Of a stretch of DNA of 42,368 nucleotides, positions 1 through 42,368 are shown piece by piece. The position numbers and the translations under genes were made by a program. The notes beneath the pieces are model-generated. The model was given only the letters and a program-made list of their open reading frames with translations, was not told where the DNA came from and did no database searches. This DNA is from a virus (lineage: Duplodnaviria > Heunggongvirae > Uroviricota > Caudoviricetes), in IMG/VR virus record IMGVR_UViG_2737471817_000007, positions 1-42,368 of that record; one strand, 5' to 3'. Numbering within the stretch: the first letter of the stretch is position 1; the number at the start of each line of letters is the position of its first letter.

Positions 1-103
1 ATAGCTGCACCTGCACTGCCTGATGTCAGAACAGTATTTTGATGAATTGCCAAGGTTACAATGGCACAAATGCGGCACAGGAGGAAACGTGGTGTATTTA
101 AAT

Positions 104-170
104 ATGGGGTAACTCTTTGATTTTAATGGTGCGATAATAGGAGTCGAACCTACGACCTTCGCATTACGAA
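104..170. repeat. attL: partial copy of the tRNA-Thr 3' end plus about 20 bp of adjacent sequence
   Basis: 127-170 (tggtgcgataataggagtcgaacctacgaccttcgcattacgaa) matches 40925-40969 with one 1-nt deletion; weaker similarity continues over 104-126 versus 40903-40924. Confidence 0.75.
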
Positions 171-672
171 TTATAAGAATCCGCTTCTAATTCAAAGCAT
201 TACCCCATCAACACTGCGCTCACACGTCCCACCAAATCAAAACATGTAAAGCCTTGCAAGCCATTGCGAGGCCTTATGTGTCTCAGTTTTGTCCCACCTT
301 GTATTACGACTTGCATAGCCAATGAAGATAAACGTGACGACAAACGGCGCAGCGGTCTTCTTTTCCTTTATACTTTCCCCACCCAGCATGCATACCTTCT
401 ACCATAACTGTAGTGAATGTCTGTTATGGGCGAAGAGCGGAAAAAGCATACTGAGATCGCCCGGAATATGTCCCATACTTTTGATGAGCTAATTGTGTAC
501 CTCAAGGTGGATGTCGAGGCTTAACCTCGTAGTTATCATCTGCGCGTACCTTTTCAAACAGTTTGTTATCGCTAGCAAATAACATCTAAGGCTTCAGGGC
601 CAATAGATAGATATTGACTAAGCTAAATAGTTTGATTACTCTTCGAAAATTGATTAAATAAATTTTAATTGG

Positions 673-1461
673 ATGGTAAACATGGAAAACAAAAAAAGTT
701 GCGTTTATTGTAAAAGCACAACAAACTTAACTAAAGAACATATTTTCCCTTCAGCAATAATTAAAAGTTTTAATGTTGAACTTTTATCGATGACTGATAA
801 GAGTGACTACCATTTTAAAGGCGATCCAGTTATTGGGGATGTATGCGCTGAGTGTAATAATGGAATACTGTCGCAACTAGATGCTGATTTCGTAACTTGT
901 TTTAAAAATCAGATGCTAACACCTTTAAAACCCGGAAATGAAATAACATTTGAATATGAATATGATTTATTATTACGTGAACTTCTAAAGATATCATATA
1001 ATTCAGCGAGGGCATCAAATGGTGGTTATAATGCCAGAGCCATTTTAGAAAAATACATACCATTCATAATCACTGGCAATAAAAACAAAAATGTAGATAG
1101 TATAATTCTTTCCCTTCTAATTGTAACTTCTGCAAATATGGTTAATCTGGAAACTGGTAAACATGAAGAGCCTTTAGAACCATATCTATTAAGAAGCGCA
1201 TCGATTGGTGGTTTAAACCTCAACCCTAACAATTATATTGTTAGGATGGTTGCATTTAATAGCTTTTGGTTTTTTTTGTTAATTCCAAAGAGGCCAGTTA
1301 CATCCAAAGTGAAAAAAGAATTTTGGGATGAATTTAAAAGAAAAAATCATCTGCATGGAGTTTTGTTAAAAAGAAACAACACGTCAATAAAGATCACAAA
1401 AGATAAAACGACATATTTGCATCCTGACTTAATAGAAAAGATGTGGCGAAAAATAAAGTAG
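673..1461 (+). CDS. HNH-type nuclease-motif protein (CxxC...EHIFP...CxECN), very AT-rich cargo gene of unknown function
   Basis: 262-aa ORF; N-terminal CVYCKSTTNLTKEHIFP followed by CAECNN resembles HNH/His-Me zinc-finger nucleases; far lower GC than the phage backbone. Confidence 0.55.
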   Translation: MVNMENKKSCVYCKSTTNLTKEHIFPSAIIKSFNVELLSMTDKSDYHFKGDPVIGDVCAECNNGILSQLDADFVTCFKNQMLTPLKPGNEITFEYEYDLLLRELLKISYNSARASNGGYNARAILEKYIPFIITGNKNKNVDSIILSLLIVTSANMVNLETGKHEEPLEPYLLRSASIGGLNLNPNNYIVRMVAFNSFWFFLLIPKRPVTSKVKKEFWDEFKRKNHLHGVLLKRNNTSIKITKDKTTYLHPDLIEKMWRKIK

Positions 1462-1718
1462 AACAAATTTTCCAGTTGACAATACCAAAAATAATTAATG
1501 GGGACTAGGTTAAATGACGCAGTGGAACAAACTCACCAGAGAAGAAAATTAATGGTATTAATGTTCAATGTGTTCATTACTGTAACCTAGCCCCTACTAA
1601 TTTATTCACTATATTGCTGAGTATGTCCGCATCTGGCACATAGCAGTCCTAGAGACAGTGGCGTAAAGTCATGGATGATCGGTGGAAGGAGGCGCTAATC
1701 CTTTCATACAAAAAATAT

Positions 1719-1827
1719 GTAAAATCAATAACGGCTGTAAATCATTCAATACTCGCCCTATCGGAAGTTCACCAGCCAACCGCAGCACGTTCTTGCATAC
1801 GACGTGGCTGCGGTTTCAACTCCCGCC
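1719..1827. repeat. Hairpin element copy A (two predicted stem-loops; conserved loop ttcttgcatacga)
   Basis: About 90% identical to 3491-3602; core hairpin 1780-1813 shared with 4573-4608. Confidence 0.7.
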
Positions 1828-1912
1828 AATCATGATTGAGCGATAGTAGAATAGTAATAACAAAAATTGGTAGTTATCAGGCTCAGCAAAACACCAATCG
1901 GGTGGTGAGGAT

Positions 1913-1936
1913 ACAAAAAAGGCACCCGCAGGTGCC
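1913..1936 (-). terminator. Intrinsic terminator closing the XRE-ImmA operon (minus strand)
   Basis: ggcacc-cgca-ggtgcc stem-loop followed on the minus strand by a U-run (plus-strand aaaaaa at 1915-1920). Confidence 0.5.
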
Positions 1937-1999
1937 TTAAATACTAACCCTTAGCAGCGCACTAAAAATGCCCACGCCTCGTACCCGTAATCATGAGCA

Positions 2000-2104
2000 T
2001 CAAGGACTTTTTTTGATTTCCCACGCACCTTGCGGTAACGGCAGAAAACCCAACGGAACCCTTTGGGCGCCGCTTTTGAAGCAATTGATTTCAAACCCAT
2101 TCAT
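2000..2104 (-). CDS. Small 34-aa ORF (MNGFEINCFKSGAQRVPLGFLPLPQGAWEIKKSP) downstream of ImmA
   Basis: Strong Shine-Dalgarno (aaggaggtg) 5-6 nt upstream of the ATG; lies between the ImmA stop and the 1913-1936 terminator; below the ORF-track size cutoff. Confidence 0.25.
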   Translation of the reverse strand: MNGFEINCFKSGAQRVPLGFLPLPQGAWEIKKSP

Positions 2105-2222
2105 AAAACACCTCCTTACCAAGAGAGATTTTTCCCTTGAACATCTTCCCTGAAGGTGTTAATTTCAGGCTGTCTATCGAAGCTGTTCACGGTGGTGATG
2201 CCTCTTGGATTCATCACCTAAA

Positions 2223-2259
2223 GCCCCTTGCACTGGTTGGCGCCAAGCAAGGGGTTTTT
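2223..2259. terminator. GC-rich hairpin with T-run at the ImmA 3' end (terminator-like, better formed on the plus strand)
   Basis: gccccttgc ... gcaagggg stem followed by ttttt. Confidence 0.35.
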
Positions 2260-2779
2260 ACATTTTGTCTAGCTGATAACGCGCTGCCACTAATGAAACT
2301 CCGCATGCCTCAGCAACATCCTCAGCCGTCATACCTTTTAAAATACTGGCATGCATAGCTGGCACTAATAACTCACCACTAAAACATTTAGCTTGCCATT
2401 CACTACTCTCAAAAGGGCGGATTTTTACCCCTGGGGCAGAACGAGCAAATGCGATGTTCCTGTGCATAAGAAGATGACCCAGTTCATGCGCGGCAGTCAT
2501 CCTATCTCGCCCTACCCCATTCAAAGCGCCTTCGTAAATGTCTTCGCGCAGAATCAATAAATGTTCCTGTGGGTATGTAAGACCATGCGTCTCTCCCATT
2601 TCTTTCATACCACCAATGTGGAACTCAAAATCCGGGATCAACTGAGGCAATGCGAACTCAATTACCTCCATTACAGGGAATTTAAGCCCAGTAATACCAA
2701 ATGCGCTCCGCAGAGATCTGACGATAGAACGTATTGATTCACGATTCTGCGGAGGTACACGATAATCTTGTCCGCTCAA
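2258..2779 (-). CDS. ImmA/IrrE-family zinc metallopeptidase (COG2856-like)
   Basis: 173 aa with HELGH zinc-binding motif; immediately downstream of an XRE HTH gene in the same operon. Confidence 0.7.
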   Translation of the reverse strand: MSGQDYRVPPQNRESIRSIVRSLRSAFGITGLKFPVMEVIEFALPQLIPDFEFHIGGMKEMGETHGLTYPQEHLLILREDIYEGALNGVGRDRMTAAHELGHLLMHRNIAFARSAPGVKIRPFESSEWQAKCFSGELLVPAMHASILKGMTAEDVAEACGVSLVAARYQLDKM

Positions 2780-2787
2780 GCCGCCTC

Positions 2788-3147
2788 CTACTGCTGTTTT
2801 CGATTCAAAATCTGTCGTAAATTACGGAAGTCTTCTTCATTTAACTCATCAAAACTACGAGCGAACGCAATTGCGACTTCACGAGCGTGGCCATTCTTAC
2901 CTGACAAGCTGATCTCTACTGACTGCTGAGAGTCACGAGCTGCACTGATAAGCTTTTCTTTTTGTTTTTCATCCGCATTAAAATAGCTAATGATGCTATC
3001 AAGCACGGGCTTAGTGACCGCCCTTTTACCAGTTTCGATCGCTGAAAGATAAGACGAGGTCATACCCATAGCCTCAGCCATGCTTTTAAGCGTAAGCCCC
3101 AAGTCTATGCGCATTTTTCTTACTGTCTTACCAAACGGCGTTAACAT
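2788..3147 (-). CDS. XRE-family helix-turn-helix transcriptional regulator
   Basis: 119 aa; LTLKSMAEAMGMTSSYLSAIETGKR is a typical XRE HTH. Confidence 0.7.
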   Translation of the reverse strand: MLTPFGKTVRKMRIDLGLTLKSMAEAMGMTSSYLSAIETGKRAVTKPVLDSIISYFNADEKQKEKLISAARDSQQSVEISLSGKNGHAREVAIAFARSFDELNEEDFRNLRQILNRKQQ

Positions 3148-3327
3148 AGTTGCTTCTCCAGTGTGTCAAAGACCTTCAGTACTTCAGGTCTCATTTTAAG
3201 TTAACACTCCACAGACATGAAATCAACAAAATTCTGTTAATTTTTTTATCTTGCTTAGTTTATGAGTTTACATCTTATGTTGATAGAACTGTTGGTTGGT
3301 GAAGAATCATGGGGAAATGAGTCGTAA

Positions 3328-3483
3328 TCTCTTGATATTTTATGGTATGGAGATGAGTGTCAAAGCTACCATAGCGATGATTTTCCTGTTACCTACACCG
3401 CAGATAAGGATTCTGCTAATGCTTTTGTTCAGGAGACTCTGAAAGATACCTGGGAGTCTGCTGACGAGTGGTTTGTTCATTAA
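3328..3483 (+). pseudogene. Start-less ORF fragment (...[24 protein letters not shown]) ending exactly where hairpin element B begins
   Basis: About 50 codons of protein-like sequence with no in-frame ATG after the upstream stop. Confidence 0.2.
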
Positions 3484-3490
3484 TTAATAC

Positions 3491-3602
3491 GTAAAATCGA
3501 TAACGGCTGGAAATCATTCAATACTCGCACTATCGGAAGTTCACCAGCCAGTCGTAGCACGTTCTTGCATACGACGTGGCTACGGGTTTCGAGACCGACC
3601 CG
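3491..3602. repeat. Hairpin element copy B
   Basis: About 90% identical to copy A; hairpin 3553-3585 has a compensatory stem change (C-G to T-A) relative to A. Confidence 0.7.
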
Positions 3603-3680
3603 ATCATCAAACGAAACATAAAATTAGCTCACATTATGAGGAAAGGTATCTTTTTGCGCTATGTAAATTCAAAGGGTTAG

Positions 3681-4550
<870 letters not shown>

Positions 4551-4570
4551 GTCTTTAAGTGATAAGCATA

Positions 4571-4628
4571 AACCGCAGCACGATCTTCTTGCATACGACG
4601 TGCTACGGTTTCATTTATCTCCGACCGG
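4571..4628. repeat. Hairpin element copy C (core only), overlapping the 3' end of the invertase gene
   Basis: ccgcagcacg-atcttcttgcatacga-cgtgctacgg; left arm is A-type, right arm is B-type. Confidence 0.6.
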
Positions 4629-5165
4629 AAACTTCTTATACAGTGTCGATATACCAACATCATAGATGATCGCCACCTTCTGGCGAGGAACGCCTGATGC
4701 AATTAATCGTCCGGCCTGCTCCCATTGTTCTGGTGTAAGTTTGGGGCGACGTCCACCAATTCGTCCCTGTGCGCGAGCTGCTTCCAGTCCAGCTTTTGTT
4801 CGTTCAACAATCAGTTCACGCTCCATTTCAGCCAGGGCACCCATCACATGAAAGAAAAAGCGCCCCATTGGGGTACTGGTATCAATTGAATCCGTCAGAC
4901 TACGAAAGTTGATGCCTCGTTCGCGCAACTCCTCCACCAGCACGACAAGATGCCGCATACTGCGCCCCAGTCGGTCCAGTTTCCAGACCACCAGCGTGTC
5001 ACCTGCCGATAATGTCCTGAGCAGCTTTTTCAGTCCTGGTCTGTCGGACTTTGTACCGCTTATCTTGTCTTCAAAAATCAGCTTACATCCTGCACAGTTC
5101 AGCGCATTACGTTGTAGATCGGTATTCTGGTCATTTGTTGATACACGTACATAGCCAATAAGCAT
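4611..5165 (-). CDS. Serine recombinase / DNA invertase (Gin/Hin/Pin/Cin family)
   Basis: MLIGYVRVSTNDQNTDLQ N-terminus typical of resolvase/invertase catalytic domains; adjacent to oppositely oriented tail-fibre cassettes; the ORF track begins 12 codons earlier at 5201. Confidence 0.8.
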   Translation of the reverse strand: MLIGYVRVSTNDQNTDLQRNALNCAGCKLIFEDKISGTKSDRPGLKKLLRTLSAGDTLVVWKLDRLGRSMRHLVVLVEELRERGINFRSLTDSIDTSTPMGRFFFHVMGALAEMERELIVERTKAGLEAARAQGRIGGRRPKLTPEQWEQAGRLIASGVPRQKVAIIYDVGISTLYKKFPVGDK

Positions 5166-5166
5166 G

Positions 5167-5194
5167 TTAAATCCCCCTGGCAAAAGCAGGAATG
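5167..5194. other. Candidate left crossover site of the invertible tail-fibre segment
   Basis: aaATCCccctggcaaaagCAGGAAtg shares a ctggcaaa(a)g core, in inverted orientation, with 6963-6992; both copies encode the peptide LAKA. Confidence 0.4.
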
Positions 5195-5581
5195 ATGCCA
5201 TTTGCTTGTTATTTCTTCATTTTCATAAACATTGGTTTGGGAGAATTATCTCTGGCTGGCACTGCATCGGGTGTCATTGGCCTGAATGGGTATGTAACGA
5301 TCCCGTTAATTATTTCAGGTTCCCGGAGAACACTGATTATTCAGTGGGGGCAGGCGAGATTTGGTGGGTCTGGTGGTGAAGATGCCGGATATCTTAACGA
5401 TTTTCCTTTTGCCTTTCCGTCAGCATGTTATGGAATGATAGTTAGTCATGTGGGGCATACACCTTCAGGCGCAGGAATCTTGTCGGCTTCTGCAATTACA
5501 TCAAATCAGTTCCGCGGTTTTTCAAGCATAGCGACTGCTGCAAACGCTGTATTAGGTCGTTATATCGCTATAGGGGTGTAA
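5192..5581 (+). CDS. Alternative tail-fibre C-terminal (receptor-binding) segment, currently in the silent orientation
   Basis: 129-aa ORF opposite to the expressed fibre; same length as the fibre C-terminal part after the LAKA junction; contains an IIQWG motif of the kind seen in side-tail-fibre C-termini. Confidence 0.45.
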   Translation: MMPFACYFFIFINIGLGELSLAGTASGVIGLNGYVTIPLIISGSRRTLIIQWGQARFGGSGGEDAGYLNDFPFAFPSACYGMIVSHVGHTPSGAGILSASAITSNQFRGFSSIATAANAVLGRYIAIGV

Positions 5582-5582
5582 T

Positions 5583-6019
5583 ATGTTTTATAGTCCATCT
5601 TTAAACATTTTTGTGAATCCTGCACTTAAGGATGATTACATTAATGCAAATTCATGGCCAGATGATGCTCTGGCTGTCAGTGATGATGTTTATAATGAAT
5701 TTGCAATCAATACGCCTCCAGATGACAAAATTCGTGTTGCAGGAAAAAATGGATTACCCACATGGCACTAATACCTCCACCATCACATGAAGAACTTATT
5801 CAACAGGCAGAATCAGAAAGGCAATTATTGCTTAATCAGGCCAACGAATACATGAACAGTAAGCAATGGCCCGGTAAAGCCGCTATTGGTCGTCTGAAAG
5901 GTGATGAACTGGCGCAATATAATTTGTGGCTGGATTATCTGGACGCACTGGAGCTGATCGATACTTCCGGTGCGCCAGATATTGAATGGCCTACGCCTCC
6001 GGCAGTTCAGGCCAGATGA
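5583..6019 (+). CDS. Alternative tail-fibre assembly protein (Tfa'), apparently split into two frames near 5762-5771
   Basis: ORFs 5583-5771 and 5762-6019; the second ends with the Tfa signature DTSGAPDIEWP. Confidence 0.4.
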
Positions 6020-6593
6020 CATCCGGCGCTGTGCTGGTATCTGTTGCCGTCACCGCGTCAATGTAATCCAGCACAGCGTTAAGGCGGGTTGTTTCTGCCT
6101 GCGTCAGTTTACGTCCGGCCTGCAATTTCAGTTGAATCAGACTGATGGAAGCCATTGCTGCATCAATCAGTGACTGGCGCTGTGCTTCTGCCGCTTCTAC
6201 TGCGGCACAGTGTTGTGCCTCAGTGTCGGTCACCCATTTCTCACCATCCCATTTATCATATGGCGTTAACGGGGCGATAGTGGTTGTATTTTCTGGATAG
6301 TCGCCTGGTGCTGTGATTTCTTTGGCATCTCCCGTTTCGGTGTTATAGACGATTTCACCGCGATGGTCTGGCACATATTCCCATGAGTTAAAATCTGCAG
6401 AACGGCAGATTGCATAACCAGCTTTGTATGCGCCTGGAGCATCTAAACAGGAACATGCCGGAATACCGACACCCACAGCAAGATATTCAGTTGATGTGAA
6501 AATATATTCCCGTGTTTCACCATCATAGTTATAAACAGTAATATTTCCTGCCTGAGTGGCGATAAATTCGTTATTTAATACGGCGTAATCCAT
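5991..6593 (-). CDS. Tail-fibre assembly protein (Tfa / Mu U-like)
   Basis: 200 aa; C-terminal DTSTAPDVIWPELP motif; directly downstream of the fibre gene. Confidence 0.7.
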   Translation of the reverse strand: MDYAVLNNEFIATQAGNITVYNYDGETREYIFTSTEYLAVGVGIPACSCLDAPGAYKAGYAICRSADFNSWEYVPDHRGEIVYNTETGDAKEITAPGDYPENTTTIAPLTPYDKWDGEKWVTDTEAQHCAAVEAAEAQRQSLIDAAMASISLIQLKLQAGRKLTQAETTRLNAVLDYIDAVTATDTSTAPDVIWPELPEA

Positions 6594-7393
6594 TATGCAG
6601 CCCTCACGATATATGCAAATGCCAAGTTCCGTGGTCTGGTTTCTTTAATTAAAGAGGAGGCATCAGGTGAACTCACTGATTCAGCACCATTTCTTCCACC
6701 AGTGGTATAAGTAAAAACTCTTTCACTGTTAGACCAGTAATCCACACCAACTGTTTTTGCTGATGAAAAAATGGTTTCATCAGATATAACCTGTTCTATT
6801 CCATACGGGATATTAGTAACTGACCCCACTTTTGTAGGTATTCCATGATTATGAGAAATTACTGCATGCTCTTGATTCGTTAATAAAGTACGACCGCTAT
6901 CCACTCCACGCCCGTCATCCCAGCCACGAATAAACTCACCACGTAAATCAGGCAATTTATTTGTCGGATAAGCCTTTGCCAGTTCCGGGTATTCTTCAGC
7001 AGAAAAAGCGGCACCGTTGCATTTCAGCCAGCCTGTTGGCGGAGTGGCGGAAGGCCACGGAACAGGCACGCCAACGGGTAATGCTGAACCTTCTCCCAAA
7101 CCAAGGTTTTCGAGAGCCGTTTTCACCGTGCCATCCGATTTGATATCGCCAAACGGATTCTTGCGGCTTAACAGCAGCGCACGAAGCGCTGTAAGCAGCT
7201 GGTCATGCCGCCCCTTCTCCAGGCTGGCACCGGATGCCTCCACAACACTGCAAAGTTCCTCCTGCAACATGTCAAAGTAGTCATCATCCAGATCGGTGGC
7301 AGGTGTGCCGGTCTGGGGGTTACCACGGGTAAAACCGTTCTTACCCGCGCCGAACTTATCCTTCTGCGCGGTTTTCGTATCTATACGATGCAT
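6593..7393 (-). CDS. Tail fibre protein (constant N-terminal part plus currently expressed variable C-terminus)
   Basis: 266 aa with the conserved fibre motif [22 protein letters not shown]. Confidence 0.7.
6963..6992. other. Candidate right crossover site inside the tail-fibre gene
   Basis: Inverted partial copy of the 5167-5194 core at the LAKA codons. Confidence 0.35.
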
Positions 7394-7396
7394 GGA

Positions 7397-7981
7397 TTAC
7401 TCCGGATATTTAAAAATTACGTAGGTATGCGACGGGCAGAGTTTGTTAAGCACACACTCGATAACGGTGTCGCCCCATATACGCAGCGCGGAATCACAGG
7501 GATCGCCACATGTCATCCAGGTGGTGTTGGTGGCGGCTGGCATGTTGACCTGCCAGTAATACCGCCATTCCGGCGCATTCACCGCGTCAGTACAGGCCGA
7601 TGAGCAGGTGAACGTGCTTTTGTCGTATCGCGTGATGGTAGCGTCTGGTCTGCCCAGGGCAGCAAGCTGTGCAAGATAAAAATCCTCGTTGATGCCGCCC
7701 GCCAGGTTAACCTTCGCATCCAGCCGTTGCTGACGCTGGCGAAGGGTCTGTGTCCCTGCGGGAATACATTCATCCGGCAGACCGCACAGACGCTCCCAGC
7801 GGTTTATCAGTTCAGTGGTGGTGCGCGGATCCAGCTCCCGCATCAGGGCATCCGCACGCTGATGAACGCGGGTTAATGACGGTGCCGCACCGGCAATCGC
7901 CGGATCGCTGGCTGACCACGCCGGACCGGGGGGCAACAGTGCTGACAACAGACGGATGTAATCATCGTTTGTCACGTCCAT
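7397..7981 (-). CDS. Baseplate/tail protein, Mu gp48-like (DUF2313/YmfQ-like)
   Basis: 194 aa; position and sequence character match Mu-type baseplate modules. Confidence 0.55.
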
Positions 7982-9030
7982 GAAATCGTCCCCAGTACCG
8001 CCAGTTCATTTTTTGCAATGGAGATATTGTCTGCCGGTGCAAGCAACTGATGGCTGTATTCCCCGTTCGCACCGGAAATCGCCTCACTGATACGCGATAC
8101 CTTCAGTTCTCCCTGCGGATAACCATCACGCAGCAGGAACGAACGCAACTCCGCGGTGATGGCAGCCCGTATTTCCGGTGTGTCCGGCGTCACACGGATA
8201 TGAAAATCCACCGTATGTGCCACCGGCCTGAACACATACAAATCAGAGCCTGCCACCGGGGCCAGTGGCTCGATATGTTGTCTTGCCGCCGTTTCCGTTG
8301 ATTCTTCCGGAATGGGATTAATCAGGTCACTGCTGGCAATCATCACACCGACAGTTCCCGTTCCCATCCAGTGACGGTATGTCCATGCGCGGGTAATGCC
8401 GGGCACTTCTTTAGCCCAGACAACATAGTCCCCGTCAGCCCCGCCCTGCGGCGTCCAGTAATACCGCTCAATGACGCGGGCGCGCCACGTTTCCAGCTCT
8501 TCAGTATCAAATCCGCCTGTCAGGGTGTCAGCCACACCGGAAGACGGCAGACCATTCACCGGCGTGACCAGGATTAATGCCGTACCGTCGTCAGCATTAC
8601 CGACCGCACCTGCACTTGAGCAGGCGATCGGCACGCGCAGGACACCACCGGAGCTGGTTGCATCGTCAGTTGTCGTGTACTGCACCAGGTCATCGCGCTG
8701 AATAACACTCCCGGCGGTCACCTTCAGGCCATCGCTGACACCTTCCCAGCGCATATACCCACTGGCAACCGTGGCTCCCTTGCGCGGACACCGTTTCATC
8801 GCAGCATGTCGCGCCAGCCAGGACTCATCGCACAGGTCAGGCAGCATGTTCATTGCCAGATAATCGATGTAACCGTAAACCGTATGCAGCGCCGCCGCAT
8901 ACACCTTTGCCCGCACGTCTTCATCCATGCGCCGGAGCGTGTCGCTGACGTCCAGCCTGGCGAATAAATCGTTACGGAGCATACTAATATTTTCTGCCAG
9001 CGTCGGGCGCTGAAATTCACTGTCCGCCAT
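7972..9030 (-). CDS. Baseplate J-like protein (Mu gp47-like)
   Basis: 352 aa in conserved Mu-type order. Confidence 0.65.
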
Positions 9031-9445
9031 GCGTTATCGCACTCCACAGATCATCAAAAGAAATCATTACCGGTCCGTCACGACGCCAGAGGGTGATACT
9101 GTTACCCAGTTCATTAATCCCGGTGCGGCGGATATCCAGATCAATACGGGACACCACGCCGTCATCAATCATCCATTGCAGGCATTCGCGGATATACCCC
9201 CTTACCGTCTGCACCAGCTGATTGGTCAGTTTGCTGCGCTGAAGCAGCCACAGTCGGGAGCCGTAACGGTCATTCTGTACCGCAGGCCAGGTATCCCCCC
9301 ACCATCCCATCGGGACGTCGGCGTTGTCATCAGGCTCCGCCCGCCGCCAGGTAAACAGGGAAATCACCACGGCGCGGGTCAGCGGATCCAGCGGTGCGCT
9401 GGCGCAGGTGCGTTTACCGTTCACCGTCAGCCACAGTTCCATCAT
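9017..9445 (-). CDS. Baseplate wedge protein (Mu gp46-like)
   Basis: 142 aa; overlaps neighbours as in tail operons. Confidence 0.55.
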   Translation of the reverse strand: MMELWLTVNGKRTCASAPLDPLTRAVVISLFTWRRAEPDDNADVPMGWWGDTWPAVQNDRYGSRLWLLQRSKLTNQLVQTVRGYIRECLQWMIDDGVVSRIDLDIRRTGINELGNSITLWRRDGPVMISFDDLWSAITHGGQ

Positions 9446-9990
9446 GCCTCCATCGCTTTATCAGGTTTGTCGGTGTTACTGCCCTGACCGTTCTCTCTGT
9501 GACGATGCCCGTTATAGGCAAGCCGCATCGCTGACATGGTGGTGCCGCCGGAGTCGCACAGGTCTTTCACCTGTCCTGTCACTTCCAGGTCCATTTCAAA
9601 ACGTGCTTCAGGTGCATTGCGAAACGTGATCGTTTTACCTGCACCGTCCACCACGATCCCCTCCCGGGTCAGCATCACGGACTGCCCCTGATCGTCATAG
9701 ACAGCCACCTCACCCGTCTGCAGCCCTTTCAGGCGGTAGCGCCGGTCCGACACCGTAACAACCACCGCATGAGAACGGTCGCCATCCGGAAACAACACCA
9801 CCGCTTCCGCACCGCTGTTTGCCCTTGCGGTAAAACCGTAGGGTTCAAGATGCTCAACCCCGGCTTTGGGTTCACCGGCAATCAGGGACACATCCACGGT
9901 CTGACATTTCGTGGCGGCACTGATGCTTTTCACCACGGCCCGCCCAATCAGGCCGAGGAGTTGTCGCTGCATGGCTTCAATCGTCCTCAT
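9442..9990 (-). CDS. Baseplate assembly/spike protein (gpV / Mu gp45-like)
   Basis: 182 aa in conserved position. Confidence 0.55.
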   Translation of the reverse strand: MRTIEAMQRQLLGLIGRAVVKSISAATKCQTVDVSLIAGEPKAGVEHLEPYGFTARANSGAEAVVLFPDGDRSHAVVVTVSDRRYRLKGLQTGEVAVYDDQGQSVMLTREGIVVDGAGKTITFRNAPEARFEMDLEVTGQVKDLCDSGGTTMSAMRLAYNGHRHRENGQGSNTDKPDKAMEA

Positions 9991-11069
9991 CAGAACGGAT
10001 CCTCCTGTACTCTGGCTTTTTTCTTTTTCCGCGCGCCGGGGGCTTCGGGTTCAGGCAGATAAGCATCAGGTGGGCCGACACGGATTTCCGTCAGGGTGCC
10101 GTTCTGGTCCTGAGTAAACGTGACTTCCGAGACAAGCAGTTCGGTATTGTCGAAACCACAGACCGGATCGAAGACAATCACCCGCTGGTTGGGCTGCCAC
10201 AGCGTACCGTTACCCTGTCGCCAGCCCTGCACCACATAGGTGGTTTCATCCGTCCGCGCCGCCCGTTGTCGGGCTTCAAAGTCAGCACGCGCAATACAGC
10301 CTGCCCCCGTGGCCTGCCCTGTCTGCCTGATATACATCGGACGGTAACGGGCAATAAATGCGTCCTCTGTGCGGGCCCGCAGCGCGGTGGTGGTGGCCTC
10401 ACCGAAATCATCGTCGTTTCCGGCACGCTGCCCCGCCACCTGGTAAACTGAAAACCGCTCCCGGATACTCTTCTCCGTATCGCAGGAAAGGATGTTTTCC
10501 CCAAGTACCAGCGCGGTATGTGCCCGCGTTGAGCCAATACCGCCAATCACCAGCCTGCCGTGCGGGTCGTCGTAAGCCAGTACCTGCTGCTGACCGAGTA
10601 TTTTGTTGATCACCTCAATCACCGTTTCGCCGTGATCAGGCTGGACGTCAGGAATAACACCCGACGGCGCACCGTTGTTCACCACCTCAATGCCGAAAGG
10701 CGCAGCAAGCGCCTGCGCAATCTGTACCAGCGATCGTCCGTTAAACTGTGTCGGTTCGGCTGCACAGTCAATCAGGTCAGCGGTCAGACTGCGTCCGGCA
10801 ATACCGGTGCTGACCGAACGGGCATCGTAATGAACGGGCGTCGCCTCCACCCAGCCGGTGATCACCAGCTCATCACCAATCAGCACTTCCACTTTTGAAC
10901 CGTTTTTAATGCGCGGCTGAAGCGTGGTGATACCCTCATCTCCCGGCCACTGGCGAGTGATCTCCACACTGAAATCCCGCGCCAGCCGTTCAATACCGGC
11001 ACCGATGCGCACCGATGTCCAGCCATTCCACTCCCGGCCATTTACCCGTAGCGTGACATTGTCGTTCAT
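9990..11069 (-). CDS. Baseplate hub protein (Mu gp44 / P2 gpD-like)
   Basis: 359 aa in conserved position. Confidence 0.55.
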   Translation of the reverse strand: MNDNVTLRVNGREWNGWTSVRIGAGIERLARDFSVEITRQWPGDEGITTLQPRIKNGSKVEVLIGDELVITGWVEATPVHYDARSVSTGIAGRSLTADLIDCAAEPTQFNGRSLVQIAQALAAPFGIEVVNNGAPSGVIPDVQPDHGETVIEVINKILGQQQVLAYDDPHGRLVIGGIGSTRAHTALVLGENILSCDTEKSIRERFSVYQVAGQRAGNDDDFGEATTTALRARTEDAFIARYRPMYIRQTGQATGAGCIARADFEARQRAARTDETTYVVQGWRQGNGTLWQPNQRVIVFDPVCGFDNTELLVSEVTFTQDQNGTLTEIRVGPPDAYLPEPEAPGARKKKKARVQEDPF

Positions 11070-12442
11070 TGCACTGGCACCTTCAGAGGGATCACCGGCA
11101 CAAAGCCGGGATGCGTAATGGCATTACGCCGGATAATGTCCGCGTCACGCGCCGCGTTATCAAACCAGGTCGCCGCCAGCACCAGCGCGGGTAAAACCTC
11201 ATCCGGTGTGCGCTGAATGATCCGTGCAGACTGTTCAAGGCGCGTGTTGATATCCGCATTCAGATCTGCTTTCACCCGGCGCAGCGCCAGAAACAGCGCA
11301 TCACTGGTTGTACGGGACAACTCCTTATCAATTGCCGTATTCAGTGTGTCGCGAATGTCAGTCAGTTCTTCCCACGTCGGCAGGTCAACCGTGTTTTTCA
11401 CCGCCGGTGCATTGTTCAGTGCCGGATGCGTGACGGAAGGCCAGCCAGTGCTCTGCGCGGGTGTTGTTGCCTGCCCCACTGCGGAATTCTGCATCACCGC
11501 GGAAGTTATTGGCGCAGGCAATCGGGTGACGGCATACGCCGCTTCGCTGATTGCGGTCGTACGAAGGGTGCTGGCAACCACGTTACGCTGCTGCGTCGCC
11601 GTGGCGGTGGTTTTACTGTCCGTTTTCCAGACGCCGCGCGGTTGCAGATCGCTGCCGAGGCTGACACCGGAAAGCGTTTTGATCATGGTGACCAGGTCGC
11701 TGGCGTTACCATAAAGGCGTTTCCCGGTACGCCACATTTTCTGCACCTGCTCAACGAAATTTTTGCCTGACGATGGCGGCGGCAGAAGTACCGAGATATC
11801 CCCCTGCAACAGCCTGGCGGCATCCGATACGGCAGAATCCACCACTTTCATCGCATCAGAAACATACCCCAGCATTATGCTGGCATTACCGATAACGTCG
11901 TTCTGCACGAAATCCGCCACACCATCGATACTGAAACCGCTGAAGCTGTCACTGATGCAGTCATCCAGTGCAGAACAGGATGACATCAGCGTCTGCGCCG
12001 TCGCCGCACCTGATGTGGGGTAAGAGAGTTCTCCTGCTTCGACAAACTTCAGGTCAAAGCGGACAATACGTCCTTCACTTTTCGATGTGCTGACCCGAAC
12101 TTCCCCGTCAACACAGACTTTCAGCTCACCATATGTCGGGTGGACAAGCGTGCCGGGACCGGGTTTATTCAGCGCTTCAATCAGGCGATCGCGCTGGTCA
12201 AAGCAGTCATCTCCCACCACATAAGCTGTGATGGACGGGCGGAAAGTGACTTTTCCCAGATCTTCGGTATAGGGCTTGTCGCGGTTCGGGTATTCATGTG
12301 TTTCCACACGGCGACCGGTTCCCGCACTTTCTTCTTCAACCTTAAACGGCACGCTGCGAAATGACGCATCCTGAAGCCTGTCTTTCCACGTCATATAAGT
12401 CCCATATTTATTATCAGTAGTAATATTTACTGGTAATGCCAT
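11066..12442 (-). CDS. DNA circulation protein-like tail protein (Mu N / gp43-like)
   Basis: 458 aa between tape measure and baseplate hub. Confidence 0.55.
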   Translation of the reverse strand: MALPVNITTDNKYGTYMTWKDRLQDASFRSVPFKVEEESAGTGRRVETHEYPNRDKPYTEDLGKVTFRPSITAYVVGDDCFDQRDRLIEALNKPGPGTLVHPTYGELKVCVDGEVRVSTSKSEGRIVRFDLKFVEAGELSYPTSGAATAQTLMSSCSALDDCISDSFSGFSIDGVADFVQNDVIGNASIMLGYVSDAMKVVDSAVSDAARLLQGDISVLLPPPSSGKNFVEQVQKMWRTGKRLYGNASDLVTMIKTLSGVSLGSDLQPRGVWKTDSKTTATATQQRNVVASTLRTTAISEAAYAVTRLPAPITSAVMQNSAVGQATTPAQSTGWPSVTHPALNNAPAVKNTVDLPTWEELTDIRDTLNTAIDKELSRTTSDALFLALRRVKADLNADINTRLEQSARIIQRTPDEVLPALVLAATWFDNAARDADIIRRNAITHPGFVPVIPLKVPVQ

Positions 12443-12504
12443 AATTTGTAGTGGTAGCCATTACCATTTGTAACTATATAAATTATTAGCATTAAGGTGA
12501 TAAC

Positions 12505-12951
12505 ATGAAGAAATTATTAAAATGGATTTTATATATTTTCATCGGGTTGGTGATTATTGGATATTTTGCAGGCAATAACGATAAAGGCTCTAATTCTTCA
12601 TACTCATCCGATACGGAAGCTGCGGCACCGCAAAAAGAAATCTACAACACTACTGCTCGACAGCTGTTTAAAGAGTATGAAGAAAATGAAGTCGCTACCG
12701 ATGAACAGTTAAAAGGTAAATTAATCGCCGTTAGAGGTATCGTACAATCCATTGATAAGGACTTTACTGACTCTATAATTATTAAATTCAGAACTGAAAA
12801 TGAATTCATGCCAGCAAGAATGGAGATGCAAGACTCTGAAAAATCAACAGCTGCTGCTCTTAAAAAAGGAGAACAAGTAACTGTTATTTGCGAAAAAATG
12901 TCCAGAATTGTCGGCTCCCCATCAGGCCGAAATTGCGTGTTCGCACAGTAA
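12505..12951 (+). CDS. Membrane-anchored small protein with a possible OB-fold-like domain; low-GC moron inside the tail operon
   Basis: 148 aa; N-terminal hydrophobic helix (MKKLLKWILYIFIGLVIIGYFAG); opposite strand to all flanking tail genes; AT-rich. Confidence 0.55.
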   Translation: MKKLLKWILYIFIGLVIIGYFAGNNDKGSNSSYSSDTEAAAPQKEIYNTTARQLFKEYEENEVATDEQLKGKLIAVRGIVQSIDKDFTDSIIIKFRTENEFMPARMEMQDSEKSTAAALKKGEQVTVICEKMSRIVGSPSGRNCVFAQ

Positions 12952-12983
12952 GTTCAGGGGGGGGCGACCCTCCCTGTTCGTCT

Positions 12984-14816
12984 TTACCTAAATCTGGTGT
13001 ACCCAACATCGTGATTAATATCAATGCCACTGGAACGTGTTTCCGTAACCCGCATACCTGGTGGCATATTCATAAATGAAACCTTGATCTCGCCATCAAC
13101 TTTTGGCGCGATAGCTTTGTTAATCATGAAGGGATTCGGGCCTGTGGCATCGGAGGCGTTGTTTGACTGAGCCGGATCTACCGCCGGATAAGGTGTGTAT
13201 CCCCGCGTCGGTATTCCCGTCCCATAAGCATCATAAGCACCCGCGCCCCACTGCGCAGAGTTAATGGCATCGACCGTGTCACCGGAACTGTCGGTAAACC
13301 ACTCAATAATTGGCTTCAGCTTGTCCCACATATCCTGAAACCACTTAACAACCGGCCCCCAGTTATTGATCACCATCCCCAGCGGCGACCAGGCAAAAAC
13401 TTTCTTAAGGAGTTCCCAGCCAGCCTCAAAATAAGGACCAATGGTTTCCCAGAGTTTCTTAAAATAAGGTCCGACAACATCCCAGTTAGTGATAATTAAT
13501 CCCGCAGCCAGGGCTATCGCCGTCGCAATCATGCCAATCGGCGTCATCGACATGATCCTGCTGACAATACTGATGGCACCGCCAACGCCCATCAATCCCA
13601 GTTTCAGAATCGCAAGACCGGCAGCAAGCCCGACGACGCCGCGAATAACCCGGGGATTTTCATCCGCAAACTTCGTGAATTTTTCCCCCAACTCCCCCAG
13701 CCATTGCGTGATATTTTTAGCGTCACCAGAAAATGCGCCGCCAATAGCTGCAAGACCGTTAGTTGCGGTCCCCGTCATTGCCTCCCACAGGTTGGACAGC
13801 GTACCAAGCTGAGCCTGAACACGTTTATTCAGGCTGGCCTGTTTATTCATCTTCTGCTGGATCTGATCGTAGCCATCCTTTCCTTTATCGATCAGGGCAT
13901 TGACCACCTGAAGGGTTTCGGCATCATCACCAAATATTGCCTTAAGTACGCCTGTTCGCTTAACGTCGGTCAGTTTTCGCAACTTTGCCAGTTGCCTGAA
14001 CATGTTATCAAGACCGCCAAAACTTCCTTTGCCGTCAGTAAAATCGAGCTGTACCCCGAGTTTCTGGCGGGCCATGACTTTATTGACGTCCCTGATTTTC
14101 TTAACACTTAATCCGGACTGGATAACTTTTCGCAGGGCATTACCTGCCGACTCCCCGTTCATCCCCATCTGATCCATCATGACGCTGATGGGGGCAAGGC
14201 TCTGTGCAGCCTGAAGACCGTCCTTGTTCACCATCTTCAGAACAGAACTGGTTTTAGTGAAGAAGGACAACATGTTGGTATCGTCAACGCCCAGATAAAA
14301 CGCCTTCTGGATAGTGTCGAACAGCCCCATCATGTCTTCTGACGCCGTTCCGGTAGCATCCTGCATCTTTGCAGCAAACTCAGCAGCCGCTTCCGGTGTT
14401 TTTTTCAGTTGTACCGCAAGATAAGCTGTCGCTTTACCCACACCACCCAGAATGTTTTCTGCCGGGATCCCCTGACGCACCAGCATCTGCATCATGTTCT
14501 GGAAATCAGCCGTTGTACCGGGTAGCTGGTTACCCAGGCCAATAGCCAGTTTATTGATGTCCTGAAAGCTCTTTCCAACCTCGCCGTTCGCATCCATCAT
14601 GGCGACTTTCAGCCCGGTAGCGGCGTTTTCCTGATCGGCATAAGATTTCAGGGAAAGCGTCAGCCCCGCTGCCAGTCCTCCACCAAGCGCCAGCCCACCC
14701 TGTGACGCTTCTTCCGCCTGGCGTTTAAATCCCCGGATTTTCTTTTGCATTTTCGACAGCGCGGGAGAAAGCCTGTCGACACCGGTGATCAACGCCTTAA
14801 GCTCAAATTCAGCCAT
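12984..14816 (-). CDS. Tail tape measure protein
   Basis: 610 aa, Ala/Gly-rich with hydrophobic segments, downstream of the frameshifted chaperone pair. Confidence 0.75.
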   Translation of the reverse strand: MAEFELKALITGVDRLSPALSKMQKKIRGFKRQAEEASQGGLALGGGLAAGLTLSLKSYADQENAATGLKVAMMDANGEVGKSFQDINKLAIGLGNQLPGTTADFQNMMQMLVRQGIPAENILGGVGKATAYLAVQLKKTPEAAAEFAAKMQDATGTASEDMMGLFDTIQKAFYLGVDDTNMLSFFTKTSSVLKMVNKDGLQAAQSLAPISVMMDQMGMNGESAGNALRKVIQSGLSVKKIRDVNKVMARQKLGVQLDFTDGKGSFGGLDNMFRQLAKLRKLTDVKRTGVLKAIFGDDAETLQVVNALIDKGKDGYDQIQQKMNKQASLNKRVQAQLGTLSNLWEAMTGTATNGLAAIGGAFSGDAKNITQWLGELGEKFTKFADENPRVIRGVVGLAAGLAILKLGLMGVGGAISIVSRIMSMTPIGMIATAIALAAGLIITNWDVVGPYFKKLWETIGPYFEAGWELLKKVFAWSPLGMVINNWGPVVKWFQDMWDKLKPIIEWFTDSSGDTVDAINSAQWGAGAYDAYGTGIPTRGYTPYPAVDPAQSNNASDATGPNPFMINKAIAPKVDGEIKVSFMNMPPGMRVTETRSSGIDINHDVGYTRFR

Positions 14817-14991
14817 GTGTGCGTTTCTCCTGCTCTATCCTGTTTGCCTGACTGACCAGCAAGGGAATTTCACTGATCGGCATATTCAGCAATTCGAAGG
14901 GATTAATGCGCCAGTAGCTGGCGCAGTCAAAGAAGCGATCAGTGAGGTATTCAGCCGTCAGGCCTGGAGGAAAAAACCAGCCACAAGCCAC
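14809..14991 (-). CDS. Frameshift extension of the tail assembly chaperone (-1 frame)
   Basis: Overlaps the 3' end of 14958-15227; slippery TTTTTTC on the minus strand (plus-strand gaaaaaa about 14970-14976); ends at the tape measure start. Confidence 0.5.
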   Translation of the reverse strand: MACGWFFPPGLTAEYLTDRFFDCASYWRINPFELLNMPISEIPLLVSQANRIEQEKRTHG

Positions 14992-15227
14992 GCCGCTGCA
15001 TTCAGGTCTGCCGGAGACATCTGGTCGACAGAGCTTTGCGGCACTTTCGCCAGCCGCACAATGTATTTCGACACCACATGCGCCAGAAGTCTGACGGACT
15101 CATCCTGATTCATCTGGTAGGGATACCCCAGCTCGCGGACATCTTTCCCGGTGGGCTCATCAAACTCCAGTACGGAGAGTGTCTCGCCATGAGCGGTAAT
15201 CGGTTTCTTTAACTCAAGCTCTTTCAT
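14958..15227 (-). CDS. Tail assembly chaperone (lambda G / P2 E analogue)
   Basis: 89 aa between tube and tape measure, with an overlapping -1 frame ORF. Confidence 0.55.
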   Translation of the reverse strand: MKELELKKPITAHGETLSVLEFDEPTGKDVRELGYPYQMNQDESVRLLAHVVSKYIVRLAKVPQSSVDQMSPADLNAAAWLVAGFFLQA

Positions 15228-15583
15228 TACTGGTAATCCCCTTCTTCACCGTGGAACTCAAGATCGACCGTGCCTTCTTCGGCATTATGGTTCGCTTCGC
15301 CGTGCAGCCAGGCAGACGACAGTACATAGACCTGACCGTTCGCCAGCTCGGCAGTGATGGTCATCTCATCAGACGAGGTGATTTTGCTCACCGGAAAATT
15401 CTTCGGCACCTTGAAGGTCCCTTTGACATAAGGCGCACGGTGAGTTTCCTTGCGGTCCACTGAACCGTCCAGGCCGATGATGTCATCATTGACCGTCCTG
15501 TTCATGGGCACCTCAATGCCGCCGGTCAGCGATAGCTGCTGACCGTCAATTTTGAAATAACAGGTTCCCCCGATACGGGCCAT
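15227..15583 (-). CDS. Tail tube protein (Mu-type)
   Basis: 118 aa immediately downstream of the sheath gene. Confidence 0.6.
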   Translation of the reverse strand: MARIGGTCYFKIDGQQLSLTGGIEVPMNRTVNDDIIGLDGSVDRKETHRAPYVKGTFKVPKNFPVSKITSSDEMTITAELANGQVYVLSSAWLHGEANHNAEEGTVDLEFHGEEGDYQ

Positions 15584-17079
15584 TATGCGGACTCCTCTGA
15601 ATACTGAAGACGGAACTGGTTAACCACGGCAAAGACACGCAACTGGTTAACATAGTCAGGCGGGAACAGCGTGTTCAGGCGGTTCGGATCGCTGGCATCA
15701 CGCTCCACAACCAGGTACTGCTTAAACAGTTCGTAGTTTTCCACGATCCCCGCACGCTCAAGCTGACGGTAGGTTGCCAGCAGTTCCCCTTTGATCACCG
15801 CCGGGGTGACAATCGCCTGACCGGGACCAAAGCGGGTACCGTCACTGGCAAGCTTGTGACGCCCGTACTTACTGGTAATGACAGATTTCAGTTTGCGCAG
15901 TACATACGCGCTGGTATGCAGAGTCTCACTGTCTAGGTAGCTGTTATCCGCAACCCCGTAAGCGTTTTTCCTGTACGTGGTGACATCACGCTGAATGCGC
16001 AGTACCCCGCTTTCGACATACGCCGTTGCCACGCCATGAGACAGCAGGGTCTGTTGTTCGGTCATCGTGAACCGTTTCCCCTTCGGCGCAGGCAGCATAC
16101 CCACCAGCTCACCGGTCTGCGTGGGACGTGCCGGATCGTTGCGAATAAACACCGCTGCGCGGGCGGTACGGCTTGCCGCCAGTTCGTCGGCAGGCGTCTG
16201 GGTCTCTTTTTCGTACCCCGCCAGGGTAATGTGCTGCTGATTAAACTGGTCACCTGCGGTCACCAGTTCTGACAGCGTGCCGATCTTTGCCGTATACACA
16301 TGACCATACAGCTGACGCGCATAGCTCCAGCGACCGCTGGTATCGTTCATCTCGGTCACCAGCGTGTTAACGGAGGCCGTGTCGTTGAACGGCAGGCCGA
16401 TATAATCAAACGGCTCATCCGCCATTGCAGCCACCGCGCCGGTGAGAACCGGAGCACCCGTACCGGCGGTACCCGTCGCCACGGCAATCTGTACGCCCGC
16501 TGGCAGCACTTCGCCCCCACCAAAGCCGTAGTAATTGAGGCTGACAGGAATTTCATTCCCGCAAAGCCCCTTATGACGCGCGGTCAGTGTGACCACGCCT
16601 GCCGAAGATGAAGCCGTAAACGGCAGGGCCGGAACGGCATTGATGGCATCTTTGATACTGCTGGCAATCGTCGTGACGTTATCGCCGTTGGTCACCGGTG
16701 CCTGCACGCGGGTACGTCCCACATAAACATTCACCGTGCCGGTTTCGGTTGCCGCCCCGGTCACCGTCAGCGTAACCGTTGCCGCCGCGCCTGTGGCTTC
16801 CGGAACGGCAATCACATACAGCTCACCAAACGGGTCGGTCTGGCGATAAGCCTCGACCATACGCGCCAGCTGACTTCCCGCACCACAAATCTGGCGGGCA
16901 TAGTCTGCCGACGGCATCAGCACCAGACTGTTGGCAACAATCTCTGCACCGTTATTGGCATGACCAATCAGCAGCGATGCTCCGCTGTCCTGTGCAGTAT
17001 TCGCCGCCTGGTTATCCATTTCCGCATAAAACAGCGGAACCAGCGTATTCGACGGAATGGTGTTAAAGCTTATCGTCAT
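15583..17079 (-). CDS. Contractile tail sheath protein
   Basis: 498 aa; size, position and composition typical of Mu/P2-type sheath. Confidence 0.75.
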   Translation of the reverse strand: MTISFNTIPSNTLVPLFYAEMDNQAANTAQDSGASLLIGHANNGAEIVANSLVLMPSADYARQICGAGSQLARMVEAYRQTDPFGELYVIAVPEATGAAATVTLTVTGAATETGTVNVYVGRTRVQAPVTNGDNVTTIASSIKDAINAVPALPFTASSSAGVVTLTARHKGLCGNEIPVSLNYYGFGGGEVLPAGVQIAVATGTAGTGAPVLTGAVAAMADEPFDYIGLPFNDTASVNTLVTEMNDTSGRWSYARQLYGHVYTAKIGTLSELVTAGDQFNQQHITLAGYEKETQTPADELAASRTARAAVFIRNDPARPTQTGELVGMLPAPKGKRFTMTEQQTLLSHGVATAYVESGVLRIQRDVTTYRKNAYGVADNSYLDSETLHTSAYVLRKLKSVITSKYGRHKLASDGTRFGPGQAIVTPAVIKGELLATYRQLERAGIVENYELFKQYLVVERDASDPNRLNTLFPPDYVNQLRVFAVVNQFRLQYSEESA

Positions 17080-17241
17080 CGGTGTTCACCTTTTTATTCA
17101 CGCGCCGGATATCACCCGCTGCTTCACGGCGCAGCCAGTAGTTGTTCTCGTCAACATTTCGCCCTTCGGCGGGCAAAAGGTCGCCGCGGGCAGGGTCAGG
17201 AACTGACCGCCCTTTAACAGGTTTGACAAACATGAGGATCC

Positions 17242-17802
17242 TCAGGAAGGAAGGGTTATTTCGGTGTGATGTTCGATATCGCCGTCAGGCCCGTTACCGG
17301 GCTCGAGATAATCAACATCAATCGCCAGCGTTTGCAGTTCATCCAGACTGTTCAGATCATCCTGCTGGCGGGTATCGTCTTCAGTCAGCTCGCTGATGAC
17401 CGAAAAATCGAACTGATAAATCAGTTCATGACGATTCAGATCCAGCAGCGTGCCGCCGTCATAGGTAATCGGGTTACCGCACGCTTCCGGGTTCCAGCCC
17501 AGCAGGGCCTTAAAGAGCATCTGCCGGACATCGTCCACCACATCATACGAGGCAAACTGACCGCGCTCATCACGCCCGTTACTCAGTATGACAACCACGG
17601 AGAAGCCCTCTTTCAGCTCCTGCCAGTAGTCGGTCTGGCTTTTGTTTTCTCCCGGAGAGTCATCACCCGGTACCACATACGCCGCCGGGAGTCTCAGCTT
17701 TCCGACCTCCGGCAGATTTTTGAACTGTGCCGCGCCTGCCACCCGGTTTTCAAAATACGGGCAGCGGGCACGCAGCGCAGCAATAACAGGCGTCAGTTTC
17801 AT
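17242..17802 (-). CDS. Tail completion / neck protein (Mu gp37-like)
   Basis: 186 aa between the head-tail joining genes and the sheath. Confidence 0.4.
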   Translation of the reverse strand: MKLTPVIAALRARCPYFENRVAGAAQFKNLPEVGKLRLPAAYVVPGDDSPGENKSQTDYWQELKEGFSVVVILSNGRDERGQFASYDVVDDVRQMLFKALLGWNPEACGNPITYDGGTLLDLNRHELIYQFDFSVISELTEDDTRQQDDLNSLDELQTLAIDVDYLEPGNGPDGDIEHHTEITLPS

Positions 17803-18305
17803 CTGTGTCGTCGCTCCGGCTTCAGTGATTTACGCAATTCCCGCGCCAGAAAATAGCGTGTCCAGCTGCGGTTCTTTTCAAGAGTTTCCACCATGAAGTT
17901 ATTACGTGGAGCCAGTCGCCAGCCGCTGCCACCGGATGCACCACGATGATGACTACGACGACGTTTTGCTCCTCCCCGGACACCAAAAAACAGAAACGCC
18001 GGATAGAAGTCACCAGAGATCATCCGGTTCCCCTTCCCGTTGCGCTGGTTAGGGGCAATGCGTGTCATAAAACCGGCTCGCTTTTTACTGGCTCTCGGCA
18101 CCATATAACCAATCGAACGAGCCAGGCGTCCGGTCTGATAACCGGGGTTTTCACCCGGTGCCGACCGCGCACGGCGCATCACCAGCCGACGGGCATCACG
18201 CATATGACGCTGCCCAATCGTGACAAACGCCCGCCGGACACGGGCGCGGTTAAAGCGCATCTCGGCGGGCTGCTGAACATCAACGTGAAAAAAGGGAGTC
18301 GCCAT
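17799..18305 (-). CDS. Virion morphogenesis / head-tail joining protein (HK97 gp10-like)
   Basis: 168 aa, basic, in connector module. Confidence 0.4.
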   Translation of the reverse strand: MATPFFHVDVQQPAEMRFNRARVRRAFVTIGQRHMRDARRLVMRRARSAPGENPGYQTGRLARSIGYMVPRASKKRAGFMTRIAPNQRNGKGNRMISGDFYPAFLFFGVRGGAKRRRSHHRGASGGSGWRLAPRNNFMVETLEKNRSWTRYFLARELRKSLKPERRHR

Positions 18306-18690
18306 TGCTGCCTCCGTGACTCTGCCTACATTCGCCCAGCTCCGTACACTCCAGCAGCAGAAAGCGCCGCGCCCCGTTCAGATCACGCTGACGTTTCACC
18401 CGGTACACACTGTCATCACAGACCACCTCATAATCAGCAGTGATCCCCCGGCGGTAACGAATGGTGATGTAATGGGTGATGGCGTCCCCGGTCTGCGCGG
18501 TTTCCTGCCAGGTGGTGGCACTGGTCTGGATAACCTTCGCCCATGTCCGGAACGTAACCGGGTATTGAGGCTCCACGCCAAAGTTATCCGCGGGCATATC
18601 CACCCGCTGGCGGATCAGGACGCGTTTATTCAGTTCACCGGGGTCCGGCAGAATGTAGGTTGCGCTGGTCTGCGCCTGACGAATTTTCAT
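18280..18690 (-). CDS. Head closure / head-tail adaptor protein
   Basis: 136 aa in connector module. Confidence 0.45.
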   Translation of the reverse strand: MKIRQAQTSATYILPDPGELNKRVLIRQRVDMPADNFGVEPQYPVTFRTWAKVIQTSATTWQETAQTGDAITHYITIRYRRGITADYEVVCDDSVYRVKRQRDLNGARRFLLLECTELGECRQSHGGSNGDSLFSR

Positions 18691-19010
18691 TGCGGAAAGT
18701 ACCTGTACGGGCCGACAAGCCAGCCAAAACTCTGCGGCATGTCGAGTTTCTCCACTTCCGTAACCGACGAGCGGTTTTCGTAAAAATGGCTGATAAGCAT
18801 CAGCATCCCCAGACGAATATCATCCGGCAGGTGCAGCCCGTCCGGATCGCTGTCCGGAATGGTTTCATCCGGTGCATAGAGCTTCCGGTTCAGATACGTT
18901 TCCGTCCGCTTTTGTGCCGCACAGGCCAGCAGTTGCAGATGGCGGTCATCAGCATCGAAATCCTCATCCAGCCGGAGTTGGGCTTTAATCTCTTCCATTG
19001 TCAGAAGCAT
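18687..19010 (-). CDS. Head-tail connector protein (gp6-like)
   Basis: 107 aa; acidic N-terminal region as in gp6-like connectors. Confidence 0.5.
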   Translation of the reverse strand: MLLTMEEIKAQLRLDEDFDADDRHLQLLACAAQKRTETYLNRKLYAPDETIPDSDPDGLHLPDDIRLGMLMLISHFYENRSSVTEVEKLDMPQSFGWLVGPYRYFPQ

Positions 19011-19012
19011 AC

Positions 19013-19213
19013 TCAGCCCTCTTTACTGGTCGTGGCTTTTTTCTCTTTTGTCGCTTTACTGCTTTTTGCACTGGTTCCGCGCTCTGCTAACCCGGCCTGA
19101 AGTGCAATCTCCTGCACCCGGGCAGGAAGCGCCCCGTCGTCATACTCACCGGCCCGAATGACCTCAACACGCATACCGTCCGGTGACCATTTCAGATCTT
19201 GTTTCAGGATCAT
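19013..19213 (-). CDS. Small hypothetical head-module protein
   Basis: 66-aa ORF packed between capsid and connector genes. Confidence 0.35.
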   Translation of the reverse strand: MILKQDLKWSPDGMRVEVIRAGEYDDGALPARVQEIALQAGLAERGTSAKSSKATKEKKATTSKEG

Positions 19214-19262
19214 GATTCTTCACCCGTCAGAACAGGGGGCGCGGTTCCGCGCCCCTGAGTGA

Positions 19263-20468
19263 TTACGCCGCTGCAATCTTCAGCAGTTTGATGGCCTGCG
19301 AATCGACCAGCATCCCGCCGGTGCGCTTGGTGGTATAAAAACCGACAAACGGTTTATTGGTGTACGGGTCACGCAGAATGCGGGTGCCGATACGGTCAAC
19401 GATGGTGTAACCCCGTTTGAAGTTACCAAATGCAATGGCTTTCGCATCAGCGGCGATATCCGGCATCTGTTCGTTTTCAGCGATACCGTAACCCGCCAGA
19501 GAGGACGGCTGCCCCAGCTCCAGCCCCGGACGCCACAGATAGTTACCCTCGCTGTCTTTCAGCAGACGGATGGCAAACAGGCTGTTGTTGTTCATCATGA
19601 ACTTCGCGCCAGTGCGGTGTGCCTTACGCAACGTGTAAATCAGTTTGATAATGGCGTCTGCGGTCACCGCCGTCGCTTCGCCGGATACAATATGCTGAAG
19701 TTTGCCGAACGCCCGGACCTTATCGGTTTCATCAGTGGATTCATACGCCAGGAACCCTTTCGGCTTCTTGGTGCCATCGCCTGAGGTAAAGGCAATTTCT
19801 TCCTGTTCGGCAAATTCGGTTGCCAGCTCGCTGTTGATCCATGCTTCCACGTTGAAAAAGGCATCATCCAGCATTTTCTGGGTGGCCTGCGGGTTACCGT
19901 AGATTTCCCCCATGAAAGGTTCAATCAGGCCCAGTTTTGAGGTGGCAGTCTGGGAGCGCGCGTCAGTCTCGCCAACCCATCCGGAAGCCGTGCCGCCCAG
20001 ATTCACCAGTTTTTTGTAGTCGGAACCACCAATGGTGATCACCGTGGCTTCCTGACGCATCACCACTTCATCTTTCAGCAAGGTCAGAATGTTGCGATCC
20101 AGCGCTTCCGGCACGGCATAGCCGCCGTCTTCATCGGTGCCCACCTGTAATGCCTTGCGCTCCAGATCGCGCAGACCATCTTCACGGCCTTTACGCAGGA
20201 AGCCCACAAACGCTTCTTTATGCTCGGTGGTCAGTTTATTTTGCGCACCACCTGCCGGACGTTTCAGCTCAAGCAGCTCTTTTTCAAGATCGCTTTTGAG
20301 GTTTTCCAGCTCGCTGAGTTTTCCGTTCAGGGTTTCCACCTGCCCGGCAAGCTTGCCTTTTTCCTGCTCAATCGCATCCACGCGCTTGTCGTTCTTTGCT
20401 TTGAAGTCGTCAAACTTCTGCTGCAGCTCCTGCGCGACCTGTTCGACATCTTTAATATCAACCGCCAT
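19263..20468 (-). CDS. Major capsid protein (HK97 fold, with N-terminal coiled-coil delta region)
   Basis: 401 aa directly downstream of the prohead protease. Confidence 0.75.
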   Translation of the reverse strand: MAVDIKDVEQVAQELQQKFDDFKAKNDKRVDAIEQEKGKLAGQVETLNGKLSELENLKSDLEKELLELKRPAGGAQNKLTTEHKEAFVGFLRKGREDGLRDLERKALQVGTDEDGGYAVPEALDRNILTLLKDEVVMRQEATVITIGGSDYKKLVNLGGTASGWVGETDARSQTATSKLGLIEPFMGEIYGNPQATQKMLDDAFFNVEAWINSELATEFAEQEEIAFTSGDGTKKPKGFLAYESTDETDKVRAFGKLQHIVSGEATAVTADAIIKLIYTLRKAHRTGAKFMMNNNSLFAIRLLKDSEGNYLWRPGLELGQPSSLAGYGIAENEQMPDIAADAKAIAFGNFKRGYTIVDRIGTRILRDPYTNKPFVGFYTTKRTGGMLVDSQAIKLLKIAAA

Positions 20469-20482
20469 CGTATTTCTCCTGA

Positions 20483-21169
20483 TTAGAAGTTCAGATTTTT
20501 CAGTGCATTCAGTGCAGAGCCCACATCCTCAGCGTCGCGCAGGGACAGTGCGCCATAGCCCCCGGCCATGAATGCTTTGGCCTGGGTACGGGAGAGTCCG
20601 ACATCACGCAGGACTCTTTCGATTTTTTTCTGTTCGGGGATTTCCCCGCGGGCCAGCGCGTTCTTGACGTCGCTGATCCGCGCCTCGTCGTTAGACGGAA
20701 ACGTCACCAGACTGACTTCCCAGAGGTCGATTTCTTTCAGCAGAAAGGCTTCTTTGCTCCGGTCGTATTCCCAGTCTTTCAGGACGTACCCAATAGAAAG
20801 GCCGGTTAACGAACCGGCCTTCATATGTGCATGTGCGCGTTTTGCCAGGGGATCATCATCAATAAGCAACCGACCCCTGACATAAAGCCCGACATCGTCT
20901 TCCTTCATTTCGGTGTAAACACCGATGGGCTCATCCATGCGGTGCTGCCAGAGCAGCGCAGGTAACGCTTTTCTGTCACTCCACGCCCGCAGGGAAGCAG
21001 CAAATGCCCCGGACATCACCACATCATCGTGGCTGTCCTTTACACCAAAGACGGAGCCATACCCTTCAAACTCACCGGAGTCACTGACAGATTTCAGACT
21101 CAGCGGTACATCAAGACGTTGTTTCGTCTGCATTGGCGTTATCCTTCTGCTTACCGGCTTTACTGCCAT
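20483..21169 (-). CDS. Prohead maturation protease (HK97 family)
   Basis: 228 aa between portal and capsid genes. Confidence 0.65.
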   Translation of the reverse strand: MAVKPVSRRITPMQTKQRLDVPLSLKSVSDSGEFEGYGSVFGVKDSHDDVVMSGAFAASLRAWSDRKALPALLWQHRMDEPIGVYTEMKEDDVGLYVRGRLLIDDDPLAKRAHAHMKAGSLTGLSIGYVLKDWEYDRSKEAFLLKEIDLWEVSLVTFPSNDEARISDVKNALARGEIPEQKKIERVLRDVGLSRTQAKAFMAGGYGALSLRDAEDVGSALNALKNLNF

Positions 21170-22352
21170 CGGAGGGTTTCGTGGTCATGTTCATCGGGGT
21201 GAGATAGACATCACCACCGGGACGCGGATTCATATCTTCCAGGTCGCGGCAGTCATTAGGAGAGTAAATTCCCCAGTTGATCCCGGTGGCGTAGGCTTCA
21301 AAACGGGACTTCATATCCCCGCGCAGTAACGCCCCGGCGTTAAATTTGGCGTAATAAACGCCCTGCTTACTTTTTCGTACCAGTCCGGTGTTGATCCGCT
21401 GCTCAATGCGGGTCAGATACGGCACCAGTGAATAGTTGATAAATCCCAGCCCCAGCTCTTCGATATTGTTGAAGGTGGCGCGATCGGTGTTCTGCACCAT
21501 GTGCAATGGCACCCGGAACAGACGACAGATTTCTTCAAGCTGAAACTTGCGGGTTTCCAGAAACTGGCTGTCCTCGGCGTTCAGCGCCATCGACTTCCAG
21601 TCCAGCCCCATCTCAAGGATCATCGGGCGGTGAGCATTGCCAAGCCCGGTGTGACGCTCCTCAAAATCTTTCTTCAGGCGCTCATAAGCCTGATCCGACA
21701 GCGTCTGCTCTGTACGCAACACACCGGACGTCACCGCACCATTGCTGAACAGTCTGGCCCCGTGCTCTTCGGTCGCAGCTGCCAGCGATATTGCCTCGCG
21801 GGCATAGGCGATGGGATTCAGTCCCACCAGACCGTCCAGCGTCAGCGTGCGCACATGCCAGATATCTTCCTGGCTCAGTACATCCGTGGAGCCGTCCGGG
21901 AATGTGACCTGATAGACCGGCTCCCAGCTACTGTTAAGCTTCGGTACCACACAACCGGGATCGACGGGCAGCAGTTCAGCCACTTCGCCAAATGCTTTCA
22001 CTTTGTAGGCGTAAAAGTTGCCCCGCAGGCACAGACAGGTGACCACCAGCTCCCAGAACTCCTGCGGCGTCATATAGCCATTGGGATGCGTGGAGATCAG
22101 CTTATGCAGACGTTCGCCGGTGGCTCTCTGTTTCAGGCTGCCGTTCAGGTGATACAGATTGCAGGGCAACATCCCGACCGACTCTGCCAGCACCCTGACG
22201 CAGGAAAAAACCGCCGTCAGTCGCATGGCCCGCTGGCTGCTGATCTGCTTTCCGGTATAGGTGTCGTAGGACAACCCGATGGCATCCGCCAGCTCTGCTG
22301 GCGTGGTCACCGGTGCGTCACTTTTTCGTTGAAATAATCCCGAAAAGAACAC
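21111..22352 (-). CDS. Portal protein (HK97 family)
   Basis: 413 aa downstream of the large terminase. Confidence 0.7.
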   Translation of the reverse strand: MFFSGLFQRKSDAPVTTPAELADAIGLSYDTYTGKQISSQRAMRLTAVFSCVRVLAESVGMLPCNLYHLNGSLKQRATGERLHKLISTHPNGYMTPQEFWELVVTCLCLRGNFYAYKVKAFGEVAELLPVDPGCVVPKLNSSWEPVYQVTFPDGSTDVLSQEDIWHVRTLTLDGLVGLNPIAYAREAISLAAATEEHGARLFSNGAVTSGVLRTEQTLSDQAYERLKKDFEERHTGLGNAHRPMILEMGLDWKSMALNAEDSQFLETRKFQLEEICRLFRVPLHMVQNTDRATFNNIEELGLGFINYSLVPYLTRIEQRINTGLVRKSKQGVYYAKFNAGALLRGDMKSRFEAYATGINWGIYSPNDCRDLEDMNPRPGGDVYLTPMNMTTKPSDGSKAGKQKDNANADETTS

Positions 22353-22534
22353 TATTTACCTCCACCAACAGACAGCTGTGTACGGTCGAGATATCGCGCC
22401 ACCAGCCACGACCAGAACAGGCACAACGCCCCGGCAACAACAAACCCCGCCGGGGGATAAATCAGCCAGGCACCATACGCCAGCAAAAGCGCCCCCAGCA
22501 CGCCTACCAGAGGCGCGAGAATCAGCATGATCAT
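22352..22534 (-). CDS. Small membrane protein, hypothetical
   Basis: 60 aa, strongly hydrophobic, between terminase and portal. Confidence 0.35.
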
Positions 22535-22545
22535 AATTACCTCAG

Positions 22546-24279
22546 TTAAAGCGAGCGGATCCCGTAGGACTCAATGTGGTCAGACAGCGTGTCTTCTTTC
22601 TCGTACAGCATGGCTCTGCCAACCGCCATAATCAGCGCAACTGCACCATCGATTTTGTTTTCCGCCTGCTCTTTGACGGGCTTCACCACATCATCGTTAC
22701 CCGGAATGGTTTTGCCGACCACGTTGCCGATACACCAGGTCATGATGGGATTGCCATCATGATGAAAGCGCCCCGATTCAATCGCCGCTTCCAGCTCTTT
22801 CATCGGATCGGACATGTTGGTGTAGTTCTGAATGATGGTGACGGGGTTCAGGTCTTCATCAGCAAGGTCATGTGACAGCCCGGTCGCCCCGAAGGGGTCG
22901 ATGGGTGACTCACTGACCGGGCTGATTTTGTTCGCCGCTTTGGCCTCTTCGAGGATGTAGCGATAATCCACCTCCGCACCATCGGTAACGGTCAGAACGC
23001 CCATTTCCACCCATTTCTGAAAGCGTTCGGCTGTCCGGCGATCTTCATTTTTCTCGACGCTGTACACCGTGTCATACGGTACCCAGAAACGCGGGGCCAC
23101 ACTGTAGTAATGCGTTTTACCGTCAATCTCGCGGGTATAAAGTCGCGCCATGCTGTTCATATCCAGCTTACGCGCCAGGTCAAAGGCCAGAATGCACGGC
23201 TGCCCCTCGAACTGCTCAAGGGTCAGTGATTTATCCTCGCAGCTCTGCCAGCTCACCAGGTTGAAATACGCCGAACGCGCCGACACCCAGATATTGAGGT
23301 GTTTTGTTTTAAAGACGTTTGCCAGACGGGCGTTATTTTTCGCACGCTGCTGCTGACTTAACAAAAATTCGCGATAAACCGACACGCCAATATTTGGATT
23401 GGCTTTTTCCAGCACCTGCGGGTCGGTCCAGTCGTCACCTTCATCAACGGTATAGATGATCCCGAACAGTTCATCGTTTGGCACCGAGCCGTTGAGCATC
23501 TCGATGACTTCCCGCCGTTTGTCGTAGCACGGCCCCTCAATGTTGTACCCGGCGGTGGTAATGGCCCACATCAGTGGCTGGCGTCGCGCCCCCATCCCGG
23601 TAAGCATCGTGGTGTAAAGCGCATCTGTGGCGTGCTCGTGATATTCATCCACCACGGCACAGTGGGGTGATGAACCATCACCGGGGTTACCGATCAGCGG
23701 TTCAAACCGCGCACCATCCTCCGGACGGTTCATGTTTGAGGCGTTAACCTCAATCCCGAACGCTTCCGTCAGCATGGGTGTGCGTTTACACATCAGTCGT
23801 GCCGGACGAAAGACTTCCCACGCCTGTTTCTCCGTCGTGGCACCGGAATACACTTCCGCGCCGAACTCGTTATCACAGGCAAAACAATACAGGGCAACAC
23901 CGGCAGAGATTGCCGATTTGCCGTTCTTACGGGGAATTTCGGTATACACCTCCCGGAAGCGGCGCAACCGGGTGCCTTTATTGACCCAGCCAAACGCACA
24001 GCAGATCACAAATAGCTGCCACGGCTCCAGCGTGATGGGCATCCGTTTAAATGCCCACTCACCCTTGGTGTGCGGCAACAGCTGAATAAATTTGGCGGCC
24101 CGTTCAGCCAGGTCCTTGTCGAAGCGGTAACGAAACGACTTACTTTTTTCCGCCATCAGGTCATCAAGATGGCGCTGGCAGGCCTGAATCACAAACTGGC
24201 AGGCAATAATCTTTCCGCGCACGACATCCCGGGCATACTGATTTGCAGCATTTACGTTGGGGTAAGATTTCCGGCTCAT
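22546..24279 (-). CDS. Terminase large subunit
   Basis: 577 aa in the expected position downstream of the small terminase subunit and upstream of portal. Confidence 0.8.
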
Positions 24280-24779
24280 GATTCGATAATTTTCAGAAAC
24301 GGGTTAGTGGCTTTCTTCTTCCCCGCCAGGCCAATCAGACGCTGGCGGCTGCTGGGGTCGAGTCCGAGCATTGCCCCCGTACTGCTCATCTCGGACTCCT
24401 GTTCTTTTTTGGCGGTCAGCTCCGGATTTTTGACCATACCGCCCATTGCACCGGTGATGGTGTTGCCCTGTCTGGCAATATTTTTCACGGCACGTCGCCA
24501 GAACTCGTAGGCCACGCACCACCGCTCAAGCACCACGAGGTCAGTCACGCACAGCAGGCCCTGACCGCAGAGTTCTTTGGTTGTCAGTTGCCACATGATC
24601 GTGGCGAGAGGGAGATCTTCTTCAGCGAACCACTCCGGTGGCTCAACACCTTTGATGGGCGTAAAAACAGGTTCATCTTTATTCAGGGCTCGCTTGCCGG
24701 GGTTTCCGGCCAGCGCCTTGCGCGCCGTTGGCTTGGGGCGACGCCCGGAACGCCCCGCCGTTCCAGCCATATGCGGCAC
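24276..24779 (-). CDS. Terminase small subunit
   Basis: 167 aa, overlapping the terminase large subunit start. Confidence 0.6.
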
Positions 24780-24896
24780 TCCTGGTTAAATTTCATTTTT
24801 CGCGGGTATAAAAAAACGATGGGGCGGGCAGTCCGGAAGGCGCGCGGTCGCAGAGATTTGACCTCCCCCTCCCCAGTCTGATGATGACATTAATTA

Positions 24897-25253
24897 TCAC
24901 TTGAGCCGCTCACGCGCGGTCTTCGCTGCGTGACACGACCAGCACAGGCTTTCAAGGTTGCTGTCTTCATCAGTACCGCCGTGGGCCTTCGCCTTGATGT
25001 GGTCCACGCAGGACGCCTGCTTCACTATCGCCTGCCGTAGATGGTTCTGACACAGCCCTTTGTCGCGCTTAAGTATCCGCTCCCGGATGACTTCCCACTT
25101 TGTTCCGTATCCTCGCTGCTGCCGTGATTGACCAGGCTTGTAGGACTTCCAGCCTTCACCTTTGTGATTTTCACAGTAGCCAGATGGGTCTGTTGTGGTG
25201 TTGCGACAGCCGCGAACACGGCAAGCCTTTGGTGTGCGCGGTGGCATATTCAC
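24897..25253 (-). CDS. HNH endonuclease (packaging-associated)
   Basis: 118 aa with CxxC ... VDHIKAKAHGG ... N ... CWSCH motif, just upstream of the terminase genes. Confidence 0.75.
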   Translation of the reverse strand: MNMPPRTPKACRVRGCRNTTTDPSGYCENHKGEGWKSYKPGQSRQQRGYGTKWEVIRERILKRDKGLCQNHLRQAIVKQASCVDHIKAKAHGGTDEDSNLESLCWSCHAAKTARERLK

Positions 25254-25310
25254 TCCCTAAAAAACGTATAGCATTATCGCAGACACTTAATGAATGCCTG
25301 CTGAATGCCA

Positions 25311-25514
25311 CTAATCGTCGAGTTGCAATACACCGTGCTCAAGTGACTCTGAGTAAGCGATCAGCCCTGTGTATTCAGGGATAATCTCGCCATCATCCGC
25401 TTCGAATTCCGGGATTGTACCAGTGGTGATGGTGTATTGGGGCTGACCATCTTCTTTCGCGAATGCTGCTAGGTCTTCAATCTGCTTAGCTGTAAGAACT
25501 ACTGTCATGCTCAT
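25311..25514 (-). CDS. Hypothetical acidic small protein
   Basis: 67-aa ORF with GAGG Shine-Dalgarno. Confidence 0.35.
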   Translation of the reverse strand: MSMTVVLTAKQIEDLAAFAKEDGQPQYTITTGTIPEFEADDGEIIPEYTGLIAYSESLEHGVLQLDD

Positions 25515-25532
25515 ACCTCAGTTGTTAAAAAG

Positions 25533-25557
25533 CCCCGCTATTGCGAGGCTATGATTG
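25533..25557 (-). terminator. Intrinsic terminator after the 25573-25848 membrane-protein gene
   Basis: agcctcgcaatagcggggct hairpin followed by UUUUU on the minus strand. Confidence 0.4.
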
Positions 25558-25572
25558 ACTAAAGTGATGCTG

Positions 25573-25848
25573 TCAGGTGTGGGTCCAAATGAATTTAACA
25601 ATCCCAATAATGCTAGCCAGAACGCCAAAACCAAAAATAAATTGACCACATACCCCTATGATTCCCGATGCAATGGCACCGGCATTTGTCTGAGCATTTT
25701 CGTTTATGCTCGCCCCCACTAGATACATAATCAAACCAACTATGAGAGATGCGATAATCCAATGTTCCACTGCTAATACAATTACAATGCTCAAAATATC
25801 TGCTAAACCATCACTATGACCACTCACTGCATATCCTTGCTTTGACAT
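25573..25848 (-). CDS. Small multi-pass membrane protein (moron candidate)
   Basis: 91 aa with 2-3 predicted transmembrane helices; AT-rich; followed by its own terminator. Confidence 0.45.
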   Translation of the reverse strand: MSKQGYAVSGHSDGLADILSIVIVLAVEHWIIASLIVGLIMYLVGASINENAQTNAGAIASGIIGVCGQFIFGFGVLASIIGIVKFIWTHT

Positions 25849-25914
25849 TTGAAAAATTCATCACTGGATTATAATTGTTTACACCCTTCATAGTCGTTCG
25901 AATATGATAAAAAA

Positions 25915-26451
25915 TCAATTGTGGGGGATAGCGTTATTTGACTCTCTCAACGAGTCGTAAATACGTTCACACGTCATCCCGGCGGTGTAGCGTTCGTCAG
26001 CGATTCCAGCATAACGTTTAGCTTCTGCTGCAATATCTCCGAGCATGTCGGCGAACATTCCGGCGTCGGCGTCGGTTGTTTTGCTTCGGACGGCAGCGGC
26101 AAGATCAGCGGTGTGCTTTGCGGCGTCCAGGCGTGCGGCAAGCTTTGTTGCTTCGGTACGCAACTGGCTAACAGTGGCAGACAGGCCAGCAGCAGTGGCA
26201 GCAGATTTAGCGGCTTGTGCTTGTGCATCTTTTACAGCCTCATCACGGGCAATTATGCGCCCTTGTTCAATCCAGCGTGCGGCAGTCTGCGCGTTCGCTT
26301 CCTGTGAAGATTCCATGCTATTGTGGTCAGCCCACTTCTTTTGCCAGCCCCGCTCACTCCAGATGTTCCCGACAAGAAATGCACCAGCCAACATCAGCAA
26401 AACAATGATTGTTTTCCACCGCGCCTGAACAAAAGCAAAGACCGCTGTCAT
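25915..26451 (-). CDS. Rz-like i-spanin
   Basis: 178 aa; N-terminal transmembrane helix then Ala/Gln-rich coiled coil; follows the endolysin. Confidence 0.65.
25974..26228 (-). CDS. Rz1-like o-spanin lipoprotein embedded in Rz
   Basis: Out-of-frame ORF inside Rz; signal peptide with LLASC lipobox, proline-rich mature part. Confidence 0.55.
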
Positions 26452-27065
26452 ACCAGCAACGCCGCCCGCGCTTTGTTATAACGACTATTTCTGTCAGCCA
26501 GTCCATTCTGGCCACCGTTGATGATCTGCGTTACACGGACAACATCACCTGAATACATCAGACAACCACGTAATGTGAAATACCATGCAGCAGAACGGGC
26601 TGCATGTTTCTCCTGTGTCAGCAACTCTGGTGTGCTGATCAGATCCAACTTCAGCGCCGCACCGCATTTGGCGTAGTTCTCGCGGCCGGTGATTTGAAGC
26701 AGGCCACGACCGCGATATTTCCAGCCGTCACCCTGGCTGTTATTCCCCATGCGGTCACCATAAACCAGATTGGCTATTTGCGGCTGGTGGGCTACCTGCT
26801 TACCATCGACACGCCCCAGCATTTCACACTGATAAGGCGTCAGGCGTTTACTAAAGGTTTTCTTCAGCCCGTCTACCGAGTAGTTGAAGCTTTCCACCAG
26901 CGAGGTAAAACCAGCAGATTCATGCCCAACTTGTGCAATGAACATGGCCTGATCGTTAACTGCTGTGATTCCAAACTCTTTCATTGCAGCATCAATGTGC
27001 GGAAACCAGCGTGCAGCCAGCCCGGCGCTAATACCAGCCGCCTTTTGAAATAATTGTTGGTTCAT
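26448..27065 (-). CDS. Endolysin, glycoside hydrolase family 19 (chitinase-like)
   Basis: 205 aa with [10 protein letters not shown] and [13 protein letters not shown] motifs. Confidence 0.7.
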
Positions 27066-27346
27066 TAGTGCCTCAGATGATCAACCAGACGTGCAACGTT
27101 GCCTCTTACGGCCACCAGCACGGAAAGAAAAATAGTGTTCGCCACGATAATGGGCCATGAGGAATGGGGATAAATCCCACAGAGATAGGCCAACGGAACA
27201 GCACTGTATGTAACAGTAATCAGCCAGGCTAAACGTGAAACCCAAGGACGATGCCGCGAATCACCACGACGATAAAACATCAGAGTAATAACAACACAAG
27301 CACATAACAGCGCATTTATAGTTGCTGTCGGGTCATTTAGCTCCAC
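27065..27346 (-). CDS. Holin/antiholin-like membrane protein
   Basis: 93 aa, hydrophobic, between holin and endolysin. Confidence 0.5.
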   Translation of the reverse strand: MELNDPTATINALLCACVVITLMFYRRGDSRHRPWVSRLAWLITVTYSAVPLAYLCGIYPHSSWPIIVANTIFLSVLVAVRGNVARLVDHLRH

Positions 27347-27719
27347 CTGAACCTCCCCGGCGCGTTATGAGCGCCACCAGCGAGCCGATATCCTGATTAT
27401 TCAGGAACGTCAGGATTTTAACGGCTAAAGCAGAGACGATTACGGCACCAATAGCATCCAGAGGTTTATCACTGTATCCGGTCAAGTGCGCCAGCTTGGA
27501 GCCAACCAACCCAGAGCAAAGGATCCCGGCAATATACGACACGATAAAATATGCCAGTCGGCGCGATGCGCTCAGATCCGCTGCTGTTGCTATGTAGAAT
27601 ACAGCCCCTGCAAATGCGCCAAATACAACGCCGTAATCAGTTCCGGTCAGCAGTCCATAAACACTGGCACCCGTCAGGGCACCACCAGCCAGCCCAGTAC
27701 CGGAAATCGGATCGGACAT
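27333..27719 (-). CDS. Holin
   Basis: 128 aa, Gly/Ala-rich transmembrane segments, first gene of the lysis cassette. Confidence 0.55.
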   Translation of the reverse strand: MSDPISGTGLAGGALTGASVYGLLTGTDYGVVFGAFAGAVFYIATAADLSASRRLAYFIVSYIAGILCSGLVGSKLAHLTGYSDKPLDAIGAVIVSALAVKILTFLNNQDIGSLVALITRRGGSGGAK

Positions 27720-27775
27720 TTAGCCCCCTCTTAATTGCTGTTGGTCCTCTCAGAACGAGGGGAAACAAAAAAGGC

Positions 27776-27799
27776 CGCATTAAGGCGGCCTTGGTAAGG
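27776..27799 (-). terminator. Intrinsic terminator downstream of the 27810-28406 moron
   Basis: ggccgc-attaag-gcggcc stem followed by U6 on the minus strand. Confidence 0.6.
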
Positions 27800-27809
27800 T
27801 ATAGTTTTT

Positions 27810-28406
27810 TTAAGATAAACTTTGATTGATATACTCATGACACCCAAAAATAAAGGCGTTTTGTGCATCAATAAATGACTTTTTTTCTTCCGGAGTAAAA
27901 TACCCTTTTGTAAAACATACTTTTAGCGCTTTTTGAAGATCTGCCGTCAGGGTTATCAACTTACAACCTTCCTCATCAGGCCTTATTAATAGAAGTAATT
28001 TATTTTTACTTATTTCAGCGGCCTTTATTGGAACTTGAATCTCCTCAGGGAAAACACCCTTAGCCAATATATCCATATTCTTATTTCCGACCAGATGCCA
28101 TTGCTCAAATGTGCTGGCCAACATAATTACGTCTGTCACATGCTCAGCGCCAGCAAAACGTATTTGTTGCGCCAATTCTTTATTAGTATTCAAGTGAGCC
28201 TGTAATGTGGCTAAGGCAAAATTTTCTTTGATTGCCCTGTATGCAACCCAACCAGTTATTCCTGCGGCAATAACGCCTGCAAGAGCAGTAATGAGTGTTT
28301 CAAAAGGAAAGGAAGAACTGATTTCAATTGGCGGTAATTTTTCTATTACCAAGGTCAACTCGCCAGTAGTTTTTTCGAAAGCGTACGGTACGTTTTGCCA
28401 AGTCAT
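27810..28406 (-). CDS. Low-GC moron protein of unknown function with one internal hydrophobic helix, between Q and the lysis cassette
   Basis: 198 aa; AGGAGG Shine-Dalgarno; terminators on both sides; AT-rich relative to backbone. Confidence 0.6.
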   Translation of the reverse strand: MTWQNVPYAFEKTTGELTLVIEKLPPIEISSSFPFETLITALAGVIAAGITGWVAYRAIKENFALATLQAHLNTNKELAQQIRFAGAEHVTDVIMLASTFEQWHLVGNKNMDILAKGVFPEEIQVPIKAAEISKNKLLLLIRPDEEGCKLITLTADLQKALKVCFTKGYFTPEEKKSFIDAQNAFIFGCHEYINQSLS

Positions 28407-28436
28407 GAAGCCTCCTGAGTTTCAGAGGAATCATAA

Positions 28437-28460
28437 CAAAAAAACCCGCTCAATGGCGGG
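28437..28460 (-). terminator. tR'-like intrinsic terminator just downstream of the Q-like gene
   Basis: cccgc-cattga-gcggg stem followed by U7 on the minus strand. Confidence 0.55.
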
Positions 28461-28512
28461 CTCTTAATGTTGTGTTGCTCAGTTCGCTTTAACGTCCCGA
28501 GCCTACCACAAT

Positions 28513-29091
28513 TTAAGCACTTTCTTGCTCACTCTGCAACTTAAATCTGTCGCTATTTGTGCCGAATGCGTCACAAACTGGAGCGTACAGGATCGATTCT
28601 GCAAGACTTAGCCAAGTGTCAATGCGTCGACGACAGGTGATCAGCGGCCAGTCAGGATGTTTAGCCTGCAGTTCATTGGCCATCTGCAACTTGCTCTTAC
28701 GAAGACGATACCGGTCAACAATCACGCTATAGAGCGATCGGTAGTCATCATTCATCAGTACTGAAGCAATGACACCGTCCACTAACAACCCTTCTTCATC
28801 TGAACAGAACGCCAGGCCGCTTTTATTTTTGCTGTTGAGAATTTCACGCAGGTACGCTTCAAGTTCAGGCTTGGTGATACCCGCTATCTTCATCCGGCGT
28901 AGCGCTTCATTGATAGCTGTCTTGGTGATTTTCCCGGATGCCAGAAGCTGGTTAAACATGTTTCCACCACTACCACCGCCGATATAAGACCAGCGGCCCC
29001 ACATGCGCAACTTGCCTTGTATCCAGATACTTTCCAGAGTACGAAGGCGAACCATTTCACCTGATTTGCCAACTTCAGAAGGATTAATCAT
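28513..29091 (-). CDS. Late-gene antiterminator Q-like protein
   Basis: 192 aa immediately upstream of a terminator and the lysis genes; no clear motif match, call rests on position. Confidence 0.45.
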   Translation of the reverse strand: MINPSEVGKSGEMVRLRTLESIWIQGKLRMWGRWSYIGGGSGGNMFNQLLASGKITKTAINEALRRMKIAGITKPELEAYLREILNSKNKSGLAFCSDEEGLLVDGVIASVLMNDDYRSLYSVIVDRYRLRKSKLQMANELQAKHPDWPLITCRRRIDTWLSLAESILYAPVCDAFGTNSDRFKLQSEQESA

Positions 29092-29105
29092 TTAGCATTC
29101 TCCAC

Positions 29106-29900
29106 TTACGCCAGTACGCCTATTGCCAGCGCACGATCGATAAAACGAAATATCAGCTCCAGCTGGGAGCCATACTTCTCTTCAAATGCCACGGTATCCG
29201 CATGCAGCTCGTCGTGATGCTTTCTGCACAAAGGCAACACAAAGAGGTCATGCGCTTTTGTACCCATTCCACCCTGACCGTGACCTATCAGGTGGTGGGG
29301 ATCATCAGCAGGCTTTCCACAACATGCACACGGCTGTGTCTTAACCCAGCGCGTGTACTTTTCATTAACCCAGCGGCGACGTTTGGGGCGTAACATAAAA
29401 GACTCCGGCGACTCCGGATCCACTTTCAGCGCCAGCACCTTTTTCGCCTTATCCTGGATGATGCTGGTGGCAGGAACCGAAGGCACAAGGTCACTTTCCC
29501 GGGTGACAGACTGCACAACAGGCTTCGGTAATCTCAGTGCCTTACGGGCTGCACTTTCCGGTAAGGCATCTGCCAGATCATTACGAATCAGCCACCAGCA
29601 CAGTTCCGGCATTGTCACAACGTGACTATCATCAAAACCGAGATCCCGACGCACAACAGACAACACCCAGCGGGCACAGTTATCCGTTGCCATTGATTCC
29701 AGCCGTTCCGTGAACTGATCGCGCAGCTGGTTATCGCAGTGCCAGCACAGACGGATTGCGCCCGGAGCGTGTCGCATTGTGGTCATGTTCTCGCTGTGCC
29801 AGTCGGAATGAGGCCACTGGCAGCCTTTTTCACGAAGTAACCAGCTTTCAAGACATTCCACGCCACCAGCACGACGGATCACTGCCTCATTGCGGAACAC
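29106..29900 (-). CDS. DUF968 / NinG-like phage protein with Cys/His zinc-finger-like motif
   Basis: 264 aa; CACCGKPADDPHHL ... CRKHHDELH motif; nin-region position. Confidence 0.45.
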   Translation of the reverse strand: MFRNEAVIRRAGGVECLESWLLREKGCQWPHSDWHSENMTTMRHAPGAIRLCWHCDNQLRDQFTERLESMATDNCARWVLSVVRRDLGFDDSHVVTMPELCWWLIRNDLADALPESAARKALRLPKPVVQSVTRESDLVPSVPATSIIQDKAKKVLALKVDPESPESFMLRPKRRRWVNEKYTRWVKTQPCACCGKPADDPHHLIGHGQGGMGTKAHDLFVLPLCRKHHDELHADTVAFEEKYGSQLELIFRFIDRALAIGVLA

Positions 29901-30101
29901 GGCCCGAACGGCAGGAGCATCCGCCAGCGGTTGTGATGCCGCCGGAACAGCACCACTGGCGAAAGATGAATAACGTTCCGGCTCAGGCTCCAGCAGGACA
30001 CGCCCTGCATAAACAAGGGCATCAGCTCTGAACCTGGCCTGAACAATACGATCCCCATACGCGGGGCAATTTCAGGGGTCAGTAGTGCTCTCACGGTCAC
30101 C

Positions 30102-30911
30102 TCAATGAACGGTATCGAGCAGCTTTAACAGCTCAGGGAATCGGGATTCGAAGAAATGCGGCTGCGTCTCGCGCGGATTTGCGGGACTGGTGATGTTCTT
30201 GCCGAACATGCAGCCTTTCGCTGTCAGCGACCAGAATTTTTTGATGTTGTTAATCGCGGTACGGCTGTATCGTTCGCGCTGCTCGACGATCCCCAGCTTC
30301 ACCATCTGGTGATATGCCTGATTAGCCGTCAGGCGGATACCATACTGTTTCAGCAGTGCACTCAGTGACAGCGTGGGGCGGCTTGAACCATCAGGCGCGT
30401 CAGCAGGAGCATCAATGGCATAGCGCGGTGCCAGATTCGGTAAGCCAACAGCCTCCTGGAGTTTCTGACAGGCACCAAGCACTGAAGAGTTAGACAGGTT
30501 TAATTCCCGGCGCATAAAGTCCAGCAGAATCACACCAGCCTGCATCTTGTCAGCAGCCTGTCCGGATAATTTTTCCGGTGCGCTGGTTACCATGTCGAAA
30601 GTACGGATCACCTTCAGATGGAATGACGGGCTGATCCACATTGCATAGGCATACACCAGTTCCTTGCAGACATAAGTTCCCCGTTCATTTCCCCCATGAA
30701 TCACACTCACCGGGTCAACACCCAAATTCTGGGTGTTGGTCAATTCATGAACAAGTTCAACAGTTTGTTGGCTGGAAAGAAACTTTCCTGGCTCCTTGGT
30801 TCTGGCATTTGCACCAGATGCTACTGCTGCGCGATGCAGATCGTTCAGGCTGTAACGCCCATAAGCATCACGACGAACTTCAATACCATCAATGACCATC
30901 AGATTATTCAT
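30102..30911 (-). CDS. KilA-N domain protein
   Basis: 269 aa; N-terminal region resembles KilA-N DNA-binding domains. Confidence 0.55.
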   Translation of the reverse strand: MNNLMVIDGIEVRRDAYGRYSLNDLHRAAVASGANARTKEPGKFLSSQQTVELVHELTNTQNLGVDPVSVIHGGNERGTYVCKELVYAYAMWISPSFHLKVIRTFDMVTSAPEKLSGQAADKMQAGVILLDFMRRELNLSNSSVLGACQKLQEAVGLPNLAPRYAIDAPADAPDGSSRPTLSLSALLKQYGIRLTANQAYHQMVKLGIVEQRERYSRTAINNIKKFWSLTAKGCMFGKNITSPANPRETQPHFFESRFPELLKLLDTVH

Positions 30912-30930
30912 ACTTCGTTTCTCCTCTTAA

Positions 30931-31320
30931 TCAGGCGGCTGCACCCGCCGTTTTCTCGTACTTACTGATAGTGATCTCGACCTTCCCTCCCGGGATAACC
31001 GGTCCCCACTCCACCAGCATTCTTTTCACCTGGCTGTCGTCTTCCCACACACCCGCGTGGGTCAGAACGTCAAACAGCGCCTTGTTATAGTTGTCCAGAT
31101 CGCGGATCCTGTTATCCGGAGGAAACAACACGATCTCCACTGAAGCAGGTGCCGACGTTGGTTTCGGCAGACGACGTAACTGTTCAACTATTGCTGCGCA
31201 CGCCGCGCTCTGAAATTTTCGCCCCGCCGCGCTTATCAGGCTCTTACCTGCAAATGCCCCTTTGTTGGGGTGTCGCCAATACGTGTTCACGCTGGGCGGG
31301 AAAGGCAAGATCAGCTTCAT
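30931..31320 (-). CDS. rusA: RusA-family Holliday junction resolvase
   Basis: 129 aa; size, acidic DxD region and position match phage RusA. Confidence 0.6.
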   Translation of the reverse strand: MKLILPFPPSVNTYWRHPNKGAFAGKSLISAAGRKFQSAACAAIVEQLRRLPKPTSAPASVEIVLFPPDNRIRDLDNYNKALFDVLTHAGVWEDDSQVKRMLVEWGPVIPGGKVEITISKYEKTAGAAA

Positions 31321-31643
31321 ACTTTCAGGCCCCTCTCATGTAACCAGTGGGCTGCACGCAGCCTGGCGTTTTCCTCACCGGCAAGCAGTGCGCGGATAAT
31401 CCCGACCGCCTCACTGTCGTCGTCCTTCACCGCGGTATGAAGCGTTATCCCCCGGGCCACGCCACGCTTTATCGTGATGACGCCTTTTTTCTCCAGTGCG
31501 CGAAGATGCTCCACCGCTGCATTCACCGAACGGTATCCCAGCATGGTTGCCACCTCCTGATTGGTTGGCGGGAAGCCACGTTCTTTCTGGTAAGAAATCA
31601 GCATATCCAGCACCTGCTGCTGGCATTGAGTTAACGTCGTCAT
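31317..31643 (-). CDS. LexA-like N-terminal DNA-binding domain protein (no peptidase domain)
   Basis: 108 aa; QQQVLDMLISYQKERGFPPTNQEVATMLGYRSVNAAVEHLRALEKKGVI closely parallels the LexA winged-helix domain. Confidence 0.6.
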   Translation of the reverse strand: MTTLTQCQQQVLDMLISYQKERGFPPTNQEVATMLGYRSVNAAVEHLRALEKKGVITIKRGVARGITLHTAVKDDDSEAVGIIRALLAGEENARLRAAHWLHERGLKV

Positions 31644-32326
31644 GCCGCCATCTCCCTGACCAGTTTTTCCGCCTGCTGGCGAACCTGCGCCAGAAAGGCC
31701 TCACCACATGCCTCAAGTTCATCGCGCCCGATGTAGCTGATTGCCGGTCCCTTCCAGGTCTTGTCGAAAACAGCAATAGCACCAGCGAAGAACGCTCCTG
31801 TAGGCACCTGCTTCTCATCCTTCGGGATAAACCAGGCAGGCAGTTCAAAACCAATACGCCCGCGAATAAAAGCAATATGGTCTGCATCTTCCGGCCACCA
31901 AACTTCGCTGGTGGCAGCTTTGATCAGGAAAACATAGCGCCCGCCTTTATCACGCATGGCACTGGCATGTTTCATGATGTAACGCATGCCGGTGATGTAT
32001 TGCCCCTCATGCTGACTGGCGCGGCTGTACGGGGGATTACCAAAGGCAGCACCTTTAAGCTCCGCAAGACGTTCAGACCAGTCATGCGCCAGCGCGTTGT
32101 CTTCCGCAGTGTAATAAGCGGCACATTTGGCGTTATCACCATCAGTGAACAGATCCAGAACAAACGGGCCAAACAGGGTGTTAATTCCCCAGAAAATGTT
32201 GTCCGGCGTGCGCCACTGATCGCCCACTTCCTTCAGTTCATGGGCTGGTTTGTTCCGCAGCTCCACCAGCGCCTGGCAATATTTATTACTCATTAAGCCC
32301 CCACGTAATTCCCTGACAGATACCAC
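31640..32326 (-). CDS. Phage N6-adenine DNA methyltransferase (Dam-like, orphan)
   Basis: 228 aa with FGNPPYS (motif IV, NPPY). Confidence 0.7.
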   Translation of the reverse strand: MVSVRELRGGLMSNKYCQALVELRNKPAHELKEVGDQWRTPDNIFWGINTLFGPFVLDLFTDGDNAKCAAYYTAEDNALAHDWSERLAELKGAAFGNPPYSRASQHEGQYITGMRYIMKHASAMRDKGGRYVFLIKAATSEVWWPEDADHIAFIRGRIGFELPAWFIPKDEKQVPTGAFFAGAIAVFDKTWKGPAISYIGRDELEACGEAFLAQVRQQAEKLVREMAA

Positions 32327-32859
32327 TCTTCACCCGATGCAGCGCGCTTGCTGCTTTTCTGTAAGCACTGCTCACGACGCGCCAAAAAATTGTTTCGTTC
32401 TGGCTGGGAGTGGCTTTCACGGAATGCCGCCATCCACACCGTTGCAGCACGACGGTATAGGCCCCTGGACTCCAGTTCTTCAGCCTGGCTGGTCAGGCAC
32501 AAAATCACCCGGGGGTCGTTAGTGCCGACATAGAAATTGCGCACAGGTCTGGTTTCACGAACTTGTTGTGGTTCCGGCTCCTGCGCTCTCTCAGTCAGGC
32601 GCGGGAAATGTCTGCGTGTATCCCCTTCACAACGGTGAGCCACACGCCCACTCTGACGTAACTTGCTTGCTGACTGCAGAACGCGCTGCCGTGAGTAACC
32701 AGCAAAAGCATCTGCAATGTCTCCGGAAGTACACCCCGGATGGGCTTCAATGAATTTCTGAACGTCATTCAAAAGACTCATGATCACCCCCTGAATCCTG
32801 CCGGGATCTGGCTGTAGTCCACATTGTCGTAACTGGCTTTGAAGTACGGGTCTTCGCAT
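32293..32859 (-). CDS. Hypothetical protein (likely true start about 32780, coupled to the O-like gene stop)
   Basis: 188-aa ORF; downstream of and overlapping the replication gene. Confidence 0.4.
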   Translation of the reverse strand: MRRPVLQSQLRQCGLQPDPGRIQGVIMSLLNDVQKFIEAHPGCTSGDIADAFAGYSRQRVLQSASKLRQSGRVAHRCEGDTRRHFPRLTERAQEPEPQQVRETRPVRNFYVGTNDPRVILCLTSQAEELESRGLYRRAATVWMAAFRESHSQPERNNFLARREQCLQKSSKRAASGEEWYLSGNYVGA

Positions 32860-33725
32860 TTTTCTGTGTGCGTGCTGACGGACGGCGATAAGCGCAGGGA
32901 AAGCTCATCCCATTTTTCCCGCAGCTTCGACGGGCTGAGCACGTTACGGCACCAGAACGGATCGCGGCTGACGCGGCTGTACATCTCGCAGATTTGTTTG
33001 TGAGTACGACCATCCTGCACACACATCAGGCGAATTTCGTTTGCCCAGGCTGTCCAGTTCGGTTCTTTGGGACGAACCACCTCGCCGTCACATTCGGCAG
33101 CCTGCTCGTACAGGGCGATGATTTTTTTCCAGAACCACTGTGCGCAGGTCAAATCATCCTGCGTTCCCCACTGGCGCTTTTTAGGGCTGAATACAACCGC
33201 ATCAGGATGGCGAGTTAAAAAATCCTGTTCATCCGTCTGCGTGTCCGGTTGCGAAGCGTCCGGACGAGAAGGTTTTTTATCTGACGGATCATGTTTTGAT
33301 TTTACTGACGGATCCCCGCCAGATTCTGACGGGTGAAAACCCGCTTTTTTGCCAGATTTCGACGCATCAAATTTTGACGGGTCAGATTTTGATGCGTCAG
33401 ATTTTGACGGGTCAGAATCTGACAGTTGAGAAAATGCCGCTGCCTGAAGCTTCGCAACGTTAAGCTGATAAACATTCGACGCATTGCGGTTACCCTGGCG
33501 ACGCGCCTTACGCGTTAACCAGCCTTCTGCTTCCAGCCGTGCGATAGCCGTTCTGACGGTACTCATCCCCGCGCCAATCTGACGGGCAATGGTTTCAATT
33601 GATGGCCAGCACACACCTTCGTCATTACTGAAATCAGCCAGGCGGGCCATAATTGCCACGCTGGATAATTTCATGCCTGACGCTGCGCAACCATCCCATA
33701 CATAGCCGGTTAATTTAGTGCTCAT
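32784..33725 (-). CDS. Replication initiation protein (lambda O-like, N-terminal HTH) with internal iterons
   Basis: 313 aa; N-terminal HTH; repetitive SKSDASKSDPSKFDASKSG segment encoded by tandem DNA repeats. Confidence 0.6.
   Translation of the reverse strand: MSTKLTGYVWDGCAASGMKLSSVAIMARLADFSNDEGVCWPSIETIARQIGAGMSTVRTAIARLEAEGWLTRKARRQGNRNASNVYQLNVAKLQAAAFSQLSDSDPSKSDASKSDPSKFDASKSGKKAGFHPSESGGDPSVKSKHDPSDKKPSRPDASQPDTQTDEQDFLTRHPDAVVFSPKKRQWGTQDDLTCAQWFWKKIIALYEQAAECDGEVVRPKEPNWTAWANEIRLMCVQDGRTHKQICEMYSRVSRDPFWCRNVLSPSKLREKWDELSLRLSPSVSTHTEKCEDPYFKASYDNVDYSQIPAGFRG
33278..33430. repeat. Iteron array (candidate origin of replication) inside the O-like gene
   Basis: At least six approximately 15-bp direct repeats of cagattttgacgggt type. 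Confidence 0.5.
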
Positions 33726-33734
33726 GACCGACCT

Positions 33735-34073
33735 CTATTTCCCTGAATTTACGACGAAACTGTTCGAGCGGACTGAAGCACTCATGCTCATAGCCTTCGC
33801 GGAGGTAGATAACCCGTTGTGTTTCCGGTTCCCAACGAATGACTCTGACGGGCACTCCGTAGTGATCTTTGAACCAGCGGTTAACTTGTCGCAAAGGACT
33901 GTCTCCTTCTGCCGGTTGAAATCACCCACAGCCCACTCTGCAAAGCTGTGGGTTACAATTTCCCTGTCACCTGGTACATTTACTGCATAGCAATACTCCA
34001 CCTTCGCTTTTCCACCCGGTACAGGAAGCGCAATCAGTTGCGAGCGACGGTAGTGTGTTGTTAAACTGTTCAT
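33735..34073 (-). CDS. Hypothetical early protein
   Basis: 112-aa ORF tightly packed between the CII/YdaT-like and O-like genes. Confidence 0.4.
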
Positions 34074-34633
34074 GCGTTAGTTTCTCCACAGTCACGACAC
34101 GCCACGGCGCCCGGAGCTGCACACTCGCGGGCGTCACTACTTTCTGAAACGCAAAAGATTTTGTAGACCAGAGCTGCATGCTCCTGCAGCTTCGAAATTG
34201 AGAGGTACAGCTCATCGTTAATTGCTGTCTTCTCATGCGGTTCCACTACACCGTCTTCAATTGCTGAACGAATCTGTTTTGAATAACTGCCGATCTGTTC
34301 AATGACTTCCAGCAGGCGTTGGTTGATATCGGCGTTGTCCACATCCTCGACATCAGGAAGAGACACAAAGACGCCATTTGCAGACTGCGCCACAGCGTCA
34401 GCAATGAAGTGAGTTCCACCAGCACGTTGCAAAATCATTGCCCATCCCAGCGGGAAAATCTGATCGCCATCGGCACGAAGGCGGTTAAATAATGCGTGCT
34501 CTGTTACATCCAGCCAGTCAGCAGCTTCAGCGTACCCCCCCGGCAACGCTGCGATAGTTTTTCTGACAGCTTTCACGTACCACTCAGGCTGTTTTTCTAC
34601 TTTCCAGTGATGCTTACCCACGGTTAGCCTCAT
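34070..34633 (-). CDS. CII-like / YdaT-family regulatory protein
   Basis: 187 aa directly downstream of cro in the rightward-operon equivalent. Confidence 0.4.
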
Positions 34634-34664
34634 CGTTCTGTGGTTAAAAATTGAAAGTGTTCTG

Positions 34665-34865
34665 CTAATCTTTCGGATAGATATCCGGTCTTAAGTCAGA
34701 TTTCGTAATTGCACCTGACGTGCATTGCTCAAGTTTTTTAGCCAGCACAAAACTGGCTTTTTTATAGCCATTGAAAACCAGCCGTAAGTAGCCAGGTGTT
34801 GAGCCAACTTTTCCGGCCAACTCGCCCTGCTGTTCTTTGGTTAAAGAGTCCCAATACGCTTTCAT
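34665..34865 (-). CDS. cro: Cro-like repressor (YdaS/Cro HTH family)
   Basis: About 66 aa from MKAYWDSLTKEQQGELAGKVG; divergent from the CI gene across the operator region. Confidence 0.6.
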   Translation of the reverse strand: MKAYWDSLTKEQQGELAGKVGSTPGYLRLVFNGYKKASFVLAKKLEQCTSGAITKSDLRPDIYPKD

Positions 34866-34955
34866 ACAATATGTACCTCCAGTGTACATATTACATGATT
34901 AAAATGAACCTTCAAGATACTTGTACCTTAACGGTACAAGGGTTTTAATTTCGTT
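34866..34955. promoter_or_regulatory. Immunity switch: divergent promoters with palindromic operators
   Basis: atatgtac-N7-gtacatat (about 34869-34891) and cttgtacc-N5-ggtacaag (about 34919-34939). Confidence 0.55.
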
Positions 34956-35630
34956 ATGAAAACAATCCATGACATCCGGCGGTCTAACGCCAGAAAACTG
35001 AGAGATGGTGTTGGCGGGAATTCTTCCTTTGCCACTATGATTGATCGCGAGCCAACCCAGACCAGCAGGTTTATGGGAGATGGTGCTACTAAAAATATCG
35101 GTGACAGCATGGCACGACACATCGAAAAATGTTTCGACCTGCCTGTTGGATGGCTCGATCAAGAACACCAGACAACGAACATCACAAAAAAACCTGATGT
35201 TTCAATCACTAATAAACAAATCACATTAGTCCCTGTCATATCATGGGTACAGGCCGGAGCATGGAAAGAAGTTGGATATTCTGAGGTTGATTTGAGCACA
35301 GCAGAAACGTATCCCTGCCCTGTACCCTGTGGGGAAATGACTTATATCTTGCGGGTGATAGGTGATTCAATGATTGATGAGTACCGCCCGGGAGACATGA
35401 TTTTTGTCGATCCTGAAGTACCAGCCTGCCACGGTGACGACGTTATTGCATTGATGCACGATACAGGTGAAACCACCTTCAAAAGGTTGATAGAAGATGG
35501 GACACAGCGTTATCTCAAAGCGTTAAACCCAAACTGGCCTGAGCCTTACATTAAGATCAACGGTAATTGCTCTATAATTGGAACTGTGATTTTCTCAGGA
35601 AAACCAAGAAGATACAAAATCAAAGCCTAA
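34956..35630 (+). CDS. cI: CI-type prophage repressor (HTH + S24 LexA-like peptidase domain)
   Basis: 224 aa; C-terminal GDSM ... FKRL Ser/Lys dyad region typical of S24 autoproteolytic repressors. Confidence 0.75.
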   Translation: MKTIHDIRRSNARKLRDGVGGNSSFATMIDREPTQTSRFMGDGATKNIGDSMARHIEKCFDLPVGWLDQEHQTTNITKKPDVSITNKQITLVPVISWVQAGAWKEVGYSEVDLSTAETYPCPVPCGEMTYILRVIGDSMIDEYRPGDMIFVDPEVPACHGDDVIALMHDTGETTFKRLIEDGTQRYLKALNPNWPEPYIKINGNCSIIGTVIFSGKPRRYKIKA

Positions 35631-35642
35631 TCAATGTTTATG

Positions 35643-35665
35643 AACCTGCTTCGGCAGGTTTTTTT
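35643..35665 (+). terminator. Intrinsic terminator after the repressor gene
   Basis: cctgc-ttcg-gcagg stem plus T7. Confidence 0.6.
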
Positions 35666-35669
35666 ATAC

Positions 35670-35706
35670 TTGACAATGTACCCATGAGATACATAATGTA
35701 CCCAAG
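35670..35706 (+). promoter_or_regulatory. PL-like early-left promoter with overlapping TGTACCC operator repeats
   Basis: TTGACA, 16-17 bp spacer, cATAATg; tgtaccca repeated across the spacer and downstream. Confidence 0.5.
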
Positions 35707-35786
35707 AGAAACAACGAACAGGCAGGACGCCCACGAAGTAGCCGCCTGGGGCATATAAAGTCTAGGGTGATTCGTTAGCAACAAAA

Positions 35787-35819
35787 AAGCGCCCTACAGG
35801 ACGCTTAGCTCTTTAACAA
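35787..35819 (+). promoter_or_regulatory. Hairpin plus rrn-type boxA (GCTCTTTAACAA): candidate antitermination (nut-like) site
   Basis: 35808-35819 is identical to the ribosomal-operon boxA core; preceded by a short stem-loop as in rrn leaders. Confidence 0.45.
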
Positions 35820-35864
35820 TCTGGTCCCCATCAACAAGTAACTGATAACTTGAGGAGGTGTGAA

Positions 35865-36071
35865 ATGCACAAAACAGAACCCACAATCGTCGCGCCCGGA
35901 TACACAAATGAGGAAATTTACGAGTGGATGGCAAAGAAGCTGGCAGCTATAAACCAGCTTCGTGAAGTGCTGTCTTATCGACAGGAAACAATAGACTCCT
36001 TAAAAAAACTGGATCAGGAAATCACGGTTTTATCACAGGATGTTACTTTAGATATTGTGCAGACAAATTAG
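35865..36071 (+). CDS. Hypothetical first early-left protein (about 68 aa)
   Basis: GAGGAGG Shine-Dalgarno 5 nt before the ATG at 35865; the ORF track starts at 35850. Confidence 0.4.
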   Translation: MHKTEPTIVAPGYTNEEIYEWMAKKLAAINQLREVLSYRQETIDSLKKLDQEITVLSQDVTLDIVQTN

Positions 36072-36477
36072 GATCCCATTCATTTTCGTCAAAATCATCA
36101 AAGTGATGAATTTGTGATCTCCAGTCTCGATAATCTAAAAATTTCTGGGCGGTTACGCTTATTTTATCAAGTGTGAGTTCATCCTGAATTGAAAGAAGAA
36201 GTTCATCAAATTTCATCTCATTAATCTGTTTTGGCATCCAGTGATGCTTCATCAGAATAAGGTGAACCAGAGCCTTTTTCCCATTCAACTGATTATAGGG
36301 AGTGCCGAATTTCTTCCGGTGCTCATGTAAGACAAGGTCCAGAAGAGTAAGTAATGTTGCCCTTGATTCCACTTTGCTTATTTCGACTGATGACACTACC
36401 CCACTGATTTCAATGCCCCGATACTTTCCAACATTTTCACAGTGGGATTTGTACAGCGTGTAGATATTACCGGACAT
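36043..36477 (-). CDS. Low-GC moron protein of unknown function, antisense to the early-left operon
   Basis: 144 aa; AT-rich; own Shine-Dalgarno; direct repeats in its upstream region. Confidence 0.55.
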   Translation of the reverse strand: MSGNIYTLYKSHCENVGKYRGIEISGVVSSVEISKVESRATLLTLLDLVLHEHRKKFGTPYNQLNGKKALVHLILMKHHWMPKQINEMKFDELLLSIQDELTLDKISVTAQKFLDYRDWRSQIHHFDDFDENEWDPNLSAQYLK

Positions 36478-36619
36478 TTCTTTTCCTTTTGCGTTGTTGG
36501 GGATAACCAGATTAACCGAATCCTTGTTGTTGGGGAATAACCAGGTCCACCTCGCCTGATGTGGCTAAAAGCAGGCACATAACAGCTAAGTATTTTTAAC
36601 CAGAGAGAATCCTTAGCGT

Positions 36620-36930
36620 TGTGGTGAATGCGGCTCAGCGCACGCGGGTTAAGGTTGAGGCTGACAGTCGACCTTCTGTGGATACCCACCCGTCTGGTGT
36701 GCAACCTTCGCCAGGCACCGGGAGGCACCCGGCACCACAACTTTATGCTGTGTGTAGTCCTGGAGGTACCAGTTTGTACCCTTGCTTCCGGCTGGTACCG
36801 TCCTTTTTACAAAACAGAGAAGAGCATCACCGGACGACGGGCTCATAACCCAATCCATCCGGGCGGCTGCCACCGCAGGTGTTCTTCTCTGTTTTGTGGA
36901 GAAACTAATCGGCCTTGCAGGGTCGATATG
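36620..36930. other. GC-rich untranslated region with nested inverted repeats and operator-like TGTACC motifs
   Basis: IR acaaaacagagaagag (36809-36824) / ttcttctctgttttgt (36883-36898); ggtaccag ... ctggtacc (36765-36799); ctggaggtacc resembles operator O1. Confidence 0.45.
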
Positions 36931-36945
36931 ATGAGGAGCAGCAAA

Positions 36946-37308
36946 ATGGCTAGCGAACGCAGTACTGATGTGCAGGCATTTATCGGGGAGCTGGACGGCG
37001 GCGTATTTGAAACCAAAATCGGCGCAGTTCTCAGTGAAGTCGCTTCCGGTGTGATGAACACGAAAACCAAAGGTAAGGTCTCACTCAACCTGGAAATCGA
37101 ACCATTTGATGAGAACCGTGTGAAAATCAAACACAAACTCTCATATGTTCGCCCGACTAACCGCGGGAAAATTTCCGAAGAAGACACCACCGAAACGCCG
37201 ATGTATGTCAATCGCGGTGGTCGCCTGACTATTCTGCAGGAAGACCAGGGACAGTTACTGACTCTTGCCGGTGAACCTGACGGAAAACTCCGCGCAGCAG
37301 GTCGTTAA
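36946..37308 (+). CDS. Hypothetical early protein, same length as CPS-53 YfdP (120 aa)
   Basis: AGGAG Shine-Dalgarno before the ATG at 36946; the upstream part of track ORF 36628-37308 is Arg/Cys-rich read-through of the GC-rich region. Confidence 0.5.
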   Translation: MASERSTDVQAFIGELDGGVFETKIGAVLSEVASGVMNTKTKGKVSLNLEIEPFDENRVKIKHKLSYVRPTNRGKISEEDTTETPMYVNRGGRLTILQEDQGQLLTLAGEPDGKLRAAGR

Positions 37309-37373
37309 TATCGTTTTTAATTAACTGATTATTTATCTCATCACTGAATATCTTTATATAGTGAGGACTTATT

Positions 37374-38198
37374 ATGTCTCAGAACTTAGACGCAACCGCA
37401 ATTAATCAAATCCATGCCCTTATTTCTGCTCAGGGTGTTAATGAAATTATCAGTAAGATTGGTGCCGATGCTGTGGCATTGCCTGAGAATTTCCGCATTC
37501 ATGATCTGGAAAAATTTAATTTAAATCGCTTCCGTTTCCGTGGTGCGCTTTCCACTGCCAGCATCGATGACTTTACCCGTTATTCTAAAGATCTTGCAGA
37601 TGAAGGCACCCGCTGCTTTATCGATGCTGATAATATGCGTGCCGTCAGTGTGCTTAACCTGGGTACTATTGATGAACCAGGTCACGCAGATAACACCGCC
37701 ACACTCAAACTGAAAAAGACAGCACCGTTCTCTGCTCTGTTGTCTGTTAACGGCGAGCGTAACTCCCAGAAGTCACTGGCAGAATGGATTGAAGACTGGG
37801 CCGACTATCTTGTGGGCTTTGATGCTAATGGTGACGCTATTCAGGCAACAAAAGCGGCTGCGGCTGTCCGTAAAATCACGATTGAAGCAAACCAGACCGC
37901 TGATTTTGAAGATAATGACTTCAGCGGCAAACGCTCCCTGATGGAGTCTGTCGAAGCGAAGACCAAAGACATTATGCCAGTGGCATTTGAATTTAAATGC
38001 GTTCCGTTTGAAGGTCTGAAAGAACGTCCGTTTAAATTACGCCTCAGTATTATCACTGGCGATCGTCCTGTACTGGTTCTGCGCATTATTCAGCTGGAGG
38101 CGGTGCAGGAAGAAATGGCTAACGAATTTCGTGATCTGCTTGTTGAGAAATTCAAGGACAGCAAAGTAGAAACCTTTATTGGTACTTTCACCGCCTGA
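37374..38198 (+). CDS. Hypothetical early protein, same length as CPS-53 YfdQ (274 aa)
   Basis: Position and length in a YfdP-Q-R-S-T-like series; similarity asserted from memory, not verified. Confidence 0.5.
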
Positions 38199-38325
38199 TT
38201 TCATTACTGCAAATGCCCTTGCGGGGGCATTTATGGAAACGTAATTTACTCAATAATCGCCGGATGGTGAGGGATTCTTTTTACCAGAATTCAGCGCGGT
38301 GCAGCGCATATACGTGGAGAACAAA

Positions 38326-38862
38326 ATGTCATTTATTAAAACTTTTTCCGGGAAGCATTTTTATTATGACAGGATAAATAAAGACGACATCGATATTAAC
38401 GATATCGCGGTTTCCCTTTCAAATATCTGTCGCTTTGCCGGTCATCTTTCGCACTTCTACAGCGTCGCCCAACATGCGGTTCTTTGCAGCCAGTTGGTGC
38501 CGCAGGAATTTGCTTTTGAAGCGTTAATGCATGATGCAACAGAAGCGTATTGCCAGGACATTCCCGCACCACTGAAACGCCTTCTTCCTGACTATAAACA
38601 AATGGAAGAAAAAATAGACGCCGTAATCCGTGAGAAATACGGGTTACCCCCAGTTATGAGTACGCCCGTGAAATATGCCGATCTCATCATGCTGGCAACC
38701 GAACGCCGCGATCTCGGGCTTGATGATGGCTCTTTCTGGCCTGTACTGGAAGGTATCCCGGCAACAGAGATGTTCAACGTGATTCCACTGGCACCGGGCC
38801 ATGCCTACGGGATGTTTATGGAACGCTTTAACGAGTTATCGGAGTTACGCAAATGCGCATGA
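38326..38862 (+). CDS. HD-domain phosphohydrolase (YfdR-like 5'-deoxynucleotidase)
   Basis: H ... HD ... D metal-binding pattern (AQHAVLCS, MHDATEAY); 178 aa from MSFIKTF. Confidence 0.6.
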   Translation: MSFIKTFSGKHFYYDRINKDDIDINDIAVSLSNICRFAGHLSHFYSVAQHAVLCSQLVPQEFAFEALMHDATEAYCQDIPAPLKRLLPDYKQMEEKIDAVIREKYGLPPVMSTPVKYADLIMLATERRDLGLDDGSFWPVLEGIPATEMFNVIPLAPGHAYGMFMERFNELSELRKCA

Positions 38863-39215
38863 ATGTTTTCGAAATGGAAGGGTTTCTTCGTGGGAGATGT
38901 GTACCGCGAGATCTGAAAGTAAATGAAACAGATGCTGAATACCTGGTGCGTAAATTCGATGCGCTTGAAGCTAAATGTGCAGCACAGGAAAACAAAGTAA
39001 TACCAGTGTCAACTGAACTGCCACCAGCAAATGAAAGTGTTTTGTTATTCGATGCTAACGGAGAAGGCTGGCTAATTGGCTGGCGTTCTCTCTGGTACAC
39101 CTGGGGACAAAAAGAAACCGGAGAATGGCAGTGGACATTTCAGGTCGGGGACCTTGAAAACGTCAATATCACTCACTGGGCAGTAATGCCAAAAGCACCG
39201 GAGGCTGGAGCATAA
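38853..39215 (+). CDS. Hypothetical early protein, same length as CPS-53 YfdS (120 aa)
   Basis: Operon position and length. Confidence 0.45.
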   Translation: MRMNVFEMEGFLRGRCVPRDLKVNETDAEYLVRKFDALEAKCAAQENKVIPVSTELPPANESVLLFDANGEGWLIGWRSLWYTWGQKETGEWQWTFQVGDLENVNITHWAVMPKAPEAGA

Positions 39216-39520
39216 TGACCACTTTTACCGACAAAGAACTGATTAAAGAAATTAAAGAGCGTATCAGCAGCCTTGACGTGCGAGACGATATTGAGCGCCG
39301 TGCTTATGAAATCGCACTCCTATCTCTGGAAGTAGAACCAGATGAACGCGAAACTTATGAATTATTCATGGAAAAGCGTTTCGGTGACTTAGTAGATCGT
39401 CGGAGAGCAAAAAACGGCGATAACGAATACATGGCATGGGATATGACTCTCGGTTGGATCGTCTGGCAGCAACGAGCTGGTATCCATTTTTCAACAATGT
39501 CACAGCAAGAGGTGAAATAA
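39215..39520 (+). CDS. Hypothetical early protein, same length as CPS-53 YfdT (101 aa)
   Basis: Operon position and length. Confidence 0.45.
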   Translation: MTTFTDKELIKEIKERISSLDVRDDIERRAYEIALLSLEVEPDERETYELFMEKRFGDLVDRRRAKNGDNEYMAWDMTLGWIVWQQRAGIHFSTMSQQEVK

Positions 39521-39870
39521 TGGAGCCATACAGCCTCACACTCGATGAGGCCTGTCATTTTCTCAAGATATCCAGACCGACTGCCATTAACTGGATACGC
39601 ACAGGGCGTCTTCAGGCAACACGCAAAGATCCCACTAAGAATAAATCTCCTTACCTCACAACACGACAAGCCTGCATTGCGGCTCTTCAGTCTCCGCTGC
39701 ATACTGTCCAGGTGAGCGCGGGTGATGGCATAACAGAGGAAAGAAAATGTCACTCTTCCGCAGAGGTGAAATATGGTACGCCAGTTTCACATTGCCGAAC
39801 GGTAAAAGATTTAAACAGTCTCTTGGAACAAAGGACAAAAGGCAGGCGACAGAACTCCATGACAAGCTAA
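39520..39870 (+). CDS. xis: Excisionase (AlpA/MerR-like HTH)
   Basis: [34 protein letters not shown] immediately upstream of and overlapping int. Confidence 0.55.
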
Positions 39871-40910
39871 AGGCTGAAGCATGGCGGGTCAGCAAACTTG
39901 GTGAAATACCTGATATAACGTTCGAGGAAGCGTGTGTCAGGTGGCTTGAAGAGAAAGCACATAAAAAATCACTGGACGATGACAAAAGCCGGATCGGATT
40001 CTGGCTTCAACATTTCGCAGGAATGCAACTAAGAGACATTACTGAATCAAAAATTTATTCAGCAATGCAGAAAATGACGAACCGGCGTCATGAGGAAAAC
40101 TGGAAACTCAGGGCAGAAGCATGCAGAAAAAAAGGGAAACCTGTTCCAGAATACACGCCAAAACCAGCGTCCGTTGCAACGAAGGCTACGCATCTTTCAT
40201 TTATAAAGGCCCTACTAAGAGCCGCAGAGCGTGAATGGAAAATGCTGGATAAGGCACCAATTATTAAAGTGCCTCAACCAAAGAATAAACGGATCCGCTG
40301 GCTGGAGCCCCATGAAGCACAAAGGCTGATTGATGAATGTCCGGAGCCATTAAAGTCTGTTGTTGAATTTGCACTGGCAACAGGCTTAAGACGCTCGAAC
40401 ATCATCAACCTTGAATGGCAACAAATAGATATGCAGCGCCGGGTGGCATGGATAAACCCGGAAGAGAGTAAATCAAACCGCGCAATTGGCGTTGCGCTGA
40501 ATGATACTGCATGTCGCGTTTTGAAAAAACAAATCGGGAATCATCACCGTTGGGTATTTGTGTACAAGGAAAGCTGTACCAAACCAGACGGAACGAAAGC
40601 GCCAACAGTAAGGAAGATGCGGTATGACGCAAACACAGCCTGGAAAGCGGCGCTGAGACGGGCTGGTATTGATGATTTCAGATTTCACGACTTGAGACAC
40701 ACCTGGGCAAGTTGGCTGGTTCAAGCCGGAGTCCCGTTGTCAGTGTTACAGGAAATGGGAGGCTGGGAGTCTATCGAAATGGTTCGTCGATATGCTCACC
40801 TTGCACCTAATCACCTTACCGAACACGCACGGCAAATAGACTCGATCCTGAACCCATCGGTCCCAAATTCGTCCCAGTCAAAAAATAAGGAAGGTACTAA
40901 TGATGTGTAA
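39747..40910 (+). CDS. int: Tyrosine integrase
   Basis: 387 aa; C-terminal HDLRHT ... VRRYAHL catalytic region; ends 14 bp from the tRNA. Confidence 0.85.
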
Positions 40911-40969
40911 CTTATTGATTTAAATGGTGCCGATAATAGGAGTCGAACCTACGACCTTCGCATTACGAA
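40903..40969. repeat. attR: phage/tRNA junction copy of the attachment repeat
   Basis: Matches 104-170; lies inside the tRNA 3' half. Confidence 0.75.
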
Positions 40970-41000
40970 TGCGCTGCTCTACCAACTGAGCTATATCGGC
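40925..41000 (-). tRNA. thrW: tRNA-Thr (anticodon CGU)
   Basis: Reverse complement reads GCCGATATAGCTCAGTTGGTAGAGCAGCGCATTCGTAATGCGAAGGTCGTAGGTTCGACTCCTATTATCGGCACCA: cloverleaf with CGT anticodon and CCA end. Confidence 0.85.
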
Positions 41001-41114
41001 CCTGAAAGGACATGTTCACGAACGTGAATCACGGTGGACAAGGTTAAAACTAACCGGGCGATGCGTCAATGGCCTTGTGAATCAAATGGCTACTTTTGCA
41101 TCACCCGGTTTTAT

Positions 41115-42368
41115 TTACGCACGAATGGTGTAATCACCAATGCCGATCCACTTGTAAGTGGTCAGTGCTTCCAGCCCCATTGGGCCACGCGCGTGGAGTT
41201 TTTGTGTGCTTACCGCCACTTCCGCACCCAGACCAAACTGGCCGCCGTCGGTAAAACGCGTAGAGGCGTTAACGTAAACAGCGGACGAATCCACTTCGTT
41301 AACAAAACGCTGGGCGTTGCGCATATCGCGGGTCAAGATCGCATCGGAGTGTTGTGTGCCGTGTTCACGAATATGGGCGATGGCATCGTCAAGATCGCTG
41401 ACGATTTTGACGTTCAAATCTAATGACAGAAACTCATCGTCATACTCTTCGGCTTTAACAGCAACCACCTTCGCAGGGCCTGTCTGCAACTGCGCCAGTG
41501 CAGCTGCATCTGCGTGTAATGTCACGCCGCTTTCCGCCATTTGTTTGCTTAATGCGGGCAGGAAGCTATCGGCGATGTTTTTATTCACCAGCAACGTTTC
41601 AACCGTATTACATGTGCTCGGACGCTGAGTTTTCGCGTTGACGATCACTTTTAATGCTTCAGCGATCTCTACACTTTCATCAACGTAAATATGGCATACG
41701 CCTATACCACCTGTGATCACCGGGATTGTCGACTGTTCACGGCACAGTTTATGCAAACCAGCGCCACCACGCGGGATCAGCATGTCGATGTATTTATCCA
41801 TACGCAGCATTTCACTGACCAGCGCACGGTCAGGATTATCAATCGCCTGCACGGCACCCGCCGGTAAGCCGCAGGATTTCAGGGCGTCCTGAATCACCGC
41901 CACCGTTGCAGCGTTAGTGCGACACGTTTCTTTGCCACCGCGCAGGATCACCGCATTACCGGTTTTCAGGCACAGCGAAGCGACATCAACCGTCACGTTC
42001 GGGCGCGCTTCATAAATCACGCCAATAACCCCCAGCGGTACGCGACGACGCTCAAGACGCAGGCCGCTGTCCAGTACGCTGCCATCGATTACCTGCCCCA
42101 CCGGATCGGCGAGGTTACACACCTGGCGCACATCATCGGCAATGCCTTTCAGCCGTGCGGGCGTCAGTGCCAGACGGTCAAGCATCGCTTCGCCAAGGCC
42201 ATTGGCACGCGCGTCAGCAACATCCTGGGCGTTAGCGTTGAGGATGATTTCGCTTTGTGCTTCCAGTTCATCGGCGATTTTTTCCAGCACGCGATTTTTT
42301 TCGCGGCTGGAGAGTTGCGCTAATTTATACGAGGCTTGCTTCGCGGCAATGCCCATTTGTTCCAGCAT
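41115..42368 (-). CDS. proA: Gamma-glutamyl phosphate reductase
   Basis: 417-aa protein recognisable as enterobacterial ProA (aldehyde dehydrogenase fold); host gene flanking the tRNA. Confidence 0.9.

Follow-up and report, generated by a model that had tools for sequence, protein, structure and literature searches.

An antisense ECs1072-family moron gene with a duplicated leader in the early-left operon of phage SfIV

The window analysed here, a stretch of 42,368 nucleotides, is phage SfIV, a Shigella/E. coli prophage. cI (34956-35630), the PL promoter, yfdP/Q/R, xis, and int all lie on its plus strand, and a 144-aa gene is placed antisense to them, as a preliminary description of this DNA had stated. 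The question raised by this locus is what such a gene does among the early-left genes, and what purpose is served by the two direct repeats upstream of it. The features that bear on the answer are collected in Table 1. The convergent partner ORF, the inverted third motif copy (C3), and the adjacent sRNA listed there did not appear in the preliminary description.

Table 1. Features of the SfIV cassette and its surroundings, in window coordinates
Feature	Position	Strand	Basis or remark
PL-type promoter, TTGACA-16-CATAAT (35670-35697), with two 19-nt operator-like repeats	35670-35713	+	Predicted; sense transcription through the cassette
Predicted intrinsic terminator of the minus-strand transcript	35787-35806	-	Kept in L004, L006, PhiR29_1, and Kp4882-1
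C3, inverted third motif copy, AATCTGGTCCCCATCAACAAG	35818-35838	+	Far cassette end; inverted repeats I3 and I5
68-aa acidic ORF (phrog_1744), related to ydfC-annotated ORFs	35865-36071	+	Converges on the 144-aa gene
144-aa CDS, ECs1072-family phage-associated protein (SfIVp36)	36043-36477	-	ORF call, NF033230, phrog_5286
Shine-Dalgarno AAGGA of the 144-aa gene	36484-36488	-	Read from the sequence
Repeat R2, AATCTGGTTATCCCCAACAAC on the minus strand; predicted 5'-UTR start with the predicted transcription start inside	36493-36513	-	Kept in type-B leaders
-10-like hexamer TAATCT between the repeats	36509-36514	-	Prediction; top sigma70 PWM site in the 130 nt upstream
Repeat R1, CCTGGTTATTCCCCAACAAC on the minus strand; -35-like TTCCCC at 36532-36537	36526-36545	-	17 nt from TAATCT
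Conserved upstream block GTGCCTG..CCAC-N10-GTGG	36547-36578	-	Common to all leaders; alignments A5 and A8
STnc100/PasD-like prophage sRNA and terminator (36768-36812)	36588-36810	+	Context, outside the cassette

An exchanged antisense gene in the early-left operon

The gene was described beforehand as a low-GC moron, and both parts of that description hold. The GC content is 38.6% in the CDS and 40.3% in the cassette, compared with 50.6% in the window and 54.3% in the adjacent block. Some part of the region 35640-36960 is matched in 2,894 complete E. coli genomes, of which only 407 contain at least 80% of it; across all complete E. coli genomes, the share with the cassette is about 7.5%. The SfIV cI is the same protein as YmfK of e14, and the e14 element carries ymfJ and ymfI at the site of the SfIV cassette. 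At the same backbone site, SfV carries orf33 and an unannotated antisense ORF, SfII carries SfII_36, and PhiR29_1 carries a Zn-ribbon protein; all of these cargos are unrelated to that of SfIV, and mEp460 and 2H10 also differ from SfIV there. The comparison of related prophages that the preliminary description had suggested thus gives a variable gene. YmfI and the antisense ORF of SfV were considered as distant ECs1072 family members and were rejected (hhalign probability below 1%). Known defence genes were not found among the alternative cargos in PADLOC-DB 2.0.0.

The conserved upstream block forms the junction between cassette and backbone, and the cassettes of SfV, e14, SfII, and mEp460 all join there. 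Presence or absence in collinear relatives, replacement at the site, and deviant base composition show that the 144-aa gene, an ECs1072-family member, is a true accessory (moron) gene subject to horizontal exchange, and that the site is a hotspot, antisense within the PL (early-left) operon, for unrelated antisense genes. The gene also has a predicted terminator of its own (35806-35787) and a weak sigma70-like promoter candidate, TTCCCC-17-TAATCT. The cassette would form a compact unit in the order conserved upstream block, promoter/leader, CDS, convergent YdfC-like ORF, and predicted minus-strand terminator.

The 144-aa protein and its relatives

The ORF begins with ATG, and its Shine-Dalgarno sequence lies 8 nt upstream. 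The preliminary description recognized no motif in the protein, which no longer applies: the protein matches NCBIfam NF033230 ("ECs1072 family") with 157.8 bits (HMM; cutoff, 70) from position 2 to position 142 of the 142 profile positions, and phrog_5286 with an E value of 1.5e-90 over residues 1 to 144. Both families are without an assigned function. A profile search gave 76 representative clusters (50% identity), nearly all with members of 143 to 157 aa, in which Leu50, Arg54, Leu64, Gly66, Ala69, His72, and Trp134 are conserved. According to the AF2 model (pLDDT = 94.2), the protein is soluble and all-alpha, and the hydropathy maximum of 0.84 in a 19-aa window indicates that it is without a transmembrane segment. 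Pfam gave no match at E ≤ 1 for the protein and none for 46 family members, a PDB sequence-profile search gave no match, and Foldseek of the model against BFVD gave no match with an E value below 0.9. PADLOC-DB 2.0.0 (2023) gave no match for the gene, its partner, the ST64B pair described below, or the alternative cargos, and a functional study was not found in the literature on ECs1072, WP_000016389, NF033230, and the phrog identifiers. Because of the conserved His and Arg residues and weak HD matches, a HEPN- or HD-like enzyme was considered; it was rejected on motifs, the requirement being Rx4-6H (HEPN) or H..HD..D (HD) with a matching fold.

ECs1072-family genes are common; beyond E. coli and Salmonella, they occur in prophages of Yersinia, Pectobacterium, Proteus, Pantoea, Serratia, and Klebsiella. 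At all loci examined, the family member is antisense to the phage operon. This operon is a lambdoid early-left operon in Yersinia, Pectobacterium, and Proteus, a P2-like early operon in Pantoea, and a late operon, upstream of the holin gene, in a Serratia prophage (L009) and in ST64B. The ST64B version occurs on at least 1,000 Salmonella contigs, and its length, its spacing to the holin gene, and its 71-nt overlap with sb50 identify the ORF as STMMW_20121 (2090066-2090500). Like the SfIV gene, STMMW_20121 encodes 144 aa (32% identity over 92 aa, with cluster members named ECs1072 family), is antisense to lytic genes of its phage, and runs convergently toward a small partner, sb50, which it overlaps; unlike the SfIV gene, it is located in a late operon upstream of the holin gene and not beside cI. 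Owen et al. (2020, PMC7067206) published STMMW_20121 as a gene transcribed from its own promoter and as highly expressed in the lysogenic state, with a TPM of about 60 to 270 in 16 of 17 conditions, compared with 0.3 to 35 for the holin gene (PMC7067206, Table S5). ECs1072 itself appears in an O157 microarray expression list (PMC2241611).

The position of the gene had been likened to that of rex or sieB-type exclusion genes. The positional part of this comparison gains from a Yersinia prophage, in which the family member lies directly beside a SieB (PF14163) gene on the same strand; the protein itself is neither SieB- nor Rex-like. The sieB genes of P22 and Rac (with esc/sas in P22) are lysogen-expressed exclusion genes, antisense in the PL operon, with an antisense-RNA interplay with early transcription, and in K-12 sieB converges on a small sense ORF, ydaF, in a layout like that of the SfIV cassette. 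However, SieB is a membrane protein, whereas the SfIV protein lacks any hydrophobic segment and resembles SieB neither in sequence nor by Pfam, with no match to PF14163. The rexAB genes of lambda provide a lysogen-expressed exclusion function in the immunity region, but they are cotranscribed with cI and not antisense to PL, RexB is a membrane protein, and there is no homology. BstA of prophage BTP1 is also encoded by an accessory gene beside the repressor gene, is highly expressed in lysogeny, and was first flagged by the same transcriptomic approach; bstA differs in that it is co-oriented downstream of cI and encodes a larger, nonhomologous protein. Later work established BstA as an abortive-infection defence that includes self-immunity; for the ECs1072 family, a defence role is a guess, drawn from the position of the gene.

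The repeated leader and its inverted copy

The two direct repeats reported upstream of the gene, GTTGTTGGGGATAACC at 36493-36508 and GTTGTTGGGGAATAACC at 36526-36542, are exact in position and extend to 18 to 20 nt, GTTGTTGGGGA(A)TAACCAG(G), at 36493-36510 and 36526-36545. The copies are one indel apart in sequence and spaced by 33 to 34 nt. The best direct-repeat alignment in the 123-nt upstream region has a score of 17, whereas dinucleotide shuffles reach 7.2 ± 1.3 (maximum, 14; 0 of 300 reach 17), so the repeats are not a chance feature. The upstream 70 nt are also better preserved than the CDS at related loci, with nucleotide identities of 97% versus 80% in L004, 81% versus 65% in L006, and 71% versus 67% in L005.

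The proposal that the repeats are candidate binding sites for a regulator fared less well: they are not an operator pair specific to this gene, and the same two-repeat leader stands before unrelated cargo in PhiR29/PhiR49, Klebsiella Kp4882-1, and Salmonella F1055 (two unrelated proteins). In the type-B leaders, R2 is kept before unrelated cargo, the core TyCCCCAAC is found in both copies whatever the cargo, and TA.TCT is invariant in all six. Other ECs1072 family members, ymfI, and other genes are preceded by a single copy of the leader unit. Eight of these single-copy leaders share an invariant TG.TAT..T, which is the top PWM site, and the distance from the -10 element to the ATG is equal in SfIV and in the single-copy leaders (30 to 32 nt). 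The e14 ymfI-ymfJ cassette, like those of SfV, SfII, and PhiR29_1, shares with SfIV the backbone position, cI, PL, the convergent layout, and a homologous leader, but the e14 leader is single-copy; that of STMMW_20121 is also single-copy, in contrast to the two repeats of SfIV. The corresponding leader sequence element is TGATATTGT in ST64B and TGGTATGCT for ymfI. A sigma-factor SELEX peak lies near ymfI, at an imprecise position.

The reading that these comparisons favour for the direct repeats is a promoter/leader unit, TTCCCC-N17-TAATCT, that was duplicated in tandem over about 34 nt. R1 would supply the -35-like TTCCCC and the spacer the -10-like TAATCT, and transcription would start inside R2 to give a CA-rich 5'-UTR of about 25 to 30 nt. 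The type-B promoter candidate is weak (4.9 bits, without a TG and with a poor -35), and AAGGA is invariant inside the type-B promoter spacer, where a promoter needs no conservation. In the single-copy leaders, a stem that takes five different sequences begins directly after "TAT"; its formation in the mRNA would require a start site upstream of the proposed -10. The leader folds are no more stable than those of shuffled sequences.

The invariance of AAGGA needs some explanation, and one would be that the repeats, together with C3, are sites for a DNA-binding regulator that switches the antisense gene, either the CII-like protein (34070-34633) or a cassette protein. The same-orientation copies are 33 to 34 bp apart (about three helical turns) over the predicted -35 and +1, their core is kept whatever the cargo, and the third copy lies upstream of the partner ORF. 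However, the motif is absent from the rest of the 42-kb window, other family members have single-copy leaders, and neither cassette protein, of 144 or 68 aa, has a recognizable DNA-binding domain. Autoregulation by the cargo protein is unlikely, since the cargo changes while the repeats stay. We regard regulator sites as an unlikely reading.

C3 itself is complementary to the leader over 20 nt at 75% and over 14 nt at 93%, a score reached by 2 of 500 shuffles. It is also found in L004, PhiR29_1, Kp4882-1, and L005, and it resembles the locus's own R2 in PhiR29_1 (19 of 21 positions), L005, and Kp4882-1. As a feature of the whole family, C3 was rejected: its significance is confined to SfIV-type loci, and at six other loci tested, namely L006, which has a two-repeat leader, and five single-copy loci, the similarity is not significant. 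This complementarity allows a role at the RNA level, in which R2 or R1 would pair with the C3 complement about 650 nt away. Such pairing would join the 5' and 3' ends of the minus-strand mRNA, and in the PL transcript a long-range stem would loop out the cassette; either structure could be an RNase III target or a stabilizer. The R2:C3 pairing is made in the MFE and centroid folds of either transcript, but the whole-transcript fold z-scores are only about -1, and in L005 a terminator hairpin precedes C3, so that the mRNA may lack it. The restriction of C3 to some loci also speaks against pairing, and the likeness of C3 to R2 is equally expected from recombination. In another form of RNA-level role, the ACAAGGAU core and the Shine-Dalgarno sequence would act as a CsrA-type GGA pair; ACAAGGAU presumably fits the core of the published CsrA SELEX consensus. 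Taken over both forms, an RNA-level role appears improbable.

R2 and C3 might also be terminal inverted repeats at recombination junctions, that is, scars of or handles for cargo exchange and not regulators. Exchange would then proceed through homologous recombination within the conserved frame, or a site-specific activity of unknown nature would carry it out. One and the same frame, made up of leader repeats, C3, GTTAAAGAGC, and terminator, surrounds different cargo in SfIV, PhiR29_1, and Kp4882-1 and occurs in lambdoid and Rac-like contexts; an AAC trinucleotide at both ends in PhiR29_1 is a weak further indication. No recombinase is associated with the frame, however, and all four near-full-length E. 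coli matches listed (H26 to H29) are collinear and in one piece, with no inverted copy among them. The single-copy leaders are without a significant C3, and the fixed spacing at which TTCC.C and TA.TCT are kept fits a function better than scars. Recombination junctions are a very unlikely account. The duplicated promoter/leader unit is retained as the preferred reading of the repeats.

The convergent partner ORF and the proposed function

The CDSs of the 68-aa ORF and the 144-aa gene overlap by 29 nt. A convergent, overlapping small YdfC-like ORF is present at 11 of 12 diverse ECs1072 family loci (L005 is the exception), and these partner ORFs share the N-terminal motif EP-x-I..PG..EE(I/L)..W. 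The partner family also occurs in 19 phage records without an ECs1072-family gene. As the predicted terminator of the minus-strand transcript lies beyond the 68-aa ORF, the predicted 3'-UTR of the 144-aa gene is antisense to the whole ORF, including its RBS. From RNA-seq, K-12 ymfI-ymfJ and sieB-ydaF have been called convergent excludons (PMC12288877).

We propose that the SfIV prophage expresses the 144-aa gene, as is known from experiment for the ST64B homologue, and that its long 3'-UTR may cover the 68-aa ORF. When PL fires, sense transcription would pass through the 68-aa ORF and run antisense over the 144-aa gene, and the two effects together would amount to reciprocal, excludon-style control. 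Both genes of the ST64B pair are expressed in lysogens (PMC7067206), and the idea that the partner is made only on induction is thus not general. An exchanged antisense moron with a duplicated promoter/leader, lysogen expression, and reciprocal control with its partner is the best overall explanation of the locus, and we consider it about evenly balanced between right and wrong.

The shared leader with interchangeable cargo, the 3'-UTR over the partner ORF, and the analogous K-12 excludons would also agree with the transcript being the main product, a constitutive minus-strand RNA that silences leaky PL and stabilizes lysogeny while the cargo is secondary; the joint expression of the ST64B genes in lysogens could likewise fit a toxin-antitoxin-like addiction module. 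Against the transcript as main product stands the strong conservation of the protein family, which has one domain, invariant residues, and a fold modelled with confidence; the family is also kept in late operons and P2-like phages, where PL silencing is irrelevant. As for an addiction module, the pair is convergent and not in the usual codirectional type II toxin-antitoxin operon, neither protein has the recognizable DNA-binding domain expected of an antitoxin, and a toxin-like fold was not found. There is little probability in either version.

Within the preferred explanation of an exchanged, lysogen-expressed gene, we tentatively suggest, with more doubt than confidence, that the soluble helical protein acts as the effector in phage exclusion or abortive infection and that the small acidic partner modulates or neutralizes this protein. 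A bolder and rather doubtful extension is that the ECs1072-family protein and its YdfC-like partner form an unrecognized two-gene anti-phage module, for exclusion or abortive infection, with a new all-helical fold, carried in a portable promoter/leader "frame" for interchangeable antisense cargo in the early or late operons of Enterobacterales temperate phages, with self-immunity during the phage's own lytic growth through convergent transcription. Expression in lysogens at repressor-like levels, where measured, together with a confident but unmatched fold makes the protein a well-defined target for screens of defence and lysogenic conversion. Since the leader frame is conserved before unrelated antisense cargo, its sequence offers a handle for further lysogen-expressed accessory genes.

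Outside the cassette, the adjacent sRNA matches Rfam RF02076 at full length with 38.4 bits (gathering score, 47; E = 1.9e-6), and its fold z-score is -5.3. A retron-like or put-like RNA was considered for the GC-rich block 36547-36940 and was rejected, as Rfam in E-value mode gives the STnc100-like RNA. The sRNA gene and the leader with its repeats are crossed by SfIVp35, part of SfIVp34, K-12 ymfH, and the long PhiR29_1 ORF, none of which is likely to be a gene. Conversely, the annotation misses one antisense gene in ST64B and one in SfV.

Protein family and genomic setting of the antisense gene

The 144-aa gene of phage SfIV is an antisense moron, probably lysogen-expressed, from a family that is already catalogued. 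The preliminary description had located its reading frame exactly, and the low GC content noted there was confirmed (38.6% for the coding sequence versus 50.6% for the window). That description recognized no motif in the protein; however, the product matches NCBIfam NF033230, named "ECs1072 family phage-associated protein" (157.8 bits), and phrog_5286. Searched with a profile, a set of 1.8 billion representative proteins yielded 76 clusters, nearly all of single-domain proteins of 143 to 157 aa, and Leu50, Arg54, Leu64, Gly66, Ala69, His72, and Trp134 are near-invariant in the family alignment. The AlphaFold model calculated with this alignment is all-helical (pLDDT 94.2, pTM 0.88); a Foldseek search against viral models found no relative of it, and the sequence has no match in Pfam, PADLOC, or the PDB sequences. 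The protein has no hydrophobic segment and is therefore taken to be soluble, unlike SieB and RexB.

Features of the SfIV window around the antisense gene
Feature	Position	Strand	Remark
cI repressor gene	34956-35630	+	followed by its terminator
PL-type promoter	35670-35697	+	TTGACA-16-CATAAT, downstream of cI and terminator; flanked by two 19-nt operator-like repeats
Predicted terminator	35806-35787	-	beyond start of partner ORF
C3, inverted third repeat copy	35818-35838		AATCTGGTCCCCATCAACAAG; mirrors repeats across cassette
Partner ORF, 68 aa	35865-36071	+	phrog_1744; converges on 144-aa gene, 29-nt overlap
144-aa gene	36043-36477	-	antisense to PL operon
R2, direct repeat	36493-36513		
R1, direct repeat	36526-36545		
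STnc100-like block (RF02076)	36588-36810	+	conserved, GC rich, structured; Rfam match over full model
Degenerate repeat-core copy	36607-36629	-	CCACAACGCTAAGGATTC (cf. CCCCAACAACAAGGATTC)
Inverted repeat	36809-36897		25-nt arms, 84% complementary, 39-nt loop
tRNA-Thr (anticodon CGT)	40925-41000	-	directly past integrase gene (39747-40910)

The gene is a moron at a hotspot. Among 5,426 complete E. coli genomes searched with positions 35640-36960, 2,894 match some part of the query and only 407 match at least 80% of it. The flanks (to approximately 35857 and from 36547) are common to the relatives, and the middle varies: ymfJ (sense) and ymfI (antisense) in e14, orf33 and an unannotated 81-aa antisense ORF in SfV, a 63-aa antisense gene in SfII, an antisense coiled-coil/Zn-ribbon protein in PhiR29_1, and a sense HTH protein in mEp460. 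No known defense protein was found among these alternative cargos. At other loci, the family gene invariably runs antisense to a phage operon; it adjoins cI in prophages of Yersinia, Pectobacterium, and Proteus, lies within the early operon in P2-like prophages of Pantoea, and stands between the late genes and the holin gene in ST64B and a Serratia prophage. In one Yersinia prophage, its immediate neighbor on the same strand is a SieB-domain gene.

The SfV antisense ORF (approximately 2880-3122 of the U82619 locus, minus strand) matches phrog_3311 at 1.2e-55. In PhiR29_1, the annotated 242-aa ORF (506-1234 of its locus) begins within the sRNA region and continues across the repeat leader; the true start is probably 75 to 80 codons later (GTG/ATG), giving a coiled-coil and Zn-ribbon product of approximately 165 aa. 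This protein also occurs in Klebsiella phages Kp4882-1 to Kp4887-1.

Convergent partner and lysogenic expression of a homologue

The gene belongs to a mobile, low-GC antisense cassette with a convergent partner ORF. Of 12 distinct family loci examined, P2-like and late-operon contexts included, 11 have a partner that overlaps the family gene convergently by 29 to 227 nt and shares the N-terminal motif EP-x-I-x-x-PG-x-x-x-EE(I/L)-x-x-W. The association is one-way: ydfC-annotated relatives of the partner occur in 19 phage records that lack the family gene, and in the one checked, phage Evi, the ydfC-type ORF is not paired in a convergent layout.

A homologue is expressed in lysogeny. ST64B carries an unannotated 144-aa family member (L105 2345-2779; complement of approximately 36435-36869 in AY055382) between sb50 and the holin gene sb51. 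Its length (435 bp), its distance from the holin gene (162 nt), and its overlap with sb50 (71 nt) agree with those of STMMW_20121 of D23580, with which we equate it. Owen et al. drew attention to STMMW_20121, describing it as a gene that lies antisense to lytic genes, is transcribed from a promoter of its own, and is active under nearly all conditions (PMC7067206). Its TPM values are approximately 60 to 270 in 16 of 17 conditions, beside 0.3 to 35 for the holin, 2 to 7 for the upstream sb49, and 23 to 258 for the partner sb50 (STMMW_20131) (PMC7067206, Table S5). ECs1072 itself is named in a growth-transition list of O157 Sakai (PMC2241611).

Since the predicted minus-strand terminator lies beyond the partner start, the mRNA of the 144-aa gene would be antisense to the whole partner ORF. 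PL transcription would in turn read antisense across the 144-aa gene, and the two could control each other reciprocally. The analogous K-12 pairs ymfI-ymfJ and sieB-ydaF have been called convergent excludons from RNA-seq (PMC12288877). K-12 ymfJ belongs to the late-induced genes of the SOS response. The position of the 144-aa gene, the SieB neighbor, and the precedent of bstA lead us to suggest, tentatively and as somewhat less probable than the contrary, that the 144-aa protein is an effector of phage exclusion or abortive infection and that the small acidic protein modulates it; alternatively, the antisense RNA may stabilize lysogeny, or the cassette may be an addiction module or may act on host physiology. 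The gene is a good experimental target, though no surprise in kind.

Leader and repeats

The preliminary description was sound in its observation and sensible in outline in its interpretation; it proposed the repeats as candidate binding sites for a regulator. Both repeats lie exactly where reported and extend to 18 to 20 nt (GTTGTTGGGGA(A)TAACCAG(G)); their alignment score of 17 (7.2 ± 1.3 in dinucleotide shuffles) was reached by none of 300 shuffles. They are not an operator pair specific to this gene, as the same two-repeat leader precedes several kinds of cargo: ECs1072-family genes in SfIV and loci L004, L005, and L006, the gene for a Zn-ribbon protein in PhiR29/PhiR49 and five Klebsiella phages, and that for an 83-aa protein in Salmonella phage F1055. 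Family members have homologous upstream regions, and homologous sequence also precedes the unrelated ymfI, SfII_36, and SfV antisense ORF, the last with TGGTATCCT.

This leader is common to the cassettes and duplicated in SfIV. In most leaders the unit is single-copy, and TG.TAT..T, which matches an extended -10 element, is invariant in eight of these; in 9 of 9 single-copy leaders it ranks first among sigma70-like sites of the upstream 130 nt, and its end lies 27 to 36 nt from the start codon, or 60 nt for the P2-like leader. The SfIV-type leader contains a unit of approximately 34 nt twice, and its best promoter-like site, TTCCCC (in R1), 17 nt, and TAATCT (between the repeats), predicted to be weak, ends 30 to 32 nt from the ATG, which matches the distance in single-copy leaders. 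Both hexamers are conserved across two-repeat leaders (TTCCTC and TACTCT in L005). From these alignments, we read the repeats as a promoter/leader unit duplicated in tandem, in which R1 would now act as the -35 region of the gene's own promoter and R2 would form the CA-rich beginning of the 5'-UTR. The spacer also contains an invariant SD-like AAGGA, whose conservation a promoter would leave unexplained. Single-copy leaders have a short stem directly after the TAT, in five different sequences (CUUGG/CCAAG, GCUGG/CCAGC, CCUUUUA/UAAAAGG, UGUUG/CAACG, and CCUC/GAGG); if it is an RNA element on the strand of the gene, the start site would be further upstream. The stability of the leader folds was not significant. 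The degenerate repeat-core copy, approximately 90 nt upstream of R1 and inside the sRNA region, suggests repeated duplication in that stretch.

The likeness score of C3 was reached by 2 of 500 shuffles. C3 is also found in PhiR29_1, Kp4882-1, L004, and L005, each copy resembling its own R2; nothing significant was detected in L006 or in any of five single-copy loci tested. For each transcript, the MFE and the centroid fold alike pair C3 with the repeats. The likeness of C3 to the repeats may reflect a long-range RNA pairing, recombination handles, or a common protein site.

Surrounding early-left region

The window region shares 99.8% identity with Shigella phage SfIV, and its cI protein is the same as YmfK of e14. 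The early-left order on the plus strand is yfdP, yfdQ, and yfdR, followed by xis and int; the tRNA-Thr after int is consistent with the thrW attachment site of Shigella serotype-converting phages. STnc100 and PasD are known prophage sRNAs. The STnc100 match (38.4 bits, just below the gathering score of 47; E = 1.9e-6) ends in a strong intrinsic terminator (36768-36812), the block has a fold z-score of -5.3, and the element recurs in SfV and ST64B. The ORFs annotated over it (the 5' part of SfIVp34, SfIVp35, K-12 "ymfH", and a "frameshifted" RefSeq pseudogene) are probably spurious. Given this terminator and the inverted repeat between it and yfdP, PL transcripts would need a means of read-through to reach yfdP and int.

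The initiation regions of the 68-aa ORF (35844-35867) and yfdP (36925-36948) are 71% alike over 24 nt (GATA..TGAGGAG....AAATG), which may reflect chance or a common ribosome-binding context. C4 antisense RNA and isrK are both absent from the SfIV window at the Rfam gathering threshold. SfV (L003 386-574, minus strand) matches C4 antisense RNA (82 bits) and isrK (64 bits) within or near the orf37/orf38 "immunity region."

Follow-up and report, generated by a model that had tools for sequence, protein, structure and literature searches.

Genomic context of the locus

The window (the whole stretch of viral DNA analysed, 42,368 nucleotides) can be assigned from its sequence to the SfIV/SfV type of prophage. 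The non-coding stretch under study, positions 36620-36930 on the + strand, shows 100% identity to Shigella phage SfIV, and its identity to SfV is 98.5%. This region is conserved in SfV, SfII and ST64B and is present in 2859 of 5426 complete E. coli genomes. The mEp460, Stx2c and cdtI phages match only from 36761 onward; in the coordinates of the query, mEp460-type phages match only from position 202 on, which corresponds to the end of the linker plus the terminator described below, and mEp460 shares 96.5% identity with the 3' half of the query.

Upstream of the stretch lie cI (34956-35630) with its terminator (35642-61) and a strong promoter-like site, TTGACA-16-CATAAT, which is overlapped by operator-like dyads (35670-97) and is presumed to be pL/OL. 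These are followed by a small ORF (35865-36071) and by a convergent ECs1072-family gene on the - strand (36043-36477). On the downstream side, the Shine-Dalgarno sequence GAGGAG (36933-38) precedes the true yfdP coding sequence of 120 aa on the + strand (36946-37308, ATG at 36946), as placed by the PGAP annotation of the identical sequence; the N-termini of yfdP homologues, MSNERLT and MSNDRMT, line up with MASERST at this start. The genes yfdQ (DUF2303; 37374-38198) and yfdR (38299-38862) come next, with xis and int located downstream of yfdR. A tRNA-Thr gene on the - strand (40925-41000) was the sole match found when the whole window was scanned with Rfam at the gathering threshold.

A hairpin that was read from the sequence as an inverted repeat, termed here hairpin X (GCUAAGUAUU...AAUCCUUAGC, 36585-36617, + strand), sits directly before the stretch. 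It is flanked by CAUAAC (36579-84) and GUUGUG (36618-23), which are able to lengthen it, and this extended pairing would compete with the closing stem P1 of module E1. The order CACAAC-hairpin-GUUGUG is also found in other phages.

The region was resolved because the checks suggested by an earlier note on this DNA, namely folding, an Rfam scan and a BLASTN copy search, were run. The repeats described in that note were recovered in place by an inverted-repeat search. Its 16-bp inverted repeat pair is contained in two arms of 25 nt (36809-36833 and 36873-36897) that are 84% complementary with 39 nt between them, and its ggtaccag hairpin has perfect 8-bp arms, GGTACCAG and CTGGTACC, at 36765-36772 and 36792-36799. 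A third repeat, absent from the earlier note, pairs 36618-36626 with 36733-36741 (GTTGTGGTG / CACCACAAC, 9 bp, 106 nt apart).

Module E2, a three-way junction in the yfdP leader

Module E2 (36809-36897, + strand) was recognised as a three-way-junction leader RNA from its fold, its covariation and a strand-specific model score. It is composed of a basal stem P1 of 20 bp (36809-28 / 36878-97), a P2 arm (36830-62) that ends in the apical hairpin GGG-CUCAUAA-CCC (36839-51), and a P3 helix (36863-66 / 36873-76), all on the + strand. The 16-bp inverted repeat is part of the basal stem. The RNA from 36800 to 36950 folds with -62.5 kcal/mol compared to -41.7 ± 3.8 kcal/mol for shuffled sequences (z = -5.46), and none of the 200 shuffles was as good; together with the covariation, this far greater stability bears out the suggestion of a structured RNA.

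Alignment A1 contains 26 distinct E2 sequences from phages and prophages of Enterobacterales, with sources in E. coli phages, Citrobacter, Enterobacter, Kosakonia, Mixta, Buttiauxella, Phytobacter, Leclercia, Pseudescherichia, Pseudocitrobacter, Erwinia and the e14 element of K-12. A total of 96.5% of the cells in this alignment are paired and 11 of the 34 pairs are changed on both sides. Neither the number of paired cells nor that of doubly changed pairs nor the covariation score was reached in any of 500 shuffles, and controls in which the pairing was slid along the alignment were merely 37-50% paired. P3 is between about 10 and 50 nt long in A1, and the conservation of E2 reaches across no fewer than 12 genera. 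When a covariance model (R1) was built on A1, the E2 of the window received 116.7 bits on the + strand and 42 bits on the - strand, and the same asymmetry in favour of the + strand was observed elsewhere. The permissive Rfam scan returned no family at E2 and the literature searched holds no description of it, so that E2 appears to be an undescribed RNA element.

The basal stem is 95% paired across the 26 sequences and thus corresponds to the near-perfect duplex of about 20 bp that serves as the criterion for RNase III, which makes an RNase III site at E2 plausible by analogy. An RNase III site is present in the leader of phage lambda N, and the metY-nusA leader is likewise a system for comparison. 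E2 resembles them in being a long duplex that follows a non-coding element and precedes the opening ORF of an early operon. However, neither leader has sequence similarity to E2 and, unlike these sites, E2 forms a three-way junction and has an invariant apex that is dispensable for RNase III recognition.

The sequence GUGGAGAA (36896-36903, + strand) is conserved after E2, with GGAGAA directly following the module in 25 of the 26 rows of A1 and GGAGAT in the remaining one. It looks like a vestige of the 5' end of module E1 (GUGGUGAA) and marks a module boundary; E2 runs straight into GUGGUGAA in phage P1 and in one further relative (L021). A small hairpin, AUCGGCCU-UGCA-GGGUCGAU (36908-36927, + strand), was found by MFE folding just 5' of the yfdP ribosome-binding site, and equivalents (CGGCGGUGGCAGCCGCC) are present in other genera. 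A pairing between CUCAU of the E2 loop and AUGAG at the start of yfdP was considered and set aside; it can be drawn in many homologues, but these are non-independent, and the register differs in SfIV.

Module E1, an STnc100/PasD-like core

Only one meaningful match was returned by the permissive Rfam scan, and it falls on the first part of the stretch. STnc100 (RF02076) was found at 36588-36810 on the + strand with 38.4 bits (E = 1.1e-6); the alignment spans the full model, positions 1-206 of 206, although the score lies below the STnc100 gathering score of 47 bits. The Rfam check thus gave a sub-threshold family for E1 and none for E2. All core motifs of STnc100 are present in E1, namely the closing stem, GGUGAAU, P2 with its CUNNGCG loop and the CACCGGGAGGCACCCGGCACC hairpin.

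On the basis of the Rfam match, these motifs and covariation, E1 (36618-36741, + strand) was delimited as the structured core of an STnc100/PasD-like sRNA. It is closed by stem P1 (GUUGUGGUG / CACCACAAC, 36618-26 / 36733-41) and contains, on the same strand, the segment AAU (36627-29), P2 (36630-45), a pseudoknot between AAGGUUG (36651-57) and CAACCUU (36702-08), P4 (36693-99 / 36709-15) and P5 with the sequence CCGGG-AGGCA-CCCGG (36718-32). The RNA from 36612 to 36812 taken alone has a fold z of -1.76, which is not exceptional against shuffles, and the reality of E1 therefore rests on comparative evidence.

An exact 21-nt block of the module, CACCGGGARGCACCCGGCACC, occurs in more than 120 IMG/VR viral contigs among the matches listed. 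The architecture was derived from copies read by eye and from a scripted pair analysis of 96 distinct cores. The order common to the copies is P1, AAU, P2, a short strand, variable hairpins, P4, P5 and the 3' strand of P1. In P1, the three pairs outside the invariant GGUG / CACC are paired in 97, 93 and 80% of the 96 cores, and several pair types are used. A helix of at least 6 bp between the loop of P4 and a strand at a fixed distance of 31-35 nt from the start of the core, immediately 3' of P2, was found in 81 of the 96 cores. There are 33 sequence versions of this helix, among them CCAGUC/GACUGG, AUCAGC/GCUGAU and AGACUGACAAA/UUUGUCAGUCU; as it is both conserved and covarying, E1 is a pseudoknotted RNA. 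The pseudoknot was derived in this analysis and is absent from the Rfam STnc100 model.

Three types of copies could be distinguished. Type A copies have a P2 of the form CCCC...GGGG, and those tested pass Rfam at 52-161 bits. Type B copies, which include the window copy and the phage P1 copy before tciA (closing stem GUUGCGGUG / CACCGCAAC), have GCG...CGC in P2 and fall below the threshold. Type C copies carry a different P5 and lie upstream of the shared part in the mEp460, Stx2c and cdtI phages; their core has the same ends (GUUGUGGUGAAU...CACCACAAC) and an interior that differs from the window copy. At least 17 of 108 copies are preceded by a promoter of the TTGAC-N17-TAAATT type that is placed for an RNA start at P1, and copies of STnc100 come after tRNA genes, with up to four in tandem.

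A common ancestor has lately been proposed for STnc100 and PasD (bioRxiv 10.64898/2026.05.13.724894). STnc100, PasD1 and PasD2 share with E1 the GGUGAAU and CACCGGGAGGCACCCGGCACC blocks, P1, P2, P5 and the pseudoknot, as well as a 3' intrinsic terminator and a location in prophages. They differ in P2, which is GCG...CGC in E1 and CCCC...GGGG in canonical STnc100 copies, and in their setting, since E1 is situated in the early-left leader whereas the canonical copies belong to the late region, downstream of Q, tRNAs or stx and ahead of nanS-p or a holin gene. By its sequence and architecture, E1 is best classified as a divergent member of a prophage sRNA superfamily that includes STnc100, PasD and sRNA-17.

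Linker, terminator and ends of the predicted sRNA

Following E1 is a linker of 20 nt, UUUAUGCUGUGUGUAGUCCU (36742-36761, + strand), which is unpaired or weakly paired in the MFE fold and within which UGCUGUGUGUAGUC is conserved across genera. By analogy with PasD/STnc100 (bioRxiv 10.64898/2026.05.13.724894), the linker is a candidate seed. When it was compared with the start regions of the window, no real start region was matched; the hits beyond the shuffled range were only antisense to real genes and were hence discarded as meaningless.

An intrinsic (Rho-independent) terminator occupies 36762-36808 on the + strand, according to its repeats, its fold and the Rfam alignment. The core stem is formed by GGUACCAG and CUGGUACC (36765-72 / 36792-99) and is followed by the U-run UUUUU (36804-08). 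The ggtaccag hairpin with this U-run is predicted to be the terminator of E1 and the 3' end of the sRNA, and the Rfam STnc100 model places its own terminator on the same hairpin. In other genera as well, a GC-rich hairpin with a U-run was found 5' of E2 in 19 of 20 distinct upstream regions, with stems that differ in sequence. A resemblance of GGCGGUACC / GCUCUUUUUAC to ops or boxA was also noted and judged to be mere terminator stem and U-run.

Taken together, E1, the linker and the terminator are predicted to yield an sRNA of about 190 nt, from 36618 to 36807. The promoter scan detected no sigma-70 promoter-like site between 36259 and 36618, where E1 starts; for this reason, the 5' end at 36618 could be a processing site instead of a transcription start.

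The same features can be read in another way, in which E1 is a cis-acting sensor, either riboswitch-like or factor-binding, that controls the terminator 20 nt downstream and releases the sRNA as a by-product. Such a role would suit the complex pseudoknotted fold with its near-invariant junctions (GGUGAAU and CACCGGGAGGCACCCGGCACC) and covarying helices. It would also suit the arrangement of most copies, in which a terminator and a co-oriented ORF (holin, nanS-p-like or yfdP) come next, and that of phage P1, in which the core abuts the tciA ribosome-binding site and the Shine-Dalgarno sequence appears by eye to be sequestrable (AACCUUAUU / AAUGAGGUU). However, no conserved antiterminator alternative was found by eye; pairing between E1 and the terminator is seen in some copies with a GCCCCUCUCCGGAGGGGC terminator and is not general, and the terminators differ between copies. 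In addition, the copies with their own promoter behave as independent genes, the stable RNA PasD depends on Hfq and has numerous RIL-seq partners (PMC8550237), and the sensor is without a known ligand candidate. We therefore regard a primary cis role as quite unlikely and treat E1 as the body of an sRNA. On the analogy of PasD, the window sRNA may depend on Hfq and act in trans.

Coding, operator and insertion readings of the stretch

An uninterrupted Arg/Cys-rich ORF does run through the stretch into yfdP (36628-37308, 226 aa), as the earlier note described, and a second ORF of 75 aa spans 36621-36848. The homologous DNA in K-12 is annotated as ymfH, and PGAP reports a "frameshifted hypothetical protein" here. 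The stretch could accordingly be taken to code for an N-terminal extension of YfdP or for a small YmfH-like protein, but the PGAP call requires a frameshift and the extension matches no Pfam or NCBIfam family. The lengths of homologues differ within the ORF by 1, 2, 4, 8 and further numbers of nucleotides that are not multiples of three, the substitutions are compensatory in RNA helices, and the YfdP homologues begin at the position equivalent to 36946. The long ORF is thus an artefact, in agreement with the note's view of an untranslated stretch, and 36628-36945 (+ strand) is a spurious N-terminal extension of the yfdP ORF. We leave the coding reading practically no probability. The ymfH ORF of K-12 was found to be a decayed E1-terminator-E2 arrangement upstream of xisE.

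A distal repressor operator and a small MITE-like mobile insertion were two further possibilities raised by the earlier note, and both are almost as improbable as an explanation can be. They draw on the recurrence of GTACC strings and on inverted repeats at the ends of a unit of about 90 bp. The GTACC strings are indeed present, but they do not match the cI operator pattern of the phage; this dyad, TGTAC-N7-GTACA, is found at 34872 and 34922 (0 mismatches), 35677 (1) and 35697 (2), while no site with two or fewer mismatches exists in 36620-36930. Contrary to what a mobile insertion would show, there are 1-5 units per genome (median 1, maximum 5), the prophage setting is shared by every locus examined, with a terminator ahead of the element and a prophage gene behind it, and no target-site duplications were noticed when the flanks were read by eye. 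The conservation is also strand-specific and RNA-like. The operator, MITE and coding readings are consequently rejected.

Removal of the coding reading corrects a mis-annotation in thousands of genomes, which takes the form of the yfdP extension, the "frameshifted hypothetical protein" or ymfH in K-12. Overexpression of ymfH has been reported as a trigger of a retron toxin, and this observation needs rereading if ymfH is an RNA and not a protein.

Comparison with sRNA-17 of E. coli K1

The closest mapped relative is sRNA-17 of E. coli K1 strain RS218, an RNA of 193 nt whose ends were determined by 5'/3' RACE and which was confirmed by Northern analysis; it is encoded in an mEp460-like prophage (PMC7719688). 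The published RNA starts with GUUGUGGUGAAU and ends with ...CUGGUACCGCUCUUUU, and in the supplementary alignment the query starts with gttgtggtgaatgcgcaggc while its reverse complement ends with ...ctggtaccgctctttt (PMC7719688). The type C unit of mEp460-type phages is evidently this RNA. In a homologous locus (L128), the ends of sRNA-17 are exactly 193 nt apart, compared to a span of about 190 nt in the window.

The window RNA agrees with sRNA-17 in its ends and in its slot upstream of yfdP, and both lie before E2-yfdP in a prophage of the SfV/mEp460 type. The 5' end sequence, GUUGUGGUGAAUGCG, and the closing strand, CACCACAAC, are common to both, and the GGUACCAG...CUGGUACC terminator is nearly identical. 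The identity does not extend over the whole RNA. The core has a different interior, with GCCGGAGAUCAGCACCGG as P5 in sRNA-17 in place of the CCGGGAGGCACCCGG of the window copy, and the linker, which is the presumed seed, is also different. The control by ArcA and the targets reported for sRNA-17 are not transferable to the window RNA. Judged by its sequence relationships, the unit of E1 and terminator adds a new, divergent representative to an already known kind of sRNA.

Deletion of sRNA-17 was reported to raise yfdP by 2^6.6 (about 95-fold) and to raise yfdR as well (PMC7719688). This rise looks like a cis effect of the loss of the terminator. Read-through out of the inserted resistance cassette could be another source of the de-repression of yfdP in RS218.

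An sRNA gene followed by a leader element

We interpret 36618-36945 as non-coding and transcribed on the + strand, with a gene for an sRNA of about 190 nt followed by E2 in the 5' leader of yfdP, and give this reading a probability of roughly 0.7. It retains the structured RNA and the processing site from among the options of the earlier note, which had missed the division into two modules and the roles of the repeats as terminator and basal stem. The evidence from this analysis consists of sequence features, covariation, homology and the conserved order of the parts; the relatives contribute a 193-nt RNA with matching ends, the de-repression of yfdP upon its deletion and the Hfq dependence of PasD.

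By analogy with these systems, the most likely mechanism combines insulation, action in trans and processing at E2. In a lysogen, transcription arriving at the locus would end at 36804-08 and free the sRNA, and the terminator would in this way shield the early-left genes (yfdP, yfdQ, yfdR ... xis, int). Through its linker and together with Hfq, the sRNA may then act in trans, as has been demonstrated for PasD. Transcripts that read through the terminator would carry E2, whose long perfect duplex is a potential substrate of the RNase III type. Cleavage there might detach the leader and determine how stable or how well translated the yfdP mRNA is, in the manner of the lambda N leader. The terminator thus probably protects the excision and early-left genes in lysogens. 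STnc100, PasD and sRNA-17, which have been named separately, become linked by this interpretation, and a shared pseudoknot is added to their fold.

The E2 apex and its likeness to the initiator tRNA

The invariance of the apical 20 nt of E2 is left unaccounted for by RNase III processing. The apical sequence ACGGGCUCAUAAYCCAAUCC served as the search pattern, so the identity of the apex across the matches follows from the method, while all three helices around the apex vary and covary. Within the apex, the 14-nt sequence CGGGCUCAUAACCC is identical to the anticodon arm of an E. coli tRNA-Met gene that is present in four copies per genome, a copy number that marks the initiator tRNA. It folds into a stem of three G-C pairs with a 7-nt loop, as in the initiator anticodon arm.

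E2 might on these grounds functionally mimic the anticodon arm of the initiator tRNA or of tRNA-Ile2 and act as a decoy, sensor or binding site; a VapC-type tRNA-fMet nuclease, MetRS, TilS or the 30S P site could be its partner. Two relatives that were not chosen by the apex pattern keep the loop to different extents. The L021 relative has CUCAUAA, and phage P1 has two weaker E2-like elements, each leading directly into an E1-like GUGGUGAA, in which the loop is UUCAUAU and CAU is kept. In Klebsiella and Raoultella lambdoid phages, a version of E2 lies within a tRNA cluster downstream of Q, directly after tRNA-Asn and tRNA-Arg, and has a short P1 of 6-7 bp with an acceptor-like end, ...CAGGCC-N-CCA. 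On the other hand, ARAGORN and the Rfam tRNA model (RF00005) called no tRNA at E2 in either the window or the Klebsiella version. E2 has no D arm, P3 is without a T-loop motif, and the counterpart of the acceptor stem in the window is a 20-bp helix inside an mRNA leader. The e14 copy of K-12 has lost CAU, although e14 is defective, and the likeness could be what remains of a phage tRNA gene that has decayed. Functional mimicry is in our judgement a weak contender, and the leader element with a plausible processing site remains the preferred description of E2. The invariant copy of the initiator anticodon arm nevertheless offers a concrete starting point for testing whether phage leaders mimic tRNA.

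Outside the Enterobacterales, the same 20-mer was found in an Acidobacteriaceae MAG, where it lies in a stem ahead of an ORF, with a lysozyme-like ORF (as read from its translation) located two ORFs upstream. About nine chance matches to the 20-mer pattern are expected in the collection, so this match is a tentative one.

Spread of the modules

CACAAC ... GUUGUGG delimits the modules at many loci, and relatives of both modules adjoin tRNA genes in phage P1 and in the Klebsiella phages. This distribution suggests that the modules may have arisen in phage tRNA clusters and were shuffled at conserved boundaries. In its widest form, the proposal would make E1 and E2 parts of an unrecognised modular RNA superfamily, perhaps derived from tRNA genes, with E2 as a working mimic of the initiator and E1 as a fold that binds a ligand or protein. 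We think this unlikely as a whole. If true, it would extend to leaders in the SfV-like early-left region, the late region of Stx and lambdoid phages, the ban operon of phage P1 and lambda after tR', and E2 would bind or decoy a factor that targets tRNA-fMet, such as a VapC-type nuclease, MetRS or the P site.

Lambda carries a CACAAC-hairpin-GUUGUGCUGAAU...CAGCACAAC arrangement just after tR', and this region gives a weak match of 24.7 bits to the E2 model. The lambda 6S leader showed no STnc100 match in Rfam. Lambda may accordingly hold a reduced version of the modules at this position. Several of the module hairpins were also observed to contain the T-arm-like sequence GGUUCGAAUCC.

Early-left region of the prophage

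Two perfect operator dyads (TGTAC-N7-GTACA) were found between cro and cI at 34872-34888 and 34922-34938, and two imperfect dyads (35677-35693 and 35697-35713) overlap a strong promoter-like site, TTGACA-16-CATAAT (35670-97), located directly past the cI terminator. The four dyads and the promoter-like site together look like the OR and pL/OL of the window prophage. An ECs1072-family gene (36043-36477, minus strand) with its own terminator on the same strand (35787-35806) is convergent to the presumed pL transcript. As this opposing gene lies upstream of E1, the pseudoknotted STnc100/PasD-like sRNA core, early-left transcription has to cross it before reaching E1. The interval between the gene and E1 contains the direct repeats GTTGTTGGGGATAACCAG and GTTGTTGGGGAATAACCAG, which are 34 bp apart (36488-36551) and are also kept in Enterobacter and Mixta prophages. 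These repeats could represent a regulator site or promoter region; ArcA binding has been reported upstream of sRNA-17 of E. coli K1 RS218 (PMC7719688).

Related elements in other phages

Tandem STnc100 copies were observed directly 3' of phage tRNA genes, with four copies in one locus (L014 2265-3380, minus strand) and two in another (L022 3121-3798). A version of E2, the three-way-junction RNA, adjoins the 3' CCA of tRNA-Arg or another tRNA in Klebsiella and Raoultella phages (L004 2500-2590; L130, L131, L248 and others), where it ends in ...CAGGCC-A/G-CCA and resembles a D-armless tRNA with the anticodon CAU. Both E2 types occur in one viral contig (L205), the early-leader type at 6039-6143 scoring 108 bits and the tRNA-adjacent type at 14615-14681 scoring 38 bits.

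In the trnT-tciA interval of phage P1 (L003 1925-2640; NC_005856 about 69.5-70.2 kb), the ban-operon strand carries a hairpin that contains a T-arm, together with a mini E1 and two pairs each made up of an E2-like element and an E1. The ORFs annotated as plp and upl lie antisense to all of these RNA elements and may deserve a second look. The lambda segment directly past tR' (L256 979-1144; NC_001416 about 44780-44945) has no match in Rfam and shares with the E1/E2 loci the module syntax (CACAAC ... GUUGUGG) in reduced form: CACAAC is followed by a hairpin (GGUAAGAGCAUUG...CAGUGCUCUUUCC) and then by GUUGUGCUGAAU...CAGCACAAC.

Distant and decayed copies

The 20-mer ACGGGCUCAUAACCCAAUCC, as in E2, was found within a stem in an Acidobacteriaceae MAG (L241 2546-2636, minus strand). 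It lies directly 5' of an ORF, and a reading frame called lysozyme-like from reading its translation is located two ORFs upstream. This match could be a true distant homologue, or it could have arisen by chance; approximately nine random matches were expected for the 20-mer search pattern.

The annotated gene ymfH of the K-12 e14 prophage (L255 2822-3133), upstream of xisE, spans a decayed E1-terminator-E2 arrangement in which P5, one of the E1 hairpins, carries mutations and the loop of E2 has the sequence UUAAUAA. Overexpression of ymfH is among the listed triggers of the retron-Sen2 toxin (preprint 10.1101/2020.06.22.160242), and since the gene coincides with these decayed elements, the trigger could be an RNA rather than a protein.
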